From Nitrospiraceae bacterium (lineage in GTDB: Bacteria; Nitrospirota; Nitrospiria; Nitrospirales; UBA2166): a stretch of 43,850 bases of DNA. Below the pieces are notes generated by a model. That model ran no database searches. It was not told where the DNA came from and worked only from the letters and a program-made list of their open reading frames with translations. This document shows positions 1 to 43,850 of this stretch, one piece after another; the first letter of the stretch is position 1, and the number at the start of each line of letters is the position of its first letter. The DNA lies in assembly GCA_002726235.1 (NCBI GenBank), contig PBSN01000006.1, forward strand, positions 1-43,850, in the 5' to 3' direction. Both the position numbers and the translations under genes were made by a program.

Positions 1-91
1 ACGCCGTCAAGGTCGTCTTCCCATGATCCACGTGCCCAATCGTCCCAATATTCATGTGCGGCTTCGTTCGCTCAAATTTTGCCTTCGCCAT
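1..91 (-). CDS. tuf: Elongation factor Tu, 5' part (runs off the window edge)
   Basis: The reverse complement from ATG at 91 reads [30 protein letters not shown], the canonical EF-Tu N-terminus with its P-loop; lies directly downstream of fusA. Not in the ORF track. Confidence 0.97.
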
Positions 92-138
92 CGCTACCCT
101 CGCTTCTCCTCACCAGCCAAGAACAGAACCATAACCAC

Positions 139-2247
139 TCATTGCTGACCCTTTGCCCTCGCTACCACTTCCTCGGAGATCGCCTTCGGCACTATTTCAT
201 ATTTGAGAAATCGCATACTAAAAGTAGCTCTGCCCTGAGTGCGGGAACGCAAATCCGTTGCATAGCCAAACATCTCGGCTAACGGTGCCCCCGCCTCAAT
301 AATCTGCGACCCCCCTCTAACATGCATTCCATGAATTTTTCCACGTCGTGAATTGAGGTTGGTAATGACGTCACCCATATAATCCCTAGGCACCAATACA
401 TCCACAGACATCAGCGGCTCTAGAAGTGNGGGATCGGCCTTCTGAACGGCAACCTGAAAAGCCATTGACCCAGCGATCTTAAATGCCAACTCAGACGAAT
501 CAACTTCGTGGTAGGTCCCATCAACGAGTGTCACCTTCACATTACCCATCGGGTATCCCGCCAACACACCAGCCGCCATGGCCTCACGAACACCATTTTC
601 AACTGCGGGGACATATTCCTTTGGAATTGCCCCTCCCTTGATCGCATTTTTGAACTCAAAGCCTTCGCCATCATCAGCTGGCTCAATCTGCAATTTGACG
701 TGTCCATATTGCCCATGGCCACCACTCTGTTTCACGTGCTTGGCTTCGCCTTCTGCTGATTTCCGTATAGTCTCACGATAGGCGACTTGAGGCTTACCAA
801 CATTGGCGTCAACACCAAACTCCCGCTTCAGGCGATCCACAAACACTTCCAGATGCAACTCACCCATACCGGAGATAACAGTCTGACCAGTCTCTGAATC
901 TGTTTGCACCTTAAAAGTTGGATCCTCATGCACTAACTTGCCCAATCCAATCCCAAGTTTCTCTTGATCTTGCTTAGTTTTCGGCTCTATCGCCATCGAA
1001 AGCACAGGATCCGGAAAAGTCATCGTTTCCAACAAAATCGGGTTTTTCTGCTCACAAAGAGTGTCGCCAGTCCGTGCCCCCTTTAGACCAACCGCTGCGG
1101 CAATATCGCCCGCACCGACCTCTTCAATATCTTCCCGTTTATTCGCATGCATTTTGAGGAGCCGTCCAATGCGCTCTTTTTTTCCTTGAGTCGCATTCAA
1201 TATCGAGTCACCCGCGCGGATGGATCCTGAATAGACACGGAAAAACGTCAGCGATCCCGCATACGGGTCAGTCATGATTTTAAACGCCAATGCCGTAAAG
1301 GGTTCGCTCTTCGAGGGAAACCTCATCACTTCGTTGTTTGAACTCACCTCTTGTGCGGTCACCGGAGGAACATCGTGAGGCGAGGGAAGATAGGCAATGA
1401 CGGCATCAAGGAGAGGTTGAACGCCTTTATTCCGAAATGAGGCTCCACAGAGAACAGGTGTAACCTTCAATGCGATTGTCCCCGCTCGCAGTGCACGCAC
1501 GATCTCCTCAGACGTCAACGTCTCGCCGTTCAAATACTTTTCGAGGACTTTGTCATCAAACTCAGCAACCGCTTCAATCATCTGTTCACGATAACGCGTG
1601 GCGAGTTCAAGTAGATCACCCGGAATGTCAGCCACTTCAAAGTCCGCCCCCAGGGATTCGTCGTCAAAATAGGTCCCCTTCATCTCGATGAGATCGACGG
1701 ACCCACGGAACCCCTCCTCTTTGCCAATGGGAATCTGAACAGGAACGGGGACCGCACCCAATTTCTCGCGCATAGAGTCAACACTGGCGAAAAAGTCTGC
1801 GCCGGTTCTATCCATCTTGTTCATAAACGCAATTCTTGGAACACGGTACCGATCGGCCTGACGCCACACCGTCTCCGATTGCGGCTCGACACCCTGAACT
1901 GAATCAAACACCGCAACGGCACCATCCAACACGCGCAGAGAACGCTCCACCTCGACCGTGAAATCTACGTGCCCAGGCGTATCGATGATATTGATGTGAT
2001 AGTCTTTCCACGAAGAACTCGTCGCCGCAGAGGTGATAGTGATACCTCGCTCACGCTCCTGCTCCATCCAATCCATAACAGTGTTCCCAGCATCGACATC
2101 CCCAATGCGATATGACACCCCGGTATAGAACAAGATCCGCTCTGTCGTTGTCGTCTTCCCCGCATCAATGTGAGCCATAAGACCAATATTGCGGATCCGC
2201 TCAAGCTCAAGCCTATCATTGCTGACCGCAACAACACCTTTATCCAC
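139..2247 (-). CDS. fusA: Elongation factor G
   Basis: Motifs [44 protein letters not shown]; position in the str operon. Start placed at GTG 2247 (GGAG upstream); the ORF is open to 2265. Confidence 0.98.
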
Positions 2248-2268
2248 TGCTACAACTCCCATCAATCA

Positions 2269-2739
2269 CTACCACCGATAATGCGCAAACGCTTTATTGG
2301 CCTCAGCCATGCGATGCGCGTCTTCCCTCTTCTTGATCGAACTACCCGTCCTGTTTGCCGCATCCATTAACTCTGCCGCGAGCTTTTCTTGCATGCTACG
2401 GCCAGCCCGACTAAGCGCGGCAGTCCGAATCCACCGGAGAGCGAGAGCAATACGCCGAGACGCACGAATTTCGACTGGGACCTGATAAGAGGCGCCTCCA
2501 ACCCTTCGGGACTTAACTTCAACCATTGGGCGGACGTTGTCTACCGCAGAATGAAAGACCTTTAGCGGATCTGTATTTTGCTTTTGCTGGATGACATCGA
2601 GCGCCCCATAACACACCGCCTCAGCGATACTCTTCCTCCCTTGACGCATCACGGAGTTAATAAACTGCGACAGCAACTTATCTCCGTACCGTGCATCCGG
2701 CAGAATTCCTCTTTTAGTGACAACGCGACGACGTGGCAT
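2269..2739 (-). CDS. rpsG: 30S ribosomal protein S7
   Basis: MPRRR start, [19 protein letters not shown]-terminal [13 protein letters not shown]. Confidence 0.99.
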
Positions 2740-2792
2740 CTTGGAGTAACTTTCCTAACGAGCGTACTTAGTGGGAGGGCGGGAAAACACCG

Positions 2793-3170
2793 TCATGTTT
2801 GTTTCTGTTTCTTTCCGCCATACTTCGACCGGCCCCGGCGGCGGGCCTGCACACCGACAGTATCAAGCGCTCCACGAACAATATGATAACGGACGCCGGG
2901 AAGATCCTTCACCCTCCCGCCGCGAACCAACACAATAGAATGCTCCTGCAAATTGTGGCCTTCACCCGGAATGTAGGTCGTGACTTCGAGGCCATTTGAA
3001 AGTCGGACTCTCGCGACTTTCCTCAACGCTGAGTTTGGTTTTTTCGGCGTCGTCGTGTAGACACGCAGACACACGCCACGTTTTTGAGGGCACTTAGCAA
3101 GCGCTGGACTTTTAGTTTTCATCACCGCCTGCTTACGCCCTTTTCGAACCAATTGATTGACTGTCGGCAC
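2793..3170 (-). CDS. rpsL: 30S ribosomal protein S12
   Basis: (M)[36 protein letters not shown] start at 3170 preceded by an AGGAG Shine-Dalgarno. Confidence 0.99.
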
Positions 3171-3239
3171 GACTAGCTCCTGTGACACAAAACCACTTGC
3201 ACATGATCCGCAAAACTGCAAACCATGCGAAACCGTCGG

Positions 3240-3268
3240 ATTCTAGAGGAGGGACATACAATTGTCAA
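3240..3268 (-). promoter_or_regulatory. Sigma70-type promoter of the str operon
   Basis: The minus strand reads TTGACA-attgtatgtccctcctc (17 nt)-TAGAAT, about 70 nt upstream of the rpsL start. Confidence 0.8.
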
Positions 3269-3501
3269 CAGATAAAGTTGCTTCCAACTATGAAATAATT
3301 ACTGAACGCGCCCAGTGCCTAATTCATGTTTCTGTTCATGACTGAGGATGAAGCCATCTGTGGCCGACAAGCAAAGCAAAATACTGAAACAGATTCGGTA
3401 ATGCCTCAATAGAACGGAAGCGATTGATCTGATCATTTCCATGAGGCAAAATGAGAGCAATCTGAATAGTGACGCATTCACACCCGAAAACGAGGCCCCC
3501 A

Positions 3502-4542
3502 ATGATCACATCGTCTGTCAGTCTTAACAACATTGCAGCACGCATTACGGGAGAAATAATTGGCAATCCTGATATTCTCATTCACGGAGCATCGAGCCTC
3601 ACGGATGCAACCACTGGGCAGATCACGTTTTTAAGTGACCGCAAGCATCTATCTGAGGCCACAAACACACAGGCTTCCGCCATATTAGTAGCTCAGGCGG
3701 AGCCGCTAATCCCCTGTGCGCAAATTGTGGCACCACACCCTGCCCTTGCGTTCGCCCGACTCGTAAAGGCTTTTTTTACTGAGGCATATGTTCCACGCGG
3801 GATCAGTACAGAAATACATCGAGGAGATCACGTTGAGATCGGCAATGATGGAACTATTTGGCCATTTGTGAGCATAGAAGATCACGTACGGATTGGTGAC
3901 CGTGTGACCCTGTTTCCCGGAGTGGTTATCGGAAAAGGATCAGAGATCGGTGATGACTGTGTTCTGCACCCAAATGTGACAGTGAGGGAACGAAGTCGAA
4001 TTGGTCATCGCGTCATTATTCACAGTGGAACGGTCGTTGGGAGTGACGGATTTGGTTACATTCCAGACAACGGTATCCACGAAAAGGTGCCCCAAATTGG
4101 ATATGTTGTGATCGAAGACGACGTAGAAATTGGAGCGAATGTTGCCATTGACCGCGCAACCTTTGGGGAAACTGTCATCGGAAGAGGAACGAAAATCGAT
4201 AATCTCGTTCAAATTGCCCACAACGTGAAAATTGGAGGGCATAGTCTTATCGTCGCTCAGGCTGGAATTGCGGGAAGCAGTACGCTCGGACACCACACCA
4301 CCGTTGCGGGACAAGCGGGAATATCCGATCACGTAAATATCGGCGATGGTGTCATCGTCACCGCCCAAACAGGCGTTCCAAAAAACGTATCCTCGCAGCA
4401 AGTGGTTTCAGGCACGCCAGCCATGCCTCATAAGGTATGGCTACGCGCTAGCCAAACACTTCAACGACTCCCTGAGATGCATCAGCGTCTTCGAGACTTG
4501 GAGAAGCGCCTACGAGTGCTGGAAGAACGTCGACCACCGTAA
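3502..4542 (+). CDS. lpxD: UDP-3-O-(3-hydroxymyristoyl)glucosamine N-acyltransferase
   Basis: Hexapeptide repeats, [32 protein letters not shown]-terminal coiled coil; ATG 3502 with GAGG upstream. Confidence 0.96.
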
Positions 4543-4552
4543 GGGAAGTCGG

Positions 4553-5809
4553 TTAAAGCCGAGCATCGCTTCGGGGAGAGACAACAGTGTCTTGGGAAGC
4601 GTGAATGCGAGTTATCGCGTCAGGATGCATGATCACTCGCCGAAGTCGATGGTTACGACCATCAGCAATAACCAAGTTGCCATCGACATCAATTGCGACG
4701 CCCTTCGGCCGGTTAAGCCTAGCTTGCAAAGCAGACCCTCCGTCACCTTTAAATTCACCCACGCTGCTCCCAATGCTTCCCGATCCAGCAATGGTCATAA
4801 TGATTTCGTCGGCTTGGTTTTTTCCGGTGATAAGGCCGTCAAGACCTGGAGTGACCATACGTATGCGATGGTTCAAAGTATCCGCAATATACAGATTCCC
4901 TGCGGAATCAAACACCATTCCCTCTGGATGACTCATATGGGCATGCCAACCATCAAACCCATCTCCTGAAAATCCTGCGGGCCTACCGATAAAGCCACCA
5001 CCCACAGCAGTTGTGATAATTCCAGTATCTTTGTCAACACGCCGAACACGATTGGCTTTGGAATCGAGCAAAAAGAGGTGGTCAGCTGAATCAATAACCA
5101 CATCAACAGCACGAACACGAGCCGTCAGCGCAAGTTTCTTATCACGCGTATAGCCCCGTTTGCCTATTCCTGCGATGGTATTGATAATCTCATCTGGCGC
5201 ACCAGTAATGATACCGTCTGCACCTGGCGTGACCTTCCGAATACGCCAGTTCGCACCATCAGCGATATAAAGCGCCCCTGCAGAATCAAACGCAACACTG
5301 ACAGGTTGGTTCAGAAAGGCGTCAAGACCCACCCCGCCATCTCCTCCGAACGAACCCTTGCCTTGTCCAGTGGGACCATGGCCAACAACCGTCGTAATCA
5401 CGCCAGATTGATAATCGATTTTCCGAACACGGTGATTACCCATGTCCGGAACAAAGAGATTTCCTTGGCGATCAAAAGCAGACTTTCCTGGCCCGTAGAG
5501 CAACGCTTGAGAGGCAAGAGTCCCATCTCCTTTAAAGCCCTGCTCTGTGCCACCAGCCACATGATGTAATGTTCCACTCTTGTCAATACGACTAATCGCA
5601 CGACCATCATGGGAAACAATAATATCGCCATTTGGGTCAATGAGAACACCGTACGGAAAACCGACAGTAGCGATCGTGGTAATTTGCCGTTCAGGTTCGT
5701 CCGAAAACCCAGTGGTAGGGATGCCGCTTCCAATCACGAAAGCAACCAGGCCAATACAAACGTTCTTTCCGATACCATACATAGGGTTTCTCACCAACAT
5801 ACGGGTCAT
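4553..5809 (-). CDS. Secreted NHL-repeat (beta-propeller) protein
   Basis: Repeated P..V(A)FD..G.LYIAD..N.RIR.V motifs with GDGG spacers; hydrophobic N-terminal signal. Confidence 0.85.
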   Translation of the reverse strand: MTRMLVRNPMYGIGKNVCIGLVAFVIGSGIPTTGFSDEPERQITTIATVGFPYGVLIDPNGDIIVSHDGRAISRIDKSGTLHHVAGGTEQGFKGDGTLASQALLYGPGKSAFDRQGNLFVPDMGNHRVRKIDYQSGVITTVVGHGPTGQGKGSFGGDGGVGLDAFLNQPVSVAFDSAGALYIADGANWRIRKVTPGADGIITGAPDEIINTIAGIGKRGYTRDKKLALTARVRAVDVVIDSADHLFLLDSKANRVRRVDKDTGIITTAVGGGFIGRPAGFSGDGFDGWHAHMSHPEGMVFDSAGNLYIADTLNHRIRMVTPGLDGLITGKNQADEIIMTIAGSGSIGSSVGEFKGDGGSALQARLNRPKGVAIDVDGNLVIADGRNHRLRRVIMHPDAITRIHASQDTVVSPRSDARL

Positions 5810-5834
5810 CCCCTGTTATGCTTCTATTATACTC

Positions 5835-6368
5835 CTACATTTGCCTCACACGTCGCCGCCAGACAAGAAACTTGGCGTTAAAGTAGCCTGCAAACGGAAG
5901 AAATACCGCTGCATATACATTAAGACGGCCAGTCGCAATCGGAAAGACAATGGCTGCGATAAGCGCTGCAGCACCAGCAGCATAGATTCCATAATGCACG
6001 ACAGGATGTGGCTGCGAGTATTCAAGCACATTTTGCCGTGGCTCCTTTTTGCGTCGCTTCCTGCGCGCACCCTGCGTCAGAAGCTGGAAGTGGCCAGCGT
6101 AGTATTCCGGATAGGTCAGAAAAAGATGATGCTGATAGCGCGCATGGCCCCAGCCCAACAACACACCGAAGAACAATAGCCCCGTGCTATCAAGCAAAGT
6201 CAGTCCGGTGAGTGCATCCTGCATAAAGGTGAAGATGATCCCCCCATACCCCACAATGAGCGATACCATGCCCATGAGAACAGATGGAACCATGATAAAT
6301 GTCTGAATGTATGTTTTTTTCCTGTCAGCTTTGCTTTCACGGCGTTTGGCCGTAATAAGTTTAGCCAT
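5835..6368 (-). CDS. Hypothetical integral membrane protein
   Basis: 177-aa ORF with about 4 hydrophobic segments, co-directional between yacG and the NHL gene. Confidence 0.7.
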   Translation of the reverse strand: MAKLITAKRRESKADRKKTYIQTFIMVPSVLMGMVSLIVGYGGIIFTFMQDALTGLTLLDSTGLLFFGVLLGWGHARYQHHLFLTYPEYYAGHFQLLTQGARRKRRKKEPRQNVLEYSQPHPVVHYGIYAAGAAALIAAIVFPIATGRLNVYAAVFLPFAGYFNAKFLVWRRRVRQM

Positions 6369-6408
6369 TACAGATACAGATATAGATAGTGTTCACGGTA
6401 AGCCTAAG

Positions 6409-6594
6409 CTACGATCCGGCAGATAGACGCACATCACCGGAGTCGTCATGTTCAACAATACCGTCATCGACAGAGACTCGATACTGGTCCGAAAGCCATG
6501 CATTAAGATCAAGTAAGCGGCACCGTTCAGAGCAAAACGGCCGACAGATATTACCTTCGATTGAAACTGCTTTGTTACACGCAGGACATCGCAT
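6409..6594 (-). CDS. yacG: DNA gyrase inhibitor YacG (zinc finger)
   Basis: MRCPACNK...RPFCSERCRLLDLNAWLSDQYRV matches the YacG CxxC...RPFCSxRC..IDL..W signature; ATG at 6594. Confidence 0.9.
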   Translation of the reverse strand: MRCPACNKAVSIEGNICRPFCSERCRLLDLNAWLSDQYRVSVDDGIVEHDDSGDVRLSAGS

Positions 6595-6725
6595 AGTCAC
6601 CCCAAAGAGTATATCAGGAANTTTTAACGAGGACTCGGATGTTTTTTGACATTGCCTTGCGATACTCACATGCTTTGGGGATATATTCGAATCCATCCCT
6701 TCCCTCACCTCCCCACGATTGGGTA

Positions 6726-7316
6726 TTAGCGAATAGATAGCCATTCCTTGGCGAGTGCCTCCGCTTCCGCCACCTGCTCTGATGACATCATTTGCGCGAC
6801 ATCATCACGATCACTGACTGCTCGCTCTCTTGCTTCTTTGCTAGGCGCATTAGCCACGGCAATGCTAAACCATTTGTGCGCCTGTACGACATTCTGTGTC
6901 ACTCCCCACCCATACTCGTACATTTCGCCAAGATTGTACTGAGCCTCCGCATGGCCAGCCTCCGCGGCTTGTCTCCACCAATACGATGCTTGCCCATAGT
7001 CTTGTGGTACATCCTTCGCAAAGAAGTACATCTGACCAAGATTGTATTGGGCATCCGTATGACCGGTCTCCGCGACTTGCCTCCACCAGCGCATCGCTTC
7101 CTGATAGTTTTGCTCCACGCCCCACCCTGAAGAGTACATGCGGCCAAGCTTGTACTGGGCCTCCGCATGGCCAGCCTCCGCAGCTTTCGTGTACTTCTCG
7201 AAGGCTACCACATAATCCCCACGATCAAACGCCACATTGCCATCCTGATAGTTGTTTGCCTCCTCAACACAACTCACACATAACAGCAATACCAGTGCAG
7301 ATAATATGTATTTCAT
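6726..7316 (-). CDS. Sel1-repeat exported protein (possible lipoprotein)
   Basis: Three to four AAEAGHAEAQYxLGxMY..GxGV.Q repeats; signal peptide ending in CVSC; GGAGG Shine-Dalgarno. Confidence 0.9.
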   Translation of the reverse strand: MKYILSALVLLLCVSCVEEANNYQDGNVAFDRGDYVVAFEKYTKAAEAGHAEAQYKLGRMYSSGWGVEQNYQEAMRWWRQVAETGHTDAQYNLGQMYFFAKDVPQDYGQASYWWRQAAEAGHAEAQYNLGEMYEYGWGVTQNVVQAHKWFSIAVANAPSKEARERAVSDRDDVAQMMSSEQVAEAEALAKEWLSIR

Positions 7317-7831
7317 TACGCCTCCACCTCAAAGATGGATAAATCGTTCGCGGTCTAGGCTTCGTCCAGTGCCATAAAGAAGGTGCCTCGAAACGTGCCA
7401 GCAAGTCTGTCCACGAGAACAAGTGTACGCCTGACAGGGACACGATTCAATCGTCCTGGTATCTCGGAAATGGAATGGAGAACGATGAGTGACGACTGAT
7501 GCTTGAGAAGCATATCTTCCCTCAGACGCAGAAGGTGCAGAAGAAAACCATAAGCCCTTGCCACGTCCGTATGCGCTACCATACACGATGGAGCATTCGG
7601 TTGGAAGGTGGGCAAGTGCATGAAAAAAGGAAAATCACAACTGCTCGCGGCTGGCATATCAACCGTGGACTCAACGTAACACATGCACACGCAACACACG
7701 AAAGGATTGACACATTGATATCTTAGAAAAAGAATCCAATGCGGCAACTCTGCTGAAGAAAGATGAACGCGACCTAAGAGGCAGATACACAAGAACACTC
7801 TGGTTCATGGTGTATCAGGCATCATAGAGCA

Positions 7832-8458
7832 ATGCGCCGGGTAAACCAACATTATCGAAATGGTAAGAGTGGCATGCACCTCTCAGTCCTTGCTGTCATG
7901 CTGGGGAGCACGATACTTGTACTTGGAGGATGTGTTCCCAAGTATCCAACTCTGAATGAACGCACAGCGTGGCCTGCCATTGGATCCGTTGCGACAGGGA
8001 ACATGACAGCAGGATATCAGGAGTTGATACAAGCGCATCGAAATGCGGTAATGGTGACTGGAGCCGCGCCACTGCGCGAGGAGATTGGTGAAACATGTTA
8101 CGAGGCATTAACATCATTTTATCGTTACCCTTGGATTAGAGACATCATGGTGTTACGGAATAGTCCATTACTGGACGCGCAATCTGACCGCTATTGGGCC
8201 ATGATGATCGAAGAAGTAATCCACATAAGGACCCATGAATGTGATACATGCGCGTCAGATGTATGGTGGCGAGGGACACCCCCATTGAACATTGCTCATG
8301 AATTAAAGCATTCCGAGCAGCAACGGACGATGGGAGTATCGTTCTGGCCAGTGTATGCTGAAACTCATCTTCCTGAAATGCCTGCCGAAAACTTTCTGGA
8401 AGAAGAAGCGCGGGCCTCACAGGAGGCATTTGACCTACAATTCCCTAGGGCATGCTGA
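7832..8458 (+). CDS. Hypothetical lipoprotein
   Basis: 208-aa ORF with a hydrophobic stretch ending in the lipobox-like LGGC; the real start may be the internal Met (MHLSV). Confidence 0.55.
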   Translation: MRRVNQHYRNGKSGMHLSVLAVMLGSTILVLGGCVPKYPTLNERTAWPAIGSVATGNMTAGYQELIQAHRNAVMVTGAAPLREEIGETCYEALTSFYRYPWIRDIMVLRNSPLLDAQSDRYWAMMIEEVIHIRTHECDTCASDVWWRGTPPLNIAHELKHSEQQRTMGVSFWPVYAETHLPEMPAENFLEEEARASQEAFDLQFPRAC

Positions 8459-8608
8459 TGCCGCCTTGAGGGAAAAACTTCTCTCCGAGAACGTGCTTGA
8501 GCTTCCGGACACCCTAACAAACGCTTCTCCACCACCAAGACTTCGTTCACTGTTACACTTCAATGTTAAATCTGCATGAAGGCTGTAGTCATTCGTACCA
8601 ACAAGCAC

Positions 8609-9205
8609 CTAGTTCTTGTGGAGAGTGCCTTCTCCTCTAACGTTACGACAGGTAGTATCTGGGAAAATATTCACCCACGCATAATCAAATGTGATAGACC
8701 CCTCGGTCACATCGGCTTCAAACTCCCCACTCTCAAACCCTTCAAGAGTATCGCCCTGCAGTGTTGTGGCAGCAACAATAGACGCACCTAGGACATTTCC
8801 TACGATACTAAACCCGCGCAACGCATACACCACAGTGAGGACAGGGCTTGCTACAATAGTGAGGGTTCCGTTTATGGTATTTGAAGCTGGGGTAATAAGC
8901 AGCCGGGTGTGAAAAGAAACGGTGCCATTGAGGGAAGAATGAGGACATTCTTTCCATGTTTCGGTACTCTCCCCGACATAGTTGCCGATAATCTCTTGGA
9001 TCGTGAATACGCCAGACTCGGGATCTGATGAAGCAGACGTTAATTGTTTTCCAGTTTCAGGTGAAGGCCCCCCTGCCGCTCCAAACACAGGTCCACTCAC
9101 AGGCAACGTGCCAACATCTTGCTCAACATCCCCGCCACACGATACGGCACCGAGGACAAACACCGCCATGGCAACACTCCTTGTGAGTGATACATATCGA
9201 ATCAT
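8609..9205 (-). CDS. Hypothetical lipoprotein (beta-rich)
   Basis: Signal peptide with AVSC lipobox, low-complexity linker, beta-strand-rich domain with two Cys; GGAGG upstream. Confidence 0.65.
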   Translation of the reverse strand: MIRYVSLTRSVAMAVFVLGAVSCGGDVEQDVGTLPVSGPVFGAAGGPSPETGKQLTSASSDPESGVFTIQEIIGNYVGESTETWKECPHSSLNGTVSFHTRLLITPASNTINGTLTIVASPVLTVVYALRGFSIVGNVLGASIVAATTLQGDTLEGFESGEFEADVTEGSITFDYAWVNIFPDTTCRNVRGEGTLHKN

Positions 9206-9383
9206 GCACGAATCCTCCCTTACTGGACTGGATCCACCTCACTCAATCTCGCCAACTCTTCATCACCCCCGCACACGAGAATGCACTCGAAAGCTCTTCG
9301 CCAATCCAAACACCTCATCTCATCCTGCTTCACATCAAAAACACTCATGAAGCAATTGCACCACATCCGCGCGTGGTTCATCC

Positions 9384-9995
9384 CTAGCGATTAGGTACTA
9401 GGCCGGTGGTCGGCCTCCACTCCCTGGCCAGCCTTTCTGCTTCAGCGAGCCCAGGTCGTGACAGCTCTTGTGCAACATGCTCACGGGCATTGATTGCGGC
9501 GTCTTTGACTGCTTCGCTAATCGCAGTAGCCGCAGCAATATTCAACCACTTGTGCGCCTGCATATCATCGTGATGCACACCCCGTCCATTGGCATACATC
9601 AGGCCAAGATTGTATTGGGCTATCGTAAAACCAGCCTCCGCGGATTGCCGATACCAGCGTACTGCCTGCACAAAGTTTTGTGGCACACCGCGCCCCTCAT
9701 CGTACATCACACCAAGATTGTTTTGGGCATCCGCATTACCATCCTCCGCGGCTTTTCCCCACCAACGCACGGCTTCCGCATCGTCTTGCGGCACCCCTTT
9801 CCCCTCGGAGTACATCACACCGAGCTTTGATTGAGCACCCACATTACCCGCCTCCGCAGCTTTCATATACTTCTCGAAGGCCGTCACATAGTCCTTCTGG
9901 TTCAACGCGTTATTTCCATCTTCAAAATCTCCCGCCACCACAACTCCAGCCACGCCGAACAGCAACACTAGTACCAACAATACTCGCTTCATCAC
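9384..9995 (-). CDS. Sel1-repeat exported protein
   Basis: Sel1 repeats (AQxxLGxMYxxGxGV), signal peptide, GGAGG Shine-Dalgarno; paralog of 6726-7316. Confidence 0.9.
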   Translation of the reverse strand: MMKRVLLVLVLLFGVAGVVVAGDFEDGNNALNQKDYVTAFEKYMKAAEAGNVGAQSKLGVMYSEGKGVPQDDAEAVRWWGKAAEDGNADAQNNLGVMYDEGRGVPQNFVQAVRWYRQSAEAGFTIAQYNLGLMYANGRGVHHDDMQAHKWLNIAAATAISEAVKDAAINAREHVAQELSRPGLAEAERLAREWRPTTGLVPNR

Positions 9996-10316
9996 ACCTC
10001 CAATTGAGGGTTGATAGGTTGTACCTGGATTTTGGATTCGTTCAGTGCCATGGAATAGCGATATGAGATGGAGCCGTGGTCCTCAATTGCTGGTAGCACT
10101 ATACGGCATATTGATTACAGACGAAATCCTCCATAGAAATAAGGTAAATAGGGGAATGTTTTAATAGACACCGTAGTATTTAACGGCTATGATCCGAGAG
10201 TTTACAAGGACAGGATAGAGATCGGCACCGTCGAGAACTACAGCGTGCTGGGGTAACATGCAATAATAATCCGCAAATCTAATGCTGTCACGAGACAGCT
10301 CCATTGGAGGGATGTC

Positions 10317-10757
10317 ATGAATAGATACCTTGGAGTAGCCTGCATGATTACGTTTGCAACGCTGATGCTTCACATCGGATGCACATCCGAATCCCCTTCG
10401 CCAGGAGAGGTCGCATCCCCAGAAGGAGAGGTCGCATCCCCAGAAGGAGAGGTCGCATCCCCAAGCGGTGATCCTCAAGCACTCAACGCGCCAGCCACTT
10501 CTCCAGGCCAGCCGGAAAATGCCCTAGGCATTGATCATTTCAATCAAAAACATTGGGATATTGCCGAAGGACACTTTAGCAAAGCGATTGAAGCTGATCC
10601 CAACCTTGCCGAAGCCCATTACAATCTGGCTGTTTCTCTCGATAAGATGGGAAATCATGGGGCGGCAACCACATCCTTTCATAAGGCGGCCGAGTTGGGC
10701 CCCGACAACAGCGCGATCACCGGATCAGCGATCTTAAAACAGCATGTTGGGAAATAG
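10317..10757 (+). CDS. TPR-repeat lipoprotein
   Basis: HIGC lipobox-like motif, PEGEVAS repeat linker, TPR motifs (AIEADPNLAEAHYNLA); GGAGG Shine-Dalgarno. Confidence 0.8.
   Translation: MNRYLGVACMITFATLMLHIGCTSESPSPGEVASPEGEVASPEGEVASPSGDPQALNAPATSPGQPENALGIDHFNQKHWDIAEGHFSKAIEADPNLAEAHYNLAVSLDKMGNHGAATTSFHKAAELGPDNSAITGSAILKQHVGK
10403..10463 (+). repeat. In-frame 21-bp tandem repeat, about 3 copies
   Basis: aggagaggtcgcatccccaga repeated three times (last copy ends ccccaag), encoding GEVASPE units. Confidence 0.95.
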
Positions 10758-10763
10758 GAAGAC

Positions 10764-12389
10764 CTAGAAACGATCGGGTTCTATGCAGAAGGAGTCCAAG
10801 GGCTTCCCATACCCGCTAGAGTTCTGACACCGACCACTGGGAGCGGCTATGGGTAACGGCACAATACCAAGCCTAGTGGCTAGTTGTTGTGGTTGTATGC
10901 CTTTCAAGGTGGTCGAGACGATCGCAAGGGTATAGGTGCCCGTGGACGTTCTCGGCACAATCGTAACGTCGATGAGACGGGCACTGGGAAATGTGAACGT
11001 GCATGTCTCAGGTACCACATCAGTTACACATGCCCCTAGCCGCGTGCCCGTGATTCCATCAGACACGAGAAGGTCAAAATTGGTGGCGGCGACATGGCTG
11101 AGCGTCAGCTCGAGAGCCTGTCCGCCCTTGAGTTTCAGACGGTACACATCCTGATCGCCTGCGGCATTCACAGCGCCTCTGATGCGAATACGGGCATTCG
11201 GAAGAATGCCACCCGCGTTGATCGGTCCGTCCTGATCGTGTGCGACAAGTAACGTATCCTTGAGGCTCTCACGCTGCGGAATCTGTTCGACAATTGTGTT
11301 ATTGCGTTCATCCGTTTCCGCGACAACATTTTCGTCGTCAATGGACACAATGACGAACAATCCACCCAACGCTTGAAGGTCTTTCAGTTTAAATTTTACG
11401 GCCGTATTCGTCGTGATGGCCTCGTTAATGCACCGTTCCGTCATGAATTGATCGGTCGGATCCAATGACGCATCACGTGACAGCCACACCGTGCCCAGGA
11501 TACACAGATCCGGCAATGGAGCGCCCACCTTCGTGATGGTCAGCTTGAGGACAAGCGCCTCCCCTGCTGTTTTGATCTTATGCTTGAATTTCGTGAGCGT
11601 CCCGCTGAGATCAAGGGAACGAGCATTGGGGAGAGGAGCTGGGACGGTTGTCCCTACCGTTGGAGTTCCTGTCGGATCAAAATTGACCGCGTGCGCCCCG
11701 GCAATATCATCCGGCTGAATCGTATGCAAAGAAGTCGATTCAGTAGCACTCATAATGCTCACAACAGTTTGTCCATGCTCGTCAGGATGACCAAGTCCCA
11801 GGGCATGACCAAGTTCATGTATTGCAACGCGCAGGAAATCATGTAATTTGCTGGTACTATCGCAACATCCTGGTACTCCAGTATCCGCTTCAAGAAGCGG
11901 CCCAGGATACGCATTCCACGGCACGGTGTCGTTGAACAGCATGTCAGTCTCATAGTCACTGATCACGATCGACCCATCCGACTGTGCCCATTCAAGCCAC
12001 TTGTCTAAGGTGAGACCAACCGTATCCCCCCAGGCAAGGCCGCACTCCGTCGAGGCAAATGCAACGGTATTGATCCCATCTCTACCAGCACACGGATCAG
12101 CATTCAGAGGGGAGACTAAGAAACTAAAAAATTCATGGTCCGGACGACTGCCCACCCCAACNTGGTTCCAAAGCGCAGCCGCACGCTCCAGTAACGCGGC
12201 ATCGCTCGTCTCCCCATAGCCTAGTGTTGACATGCTGGTTGTCGACAGCAGGTTGTTGAACGCAATGCGATTGCTTGGGGCTGGGGGATCCAGCACAAAC
12301 GAGTGTGCAGGAGGAACACTCGAGACAAGCAACATGAAACACGCCACCGGCGCAGTCACCCAGAACCCACGGGGTCTGCGCACACTCAT
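10764..12389 (-). CDS. Secreted matrixin (M10/metzincin) metalloprotease with C-terminal CARDB-like and PPC-like domains
   Basis: HELGHALGLGH zinc motif, Met-turn SIMS, signal peptide, Pro/Thr linker, CARDB-type D..N.VAETDERNN, PPC-type DQDVYR...FDLLV...GTYTL. Confidence 0.85.
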   Translation of the reverse strand: MSVRRPRGFWVTAPVACFMLLVSSVPPAHSFVLDPPAPSNRIAFNNLLSTTSMSTLGYGETSDAALLERAAALWNXVGVGSRPDHEFFSFLVSPLNADPCAGRDGINTVAFASTECGLAWGDTVGLTLDKWLEWAQSDGSIVISDYETDMLFNDTVPWNAYPGPLLEADTGVPGCCDSTSKLHDFLRVAIHELGHALGLGHPDEHGQTVVSIMSATESTSLHTIQPDDIAGAHAVNFDPTGTPTVGTTVPAPLPNARSLDLSGTLTKFKHKIKTAGEALVLKLTITKVGAPLPDLCILGTVWLSRDASLDPTDQFMTERCINEAITTNTAVKFKLKDLQALGGLFVIVSIDDENVVAETDERNNTIVEQIPQRESLKDTLLVAHDQDGPINAGGILPNARIRIRGAVNAAGDQDVYRLKLKGGQALELTLSHVAATNFDLLVSDGITGTRLGACVTDVVPETCTFTFPSARLIDVTIVPRTSTGTYTLAIVSTTLKGIQPQQLATRLGIVPLPIAAPSGRCQNSSGYGKPLDSFCIEPDRF

Positions 12390-13051
12390 GGCGATAACCT
12401 GTTTCTAACCTCCCCGAGAAATAGAGCAAGCGGCAAGGGGGGTTGGTCACGGCGCAACGCCTTGGGAGGTTCTCCGCGATGCGCAACGGGATGATCCGAG
12501 GGCTCCGTCAGGACAGTATTGTTCTCATCAATACCAACCACAAGACGGCCATCGGCGGCAACGAGAAACTCTGTTTCGCTGGACGGGTCACGCTGGACAC
12601 GAAATTGCCCCTGGGTCACCCCAACAAGAGGGAACATCACGGTTCCATTGTCTTTGACAAAAAGCGTATACGTCGCACCCTCTTCAAANACTGGAGCACC
12701 AGGCACGTGCAGATGTTCGTGGTCAACGACGCCGCCAAGAATTTGCAGCGCATAGGTGTCGTCATGATGCGCCCCTTTGATGACATCCCGGATATCCAAC
12801 CAAATGTCAGTGACAATCATCCCCTGGGCAAGTTTCCTCCCGTGCATCTCGTGCACAGTCCCAACAAAGATCAAATCGGCTTCTGCAACCAAGGCCGCAA
12901 AATCTTTGTCCTTGGCGACCACGGCGACACCAGAGGAGGGAAGAAANAATCCCACGGCCAGCATGACCAGCAGAACGGTGACACAAGAGGCGAGAGAAAA
13001 CGCGAGACGTACGCGATAACACATCATCAGGCTCCACAGGACTCGGTACAC
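12386..13051 (-). CDS. Exported protein resembling the N-terminal accessory domain often associated with bacterial matrixins
   Basis: Signal peptide; ADLIFVGTV...VIKG...GGVV...GAPxF..G...LF pattern; 4-bp ATGA overlap with the protease gene. Confidence 0.7.
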   Translation of the reverse strand: MYRVLWSLMMCYRVRLAFSLASCVTVLLVMLAVGXFLPSSGVAVVAKDKDFAALVAEADLIFVGTVHEMHGRKLAQGMIVTDIWLDIRDVIKGAHHDDTYALQILGGVVDHEHLHVPGAPXFEEGATYTLFVKDNGTVMFPLVGVTQGQFRVQRDPSSETEFLVAADGRLVVGIDENNTVLTEPSDHPVAHRGEPPKALRRDQPPLPLALFLGEVRNRLSP

Positions 13052-13273
13052 ACTCAGTGTACCCCCGCGTCACAATACAATTCAATATTTATTGTGGAAA
13101 GAACGAGGCGTGATGATTAATAGAGATGTCGTGCGCCAAAGAAAGGAGATGGATGAGCAGTCTCTGCAACATTTGTATCTTGTCGCACATCCGTAGACGT
13201 TTTTTTTGCGAACCCTGATTCGGGAGAAATATTTCCTAATAAACTAACCACACGGACACCAGGGCACGAAAAG

Positions 13274-13350
<77 letters not shown>

Positions 13351-13458
13351 ACAAAGAGGCTAAAGAATAGAGCGGAGGGTGGCATTGGTCAAGGGCATGA
13401 TTCCCATCTGTGGAATGACGACAACATCGCTGGATCCTGGCCACAAAACCTTTCCCAG

Positions 13459-13488
13459 TTGCCTCCCTCTTTTCGCTTCGACTATAAT
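13459..13488 (+). promoter_or_regulatory. Putative sigma70 promoter for the tldD operon
   Basis: TTGCCT-N18-TATAAT about 60 nt upstream of the tldD ATG. Confidence 0.5.
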
Positions 13489-13547
13489 CTAGCACGCAAT
13501 GTAAATTTCCTCCCATTTTACTCGTAACCAGCAAGGGAACACTACCG

Positions 13548-14984
13548 ATGACACGCGANAATGCCGTCCTTCAGCAGTTTGGCATCACAGAACGAGAGAT
13601 TGATCAGGCCATCAGTCTCGTCAACATTCCTGAAGTCGACGACGCCGATTTATATTTCGAACACAGTATTGCCGACTCAGTGTCATTGGAGGAAGGCATC
13701 GTCAAAAAGGCTTCAAAACACGTATCCCAGGGTGTCGGCGTACGCGCAACGGCTGGAGAAAAAACCGGCTATGCCTATACCGATGAAATCACCCTTGAGC
13801 AACTGAAAATTGCGGCAAAAACAGCAAAATATATCGCTCGATCTCCAGGTAACGGAACAGCTATAGCGACATCTGGCCGGACGCCTACACCCCGATCGCT
13901 CTACCCGGTCACTACACCTGCAACAGAAATCGCCACCAAAGAGAAGGTTGATCTTCTGGAAAAGATCGACGCCATTGCACGCGGGTACGATCCACGTATT
14001 AAAAATGTCATGGCCTCTTTTGCAACCGAGAACAAAATGCTCATGGTGGCATCATCAGAAGGCTGGGTGGTTGGCGATGTGCAGCCACTCTCTCGCCTTC
14101 AAGTGACCTGCATTGCGGCGGACAACAATGTCCGGCAAATGGGATCGTTCGGAGGTGGTGGGCGCGGTGAATTCTCGTTCTTCTTTGACGAGAACCGCTT
14201 TGAACAGTATGCGAAGGAAGCAGCCCGGCAATCTATCGTAAATCTCAATGCAGTTCCCGCGCCAGCCGGCATGATGGACGTCGTGCTGGGACCAGGATGG
14301 CCGGGAATTCTGTTACACGAAGCCGTTGGGCACGGGCTGGAAGCCGACTTCAATCGCAAAAAAACATCGGCATTTTCCGACCGCATCGGCAAAAAAGTGG
14401 CATCCCCTCTCTGCACGGTCGTCGACGATGGCACAATCCCATGGCGCCGCGGATCCCTCAACATGGATGATGAAGGAACCCCAACAGGCCGGACTGTACT
14501 CATTGAAGACGGCATTCTCCGTGGCTACATCACGGACCGCCTGAACGCACGTCTCATGGGCATTCCTCTCACCGGCAATGGCCGTCGAGAAAGCTTCATG
14601 AGCATGCCCCTGCCCAGAATGACTAATACCTTTATGCTGCCCGGGGAATCCAATCCAGNCGATATCATTCGGTCAGTCAAGCACGGCTTGTACGCTGTCT
14701 CGTTTGGAGGAGGACAGGTTGATATTACCAACGGCATGTTTGTGTTTTCCGCAAGCGAGGCCTATCTGATTGAAGATGGAAAAGTCACGAAACCAGTGAA
14801 GGACGCAACACTCATCGGCAATGGACCCGAGGTCCTCACCAGAGTTTCGATGGTCGGAAACGATCTGCGCCTTGATGACGGGATTGGAACCTGTGGCAAA
14901 GATGGCCAATCCGTGCCTGTCGGCGTGGGATCGCCCACGATTAAAGTCGACGGCATGACCATCGGAGGGACAAATCAGGCATGA
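13548..14984 (+). CDS. tldD: Metalloprotease TldD
   Basis: [34 protein letters not shown]. Confidence 0.96.
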
Positions 14985-16324
14985 AAACCATCGACCACAA
15001 CCTCGCCGAAGAGATTTTAAAGAAAGCAAAGTCCTATGGTGCAACCGACGGCGACGTGGTATTTGCCGAAGGAAATACTGCCACGGTCCGTGTTCGCCAA
15101 GCTGCCATTGAAACCCTATCCAAAGCACGAGAGAAGCGCTTGGGATTACGTATTTTCGTCGGAAAGCGCTCGGCGGTAAGTTCAACATCTGACCTTTCGT
15201 CTGATGCGTTGGATCGTTTTATTCAGGATACGTGTGCCTTGGCTACAGCTGTAGTCGAAGATCCGGATTCTGGACTACCCGCAGATGATACCTTGGCACA
15301 AGATCTTCCCAACCTCAGCATTCATGATGATTCGGAATGTACTATGGACGATCACATTGACCAGGCAGAGCGAGCTGAGGCAGTGATCTTTCCATTCGAC
15401 ACGCGCATTACCAACTCGGAAGGGGCGGAGTTTAATTCTGGAAAAGGACGGAGCCTCTATGCCAACAGCCGAGGTTTTTTCGGTGAATATACCAGTTCAA
15501 GCTATTCCCTCTCGGTTTCACCCATTGCCAGTGAGCATGGAAAAATGCAGAGGGATTCATGGTACACCGTCCATCGGATGATTGCAGGGCTTGAAGCTCC
15601 CGAAGCGGTGGGAACCGAAGCAGCTCGGCGTGCGATTCGTCGCCTAGGCGCGCGAAAACTCCAGACACAATCCTCACCCATCGTGTTCGACCCCGAATCA
15701 GCAAGCTCCTTATTAGGGATATTGAGCGGAGCAGTGTCTGGCTCATCCCTCTACCGCGACGCATCATACCTCAAAGACAAACTTGGAGAAAAAGTCGCGC
15801 CGGAATGGATGACCATTTACGATGATGGTCGCATGCCAGGGGGACTAGGATCTCGCCCCTATGATGGAGAGGGGTTACCAACACGTCGCACGACAGTCGT
15901 CGATAGAGGAGTCCTCAGCAGCTATCTTCTCGACACCTACTCTGCACGCAAGCTACAACTCACATCAACCGGGAATGCCTCACGAGGCATTGGAAGTGGC
16001 CCAAGCGTCGGCGCCACTAACTTCTATGCAGTCGCCGGGGAGCATACCCCTGAGACGATCATACGATCCATAAAACACGGCTTCTATGTCACCGATATGA
16101 TGGGATTCGGAGTGAACATGGTCACGGGAGATTTTTCTCGCGGCGCAATCGGAATCTGGATTGAAAATGGAGAATTGACGTACGCCGTCGATGAGGTCAC
16201 TATTGCCGGGAATTTACGTGACATGTTTCTCAATATCGAAATGCTAGGCAACGACCTGACCTTCCGTGGATCTGTATCCTGCCCCACCATGAAGATCAGT
16301 GAAATGATGATCGCTGGAGAATAG
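14981..16324 (+). CDS. pmbA: TldE/PmbA protein
   Basis: DGEG motif, [31 protein letters not shown] overlap with tldD; no HExxxH motif. Confidence 0.93.
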
Positions 16325-16334
16325 GAGAGGGGGT

Positions 16335-17057
16335 ATGACGGAAAAATTCACAGCCCAACAAGTGAAGGACTCCACCGTTCAATATCAAGGTGATGGCGTG
16401 ACCATCACCGCCTATCTGGTGAAACCTCAAGGTGTGAGTAACGCTCCAAGCATCATTGTCATTCAAGAGTGGTGGGGACTGAACGACCATATCAAAGATA
16501 TTGCGCGGCGTTTAGCAAGGTGTGGGTATATTGCCATTGCTCCAGATTTGTATTCTCGGCTCGGCAATCCCATCACGACCGATGCAGACGAAGCTGGGCG
16601 ACTGATGACCGCATTACAACAAGAGGACGGGTTGAAAGACTTGAATGCGACTATCGCCTATTTGAAAACTGTTCCGGAAGTCGATGCATCGCGAATCGGC
16701 ACAATGGGCTTTTGCATGGGCGGTTCATATGCTCTTATCCTTCCCACCATCAATGCAAGCATCAAAGCAGCAGTGTCCTTCTACGGGCAAGTCCCCGACC
16801 CAGACACTCCACTTCAAAAGCTACACGCACCAGTTCTCTATATCTACGGAGAAGACGACGGATGGATCACCCATGACCATGTCGATCGGCTTCGCGGAGC
16901 CCTCCACGCATATGGAAAAACTGGCGAGGCTAAAACCTATCCGAAAGCACCACACGCATTCTTCAATGATACGAGACCCGATGTCTACAAGTCAGAAGAA
17001 GCTGCCGACGCGTGGAACCGCACGCTTGCCTTTTTCAGCCAGCATCTTGGGCACTAA
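16335..17057 (+). CDS. Dienelactone hydrolase family protein
   Basis: IQEWWGLN, nucleophile GFCMGG, G..D, HAFFND. Confidence 0.93.
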   Translation: MTEKFTAQQVKDSTVQYQGDGVTITAYLVKPQGVSNAPSIIVIQEWWGLNDHIKDIARRLARCGYIAIAPDLYSRLGNPITTDADEAGRLMTALQQEDGLKDLNATIAYLKTVPEVDASRIGTMGFCMGGSYALILPTINASIKAAVSFYGQVPDPDTPLQKLHAPVLYIYGEDDGWITHDHVDRLRGALHAYGKTGEAKTYPKAPHAFFNDTRPDVYKSEEAADAWNRTLAFFSQHLGH

Positions 17058-17173
17058 ACACCCCACCCAAGCAAGGTGGCTTCTACCGTATCATGAGGCA
17101 ATCAGTCGAACTCGCGAACGCCGAAAACCAAGCCGTTGAATACGCTCTGAGTGAGCCAACAAATACCCGCTTT

Positions 17174-17297
17174 CTAGCAGATACTCACACAGCCCGCCAG
17201 ATTCGTCCTCATGTTGCTCCAAGGCTCAGCGAACAAGCGTACGATTCGCCTCCTCGCCTGCTGTGGTCTTACTGAACGGCCTGTTGCACTATCCTGC
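17174..17297. repeat. Degenerate intergenic repeat, family A copy 1 (MITE/REP-like)
   Basis: Collinear similarity to 18191-18310 (ccag..cgt.ctc...gctca.c...caag.gtacg..ttcgc.tcctcg..tgctg...ctg.ac.gc...at.ctgc); resembles, from memory, the dispersed repeat of Nitrospira genomes. Confidence 0.65.
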
Positions 17298-17502
17298 ATG
17301 AGGACATGAGAATAGACCGCAAGCTCCCTTCTAACCAAAAACGCTTTTCAAAAGTCGGCACGAGGTCTTGTATTTCCTCCACACGCTCACATAGAGTATG
17401 TATATGTAAGGGCAGGCGTACTGTGTTCGAACGCAGATAAACGTATGGCGTCTCACCTCAGAACAGACGTCTCAAAGGCACACTGCTCGACAATGGCTGA
17501 CA

Positions 17503-18192
17503 ATGCATTGCGAAAAATGTAAGACCACGGTTCCTCTGAAATCGCGATTTTGTCTAGAGTGTGGACATAAACTTTCTAGACTTCCACACACAACTCCTTT
17601 AACCGTTTCATCAGTTCCAACGCTTTGGGCAGGACGCCCCGCGATCCGCTCATTCGAAGGAACATTCTTTCTCGCAATTTCCCTTCTCCTCTCTGGACCC
17701 ACCATGTATGGGTTAGCCCACGTTGCCCCGTTTTCAGGATGGATTGGCAAGATCCAAACCTATATCGACCCCGTGTGGAGTACTGTTGCGGATATATTGC
17801 GTCTCACCGAGCGTATTCCACATATCTCGCTGATTACAATTCTCGCCACCTTACTTTTCATCCTGTCATGTGCATTGTTCGTTAAGGCGTGGGTGTGGTC
17901 TCAGCAAATACGGTATCGCCTCACACCGGAATATCTGATCGTTATGCATGGATTTCTCACGAGAACCCAAAAGCAACTCTTCATCGTAACCATCATAGAG
18001 ATGACATTAAAACGGTCGTTTCTCGATCGTCTCGTCGGCGTTGGAACGATTGATATAGACACCTCAGATCCTTCATTTGAACATGTCTCTGTCCAAGGGA
18101 TTTCGTCTCCCACCAATGTCCTTGATACCTTCTACCGCGTCTGGCAGGATGCAATAACTCAATCGTCATCGACGACTCCGGACGAAGAATGA
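17503..18192 (+). CDS. Zinc-ribbon plus bacterial PH (bPH_2)-domain membrane protein
   Basis: N-terminal CEKC...CLECG, two TM segments, YRLT...GFL..T...R.FLDRL.GVGTI.I.TSD. Confidence 0.8.
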   Translation: MHCEKCKTTVPLKSRFCLECGHKLSRLPHTTPLTVSSVPTLWAGRPAIRSFEGTFFLAISLLLSGPTMYGLAHVAPFSGWIGKIQTYIDPVWSTVADILRLTERIPHISLITILATLLFILSCALFVKAWVWSQQIRYRLTPEYLIVMHGFLTRTQKQLFIVTIIEMTLKRSFLDRLVGVGTIDIDTSDPSFEHVSVQGISSPTNVLDTFYRVWQDAITQSSSTTPDEE

Positions 18193-18310
18193 TGCTGAAA
18201 TAGTCCACCAGTAGCGTTCTCACTTCACACCAGAGCTCAACAGGCAAGAGTACGTATTTCGCTTCCTCGTTTGCTGCAACCTCCCTGGACAGCTAGTTTC
18301 GACATTCTGC
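18191..18310. repeat. Degenerate intergenic repeat, family A copy 2
   Basis: Same-orientation homolog of 17174-17297; begins gatgctgaaa and ends cattctgc. Confidence 0.65.
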
Positions 18311-18381
18311 TCAACCCATCGCGCGCACTGGCAACAACGATTGGTGATGGGGGTAGTCCTAATGACCAATGCTCGAACGCA

Positions 18382-19071
18382 TTATGTGCTTCCAAGTAGT
18401 GACCGCGCAGTGGCGAAGACGTCATTGAACATGGAATATGTGAGTTTTCCCGTCTGGGTGTTCTGCTGAGACGGATGGTAAGACGACATGAGCGTGACAC
18501 CCCACGACAACCTGACGACCACACCGTGCGAAAATTGTGGTTTGGGAGACGGGACAGAACGGCCCACAGCCTGACAGGCTTTGAGGTAATGATCGAAGGC
18601 AAATTTTCCAAGCACAACGACCACACGTACAGACCGGAGCAATGCAATTTCCTCAATGAGGTAGGGTCGGCACAACGCAAACTCTTCTGGCAACGGCTTG
18701 TTTCCCGGCGGCGCACAACGGACAACTGCCGTAATGTAGCAATTCGTCAGATGCAGACCATCATTTTTTCTGACGGATACGGCCTGGGTACAAAACGCAT
18801 TGTCATACAAAACCTGATAGAGCAACTCCCCACTTCGATCTCCCGTAAATGCCCGACCAGTCCGATTTGATCCGTGTGCGCCTGGGGCCAAGCCCACAAT
18901 CAAGAGTTGCGCCTGCGGATCACCAAACCCATGCACTGGCTTTCCCCAATACGATTCATGTAGAAAACGACGAACTTTTGTCGCCGCGACGGTCTCCCTG
19001 TGAGCGACAAGACGAGGACATCTCCGACAGGAAATGACAGCCTTACGAAGTTGAACGGCCCGCTTCAACAT
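18382..19071 (-). CDS. Uracil-DNA glycosylase, family 5 (UdgB-like, Fe-S)
   Basis: CRRCPRL, GLAPGAHGSNRTGRAFTGD, RCAPPGNKP, YHPSQQN. Confidence 0.92.
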   Translation of the reverse strand: MLKRAVQLRKAVISCRRCPRLVAHRETVAATKVRRFLHESYWGKPVHGFGDPQAQLLIVGLAPGAHGSNRTGRAFTGDRSGELLYQVLYDNAFCTQAVSVRKNDGLHLTNCYITAVVRCAPPGNKPLPEEFALCRPYLIEEIALLRSVRVVVVLGKFAFDHYLKACQAVGRSVPSPKPQFSHGVVVRLSWGVTLMSSYHPSQQNTQTGKLTYSMFNDVFATARSLLGST

Positions 19072-19152
19072 CTTGTTAGATGAATATTACGAGACGTAGG
19101 TCTGAATCGTCGACTTCGCCGAGGTAGGGGTACGTCTGAAAACGCGGATGGG

Positions 19153-19926
19153 CTATCCCATGTTCCGCTTGAACACGCCAACGCTTCCATACAAACACAG
19201 CGCGTCAAATACGATCATGACAAGAACGACTTTGACGAGCGGCACGATAGCCCATCCAACCAAAATGAGGCTTCGAATGGCCTCAACCGCATACGTCATG
19301 GGATTGAAATGCGCGAGAAATGCCATCCAGGCGGGCATGGCTGAAAATGGCACGAGCGCCGTACTCAAAAATATAGCTGGCAAGGAGAGAAATCCAAGCG
19401 CGGAAAAGAAATCGCCATGTGATTTGACGGCAAAAGCCATAGCCATGGAAATAGCCGTAAGGCCAACGCCAAATAAAAGTCCGATCAGAACTGCTCCAAT
19501 CACACCGCCAAACCCAGTGACAGGATGCACGCCAAACAAATACGCAACCAACAAGATGAACAACACTTGCAACGACGTAATACCCATGACGAAAATGAAT
19601 CGACTTATAATGATAGAGGACCGTGCGATCGGAGTCGTCAACATACGCTCCAAGAACCCGTTTTCCTTATCAAAGAGCAGGTCAACCCCTCCGGCAAGCC
19701 CATTGTTAAGAACCGTCATCACCACCACGCCAGCGGCGAGGAAACTCATGTAGTTGGGCGCTTGAATATCTTGAATTTCCGTGGCTCGCTGAAATAAACT
19801 TCCAAATAAAATCAGCCAAAATAGCATGGGCTGCGCCAAGGTAAACAACAAACTAAACCGCTCACGGCTTAACCGTTTGATCCACCTCATCGTTAACGCC
19901 CAAATTTCCTGAATGTAGTTGTTCAT
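19153..19926 (-). CDS. ABC-2 type exporter permease (DrrB-like)
   Basis: About 6 TM segments, DKENGFLE...PI.R, NPMTYAVEAIR; 4-bp overlap with the ATPase gene. Confidence 0.92.
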   Translation of the reverse strand: MNNYIQEIWALTMRWIKRLSRERFSLLFTLAQPMLFWLILFGSLFQRATEIQDIQAPNYMSFLAAGVVVMTVLNNGLAGGVDLLFDKENGFLERMLTTPIARSSIIISRFIFVMGITSLQVLFILLVAYLFGVHPVTGFGGVIGAVLIGLLFGVGLTAISMAMAFAVKSHGDFFSALGFLSLPAIFLSTALVPFSAMPAWMAFLAHFNPMTYAVEAIRSLILVGWAIVPLVKVVLVMIVFDALCLYGSVGVFKRNMG

Positions 19927-20915
19927 TCGTTCTCGTGCGCTGTATCGCTGTGCATCCGGTGTCCAGTATGAGCAACAAACACATCATCAAGGCATGGCCG
20001 GTGATAATCGATAGATTCGACGCGATGGCCTACGGTCATCACCGACTGGAGAACTGGTGAAAGCGCCCTCTCAGGAGTCTCAATGAAAATTTGGAGACAT
20101 GTACCATTCGCATTCACTTTACGAACATCTGGCAACGCCTTCAAAGCGGTCGTCAGCTCATCCAGCGAGCGCTCATGTTCTCCAATGGTCACTGAAATCA
20201 AGGCGCCGCCAAGATTGGCCTTCAGCTCTGCAGGTGCCCCAATCACACGAATACGCCCTCCATCCATCACCGCAATGCGATCACAAAGCTGGTCGGCTTC
20301 ATCGAGATAATTGGTGGTCATGACAACAGTGATGCCGCGTTTTTTGAGGTCTCGAACGTGCTCCCAAATACGAAAACGGCTCTCAACATCCAAGCCCAGT
20401 GTAGGCTCATCGAGAAAGAGAACCTTCGGGTTTGGAATGAGGCCACACGCGATGTCAAGTTTACGCTTCATACCACCGGAGTAATTCCTCGCCGGATGAT
20501 CCGCCTGCTCTTCAAGGTTCACCAGCTTCAGAATTTCGTCAATACGTCGATCAGTATCATGTTTGGGCAAGTGGTAGAGGGAACTCAGCAGCAACAGATG
20601 CTCACGGCCAGTCAAAAATCGGTCGATCGCCCTTTCTTGTGGCACATAGCCGATCATCTGGCGAACGGTCGTCGGATCGTCTACGATATCATGTCCGTGA
20701 ATCTTGGCCGTGCCAGAGGTGGGCTTCAGAATGGTGATGAGAATCCGAGTGGTGGTGGTTTTTCCAGCCCCATTTGGCCCGAGCAAACCAAAGATTTCCC
20801 CAGCCTTGATCTGAAAGGAGATGTCAGATATGGCATCGACCTTATCATACCGTTTGGTAAGCCCAACCACCTCAATCGCGGTAGACCCATCAGGAACCTG
20901 TTGCGTCACACACAC
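19923..20915 (-). CDS. ABC exporter ATP-binding protein (DrrA-like)
   Basis: Walker A GPNGAGKT, signature YSGGM, Walker B LFLDEPT, C-terminal LDDVF. Confidence 0.95.
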   Translation of the reverse strand: MCVTQQVPDGSTAIEVVGLTKRYDKVDAISDISFQIKAGEIFGLLGPNGAGKTTTTRILITILKPTSGTAKIHGHDIVDDPTTVRQMIGYVPQERAIDRFLTGREHLLLLSSLYHLPKHDTDRRIDEILKLVNLEEQADHPARNYSGGMKRKLDIACGLIPNPKVLFLDEPTLGLDVESRFRIWEHVRDLKKRGITVVMTTNYLDEADQLCDRIAVMDGGRIRVIGAPAELKANLGGALISVTIGEHERSLDELTTALKALPDVRKVNANGTCLQIFIETPERALSPVLQSVMTVGHRVESIDYHRPCLDDVFVAHTGHRMHSDTAHENE

Positions 20916-21075
20916 ACCATATGTCTTACGATAGGGTTACAAAAGATGCACGAAATCCGGCTGCACCTTAGCGGAAGGTATCAGATATTGTCAATTGCAG
21001 GTGTTGTAGGTTTGCTTTAGACTCGACCGAGTTGCGAATGTACAAAATACCTTCCCACATTACGAGGTAACTCAC

Positions 21076-22494
21076 GTGGCCCATTACGATCTTATCGTCA
21101 TCGGATCAGGCCCAGGCGGACAAAAGGCAGCTGTTCAAGCGGCAAAACTGCGCAAGCATGTACTGATCATAGAGCGCACCTCGGTTTCGGTCGGTGGTAT
21201 CTGCACCCATACCGGCACCATCCCCAGCAAAGCCATGCGGGAAGCCATACTCTATCTCTCAGGATTTCGGCTTCGCGGAATCTACGGCAAGAGCTATCGC
21301 GTCAAACAACACATCACCATGAAAGACCTCCTCTTTCGCGGCAAACAAGTGATCCGGAAAGAAATTCACGTCATTCAGGATCAAATGTCCAGAAACCACG
21401 TGGAACTCATGTTCGGCCTCGCAACCTTCGTATCCCCCCATCGCATCAAAGTGAGTTCCGCCGATGAACTCCATGAACATACCGCCGGTACGTTTATAAT
21501 CGCGACAGGATCGACACCGGCACGTCCCTCAGATATCCCGTTTGACGACACGACCATTATCGATAGTGATGGTCTCCTACACATAGAGAGAATTCCCACG
21601 GCCATGATGATTGTCGGTGCCGGTGTCATTGGATGCGAGTACGCCTGCATGCTCGCTGCGCTCGGGGTCAAAGTGACGCTAGTCGATGCCCGACCAAGAT
21701 TACTAGATTTTATTGACGCCGAAATTATCGAAGCACTCCAGTATCAGATGCGCCAAATGCGGATTTCACTCCGGCTTGGCGAGGCCGTCGATCGCGTTGA
21801 ACGAGATGCGGATGGGACGATCATTGCTCATTTAAAAAGTGGCAAGCAAATCGCTTCCCCATTCCTTCTCTACTCTGTCGGAAGATTAGGTGCAACGGCA
21901 GAACTCAATTTGCCGCACATCGGCATCAAACCCGATGCCCGAGGACGATTGAAAGTGAATGCCCATTACCAAACCACCCTTCCACATATCTATGCCGTTG
22001 GCGACGTGATCGGATTTCCAAGCCTCGCCTCCACATCCATGGAGCAAGGGCGTCTCGCGTCATGTTACGCCTTTAACGAGAAAGCAAATGCTATTCCGGA
22101 ACAGCTCCTTCCACACGGCATCTATACGATCCCGGAAATCTCGGTGATCGGGCCAACCGAGGAGCAACTGACGAGAGACGAGGTCCCCTATGAAATCGGC
22201 GTGGCGAGGTATCGCGAAATTGCTCGCGGGCAAATTATGGGTAACGAAGAGGGCATGCTGAAATTGGTGTTTCACCTCAATACCCGCAAACTGCTTGCCG
22301 TATACGTCATCGGTGAGGGAGCAACCGAGTTAATTCATATCGGCCAAGCCATGATGGCGTTTGAGGGAACGATAGACGCGTTGGTCACAACTGTGTTCAA
22401 CTACCCTACGTTAGCCGAATGCTATAAAGTCGCGGCATTGGATGGAATAAATCGGTTGCCTAACCACCTGAAATGCACGACAGAGCCAACCTAA
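21076..22494 (+). CDS. sthA: Soluble (Si-specific) pyridine nucleotide transhydrogenase
   Basis: GSGPGG, GGICTHTGTIPSK (lacking the second Cys of a redox disulfide), GAGVIGCEYA, FNYPTLAECYKVAA. Confidence 0.9.
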   Translation: MAHYDLIVIGSGPGGQKAAVQAAKLRKHVLIIERTSVSVGGICTHTGTIPSKAMREAILYLSGFRLRGIYGKSYRVKQHITMKDLLFRGKQVIRKEIHVIQDQMSRNHVELMFGLATFVSPHRIKVSSADELHEHTAGTFIIATGSTPARPSDIPFDDTTIIDSDGLLHIERIPTAMMIVGAGVIGCEYACMLAALGVKVTLVDARPRLLDFIDAEIIEALQYQMRQMRISLRLGEAVDRVERDADGTIIAHLKSGKQIASPFLLYSVGRLGATAELNLPHIGIKPDARGRLKVNAHYQTTLPHIYAVGDVIGFPSLASTSMEQGRLASCYAFNEKANAIPEQLLPHGIYTIPEISVIGPTEEQLTRDEVPYEIGVARYREIARGQIMGNEEGMLKLVFHLNTRKLLAVYVIGEGATELIHIGQAMMAFEGTIDALVTTVFNYPTLAECYKVAALDGINRLPNHLKCTTEPT

Positions 22495-23789
22495 TAACCG
22501 TTGTTTTCGTCTTTACGATCCTGATCTCGACAGGGTGTGGAAACAGTAATAGCGGCCCCGCTCTTACAACATCCGACGTAAACGCCATTCCAACCAGTGC
22601 GCTAGCAGACGCGGCACAGGCAAGTTCTGGCCTGACGAAAACAGTGGAATCCGTGTTGAACCAACTTCGCGGGGTCTACCTCTTTCCCGACGCTATCCCT
22701 GAAAATACAAGCGAGTTTGAAACAGTCGAAATGCTCCTTGCTTCCCTTGATGATCCATTCAGCAAGGTGATTGATGAGTTCTCCGATACCATCGATACGT
22801 TCTTCGGCGAGTTCCGCGGAATCGGCGTGCAAATTCAGCAAATCGACGACATTACCTTCTTTCCAGTGGTGTTTCCAACACAACCGGCTGCAGTCGCCGG
22901 CGTTCGAGCTAATGACATCCTTCTTGGGATTGATAGCGAATGGGTTGAAGGGAAAACCATCCCTGAGATCGTAGAAATGCTTCAACGCGACATCGAAGAA
23001 CCCGTCCACCTCCGCATACAACGAGATGATGAGATAGTCACTCTCTCCCCAATTTTCAGCGAATTCCAACGAAGTTCCGTATTCACCACCGCAATCACGG
23101 AGCAGATTGCGTATGTTGGGGTCTTTACCTTCTTGCAGCGCAGTTCCCATCCCGAGGGAACAGACGGGGAAATCAGCGATTTTCTGATCAGAGACTCCTC
23201 ACCCGTCATCATCATGGATTTTCGGGATAACCTTGGAGGCACCCTGGAAGACTCTATTCAAACTGCAGATCTCTTCGTGGAAAGTGGAACGCTCATTGAA
23301 CTTTTTGACCTCGACCACACCGATAGACGATCTGCAATACCGGGCGACCCCGGTGAGGGACGTACCGTTGTGCTACTGCAAAACGGACACTCCGCAAGTG
23401 CATCAGAAATCGTTATCGCGAGCCTCCGAGACAACCTCAGCTCCCACATCATTGGCACGCGATCATTTGGGAAAGCCGTATCCCAAAGTTTCTTTCGCTT
23501 TACCGATGATCCGGGAGGACTGCAGCTCGTCACTGGTGGAATTCGCAGTCCCAGCGGTGAAAGCTATAACGAGATTGGCATTGAGCCAGACCAAGTCGTA
23601 GCATTTGTTCTTGATCCCGAGAGCTTCAGTGACTCCCAACTCGATGCCGCAATTGCCTTTGCAATGACGCTCCTTGATCTTAATCCTGATGAACCAATCC
23701 AGCCATCTGCACTTGAACAAATCAAAGCCTTCCGCCAAACTCTCGACACCGGAGGCTCACCCATCCTCCTAGACTATATCGAACAGTAA
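22473..23789 (+). CDS. S41 (CtpA/Prc-like) carboxyl-terminal peptidase, lipoprotein
   Basis: STGC lipobox, PDZ GIGV, DFRDNLGG, catalytic SASASE and SFGK, GIEPD. Confidence 0.88.
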   Translation: MHDRANLITVVFVFTILISTGCGNSNSGPALTTSDVNAIPTSALADAAQASSGLTKTVESVLNQLRGVYLFPDAIPENTSEFETVEMLLASLDDPFSKVIDEFSDTIDTFFGEFRGIGVQIQQIDDITFFPVVFPTQPAAVAGVRANDILLGIDSEWVEGKTIPEIVEMLQRDIEEPVHLRIQRDDEIVTLSPIFSEFQRSSVFTTAITEQIAYVGVFTFLQRSSHPEGTDGEISDFLIRDSSPVIIMDFRDNLGGTLEDSIQTADLFVESGTLIELFDLDHTDRRSAIPGDPGEGRTVVLLQNGHSASASEIVIASLRDNLSSHIIGTRSFGKAVSQSFFRFTDDPGGLQLVTGGIRSPSGESYNEIGIEPDQVVAFVLDPESFSDSQLDAAIAFAMTLLDLNPDEPIQPSALEQIKAFRQTLDTGGSPILLDYIEQ

Positions 23790-23797
23790 GCGCTCTA

Positions 23798-25024
23798 ATG
23801 ATGTCGTCTCGTTGGATCATTCATATTGATATGGACGCATTCTACGCCGCCATCGAACAACACGATCATCCCCAGTACCGTGGAAAACCGGTTATCGTCG
23901 GAGCCGATCCGCAAAAAGGCAAAGGACGTGGGGTCGTCTCCGCCGCGTCTTATGAGGCGCGAACATGTGGCATTCATTCGGCCATGCCAATCCGACACGC
24001 ATTTCAGCGATGTCCGCAGGGCATCTTCCTCCCAGTGCGAATGCCTCGATATCGGGAAAGCTCTGATCATATTTTTTCGATCTTGCAGCGATATACCAAT
24101 CTCGTGGAATCCCTCAGTCTTGATGAGGCCTTCCTCGACGTCACAGGAAGCGTTCGACTGCATGGCTCCGCCCAAAAGATTGGGCGGCAGATTCAGCAGG
24201 AGATTCAGAACGCAGAGGGGCTCACTGCATCAGTCGGCATTGCATCGAATAAATTTGTGGCCAAAGTTGCATCTGACCTGAAAAAGCCACATGGCTTCGT
24301 CATCGTCCCATCTGGAACAGAAGCAGACTTTCTCAAGAACTTACCCATCGAACGACTCTGGGGAGCAGGCCCAAAAACGGCTATACAACTCCGCCGACTT
24401 GGATGTAGCACAATTGGAGATGTCGCTAAATACTCACCACATATGTTGATGAAGATATTCGGAACGCATGGTCGTCATTTGCAGGAACACGCCCAAGGCA
24501 TTGATGGGCATGCAGTCATCCCAGAAGAGCCGGCCAAATCCATGGGTGCGGAAACGACCTTTGACGAAGATACTCGCGATATCATGATTATCCACGCCAC
24601 CCTCCTTCAACTCGCAGAACAGGTTGCACGGCGTCTTCGACGGGCAGGAGTGCGGAGCCAGACAGTTACGCTGAAATTTCGAGACGAATCATTTCAAACC
24701 ATCACCCGCACATCATCAGCCGCTGCTGCGACAAATCAATCTTCAGACCTGTACCAGCGTTCTCTTTCACTCTTGAAACGTATTCCACACTCGAAAAAGA
24801 AAGTACGCCTTCTGGGGATTACTGCCTCGAAGCTCTCCCCCGCAAAAAAACCTGGAGACCAATTATCGCTATTCGCGCCACACCCAGAGAAGGCCCAACA
24901 ACTCACCACTGTCTTGGATACAATTCAGGAAAAGTTCGGAACGAATGCGATTTCGCGGGCAAGCGTACTCACTACAAAGACGAATCGGATTACTGGTCAC
25001 CGGCAGAAGAATCGGAAACGGTAG
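23798..25024 (+). CDS. dinB: DNA polymerase IV
   Basis: HIDMDAFYA, SYEAR, SLDEAFLD, AKVASDLKKP, little-finger domain VRLLGI. Confidence 0.95.
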   Translation: MMSSRWIIHIDMDAFYAAIEQHDHPQYRGKPVIVGADPQKGKGRGVVSAASYEARTCGIHSAMPIRHAFQRCPQGIFLPVRMPRYRESSDHIFSILQRYTNLVESLSLDEAFLDVTGSVRLHGSAQKIGRQIQQEIQNAEGLTASVGIASNKFVAKVASDLKKPHGFVIVPSGTEADFLKNLPIERLWGAGPKTAIQLRRLGCSTIGDVAKYSPHMLMKIFGTHGRHLQEHAQGIDGHAVIPEEPAKSMGAETTFDEDTRDIMIIHATLLQLAEQVARRLRRAGVRSQTVTLKFRDESFQTITRTSSAAAATNQSSDLYQRSLSLLKRIPHSKKKVRLLGITASKLSPAKKPGDQLSLFAPHPEKAQQLTTVLDTIQEKFGTNAISRASVLTTKTNRITGHRQKNRKR

Positions 25025-25508
25025 GAGTTGCTCGCACAATGCCTCTGCGACGAAGCATACCAACAAATTCAGCGTTGTGATCCGGATGCTTCTGTAGGGC
25101 AAGCACTTCGACCGCCATAGCCTCAAAAGACATTTTCCCCAAAGACTGCCGCAAATCCTCGATCATTTTGTCATCCCCTTCCTCAATCTGGAGACAAGCC
25201 TGGAGAGCCTCATCAAGCGTCAATGATTCGGTTTCGATACGCCGGCTAAGTGTCTGCAATTGAGCAAGCAACATGTGTTGTCTCTGTTCCATCGCAGGAT
25301 CGACTTCAGTATATGCCTCGGGCTTGGTCTGAATCAGAGCCAGTTGACGTTTCAGAACATCGGCATGTTCGGACTCCTCCACGGCAAGTTTTGAAAACAC
25401 GCGAGAAGCTTCCGGATCATCACCAAACTTCTGATGAAGCTTAAAGAAGGCCCCCCCGGTGAGCGTCTCAATCTCTATGGCTTTGGTGACGAGCTCTTTA
25501 AGATCCAT
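24990..25508 (-). CDS. Ferritin-like/rubrerythrin-type four-helix protein
   Basis: AIEIE...F..LA.EE.EH and a second .L.IEE motif; ATG 25508 with AAGGAAG upstream; 3' end overlaps dinB convergently. Confidence 0.75.
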   Translation of the reverse strand: MDLKELVTKAIEIETLTGGAFFKLHQKFGDDPEASRVFSKLAVEESEHADVLKRQLALIQTKPEAYTEVDPAMEQRQHMLLAQLQTLSRRIETESLTLDEALQACLQIEEGDDKMIEDLRQSLGKMSFEAMAVEVLALQKHPDHNAEFVGMLRRRGIVRATPTVSDSSAGDQ

Positions 25509-25877
25509 GTACGTCGCTTGCTTCCTTGTAGGTAGATAGGCGAGTGTCACCCTGACCGTAGCACCGTCAGAACATTCGCACAAGCGCACAACCATGTATT
25601 ACTACTTTCAGCGCTACCATGATTTCAGCCATTGCACAGCCCATTCTCTCCCAGTAAACTGCTAGAAACTCAAGATTTACCCACGTTGCATCCGCATGAC
25701 AGCACGCAACCTATCAGGATGAACAAAACTGTAACAAACTACTCATTTATGCTTTCCTGTCAGCACCTCGAATGTTCCTTGGCATCAATTGTGCTGTCTC
25801 TAAACAGGCATCGAGGATGCACATGGTTTACAGTATTTTCATAATGCGTCACGTCCGCTTGCAGTAGGATAGTTTGC

Positions 25878-25908
25878 TTGACATATCTGGAGCAATAATC
25901 TATATATT
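25878..25908 (+). promoter_or_regulatory. Putative sigma70 promoter of the cytochrome operon
   Basis: TTGACA-N17-TATATATT about 190 nt upstream of ATG 26101. Confidence 0.45.
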
Positions 25909-26100
25909 CAGATCAACTGTCATTTTTTTGGCGTTGTCGCGTTGCAATGACATTATATCCCTTCCACTTGATGCGAAGTGTTCAGCATAAAGCTGAAAAA
26001 CAAGACAGCTAGCGGGTTACCTTGGCACAATACTTCTGGTGAATGTATCGTGCATAACGGTCACCTCATTACAATACAATTAGAGCGGAGGAAACCTAAG

Positions 26101-27729
26101 ATGGATAGATCAACACCTTTCGTGCTCAGTCACAAATGGCTGGCACTCACTGTAGTTGGCGTAGCCTTTACACTCACTATGGGTTGCGGTGACAGTGACA
26201 GTGACACAACTACCCCGGAGACAGGCACAGCAACCCAAGCGACAGCCGAGCAACCTGCGGAGTTCGTAGCTGCACTAGGTGATTTTACCGACTACCGTTA
26301 CTGGCGGACGCTTGATTATAGCACGGGCTATACGAATCCATACCTTGTCGACAAACACATGGCAGCTGATAACGCCTACTCTCGGCGCGTATGGATTAAC
26401 GAGCCCGGAGCGAGATCGCGAGAAGCCGGAGAAGCCTCCTATCCGCTAGGAACAGTCATTGTCAAGGAAACGTTTACTTGGGACGAGAGCGGAAACAAGC
26501 AATTCGCTGCCATGGGTGGAGTGTTGGGCATGGTAAAGCGCGGTGGAAATTTCAACAAGGATGGGGAGCATTGGGAATGGTTCATGCTAGCCTCAGACCC
26601 TGCAACTAGTGCCCTTGAAGAAATCAAGGACCGTGGCGGAGCCTCTCTCATGGATGGCATGTGTAACAGCTGTCACGCAAGCGCGAACGCCCAGACTGAG
26701 GGCTCAGACATGGTATTTGCGCACCCCTCAGACATTGAGGTCACGGACGGATTTTTCGCCGATTACGCCACATGGTCGGTCATACAAAATACTCCGGAAA
26801 ACCACGTCCTGTTGAGCATGGCGCACAAAAGCGCAGACCCGGACACCATACGCACAGTCTACAAGAAGCAGCTCCAGGCCAACCCGAAACACACCCCTGA
26901 CACATACAACGTAATCGCGGACGTGTACCCGATTGGGACGGCCATTCTGAAGACGGTCGCAGACGCGACTGGTGCCATTATCGAGATCACGGCCATGGTC
27001 AAGCGCGCCCCGGCCTTTAACGAAGATCACGGTGGCTGGGAATGGTTTATGCTTGATCCAGCTACAGCCGGTGTTATGCCAGAAATGCGAGGAGCAGGCT
27101 TGGGCAACAATATGTGCAACACATGCCATATTGCGGCCACGGGACCCTCTGGCCTGAATGGCGTTGACTACGTGTTTAAACACCCGAATGACCCATTCGT
27201 CAATATGGGAGAACCCGTAGTACCAGAAGTTGCACCGGAACCAGCAGCCGCAGAAGAAACGGTAGCGGTAGCAGAACCAGTAGCCGCAGAAGAACCGGCA
27301 GCGGCAACGAGCAATTTAGGCCCAGCCGCATTTAAGGCTGACTTTGCAACATCTCCGGAATTCTACACCAACATGATTGCACTGAATTCTAGTAACCCTC
27401 CCTCTCCCCACAATGCGGTCAAAATCTGGTACTCGATAAACATGCAGGAAATGGCTGCAGCTGGCAGTACGGGACCGTGGCCTGAGGGAACCACGTCCAT
27501 TAAACAGGTGGATATGGCGCCAGCAGATGGAGTCATCGACGAAATTGTTGTGATGATTAAGATGGCTGCTGGATACGATACAGCAAACGGCGACTGGTAC
27601 TACGAGGCGCGCGATGCAAATGGCACCCTCTTGACCGACGAAGCCAAAGCGCCTGGAAAGAATGCCATGTGCATCGGCTGTCACGCTGCAAATTCAAAAG
27701 ATTACTTGGCAGGCCTAGATCTACGCTAA
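26101..27729 (+). CDS. Trihaem lipoprotein with three tandem cytochrome P460/c'-beta family domains
   Basis: LTMGC lipobox; three units each with P.GT...K, M(V/I)K, W(E/Y)(W/Y) and a CxxCH near the unit's C-terminus (26662-26676, 27115-27129, 27670-27684); GGAGG before ATG 26101. Confidence 0.85.
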   Translation: MDRSTPFVLSHKWLALTVVGVAFTLTMGCGDSDSDTTTPETGTATQATAEQPAEFVAALGDFTDYRYWRTLDYSTGYTNPYLVDKHMAADNAYSRRVWINEPGARSREAGEASYPLGTVIVKETFTWDESGNKQFAAMGGVLGMVKRGGNFNKDGEHWEWFMLASDPATSALEEIKDRGGASLMDGMCNSCHASANAQTEGSDMVFAHPSDIEVTDGFFADYATWSVIQNTPENHVLLSMAHKSADPDTIRTVYKKQLQANPKHTPDTYNVIADVYPIGTAILKTVADATGAIIEITAMVKRAPAFNEDHGGWEWFMLDPATAGVMPEMRGAGLGNNMCNTCHIAATGPSGLNGVDYVFKHPNDPFVNMGEPVVPEVAPEPAAAEETVAVAEPVAAEEPAAATSNLGPAAFKADFATSPEFYTNMIALNSSNPPSPHNAVKIWYSINMQEMAAAGSTGPWPEGTTSIKQVDMAPADGVIDEIVVMIKMAAGYDTANGDWYYEARDANGTLLTDEAKAPGKNAMCIGCHAANSKDYLAGLDLR

Positions 27730-27736
27730 TTTAATA

Positions 27737-27771
27737 AGGGAATAGTTCCCTATAAAGGGGAACTATTCCCT
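27737..27771 (+). other. Intercistronic perfect 14-bp stem-loop
   Basis: agggaatagttccc-tataaag-gggaactattccct; no U-tract follows on the + strand. Confidence 0.8.
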
Positions 27772-27786
27772 GTAAAATAGGTGTCA

Positions 27787-28923
27787 ATGCGCCGCACGTT
27801 GCTTGTTCACATTGTACTTCTGGGGTTGTTCCTATTTCTATGGGCCGAGGTCGCCTCGGCCGTTCCCCGCTTTTCCATGCGAACCGGCCTGTCGTGCAAC
27901 GCATGTCACGTGAATCCAAGTGGGGGGGGAATGCGCACCGAGCATGGAAGCTTGTACGGGCGTATGAACCTCCCCCTCAACCCCACCATGCGAGCCAAGG
28001 GCGAGAAATTCAGCCCGAAAATTACCAAACACCTCACCGTGGGGTCAGATCTCCGCGTAATGGGGTTCTCTGATAATCGGCACAATCTCAGTTTCTTCCC
28101 AATGCAGGCGGACCTCTATATTTCCGCCCAACTGACCGACAAAGTCCTGCTCTACCACGATCAAAGCCTGCTTTCCAGCGAGATTGAAACCTTTGGTCTC
28201 GCTCAAATCCTACCGTTCTCAGGCTACGTCAAGGCAGGAAAGTTTGTTCCAGCATTCGGATGGAAGCATGATAATCATACGGCCTTTACGCGCGGAGGGA
28301 ATTCGAGTTCGCGAGAAGTCGGGCAAGTAACCCGCGGCACAGGGTTCAGTCGGGATGATAAAGATACTGGCGTCGAGGTTGGATTCTATCCAGGACAAGC
28401 CTCCATTCAATTGGCCGTCCTGAATGGACAAAGAGGAGGCATCCCGTTTGATAACAATCAGGGTAAAGCCTATGTCGCGCGAGCAGATTACTTTATTCTC
28501 AACTTCGAGCATCTGAAGACAAACGTCGGAGGATCGTTCTATCACAACGATGCGGAGACCTTTGAACGACAGATCTATGCCGGCCATGCCGGAATCAACC
28601 TGTGGAAATTAACGTATCTCGGCGAATATGACTGGAATGAGCTATCGCGAGACACCACGCCACGCGTAAAAAGTACGGCGCAATATCACGAGCTTAGCTT
28701 TCTTCCTGTCCAAGGGATTGATCTGAAGGGGATATATGAACACATAGATCCAGATCGTAATATCGATCGTGATGAGCTCTCCAGAATTGGAGCAGGGATA
28801 GAATTTTTCCCCTTACCTCATAATGAAATTCGTCTCGAATACCGTCATACCACGGGGCATAAGGAAATCAACCCTGATGCCGGGTTAGATGAAGTCTTTC
28901 TCATGTACCATTTTTATTTTTAA
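27787..28923 (+). CDS. Outer-membrane beta-barrel with an N-terminal monohaem c motif (Cyc2-like cytochrome-porin fusion)
   Basis: Signal peptide ending ASA, then VPRFSMRTGLSCNACH; amphipathic beta-strands; C-terminal beta-signal YHFYF. Confidence 0.8.
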   Translation: MRRTLLVHIVLLGLFLFLWAEVASAVPRFSMRTGLSCNACHVNPSGGGMRTEHGSLYGRMNLPLNPTMRAKGEKFSPKITKHLTVGSDLRVMGFSDNRHNLSFFPMQADLYISAQLTDKVLLYHDQSLLSSEIETFGLAQILPFSGYVKAGKFVPAFGWKHDNHTAFTRGGNSSSREVGQVTRGTGFSRDDKDTGVEVGFYPGQASIQLAVLNGQRGGIPFDNNQGKAYVARADYFILNFEHLKTNVGGSFYHNDAETFERQIYAGHAGINLWKLTYLGEYDWNELSRDTTPRVKSTAQYHELSFLPVQGIDLKGIYEHIDPDRNIDRDELSRIGAGIEFFPLPHNEIRLEYRHTTGHKEINPDAGLDEVFLMYHFYF

Positions 28924-29214
28924 TTCCACTGCGTTCCGCAAGAAAATACTCCCGCACGCCCACTTGTTCAGACAGTTTTCCTGACCATCCCCCAATGTGC
29001 TATACCTTGCACCCCCAGCCATACGTCTGCGCAGTCACTCCTAGAGGACGCTAGCATTCCAGACCTGCAGGATACAAAAAAAATGGGGGGTCCCATCCCG
29101 AACTTTCCACAGAGAAGCCCTAACCGAGCAAAAATCCAAGGACGTGCAAAACCGCACGGGAAGAGGTCGAACATGAGGGAAATACAGCTGAAAGGCTTGT
29201 TTCAATACCCAATG

Positions 29215-29496
29215 CTAGCGCGCTTGATCAAGTGCCTCCCGACACCTATTCAATGCGGCATTCAATTCGTCCTTCACAGCGGGAGGAAGAGGTTTGGCAG
29301 GTTGCTTTTTGACGAGTTCGATAGTTGTGATGAATGTGTCCACAAAGGCCTGGCAAGGAGGACAATTTCCGTTATGGGTTTGAATGGCTTCACACAATTC
29401 TTCTGAGAGTTCCCCATCTACGTACTCGGAGAGGAACGCAAAGATCTCTTTGCAAGTCATCTTGGACGCAATACTCTTCGCCTTAGAATCAGGCAT
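29215..29496 (-). CDS. Zinc-finger (zf-HC2/ZAS) anti-sigma factor, soluble
   Basis: C....LSEYVDGEL...HNGNCPPC (HxxxCxxC); overlaps the end of the sigma gene. Confidence 0.9.
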   Translation of the reverse strand: MPDSKAKSIASKMTCKEIFAFLSEYVDGELSEELCEAIQTHNGNCPPCQAFVDTFITTIELVKKQPAKPLPPAVKDELNAALNRCREALDQAR

Positions 29497-30112
29497 GCGA
29501 ACGAACCTCCCCCTGACAGTAGAGGTGAAGATGTTTTCGCGCAAAAAGGCGTGCGCGATGCAGTCGCGACTTCACGGCAGAAACAGAAGCCCCGATGATC
29601 TTCCCCGTTTCCTCTGCACTAAAACCCTCGACATCTCGCAATAACAGCACCATTCTGAGGTCTGACGGAAGAAGATGTATGGTCTCATCTAACACCCCTT
29701 GCAATTCCTTATTCAGCAATTCATCGATGGGCGTCCGGTGCCAATCAACAACACTCAATGTTTTACGTTCATCCTCCCCAAGTGCCAGTTCATCAAGCGA
29801 GAATATTTCACGGGGGGAAAACTTACTCTTTCGTCGCATCCTCATACACGCATGTTTAGCAATCTGAAAGAGCCAGACAGAGAACTTCGCCTCAGCACGG
29901 AACGCATCCATACCCTTGAATGCCGCGACAAACGTCTCTTGCAACATATCCTGGGCGTCATCAGTATTCCCACACATGCGGAGTCCCATGGAATAGAGAC
30001 GCCCAACGTATCGAGAGACCAGTTCCTCAAAAACATCGTGCTGCCCCTGTTGAAATCGCGTCACCAGCTCGTTGTCTTGCAACTTGTCCAGCATCGCACC
30101 CTTGCCTTGCAT
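29489..30112 (-). CDS. ECF RNA polymerase sigma factor
   Basis: DAQDMLQETF, FSVWLFQIA, LRDVEGFS..E, VKSRLHRAR. Confidence 0.93.
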   Translation of the reverse strand: MQGKGAMLDKLQDNELVTRFQQGQHDVFEELVSRYVGRLYSMGLRMCGNTDDAQDMLQETFVAAFKGMDAFRAEAKFSVWLFQIAKHACMRMRRKSKFSPREIFSLDELALGEDERKTLSVVDWHRTPIDELLNKELQGVLDETIHLLPSDLRMVLLLRDVEGFSAEETGKIIGASVSAVKSRLHRARLFARKHLHLYCQGEVRSHA

Positions 30113-30206
30113 ATCCTGAGGTTGAACGAAAACGCGCTATTCTAGACATTAGGGTTCTTCCATGACAAGCATGGATATCACTACTCAGATCACTCCACTT
30201 TTACCC

Positions 30207-30286
30207 CATACCGGCGTGGCTACGGCACTCAGATCCTCTCATATTTTCAAATACGCTCTGGACTGCGTTCCTCGCGCCTTGGTCTG
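30207..30286. repeat. Degenerate intergenic repeat, family B copy 1
   Basis: Collinear with 36637-36713 (cata....cgt.gcta.ggc..tc..atcctc...atacgctc.g..ct.cg.tcctcgcgcct...ctg). Confidence 0.65.
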
Positions 30287-30344
30287 GCCAATATTACAAC
30301 CACCTGCATAGTTACATGTGAGGCATAAACTGACACGCGACACC

Positions 30345-30869
30345 TTACTTCACATCAATTGCCATGACGAGAAAATCAACGCCGAGAGTTCGACCATGAT
30401 GAGGCTCGGTATAGGTTCCGTCATAGTAATACCACTGGTGGGGAGTCATCTCCCCGAGTTCGGAGGGAAGTGGCGGTAATTTCTTGGCATTAAGCCCACT
30501 CGCAACAAATGTCTCGGGGTTGAGAAAATACAGCACATCTTCGGTTGTATTCTCTGGTGTGTGCGAAAAATGAACCATATTACGCTGTGATACCCCGTCT
30601 AACATACAAAACTGTTTAGTTTTGTGTGAGAGATCAATAGCCATCAGCCCAGACCCTGGCAACAGTAAATTCGCAATGGCGTTGACCTCTGCACGAGCCG
30701 ATCCGGTCACGACATCAATAGGCTCAGGCTGCTCCTCAGCGGCTTTCGATCCTTCTTCGCCTCCCTTAAGAAAGTCGAAAACACCAGCGGCAAGAGCCGT
30801 CTCCAGTGGCAACACCAACACCATGAATATACTCATCATGGCGAACATAAGTTTTGCTTCCTTCATCAC
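30345..30869 (-). CDS. Exported hypothetical protein with His/Cys motifs
   Basis: Signal peptide (ALA), AGGAGG Shine-Dalgarno, motifs FCM, MVHFS, QWYY, EPHHG. Confidence 0.75.
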   Translation of the reverse strand: MMKEAKLMFAMMSIFMVLVLPLETALAAGVFDFLKGGEEGSKAAEEQPEPIDVVTGSARAEVNAIANLLLPGSGLMAIDLSHKTKQFCMLDGVSQRNMVHFSHTPENTTEDVLYFLNPETFVASGLNAKKLPPLPSELGEMTPHQWYYYDGTYTEPHHGRTLGVDFLVMAIDVK

Positions 30870-30983
30870 GAAAACCTCCTTCCTGACATCTCAGGTTGAC
30901 CATTCTGTACAGCTCGCAATACAGACTGAGCAACATTCCACCACGTTCTCAGGATTTGAGTCAATGCAATTAAGTGTGCATGA

Positions 30984-31613
30984 TCACAACTTAATGGATG
31001 AAACGAGTTGATTGAGCCACTTGATTGGGAAAAACATCGACACAGTTTCCTGGTACCGCCGGTAAGGAACCCCAAACATCACAACCAGTTTTCGTTCTTC
31101 GAAATACGTCCCTATAAACAGATACACGGTCAGGACAGCATTAGTGACAAGCGTCACGACAGACACGTCTCGGGCCCACAGAAAAAGCAGCAACGCAAGG
31201 TACCACGGATGCCGTACTACGCGATGAATGCCGGAGATAGTCAAGACTGGTGAGGACGTATCACAAGATCCAGCACGATAAGCTGCAATTTGCCGAATAC
31301 CTAAAAACTCACGCCCATCATATCCACGCATACCCAGTGCGAAAAATAGGATACCGAGAGCCCAACACAGATATTGAATCAGAGTGTACGGCCATACCCA
31401 TTGTAATATCGGGGAAACATGTATGGAAACGGAAAACCAGAGAATTGGGATCAACCCAACGATGCTCACCACATTGTAGGTGAGGCGATAATACGCCGCC
31501 GCAACACCCCAGCATTGCTTGATCCAGTTCGCAACGGAGGGCGCAGCCAAGACACTGTGCACAGTACCATACCCAGCCCAGCACAACCCGAGCGTAACAA
31601 GATCTGACCACAT
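30984..31613 (-). CDS. ICMT/NnrU/MddA-like membrane methyltransferase-family protein
   Basis: Multiple TM segments, VHSVLA, GIHRVVRHPWY, FEERKL...FG..Y..Y...V.MFFP. Confidence 0.82.
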   Translation of the reverse strand: MWSDLVTLGLCWAGYGTVHSVLAAPSVANWIKQCWGVAAAYYRLTYNVVSIVGLIPILWFSVSIHVSPILQWVWPYTLIQYLCWALGILFFALGMRGYDGREFLGIRQIAAYRAGSCDTSSPVLTISGIHRVVRHPWYLALLLFLWARDVSVVTLVTNAVLTVYLFIGTYFEERKLVVMFGVPYRRYQETVSMFFPIKWLNQLVSSIKL

Positions 31614-31864
31614 CAGCCACGGTGAGAGACGTTAGGACCCCTCACACGTGTCATAACCCGCATGGCAGGAGAGGAGGGACGCCGTGGCGAGGTCATGCTC
31701 TCGCTTGGCGGCATGTTGGGACAGAAATATCCACAGTTGACACAACGCATCCCATCCACTTGATGAACGTCATTATCAATACTTCTATTTTCATCACCTA
31801 CCATGAGCCCACGGCAACGAACACAACGCAACATACACCTCCCCGTTTGCCTCATAGAAAACAC
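31613..31864 (-). CDS. Small zinc-ribbon protein
   Basis: CVRCRGLMV...RCVNCG (two CxxC pairs); its stop overlaps the next start (TGATG); the start could be 31834. Confidence 0.65.
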   Translation of the reverse strand: MFSMRQTGRCMLRCVRCRGLMVGDENRSIDNDVHQVDGMRCVNCGYFCPNMPPSESMTSPRRPSSPAMRVMTRVRGPNVSHRG

Positions 31865-32354
31865 CTGCCCTACTCACTATGAGCCACTTTTCCGGAAAAG
31901 GATTCAGGAGACTTTCCCTCTGAGAGCATGTTTTGTATAAAATTGCAGGGCAGCACGTACCAGGAAAGTCACGAAAACGATACGCCAGAGGCAAAACTAC
32001 GGAATGGAGGAGAATCCTCCCACCCTAGCAGAACGCTGAAAACTGAAGATTAATCCACATTGCCCTGTTATACAGGACACCTGACCAACGACACACAAGC
32101 TACAAGAGGTTCAAAACGGTCCGTCAAGGAAAGAGTCAATCTATTTTTCGTGAAAGAACACGGGTTGCCTTTAGAACAAAAGAAGAAGATTTTCCTTGCT
32201 TGACGGTGAGCTGGATTAAAGCATCAAACCTGCTCATTATGAATGAGAAACAAGGCTGCCTTTACTGGACATGCTACTGAAAACAGCAACATGTTCCCAT
32301 CCCGTTACAAAGCGTTATCTAGTCGTGGGCTGATCCTAGGTCAGAAAAAACCTA

Positions 32355-34106
32355 TTAGACAATTGCAGCTTTTTGTTTGGTGATGTGCGGATGGACACAG
32401 GAGTCAGCATGTACCTGCATGAGATCAAGGCTTCCCTCTTCCTGATCGGCAACAGGCGTCAGAGCGGTGTCAATATATTCTAGCCGAGTTGAAGCATTTT
32501 CCACACGACACCGAATACGGTAGACGGTCCAGACGAGGAAAGCCCAGCGCACGCACGTGGAAGTGACCTGCCACACTCGCCGGGGATAGAAAATGAAGGG
32601 GGACTCGAACAACATACCACAACGCCGTTGTTTTCGAACCTTTCGTCTCAAGACGCCCCATTCAAGCGGATGAACCTTGTCAATAGTGGTGCTTCCAGAA
32701 AACCACAGTAAATGGTACATCAGTTTGTTCATATTTAACCGCTTCGCTGCAGCACGGCGAAGAACTGTTTCGATATGCTCCAGCGTATAGTATTGGCGCC
32801 ACGAGGTTTTGTACACTTGGCTCCATTCACCCTCTGACATACAGGAATGAGCAGTGGTGACGTGCTCTAAGTCATATTTGTTCATATCAGAATCCATCCA
32901 GACACCCTGAGCGGTAAGAGTTTGATGATCTTCAGACCCTGGCAATGGCGTCAGGTAGAAAAACTCCAACATGTCGATAGGAAGTTCCCGTTTAATGATT
33001 TCAATATCTTGGGCAATGGATCCCGGAGTGTCTTGTGGAAACCCAAGAATGTAGCCTGCTATCGTGGTGCATCCATGATCTTTCCATGCCTGTAGCATCT
33101 TTCGATATCCCCAGATTTTGTTCTGCCGCTTTTTTGCCGCAATGAGGGCATCAGGGTTAATGCTCTCCAATCCGATAAACACATTCCGGCAACCAGCTCG
33201 AGCGGCTTTCTCAATAAATCGAGGGATTTTATGACACTGCGTATCAACCTGTATGGTAAAGGAGATAGGGAGCCGTTCGTCCTCCCGAAGTACGATCAAA
33301 CGATCAAGAATGGCCTCCCAATTCTTGTTCCTAGCAAAATCGTCGTCCGTGATGAAAAACCGTCTCACCCCCTGCCTAAGGTTGGATCGGATTACTGCCT
33401 CAATATCATCGGGCGAACGCCACCGAGACTTACGACCCTGGACATTGATGATGGTGCAAAAGCTGCATTGGAAAGGGCAACCTCGCCCAGCATCGAAGCT
33501 AGACATTCGACCAAACGTCCTGTCAATGATCGTGCGATCTAAAAATGGCGTGGGGGTGCCCTGTAGACCTGGCAAGTCGTCCATAAAGTTATAGACCTTC
33601 TTCAGTCGACCGTGATAGGCATCGCGTACAATAAGGTCAAGGCGGCCTTCCGCCTCTCCGGCAAAAATGGCAATCCCTTTGTTCAACGCTGCCTGAATAT
33701 CAACCGGAATATCAGGCAACATGCGAAGACATCCACTAACATGAAATCCCCCAATGACCACAGAAATGTCGGCCTGAAGAAAACTCGTTGCCAGATCGAC
33801 AGCTCGTGGAAACTGGTTGGACTGTACTCCCACGAGCGCTACCATCCCGGCAGCGGCCTTCTGAACGGTACGAATGATGCTCTTGATCGGCAGAACCGTA
33901 TTGGTTTCATCGTAGCAGTCAACGACAATGCCAACATCTTTTCCCAAAACCTGACGTCGAGCACAATCCATCGCCAGACTGTTGAGTGTGGCCAAGGTAT
34001 TAGATGGAATCGCCGAGCGCACCCACTGAATAACATAGCCATCGTCGTCATAATGCGATGGCCTAATTAACACAAGGCGAAATGTGGTTGCGCCTTCCAT
34101 GAACAA
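32355..34106 (-). CDS. B12-binding-domain radical SAM protein
   Basis: CPFQCSFC motif, N-terminal VVIGGFH...GEAE cobalamin-binding-like domain, IGLES, TPLPGS. Confidence 0.9.
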   Translation of the reverse strand: MFMEGATTFRLVLIRPSHYDDDGYVIQWVRSAIPSNTLATLNSLAMDCARRQVLGKDVGIVVDCYDETNTVLPIKSIIRTVQKAAAGMVALVGVQSNQFPRAVDLATSFLQADISVVIGGFHVSGCLRMLPDIPVDIQAALNKGIAIFAGEAEGRLDLIVRDAYHGRLKKVYNFMDDLPGLQGTPTPFLDRTIIDRTFGRMSSFDAGRGCPFQCSFCTIINVQGRKSRWRSPDDIEAVIRSNLRQGVRRFFITDDDFARNKNWEAILDRLIVLREDERLPISFTIQVDTQCHKIPRFIEKAARAGCRNVFIGLESINPDALIAAKKRQNKIWGYRKMLQAWKDHGCTTIAGYILGFPQDTPGSIAQDIEIIKRELPIDMLEFFYLTPLPGSEDHQTLTAQGVWMDSDMNKYDLEHVTTAHSCMSEGEWSQVYKTSWRQYYTLEHIETVLRRAAAKRLNMNKLMYHLLWFSGSTTIDKVHPLEWGVLRRKVRKQRRCGMLFESPFIFYPRRVWQVTSTCVRWAFLVWTVYRIRCRVENASTRLEYIDTALTPVADQEEGSLDLMQVHADSCVHPHITKQKAAIV

Positions 34107-34162
34107 ACTCCCTAAACGTCTCCCACCAGGTATCTGACTGTTATTGTGTGATACGCACCATA

Positions 34163-34774
34163 TTAGGTTAGAAGCGCGTTCATGAGACGACGAAAATTTG
34201 CGTCTCCTAGGATGCCTCCACCAATATGCATAAGCAGAACATCCCCGTTGCCGTCTAACAAGAAAAAGGTCGGAGTCGCACGAACACGAAACTTAGAGGA
34301 TACTTTGTTATCGGCATCAAATGCGGTGTGGAAACTAAAGGTAGATTGATGCTTTTCAACATACTCCACCACAGCATTCTTGTCGTCAGCAAATGCCACG
34401 GCCACGATTTGTAGACCCATGGGTTTCGCTTGAATATCAAGCTTGTGAATCCATGGAAGTTCATCTCGGCAAATTCCACACCATGTGGCCCAAAACATCA
34501 GTAAAGTAGGACTGCCCTTCAACCCTTGTTTTGTTAGACGTTCTCCGGTCAAAGTAGTAAATTGAAACTCTGGACTCGGAGCAGTCATTTCCCCATCGAG
34601 CACAGCGGGCTGTTTCGCAAACACTCCATTCGAAAATATGGGTAGAATCAGTAACACGGTCAGAACTCCAACCCAGAGGGCCAAACACCTACACCCATTT
34701 GCCCCAACATGTGAAGAACTCGTATCACAATTCATGGACATACCTCCTGAGTAATCGCGTAATTTATAATTCAT
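34163..34774 (-). CDS. TlpA/ResA-family thiol-disulfide oxidoreductase
   Basis: FWATWCGIC, cis-Pro VRATPT, N-terminal hydrophobic anchor or signal. Confidence 0.9.
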   Translation of the reverse strand: MNYKLRDYSGGMSMNCDTSSSHVGANGCRCLALWVGVLTVLLILPIFSNGVFAKQPAVLDGEMTAPSPEFQFTTLTGERLTKQGLKGSPTLLMFWATWCGICRDELPWIHKLDIQAKPMGLQIVAVAFADDKNAVVEYVEKHQSTFSFHTAFDADNKVSSKFRVRATPTFFLLDGNGDVLLMHIGGGILGDANFRRLMNALLT

Positions 34775-35387
34775 TTATAGGGTGTGGATGCATAAAATCA
34801 GTCACGAATACCGCAACGCCATCAACCAATGGATTAATCTCATACTGCCCGATGGAAGAAGCTTGGGCAATGGCACCAATTCGTTTCAGCTCCCCCCTGG
34901 TCGTTGCATGAGTAAATTCGCAACGTCCCCGCATATCCACGATCCCAAGTCGAATCTCAATAACTCCTCCTGCAGGTTGTTCATCCCAAGACAAAATTGA
35001 GACATCAAGCGTTAAAACTCCATCCCGCTCACGAGTCTCTGCCTTCGAAACAACACGTGCAAACAATTGGGTGTCACGTATTTTATTGATAAACGCCTGT
35101 TGAAGCTGCTCAAGGAACTCTTCGGACGGCGGAGTTTGCGCTTCAAGTTTCAATGGCGGAACTTCAAGCGTGTTAAATAACATCGCATAGCGTGATGGCC
35201 TAACTTCTGAATTCGGCAATACAGCCGGTTCGCTCGAAGCGCTAGTCAAAGAAGGCTGAGGCATACTATGGGGCTGAGCCGTTTTCTGCATAATGCCACA
35301 TGCTGGTAGCATACAAATGGCTATAATTCCGAACAGGCATCGCATCACAAACAACATGTGTCCACTGTATAGCGCCCTATTCATCAC
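34764..35387 (-). CDS. Lipoprotein, DUF4410-like paralog 3
   Basis: LPAC lipobox; TLEVPP...LFARVV...DGVL...ILSWD...RCEF pattern shared with the two upstream genes. Confidence 0.72.
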   Translation of the reverse strand: MMNRALYSGHMLFVMRCLFGIIAICMLPACGIMQKTAQPHSMPQPSLTSASSEPAVLPNSEVRPSRYAMLFNTLEVPPLKLEAQTPPSEEFLEQLQQAFINKIRDTQLFARVVSKAETRERDGVLTLDVSILSWDEQPAGGVIEIRLGIVDMRGRCEFTHATTRGELKRIGAIAQASSIGQYEINPLVDGVAVFVTDFMHPHPINEL

Positions 35388-35913
35388 CGGTCACCGATGA
35401 GAGAAAGGCCAACGTCCCTTTGACCAACACGTGATCCGACTGAACAGATCCGGTTTCAAGCACTTCAGGACCAACCACACCTTTCACAGTTGCCCGGTTA
35501 AACGGACACGTCACGATCTTTTGAAAGATGGCCAAGTGGATCGTGAGGATTCCACCACCTGACGCTCCTATGGCTCCAGATTTGTCCCACGACAACACCG
35601 TCCCCTGAATAACCAAGACTCCATCGAGTACATCAGTCGCCGGAACCACGTCTGCAAACAGTTTTTTCCTTCTAAACTCCTCAATGACCGTCGCTTGGAG
35701 CGATGAGAGAATTGTCGTTGGTGCCTCAACTGCATTGATGAACGATGGGATTTCGAGGGTAACAAGAGGGTATTTTGGACCTGCCGCTGTTTGAGCCATT
35801 CCTGCACTCTGCGCAGAGGCTGTTGCAGGATATATCGCAAGCCCAACGGCACACGATGCAAACAGAATCATACCAATGGCGAGACATTTGAGCGTCCCAA
35901 CTATCGCTCGCAT
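35377..35913 (-). CDS. Exported protein, DUF4410-like paralog 2
   Basis: Signal peptide; TLEIPS...LFADVV...DGVL...VLSWD...TCPF; GAGG Shine-Dalgarno. Confidence 0.72.
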   Translation of the reverse strand: MRAIVGTLKCLAIGMILFASCAVGLAIYPATASAQSAGMAQTAAGPKYPLVTLEIPSFINAVEAPTTILSSLQATVIEEFRRKKLFADVVPATDVLDGVLVIQGTVLSWDKSGAIGASGGGILTIHLAIFQKIVTCPFNRATVKGVVGPEVLETGSVQSDHVLVKGTLAFLSSVTGDE

Positions 35914-35994
35914 ATTAACACCTCATCATAATATGTGTACACGGCGATCATCCAGCTCACTCAAGACTGATAACGTCAAACAAGCAACCCCAAC

Positions 35995-36531
35995 TCAATT
36001 GGACTGATTGTGAATCAGAACATTTTCGACAAACCACCCTGCCCCATCAGCGATGTCAGCAACACCGTGTTCAATCCTGTTTCCCGATGAATCCACGACC
36101 ACCTGCCCAGCTCCAGTAGTCTCATTGATTTCGCACCCGAGAAATTTGTCGACCAAAGACAATTTCATCTTCATATGACGCGTATTGTCTAAGGCAGCAG
36201 AAGCATCTTCCCACACTAACATCGAAATATTGAACACAACGACATTCTCGATCATGTCACGTTCGGAAACAACCTGCCAAACCTCTCGTTTCTTGATTTG
36301 TTTTTGAATCGCATCGTATAACGCCTCCAGATATGGCTGTGGCGCATTTCCAGTATTCCTGATAGGAGGCATTTCTAGCACCTTGTATGAAGGTCGTCGA
36401 TCTTCAATGCAATGAAGAATGTCACCAGGCGCATGCAGAGCAATTGTTGCCTCCCTCTTGGCCTGCGGCCCTACACAGGACACAAGTGCCAGTCCGAACA
36501 GAATAGCAATCGATAGTAAGATATGTCTCAC
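35995..36531 (-). CDS. Lipoprotein, DUF4410-like paralog 1
   Basis: LVSC lipobox; VLEMPP...VWQVV...ENVV...MLVWE...GCEI; AAGGA Shine-Dalgarno before GTG. Confidence 0.7.
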   Translation of the reverse strand: MRHILLSIAILFGLALVSCVGPQAKREATIALHAPGDILHCIEDRRPSYKVLEMPPIRNTGNAPQPYLEALYDAIQKQIKKREVWQVVSERDMIENVVVFNISMLVWEDASAALDNTRHMKMKLSLVDKFLGCEINETTGAGQVVVDSSGNRIEHGVADIADGAGWFVENVLIHNQSN

Positions 36532-36610
36532 AGTATCCTTGTTCCCTTCATGTAATCAATTCAACCACAGTTATGTGGTATGAGCCAAGTATGCGTAAAA
36601 GGATTCTGTG

Positions 36611-36739
36611 CTCCTCAGGTTGCTCCTCGTTTGTCTCATAACAACGTCGCTATGGCGATCAATCCTCACGTATCCACATACGCTCCGATCTACGCTCCTC
36701 GCGCCTCGTCCTGAGCCTCCATTGAAGCAACCTGAGGAG
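36611..36739. repeat. Inverted-repeat-bounded element (family B copy 2; MITE-like or structured RNA)
   Basis: Perfect 14-bp inverted repeats ctcctcaggttgct (36611-36624) and agcaacctgaggag (36726-36739); the interior is homologous to 30207-30286. Confidence 0.75.
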
Positions 36740-36845
36740 TGACGGATTTAGGACAAAACCTTCCCGAGCGCTCATCACCACCGCTGATCAGCAACAACCT
36801 CATTCCAATCACCTCCATGAACACTGACACGCCCCCCCAAGCACG

Positions 36846-36875
36846 TTGACAGCTTCTAGCGATTGGAGATAGGAT
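36846..36875 (+). promoter_or_regulatory. Putative sigma70 promoter upstream of the small lipoprotein-accD-folC-lptD cluster
   Basis: TTGACA-N18-TAGGAT. Confidence 0.45.
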
Positions 36876-36977
36876 TCAACTTTTCCCATTGCACAGCTGA
36901 GATACGCCGATGTCACAGTTTAACTCACTCTAGAAATTCCAGGAAAAAGCCTCACTATTAGAAGGAGTTTTTGAGCA

Positions 36978-37169
36978 ATGAATGCAATCCGAACAGCCTA
37001 CGCCATTACCCTGATTTCTATCGTTGGCCTCATCGGCACATTCTTCGTGAACTGCAGCACTCCACAAACATCGAATCCTGGGGAAATCCGCAAACACACC
37101 AATGAGAGCTTTGATCGACTCAGCGCTGAAGAGCAGGCGAAGAAACATCGATCAGAATACGGTCAATAA
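36978..37169 (+). CDS. Small putative lipoprotein
   Basis: AAGGAG Shine-Dalgarno, hydrophobic signal ending FVNC, short helical mature part; 12 nt before accD. Confidence 0.65.
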   Translation: MNAIRTAYAITLISIVGLIGTFFVNCSTPQTSNPGEIRKHTNESFDRLSAEEQAKKHRSEYGQ

Positions 37170-37181
37170 TACTCGTATCGT

Positions 37182-38096
37182 ATGGCCTGGTTCAAAAAAC
37201 GAAGGAGCGTAGATGACGCTGACACCGGACCGAAGATTGCAGAAGGATTGTGGCTTAAATGCACTGTCTGTAGGGAAACGCTCTTTCGAAAAGACTTCGA
37301 ACGTCATGGTAAGATCTGTCCGAAATGTGACTATCATTTCCCAATCTCTGTGGATGAACGCATTAGTCTTCTGCTCGATGACGAAAGTTTCACTGAGTGG
37401 AGCAAGGAGTTGCAACCCACAGACATTTTGGGATTTAAAGACACCCATCCATATACCGACCGCCTGAAGCGCTCCCAGCAAAAAACTAGCCGCTCCGATG
37501 CAATTGTCGTTGGGGAGGGTTCTATCAACGAATACCGAGTCAATCTGAGCATCTTCGATTTCTCCTTCATGGGAGGGAGCATGGGAACCGTTGTGGGCGA
37601 GAAAATTCTGATTACCGCTGAGGCCTCGTGTGCAACACGAACGCCGTTAATCATCATCTCAACCTCCGGTGGTGCGAGGATGCAAGAGGGCATATTCTCC
37701 CTCATGCAAATGGCAAAAACGGCAGCGGCAATTGGGCGACTCAATGACATGGGGGTCCCCTTCATCTCTGTTCTCACTGACCCAACGTTTGGCGGCGTGA
37801 CAGCCAGCTTCGCCATGCTCGGTGATATCATCATCGCGGAACCCAAAGCCCTTATTGGATTTGCCGGCCCCCGCGTAATTGAGCAAACCATCAAACAGCG
37901 GCTTCCCAAAGGGTTCCAACGCGCTGAATTTCTTCTGGAGCGCGGCATGATCGACATGATCGTTCCACGCCGAAACATGAAGGCAACACTGACCACCCTC
38001 CTAGGGTTTTTTCAAACCGATAGAACACCATCACAGGTGGGCGAAGATGCCTTGAACAGTATATTGAAAACGATCCCCAAACGATCCAAAGACTGA
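37182..38096 (+). CDS. accD: Acetyl-CoA carboxylase carboxyltransferase beta subunit
   Basis: LWLKC..C...CPKC zinc finger, FMGGSMG, SGGARMQEG, IGFAGPRVIEQTI. Confidence 0.98.
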   Translation: MAWFKKRRSVDDADTGPKIAEGLWLKCTVCRETLFRKDFERHGKICPKCDYHFPISVDERISLLLDDESFTEWSKELQPTDILGFKDTHPYTDRLKRSQQKTSRSDAIVVGEGSINEYRVNLSIFDFSFMGGSMGTVVGEKILITAEASCATRTPLIIISTSGGARMQEGIFSLMQMAKTAAAIGRLNDMGVPFISVLTDPTFGGVTASFAMLGDIIIAEPKALIGFAGPRVIEQTIKQRLPKGFQRAEFLLERGMIDMIVPRRNMKATLTTLLGFFQTDRTPSQVGEDALNSILKTIPKRSKD

Positions 38097-38233
38097 CAGC
38101 GCGAGAGTTCATGATACCGCACGACCACTTCTGAACAAGACTGGAATCTGAGAAGGAGCGAAGGACGCACATTTCGAAGGCATGTGTGCGATGAGCAACG
38201 CAGTCAAACCAAAAGAGCATCACGACCGCTAAC

Positions 38234-39526
38234 GTGTCCTACCAATCAGCGCTCCACGCTCTGTACCAGCTCCAACGTTTTGGCATTAAACTTGGCCTAG
38301 ACACAACGAAGGCTCTCCTGTCATCCGTTGACAACCCACACCAACACTTCAAAACCGTTCACATCGCAGGCACTAATGGCAAGGGGTCAACAGCAGCCAC
38401 TCTTGCATCCATCCTTCTTGCGACGGGACACCAAACGGGCCTGTATACTTCACCGCACCTCATAGACTTCAGCGAACGCATTCAAACCGACGGGCACCCT
38501 ATCCCTCATAGGAGGCTCGAAGCGCTGATCGAGCAGGTCACCGCATCGTGTCCCACCACAATCACACCAACGTTCTTTGAATTCGCAACGGCAATCGCAT
38601 TCCTCTATTTTTCCGAGGCCAACATAGACATTGGCATCGTTGAGGTGGGGATGGGCGGACGGTTCGATGCCACCAATGTCCTCAAGCCGCTTGTCACCAT
38701 CATTACCAACGTAGGACTAGATCATCAAAAACATCTCGGCAACACCATCGAAGCCGTTGCAAAGGAGAAATGCGGCATCATACAACCAAATACTCCAACA
38801 GTGGTTGGCAATGTGTCGCCAAAAGCACTCACCGTTATCCAAGAGGTCTGCTCCACACAACGGTCTCCCTTAGTTACATTCGGAGTAGATTTCCAAGCCG
38901 TTGAGTCTTCGCCAAATCATTTTGACTTTCACGGTCTCAGAAGTTCATATTCCGCCTTACGATATTCACTGATGGGGCATCACCAAGTTGAGAATGCTGC
39001 CTGTGCACTCGCTGCTGTAGAATGGCTGCGCGACACAGGCATGCCGATCTCAGAAGATGGTCTCCGGCAGGGCCTCGTTTCCGTCCAGTGGCCCGGGCGT
39101 TTAGAATGTGTTGCGAACAATCCAACTGTGTTGCTCGATGGTGCACACAACCCAACTGCCGCTGAAGCACTCGCTAAATTTCTGGCTGATCACCAGCGAG
39201 GACATTCTGGAAATATCATCCTCGTCATTGGCATGCAAAAAGATAAGGATATGAAATCGTTCTTCACCCCCCTCATCCCATTGGCGAATACCATTGTCTT
39301 AACCCGTTCCGCTCACACGCAATCTGCCTCGGCTGAAGAACTCGCCGAACAACTCTCGGACAAGCCCCTGCACCTTGTATATACTGCCTCTGCAGCAGAA
39401 GCCATGATGAAAGCCCATAACACCGCAACTCACGAAGATACCATCTGCGTAACCGGCTCTCTCCTGCTAGTCGGAGAGGTCAAGGCCCATCTCAAAGGTT
39501 CCTTTTTTTCACCTCTCCGTGGTTAA
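38234..39526 (+). CDS. folC: Folylpolyglutamate/dihydrofolate synthase
   Basis: HIAGTNGKGST, YTSPHL, EVGMGGRFDATN, WPGRLE, LDGAHNP. Confidence 0.97.
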   Translation: MSYQSALHALYQLQRFGIKLGLDTTKALLSSVDNPHQHFKTVHIAGTNGKGSTAATLASILLATGHQTGLYTSPHLIDFSERIQTDGHPIPHRRLEALIEQVTASCPTTITPTFFEFATAIAFLYFSEANIDIGIVEVGMGGRFDATNVLKPLVTIITNVGLDHQKHLGNTIEAVAKEKCGIIQPNTPTVVGNVSPKALTVIQEVCSTQRSPLVTFGVDFQAVESSPNHFDFHGLRSSYSALRYSLMGHHQVENAACALAAVEWLRDTGMPISEDGLRQGLVSVQWPGRLECVANNPTVLLDGAHNPTAAEALAKFLADHQRGHSGNIILVIGMQKDKDMKSFFTPLIPLANTIVLTRSAHTQSASAEELAEQLSDKPLHLVYTASAAEAMMKAHNTATHEDTICVTGSLLLVGEVKAHLKGSFFSPLRG

Positions 39527-41879
39527 GGGCCCGTTACGGCATAACATCAGCCAAATGCGTTTATGGTATTTCGTGACGACTCCTAAGCTTTCTCATCTCA
39601 GGTACTTGTTTTTTGCCGCCTTGCTGCTAGGGGCTGTTATATTCCCGCGTTCCGTCGCCCTCGCTGCAGGTGAAATTATCAGTGAAGAAGAGCCAATCGA
39701 CATACATGCAGATCGAGTTGAGTATTCACGCACCGAGGATACCTACATCGCAGACGGCAACGTTGACGTGGTACAAGGAACGCAACATCTCACATCCGAC
39801 CACGCAACATTGAATATGCAAGCCGGACTCCTCACTGCCGAAGGAAACGTCAATTACGATGATGGTGAACAAACCATGACCGCTGACCGTATTGAACTGA
39901 GCATAAAAAGCAAAGCTGGCGTGATGTTCCATGGGACTATTCTAATCCGAGAGTCTCAGCAGTACGTAACAGGAAAAGTCATCGAACGTATCGATGCAAC
40001 ACACTATCGAATTGAAGAAGGCAGCTACACCGCGTGTATGATCGAAGAGGGCAAGCGGACACCGTGGCAATTTAGGGCAAAAGAATTGCGCCTAGATACC
40101 GAGGGGCATCTCGTCGCCAAAGGCGCGCAATTCTGCTTAATGGAAGTTCCTGTCGCCTACTTGCCAATCGTCAAGCTCCCCGGAAAAAAGAAACGGCAAA
40201 CCGGGTTTCTTATGCCACTGCCAGGATTCAATGCTGAACAAGGGTACAAGCTTAAGCAAGGGTTTTTCTGGGCCATCGATCCACACCAGGATGTCGCGGC
40301 AACCATAGATCATCGAGGCAATCAAGGTACCGGGGGAGAACTCGAATACCGATATAAACTGAGCAAAAATAGTGCAGGCGAACTTCGAACCAACTTCTTT
40401 AAAGATACCCGGGAGAATAAAAATCGGCTCGACGTCCAAATGCAACACATGACCCAGTTCACTAAAAGGCTCCAGGCCACCGTGGATATTGATTTTGTCA
40501 ATAAACGGGACACACTGCAGGAAATCAGCGACGATGTTGAGGAACGGGTTCAACGACTCACCGAGTCTCGTGCGTTTATATCACAACGCTGGGATCACGG
40601 ATCCGCTTACCTTCTCGGACGATTCAGTCAAGATCTTGCGAACCCCAACGATCCCACATCACAATTTCTTCCCGAACTAGGATATCGCCTGCAACCCTAT
40701 CGCATTCCATCACTTCCCATGTATTTTGGCCTGGAATCGAGTTTAACCAACATTCATCGGCAAGATGGAACATTACCGTTTTTCGTGGATGGAGCACCAA
40801 TACAACGATCAAGCCTCGATGCTCGACGCACCGACATATTTCCCAAGCTCTGGTCGACATTTCAAGTCACCGATGGGATTTCTCTAACCCCTCAAGTAGG
40901 AGTAAGAGAAACGATATACACTAGAGGCGAGAACTCCAGTAATTGGATGGATCGCACCGTCCCGTACCTGAATGTTGAGGCAGAAGCCACCATGTCTCGC
41001 CGTTTTCGACTAGGAAGAGGCCGATCAATCACACATCGACTCACCCCATCGGTAACCTATGAATATCTTCCACGCGTCAACCAGAACGATCTCCCTCAAT
41101 TTGACGATCTTGACTTCGTCTTCCAAAAAAATCTCGTCACCTACTCCGTCGGAAATCGCTTCTCAACGGTCAAGAAAAGAGGGAAGAAAATACAGCATGT
41201 TGACCTGCTATCATTCACCGCGACACAATCTATCCAGATGAACCCCGGAGCGAGGGAAAAAGCCCGCACTGTCCTTGGCCGCCCAGAGACACTCGAAACC
41301 CGCTCGTTCTCAGATGTGCGGATCGAGGCAACCGTAAACCTACCCAAGTTCGTAGAACTAGACTTTGACGCATTTATCAACCCGAAAACAGGCATGAGTT
41401 CCGTATTCGAAACCGATCTTGGTTTGTTCTCAAACGAGTCCTGGTACCTAACAATCGGACAACGTTTTACCCGTGCGGGTGATGTCCCAATTCGTGGGGA
41501 CATGTTTAATCCAATCTCGTTCAACACTACGTTTCGCCAAGAAGAGGACATTCACTTTTCGACGTTTGAAGGCGGCACGACCCTCCCATTTGGTTTCCGC
41601 GCTGTTGCAAAAGCATACTACGATGCCAACCCTTCAGCAGGCACTCCATATTTTCCAGAGGTTGATTACGGGCTGTTTTATACCAATCCGTGCAGTTGCT
41701 GGGGTGCGGGGTTTTTCTATATCCAACGCCCCCAGCGTCTGGGAACGGCATCCGGATCTGACGCCGAATTTGGATTCATGATCAGCCTCCGAGGCCTCGG
41801 TGGAACCGAGAGCACGGTGACACCAAAATTCGTAAGAATGTTTCAGAACCTTGGACTCGATCCCCTCAATCTCAAATAA
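39519..41879 (+). CDS. lptD: LPS-assembly protein LptD
   Basis: OstA-like N-domain (IHADRVEY, AEGNV), YTAC...PW, RQTGFLMP, barrel with C-terminal CSCW and ISLRGLG; follows folC. Confidence 0.9.
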   Translation: MVKGPLRHNISQMRLWYFVTTPKLSHLRYLFFAALLLGAVIFPRSVALAAGEIISEEEPIDIHADRVEYSRTEDTYIADGNVDVVQGTQHLTSDHATLNMQAGLLTAEGNVNYDDGEQTMTADRIELSIKSKAGVMFHGTILIRESQQYVTGKVIERIDATHYRIEEGSYTACMIEEGKRTPWQFRAKELRLDTEGHLVAKGAQFCLMEVPVAYLPIVKLPGKKKRQTGFLMPLPGFNAEQGYKLKQGFFWAIDPHQDVAATIDHRGNQGTGGELEYRYKLSKNSAGELRTNFFKDTRENKNRLDVQMQHMTQFTKRLQATVDIDFVNKRDTLQEISDDVEERVQRLTESRAFISQRWDHGSAYLLGRFSQDLANPNDPTSQFLPELGYRLQPYRIPSLPMYFGLESSLTNIHRQDGTLPFFVDGAPIQRSSLDARRTDIFPKLWSTFQVTDGISLTPQVGVRETIYTRGENSSNWMDRTVPYLNVEAEATMSRRFRLGRGRSITHRLTPSVTYEYLPRVNQNDLPQFDDLDFVFQKNLVTYSVGNRFSTVKKRGKKIQHVDLLSFTATQSIQMNPGAREKARTVLGRPETLETRSFSDVRIEATVNLPKFVELDFDAFINPKTGMSSVFETDLGLFSNESWYLTIGQRFTRAGDVPIRGDMFNPISFNTTFRQEEDIHFSTFEGGTTLPFGFRAVAKAYYDANPSAGTPYFPEVDYGLFYTNPCSCWGAGFFYIQRPQRLGTASGSDAEFGFMISLRGLGGTESTVTPKFVRMFQNLGLDPLNLK

Positions 41880-41979
41880 TGGCGCCGTGGATCCATCACA
41901 CACCCCCAAGGTCAATTGGACGAAGACAATGTTGGAATGTGACATCGTGCCGGTTTTTCATGACAGACCGTAGGCTAAC

Positions 41980-43242
41980 ATGATCAACACACCCATCAGT
42001 CGACGAGAATTGTGGCAATGGCTTCTCTCCTCAACCACCCTGAAGCTGATTCCGCCTACGACTGCCGGATTGGTTTTTGCTGATAACCTGCTTCACCCAC
42101 ATCGCGGCGATGCATCGGTGTATGACGTGGTACGGCGATACTACGGACATCGCCCCCTAGTAACAGTTAAAGAGAAGAAGCCGTTGATCAGCATTACCTC
42201 TCGGCCACATAACCTTGAGACCCCTCTTCACCACCTGACACACCCCATCACTCCCAACGATGTTTTTTTTGTTCGCTCCCGCCTTGCCATCACACCAACT
42301 GATGATGCCGAATCCTATCGGCTTTCAATTCACGGCACTGTTGAGCACCCATTGGAACTCACTCTCAACGATCTTAAAACACAATTCGAACCGGTGAGCA
42401 TTACCAGCGTGGCACAATGCGCGGGAAATAGCATGGCATTCTTTAATCCACCAGTGTTTCCTGGCTGGAACCTTACCCACGGATTCATGGGCTGTGCAAC
42501 ATGGACCGGAGTGAGGGTCAGGGATGTCCTCTCAAAAGTTGGCCTCAAGGCGAATGCACATGACGTTGTCTTCAAAGGAGCCGATCGACCGAGCATCGAC
42601 AAGACACCTCTTGTCGAAAAGAGTTTTCGGTTGACCATCGATCAAACACTGGACGAAGATCTCCTCATCGCATATGCCATGAACGGACACCCTCTTCCAC
42701 GTTGGAATGGCTATCCTGTTCGACTGGCCGCACCAGGGTGGTATGGCACCTATTGGGTCAAATGGCTTGAGAGTATCACCGTCATTCCAAAGGCATTTGA
42801 TGGCTTCTGGATGTCCAACGCATATCGAATTCCCGCACACCCTGTTGAGCCATACAAACATCCAGGCGAAACCATTCCTGTCACACGCTGTAACGTAAAA
42901 TCCGTGATTACCTCACCCCAAGACAATGATCGTGTCAACTCTGTACAGCCTATCGAGATCACTGGCGTAGCCTTCGATGCAGGCAACGGCATTCGATCTG
43001 TAGACATCTCCGTTGATGGAGGCAGATCCTGGCACAAAGCAAAACTTCATCCAGTCGACGGACGGTATGCATGGAACACCTGGTCGTTCATCATCAAACC
43101 GAAAACGCCAGGCAAACTTACGATCATGTCCCGCGCAACAAACACCAATGGCGAAACCCAGCCCATGAAGGCCATCTGGAACCCCGGCGGCTACAAGTAC
43201 AATGCCATAGACTCCATCGATATTATCGTCCCACCCCGTTAA
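41980..43242 (+). CDS. Sulfite oxidase family molybdoenzyme (SorA/SorT-like), Tat-exported
   Basis: SRRELW Tat-like motif, NLETP, FFVR, Mo-ligand QCAGN, LIAYAMNG.PLP..NGYPVRL, C-terminal dimerisation domain WNPGGY. Confidence 0.9.
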   Translation: MINTPISRRELWQWLLSSTTLKLIPPTTAGLVFADNLLHPHRGDASVYDVVRRYYGHRPLVTVKEKKPLISITSRPHNLETPLHHLTHPITPNDVFFVRSRLAITPTDDAESYRLSIHGTVEHPLELTLNDLKTQFEPVSITSVAQCAGNSMAFFNPPVFPGWNLTHGFMGCATWTGVRVRDVLSKVGLKANAHDVVFKGADRPSIDKTPLVEKSFRLTIDQTLDEDLLIAYAMNGHPLPRWNGYPVRLAAPGWYGTYWVKWLESITVIPKAFDGFWMSNAYRIPAHPVEPYKHPGETIPVTRCNVKSVITSPQDNDRVNSVQPIEITGVAFDAGNGIRSVDISVDGGRSWHKAKLHPVDGRYAWNTWSFIIKPKTPGKLTIMSRATNTNGETQPMKAIWNPGGYKYNAIDSIDIIVPPR

Positions 43243-43294
43243 CGCCAGATTCCAACAGGAAACACTCAGTGATCACTTTCGTTGCCGCACGCCA

Positions 43295-43327
43295 AGGGGA
43301 AATAAGGTTTCCTCCCCCATTTCCCCT
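43295..43327. terminator. Possible stem-loop downstream of the molybdoenzyme gene
   Basis: aggggaaat...atttcccct 9-bp inverted repeat; long loop and no clear U-tract. Confidence 0.3.
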
Positions 43328-43434
43328 CCTCGCCTGAGAAGGGAGAAGACAAGGTGGACCTGACACAGAATGATTGACCGCTTGCTCAAACATTACCGTG
43401 AGTGTATGTTCACGGCTTATTGTTTCAGTGGCAT

Positions 43435-43523
43435 GCCGGAGTGGCGGAATTGGCAGACGCCTGGGACTTAAAATCCCATGGGTGGTAACGCCCGTACGAG
43501 TTCGAGCCTCGTCTCCGGCACCA
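43435..43523 (+). tRNA. tRNA-Leu (anticodon TAA)
   Basis: GCCGGAG acceptor stem, TGGGA-CTTAAAA-TCCCA anticodon arm, long variable arm, GTTCGAG T-loop, encoded CCA. Confidence 0.96.
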
Positions 43524-43850
43524 CATTTCCCCCAGTGATCAAGGGGGTAAGTGATTAGCCATCTGCAGACCGTCCTTCTTAAGGAGAAATTTCTCGCATC
43601 CCACTCATTTGGATTGTGCAATCGATGGATTGTGCAACCGGCATGCTAACCGTGCTCTCCCCACCTTCAACACATGGCGGGGTCGAGCACCTTCATCACA
43701 CCTTCTTCTTTCCACTCAGGATTCGAGGCGTAAATCAGGTCACGGTTCCCAGTCCACCGCAATCGCCGTACCAGTAACAATCGCATCTTAATGAGCGTTT
43801 TTCCTCTGTGATCGAATCGATGGCACGACCAATCAAACGAATGACGATAT

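Follow-up and report, generated by a model that had tools for sequence, protein, structure and literature searches.

A lipoprotein with three P460-type domains and an adjacent single-haem porin related to Cyc2 in a marine Nitrospirales genome: a recurrent but optional pairing

A two-gene locus in a genome of the marine Nitrospirales family UBA2166 encodes a putative lipoprotein with three P460-type domains, followed by a β-barrel protein with a single haem motif. The pairing of these two families is recurrent across lineages but optional, and is not a dedicated system. Our tentative interpretation is that the barrel is a haem-porin of a modular kind, which exchanges electrons with P460 haems of low potential capped by His, and that the locus does not encode a four-haem wire from Fe(II) to P460. 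The locus lies in a window of 43,850 nucleotides, which is the whole stretch of DNA that was analyzed.

RESULTS

Organization of the locus

The tri-P460 lipoprotein gene (gene 1) precedes the monohaem barrel gene (gene 2) on the + strand, with a gap of 57 nt. On one side the locus is flanked by a divergent ORF of ferritin-like type (Rubrerythrin E 0.007, below the cut-off), and on the other by a convergent pair of ECF sigma and zf-HC2 anti-sigma genes. ORF and Pfam analysis thus bore out the gene order and flanking genes described in an earlier, sequence-only reading of this DNA. The genes and the elements around them are:

25878–25883, + strand: possible −35 hexamer TTGACA (weak), from upstream-DNA alignment, ~220 nt 5′ of gene 1
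26101–27729, + strand: gene 1, tri-P460-fold lipoprotein, 542 aa (ATG to TAA), from ORF and Pfam
27737–27771, + strand: intergenic RNA hairpin of 15 bp, with no U-tract on the + strand
27787–28923, + strand: gene 2, monohaem cytochrome-porin, 378 aa (ATG to TAA; alternative GTG at 27781)

Comparison with two congeneric genomes showed which of these elements vary. The gap between the genes was 2 and 35 nt in the congeners vs. 57 nt here. The ferritin-like gene and the ECF pair were present at the locus in one congener and absent in the other, and so are not constant members of the unit. The hairpin had a predicted stability of −26.1 kcal/mol (z −5.6; 0 of 200 shuffles equally stable) and was unique to this genome among the three compared, both congeners being without it. 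Given this variability, none of the three (hairpin, ferritin-like gene, ECF pair) was kept as a fixed component. The TTGACA hexamer was common to this genome and one of the two congeners and was not called by the promoter scan; in the promoter and terminator scan, sites were no commoner than in shuffled sequence (5 vs. 3.8; 4 vs. 3.6).

The stretch was represented in two hydrothermal-vent RNA runs from one sample. A contig from an RNA library (27318–27981) crossed the junction of genes 1 and 2, which is weak evidence and not proof of one transcript. Large parts of the barrel gene had no listed cover in runs X1 and X3, whose contigs cannot show level, strand, or absence.

The UBA2166 family is reported to lack nitrite oxidoreductase (NXR) and to be non-nitrifying; it fixes CO2 by the rTCA cycle and occurs in sediments and vents (PMC12342949). 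No NarG/NXR-like gene scored above the cut-off in genome G000, and a genome search showed that haem c maturation genes are encoded. The genome also has a cluster for an AioA/IdrA-type molybdoenzyme with two di-haem peroxidase-like genes.

Gene 1 encodes three P460-type domains

The predicted features of the gene 1 product are:

26101–26187, + strand: signal peptide and lipobox ending in Cys29 (lipobox-like LTMG-C29)
26257–26730, + strand: P460 domain 1, residues ~53–210 (His86, Arg95, Lys122, Leu142 at the carboxylate position, CxxCH 188–192)
26734–27201, + strand: P460 domain 2, residues ~212–367 (His242, Arg251, Lys284, Thr297, CxxCH 339–343)
27202–27312, + strand: acidic Ala/Glu/Pro/Val tether of 37 aa (11 A, 8 E, 6 P, 6 V)
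27313–27729, + strand: P460 domain 3, residues ~405–542 (His437 in the capping register, Lys468, Val483, CxxCH 524–528)

Pfam recognized three Cytochrome_P460 stretches (E 4.2e-24), and CxxCH motifs begin at residues 188, 339, and 524, as the earlier reading of a lipid-anchored protein with three such domains had it. Domain 3 scored by itself exceeded the Pfam cut-off (P460 30.5 bits). A lipid anchor is predicted at Cys29, a residue kept in at least 90% of 36 aligned rows; the 60 homologues found carry 2, 3, or 4 P460 domains, and a loose lipobox pattern was present in 52 of them. One homologue (P0178) bears a type IX secretion tail, which would suggest that the lipoprotein may face outward.

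Residues 41–211 and 213–365 of the structure model matched P460/c′-β structures with Z of 10–12. PDB sequence searches with each protein singly gave nothing significant, the P460 structures being reached only by profile, and the ESM Atlas yielded only single-domain P460 clusters and unnamed porin clusters. Domains 1 and 2 are 34% identical to each other and form the conserved core of the family. The tether that follows them was disordered in the model (pLDDT <50 at residues 368–403). Domain 3 belongs to a different P460 sub-branch from domains 1 and 2; its type is also found as a stand-alone lipoprotein (P0326), and two relatives were found among 11 candidates scored.

The gene 1 domains resemble the characterized P460/c′-β proteins (NeP460, McP460, and NsP460; PF16694) in fold, C-terminal CxxCH, and cross-link Lys position (PMC11928373). 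The characterized proteins, however, are soluble single-domain homodimers capped by Phe or Arg, whereas the gene 1 family has a lipobox, 2–4 domains per chain, an invariant His in the predicted capping loop, and a genetic tie to an outer-membrane haem-porin. Cytochromes c′-β differ further in having Phe or Met at the cross-link position, where gene 1 has Lys in all three domains. A review of P460 proteins (PMC11928373) contains no mention of “lipoprotein,” “multi-domain,” or “fused.”

The predicted haem pocket

Lys was present at the cross-link position in 151 of 153 P460 domains. In gene 1 these residues are K122, K284, and K468 (corresponding to NeP460 Lys70 and NsP460 Lys106), kept in 35/36, 36/36, and 6/6 rows, respectively. 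Asp or Glu at the carboxylate position (NeP460 Glu96, McP460 Asp102) occurred in none of the 153 domains, the residues here being L142, T297, and V483. In a profile alignment of domain 1 with NsP460 and NeP460, K122 coincided with the cross-link Lys, whose counterpart at the carboxylate position, Ala/Glu131, was matched by L142. The distal carboxylate is absent from NsP460 as well, and that protein is inactive on NH2OH, activity being restored by Glu only (PMC11928373). Because the carboxylate position is never Asp or Glu, hydroxylamine oxidation, or N-oxide chemistry of the known kind, is unlikely for gene 1.

The predicted distal side is marked by histidine. His86 and His242 were invariant (36/36 rows each), and domains 1 and 2 share the Arg44-equivalent position of P460. 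In the domain-2 profile alignment, His437 of domain 3 falls four residues before that position, the same register as the capping Phe. The loop is longer in domains 1 and 2, where the His precedes the Arg by nine residues instead of four; a spacing of nine was seen in 127 of 158 matches. As this His is placed by sequence register only, it may face another way or serve as a base.

Were the His a general base replacing Glu, the P460 domains would be enzymes with a remodeled pocket that act at the cell envelope to remove peroxide, NO, hydroxylamine, or reactive halogen species, with the haem-porin supplying or draining electrons or admitting substrate. Retention of the cross-link Lys fits such a role, since in known P460s this residue aids catalysis and matures through reaction with peroxide, and a c′-β with a polar cap shows peroxidase-like activity (PMC11928373). 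Many barrel/P460 loci are flanked by ECF sigma/anti-sigma pairs, and the two peroxidase-like genes of the molybdoenzyme cluster would also suit an enzymatic function. Set against these points, carboxylate-less NsP460 fails to act on NH2OH, and the Lys dampens peroxidase-like activity in NeP460 (PMC11928373). With no NXR-like gene above the cut-off in G000 and a family reported as non-nitrifying (PMC12342949), an internal source of NH2OH is not evident; moreover, one of the two congeners lacks both the ECF pair and the ferritin-like gene at the locus. On balance we regard an enzymatic role as rather unlikely.

Gene 2 encodes a barrel of a family related to Cyc2

Gene 2 encodes a signal peptide, a single CxxCH at residue 37, and a C-terminal Phe. 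Its two predicted domains are:

27862–28011, + strand: N-terminal haem domain, residues ~26–75 (CxxCH 37–41, then motif xxPxGGGMR)
28033–28920, + strand: 16-strand OprP-like β-barrel, residues 83–378, from the structure model

The model had 16 strands and a mean pLDDT of 87, in keeping with the β-barrel with one N-terminal CxxCH that had been claimed. Its best Foldseek match was OprP (E 1.7e-13), and it superimposed on 16-stranded porins with Z of 24.0–24.5 (OprP Z 24.0) and rmsd of 2.4–2.6 over 269–282 residues; no haem-porin structure was among the fold matches listed. The fit of MtrB was poor (Z 12.6, rmsd 9.4). The MtrCAB and OmbB-OmaB-OmcB systems have large haem-free barrels with a decahaem wire, whereas gene 2 encodes a small barrel predicted to carry its own single haem, and its partner haems, unlike theirs, are in a ligand-binding fold. 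Geobacter ExtI was also considered as a haem-porin and was dropped because it has no haem motif (PMC5877670).

The barrel family comprises 598 clusters at 50% identity (E up to 1e-30), and a search of NCBIfam with the barrel gave no match at E 0.1. Residues C37, C40, H41, G46–48, and R50 were invariant across 84 barrel rows; CxxCH was retained in 117 of the 120 barrels listed, and the motif xxPxGGG[MLV]R followed the haem motif in 184 of 245 family members. Weak matches to the barrel N terminus occurred in 164 of 301 genomes phylum-wide, mostly in other proteins, including ORFs of ~310 aa ending in WRWW and Cyc2-motif proteins; full-length members were present in only 7 of those genomes besides G000.

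Cyc2 proteins (Acidithiobacillus ferrooxidans Cyc2, Mariprofundus Cyc2PV-1, and Leptospirillum Cyt572) have the same signal peptide and 16-strand OprP-like barrel as gene 2, and a 16-stranded OprO/OprP-like barrel is part of the Cyc2 definition (PMC8406198). In both, the same distance separates the N-terminal CxxCH from an A-x-P-x-F start, which gene 2 keeps as AVPRFSMRT. Comparison by hhalign with 13 proteins, chosen by Cyc2-type motifs and not by name, gave full-length homology (99.45%, E 4.7e-22, 333 columns), the control, an unrelated porin as a single sequence, scoring 17%; by BLASTP the match to a Cyc2-motif protein covered only 19 residues. The diagnostic motifs, AXPXFAR[Q/K][T/Y] upstream of CxxCH and PXL downstream of it, were each found in 0 of 245 family members. 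Members of the gene 2 family instead have xxPxGGG[MLV]R, are shorter (~370 aa), and have genes for lipoprotein cytochromes, YceI, P460, or multicopper oxidases as neighbors. By profile alignment, then, the barrel is a full-length Cyc2 homologue in a large unnamed sister family; the earlier description of it as Cyc2-like held for the homology and failed for the diagnostic motifs.

The barrel and P460 families are paired repeatedly but optionally

The two families were adjacent in several unrelated lineages, and a literature search found no description of the combination, in agreement with the earlier statement that no such described system was known. A barrel lay within 2 kb of a multi-P460 gene at 9 of 18 genome loci (L014–L031). 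Among 251 Cellvibrionaceae it was directly downstream in 5 of 10 multi-P460 genomes, and among 201 genomes of the phylum of G584 it adjoined the di-P460 gene in 6 of 7 di-P460 genomes. The same pairing was found in Agaribacterium haliotis (L030), which carries a tetra-P460 and barrel form and whose P460 protein has a monohaem domain fused at its N terminus, and in Marinagarivorans sp.; both are heterotrophs. The P460-adjacent barrels (16 of 111) fell on separate branches of the barrel tree, with six label changes, at least five of them forced by well-supported branches; the pairing thus arose or was lost repeatedly.

The idea that P460 and barrel form one dedicated system did not survive the wider comparison. 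Of 78 metagenome barrel loci, only 3 had a P460 neighbor, against 55 where a planctomycete-type cytochrome c was detected by a profile built from these same neighbors (L023–L113). There was no adjacent P460 partner in 27 of 32 barrel-bearing Cellvibrionaceae genomes, and Geothrix fermentans, Marinagarivorans algicola, G044, and G421 have multi-P460 genes without a barrel match. A ten-genome phylum sample around G050 contained no further multi-P460. Complex prediction with barrel residues 26–378, P460 domains 1–2 (residues 50–368), and three haems gave a score of 0.00 and a mark of 0.32, a result that counts neither for nor against binding.

Nearly every partner encoded beside the barrel is a redox protein, be it a planctomycete-type cytochrome c, YceI, a cupredoxin, or a multihaem cytochrome. 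Outside UBA2166, every barrel plus multi-P460 locus examined has a planctomycete-type domain (fused in 5, neighboring in 7), the fusions being to the P460 chain in five Cellvibrionaceae; none of the 11 multi-P460 loci that lack a barrel has this domain. In the UBA2166 loci and genome G000 the planctomycete-type domain is missing and the third P460 domain is present. The third, tethered domain may therefore replace the planctomycete-type cytochrome in UBA2166, an adaptor idea based on three genomes of one genus.

These distributions also bear on whether the two proteins are co-regulated members of an envelope regulon with no direct electron exchange, the barrel serving other cytochromes or placing lipoprotein cytochromes at the surface and P460 being a repeated passenger. 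The rarity of P460 at metagenome barrel loci, the many multi-P460 genes without a barrel, the divergent orientation of the two genes in G654, where they do not form one operon, and the strong hairpin between the genes here are all compatible with this explanation. It accounts poorly for adjacency on at least five separate barrel branches, for fusion of the barrel’s usual monohaem partner to the P460 chain, for the 2-nt gap in a congener, and for a UBA2166 locus that encodes no other haem partner. We consider it unlikely.

This genome has a second barrel, 58% identical to gene 2, whose operon also encodes an MnxG-like multicopper oxidase (1718 aa; E 2.4e-80 to 9bxa), a cytochrome c/periplasmic-binding fusion, a YVTN propeller, and SMBP. 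The oxidase scored 81 bits against the NCBIfam MnxG model, which has a cut-off of 3100, and is thus a distant relative of MnxG. The resemblance to MnxG-type manganese oxidase operons belongs to this paralogous barrel’s operon and not to the gene 1/gene 2 locus.

DISCUSSION

The sequence-only reading had envisaged a four-haem outer-membrane conduit. A stacked wire of this kind fits poorly, because in solved P460 dimers the haems face outward on opposite sides and because cross-linked P460 haems have potentials of −340 to −424 mV (PMC11928373), far below that of Fe(III)/Fe(II) at pH 7, 0 ± 100 mV (PMC8406198).

We propose instead that the locus is the local version of a widespread outer-membrane redox unit, consisting of a single-haem porin and a swappable exported redox partner. 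As in models of Cyc2, the barrel would span the outer membrane and its c-haem would close the periplasmic opening; the lipoprotein would be attached to this membrane too. The first two P460 domains may represent a single-chain version of the P460 homodimer. By analogy with other P460s, each of the three haems could form the Lys cross-link and would then have a low potential. If the invariant His of the capping loop shuts the distal site, as its position in the alignments suggests, the haems would carry or store electrons rather than oxidize hydroxylamine. In most lineages electrons would pass between the partner and the haem of the barrel by way of a small planctomycete-type monohaem domain, either fused or encoded by a neighboring gene; in UBA2166 this role would fall to P460 domain 3, held by its flexible tether. 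Net flow would probably be outward, from the low-potential P460 haems to the barrel haem and on to extracellular acceptors such as oxidized metals or quinones, serving metal mobilization or redox balance rather than lithotrophic growth.

It is very improbable that the barrel oxidizes Fe(II) or Mn(II) and passes the electrons inward by way of a four-haem chain, first to the haems of P460 and then to respiration, thereby energizing an autotroph: the full-length homology to Cyc2-motif proteins with the same predicted architecture, the sister barrel in an MnxG-type operon, and the occurrence of the stretch in vent RNA speak for it, but both Cyc2 motifs are absent throughout the family and the pairing occurs in heterotrophs. 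The CO2 fixation, missing NXR, and sediment and vent habitat of the host family (PMC12342949) would suit such a metabolism; however, the opposite faces of the dimer haems do not, and haems at −340 to −424 mV cannot accept electrons from Fe(II) at 0 ± 100 mV (PMC11928373, PMC8406198).

A bolder form of the modular haem-porin proposal, which we consider distinctly unlikely, is that the lipoprotein founds a new P460 subfamily of very-low-potential carriers of a kind not described before, with cross-linked haem and distal His, docked through tethered domain 3 on a one-haem porin as a new type of conduit. The barrel would then be a general envelope electron socket across phyla, accepting P460, planctomycete-type cytochrome, YceI, or multicopper oxidase, and would be part of the energy metabolism of UBA2166.

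If the modular haem-porin proposal is correct, it would place at the outer membrane a new P460 branch in which the Lys is kept, the carboxylate is lost, His is invariant, and 2–4 domains share a lipid anchor, and would allow a direct test of the role of the cross-link outside hydroxylamine oxidation. It would also mean that a large Cyc2-like family works with exchangeable partners, and does so in many lineages that are not recognized iron oxidizers, so that “Cyc2-like” in a genome need not mean iron oxidation, nor “P460” nitrification. Agaribacterium haliotis offers a possible route to experiments on the tetra-P460 and barrel form. UBA2166 is alone among Nitrospirales families in having no nitrite oxidoreductase, and both barrels of this genome would be leads to the redox metabolism of the family.

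Gene pair and transcription

The gene pair proposed by the sequence-only reading was confirmed at the same positions:

26101–27729, gene 1: P460 lipoprotein of 542 aa; lipobox to Cys29; three CxxCH motifs
27787–28923, gene 2: barrel of 378 aa; single CxxCH at residue 37; Phe at the C-terminus

HMM searches found three Pfam Cytochrome_P460 stretches in gene 1, as that reading had described. The AlphaFold2 model of the barrel has 16 strands (pLDDT 87), matched OprP in Foldseek (E = 1.7e-13), and gave Z = 24.0–24.5 against 16-stranded porins, OprP included. A 15-bp hairpin lies in the 57-nt intergenic gap (z = −5.6); the corresponding gaps of two congeners measure 2 and 35 nt, and such a hairpin is absent from both. 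The flanking ferritin-like gene and ECF sigma/anti-sigma pair were present at the window locus as described but were kept in just one of two congeneric genomes.

Parts of the window were present in eight RNA runs from four studies; the RNA evidence consists of contigs from four runs. One contig from run X1 spans 27318–27981, including the gene 1/gene 2 junction, and agrees with co-transcription; library DNA could also explain it. Downstream of the ECF pair, long RNA-library contigs from two vent runs of one sample cover 30345–31864, which encodes a 174-aa exported protein and, below cut-off, a methanethiol S-methyltransferase-like gene, whose family also occurs near four other barrel loci.

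P460 domains and haem pocket

Among the 8000 best candidates scored, 60 were homologues of gene 1: di-domain proteins of ~320 aa (one named Poribacteria), three further tri-domain proteins (P0122–P0124), tetra-domain proteins of ~650 aa, and tetra-domain proteins with an extra N-terminal monohaem domain (~780–800 aa). One homologue, P0178, is a di-P460 protein with an inserted monohaem domain and a C-terminal type IX secretion tail, which suggests secretion of some family members beyond the outer membrane. Domain 3 of gene 1 is attached by a 37-residue acidic tether and is 23–35% identical to the other two domains over ~80 residues; its relative P0326 is a stand-alone lipoprotein.

The family profile aligned with NsP460 and NeP460 (best E = 1.5e-6), locating two pocket positions named in the P460 review, the cross-link Lys and the proton-accepting carboxylate (PMC11928373). 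Among 153 domains found by pattern, the Lys was kept in 151 (K122, K284 and K468 in gene 1), and the carboxylate position (L142, T297 and V483) held Asp or Glu in none. NsP460 is in the same carboxylate-less state and is unable to oxidise hydroxylamine (PMC11928373). A capping-loop His is a new feature among P460 domains: H86 and H242 were each found in 36 of 36 rows and H437 in six of six. H437 precedes the Arg44-equivalent position by four residues, which places it in register with the capping Phe of NsP460 and TtCP-beta; the loop is longer in domains 1 and 2. These His residues may bind the haem iron.

Cross-linked P460 haems have potentials of −340 to −424 mV (PMC11928373). We tentatively favor a reading in which the P460 haems, His-capped and of low potential, would trade electrons with a modular haem-porin, with outward flow the likeliest direction. 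That the domains are instead a remodelled detoxifying enzyme, with the cross-link Lys retained and His acting as the base in place of the carboxylate, is possible but doubtful.

Pairing across genomes

The expectation that the two genes co-occur held in part: the pair recurs in several lineages but is optional, and a P460 neighbor is rare from the barrel side (3 of 78 metagenome barrel loci). From the P460 side, a barrel lay within 2 kb at 9 of 18 multi-P460 genome loci (L014–L031, a count that omits two distant single-domain matches). One other locus, L028, reaches a contig end, and another contig of that genome carries a barrel after a P460 C-terminal fragment; short contigs account for two more. 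Of the six complete loci with no nearby barrel, four belong to genomes without any barrel match, one to a genome with only weak partial matches, and one to a genome with a barrel elsewhere.

In 251 Cellvibrionaceae genomes sampled, 10 had a multi-P460 gene and 32 a barrel. All five P460 chains that start with a monohaem domain had the barrel directly downstream, and the remaining five multi-P460 genomes (two fragmentary) gave no barrel match. Among 201 genomes from the phylum of genome G584, seven had a di-P460 gene and 72 a barrel match; six of the seven genes adjoin a barrel, one divergently. Several sampled genomes also supplied query-alignment sequences, and related genomes are not independent. 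A tree of 111 barrels includes 16 with an adjacent P460 gene, and these require six label changes, at least five of them forced by well-supported branches; short contigs possibly hide some partners. A reading in which the two genes are co-regulated without direct redox contact, with which the optional pairing would agree, is unlikely.

The commoner barrel neighbor was a planctomycete-type monohaem cytochrome c, found at 55 of the 78 metagenome loci and at 19 of the 25 that extend 1.5 kb or more to each side; its profile was built from these same neighbors and also matched all 15 independent Cellvibrionaceae loci. YceI genes occurred at 24 of 100 clustered loci. Outside UBA2166, the planctomycete-type monohaem domain was present at all 12 barrel and multi-P460 loci examined (five fused, seven nearby), and at none of 11 multi-P460 loci without a barrel. 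UBA2166 forms an exception: barrel and P460 are present, the planctomycete-type domain is missing from both the locus and the genome's ORFs, and the P460 chain has a third, tethered domain. The most economical reading of this gene content, the exception coming from one genus, is that the barrel requires a mobile one-haem adaptor and that domain 3 would be that adaptor in UBA2166.

Two other arrangements were observed. Cellvibrionaceae loci L183–L197 share a cluster of a Lipoprotein_15-repeat lipoprotein, a planctomycete-type monohaem lipoprotein and the haem barrel; mostly on the opposite strand, they also carry an alginate-export-like porin and an ECF sigma/RskA anti-sigma pair (Pfam, one locus). 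At L018:4748–9710 (Ca. Magnetomicrobium), an unrelated porin and two pentahaem cytochromes precede a di-P460 protein that has three class I haem domains in addition, which is a second type of porin-cytochrome setting for the P460 family.

Barrel family and Cyc2

The homologue search gave 247 barrel matches, and the family comprised 598 clusters at E up to 1e-30, 2062 at E up to 1e-10 and 3584 at E up to 0.001. An N-terminal CxxCH was found, by a position cut-off, in 117 of the 120 matches listed; two exceptions are truncated and one has CxxCH further inward. Named members belong to Ignavibacteria, Bacteroidota, Nitrospirae and Deltaproteobacteria. The Cyc2 criteria given in PMC8406198 include an OprP-like 16-strand barrel, AXPXFAR[Q/K][T/Y] and PXL. 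The window family shares the architecture; however, each motif occurred in 0 of 245 sequences (those with N-terminal CxxCH among 264 examined), and 184 had xxPxGGG[MLV]R instead. Its profile aligned with that of 13 Nitrospirota proteins, chosen by Cyc2-type motifs, at 99.45% over 333 columns; an unrelated porin, as a single sequence, gave 17%. Because the architecture and full-length alignment were found but the motifs were absent, we regard the family as a sister of Cyc2 rather than as Cyc2 itself; judged by sequence, the barrel is a member of this large unnamed family. Part of it may already stand unnamed in Cyc2-like lists, for example Table S3 of PMC6344600.

Met49, Met106 and His164 are near-invariant in the family and are the candidate distal haem ligands; the P460-linked Cellvibrionaceae barrels L019:8834–9979 and L030:9927–11057, each followed by a class I cytochrome c, lack all three. 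Two members (L129:1498–2691, L135:1306–2559) have two CxxCH in the N-terminal domain. Nitrospirota proteins of ~310 aa ending in WRWW (L136–L157) carry the barrel's monohaem domain (A-T-x-x-F/Y-A...CxxCH...GGG) without a barrel; this small haem domain is thus mobile in its own right.

The shared architecture notwithstanding, a Cyc2-type metal oxidase is improbable. Cyc2PV-1 has a potential of +208 mV, and Fe(III)/Fe(II) is near 0 mV at pH 7 (PMC8406198); cross-linked P460 haems lie far below, so an inward Fe(II)-to-P460 wire would run uphill. By these borrowed potentials the four-haem conduit first proposed is improbable if Fe(II) is the donor; close stacking of four haems is also at odds with the P460 fold, since the haems of P460 dimers point to opposite sides (PMC11928373).

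Host and paralogue

The window spans one whole contig; the genome, of 1.87 Mb and 90.65% completeness, has as its closest named record 'Nitrospiraceae bacterium UBA2166', which is 87% identical in gene 1. The host family is reported to be non-nitrifying, to lack NXR and to fix CO2 by rTCA (PMC12342949). Table S9 of the host-family paper (family-specific gene clusters) has one uncommented Pfam Cytochrome P460 row, for 2 genomes (PMC12342949). Among 40 relatives, the barrel was present in four of four congeners and in none of 36 genomes from other families; gene 1 was present in two congeners, both of those >90% complete, and in both it lies immediately upstream of the barrel. No NarG/NXR-like gene scored above cut-off in the genome.

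In the barrel tree the window barrel is sister to its own paralogue (SH-aLRT 99), which shares an operon with the gene of an MnxG-like multicopper oxidase at three complete loci of the genus:

G000:C8:242022–257332, L120: operon in this genome; barrel paralogue 58% identical

The oxidase has 1718 aa (E = 2.4e-80 to 9bxa), and the stretch from it to an SMBP-like gene is kept in two congeners. Other L120 genes encode a NosD-like beta-helix, a CusF, cytochrome c and periplasmic-binding fusion, and a YVTN propeller. Elsewhere in the genome, L123 (C13:58478–66410) contains an AioA/IdrA-type molybdoenzyme (TIGR02693 above cut-off), two di-haem peroxidase-like proteins, a Rieske subunit, a 335-aa protein and a cytochrome c, a cluster that we take to be similar to the iodate-reductase cluster IdrABP1P2. 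The cytochromes of one gene run, L124 (C8:394160–401461), are of two kinds, three being monohaem with weak matches to SoxA and two di-haem and SoxX-like, and the run also encodes a propeller and a SoxYZ-like pair; a SorAB-like sulfite dehydrogenase is at C20:16498–18276.

The claim that no described system combines the two families agrees with our literature search, which left most subscription journals outside its scope and found no paper with both cytochrome P460 and Cyc2. The haem-porin/P460 pairing is real and is made from two known kinds of protein. To it the UBA2166 locus contributes a tri-domain P460 form that lacks the customary adaptor, an analysis of the haem pocket, and a sister barrel in an MnxG-type operon.
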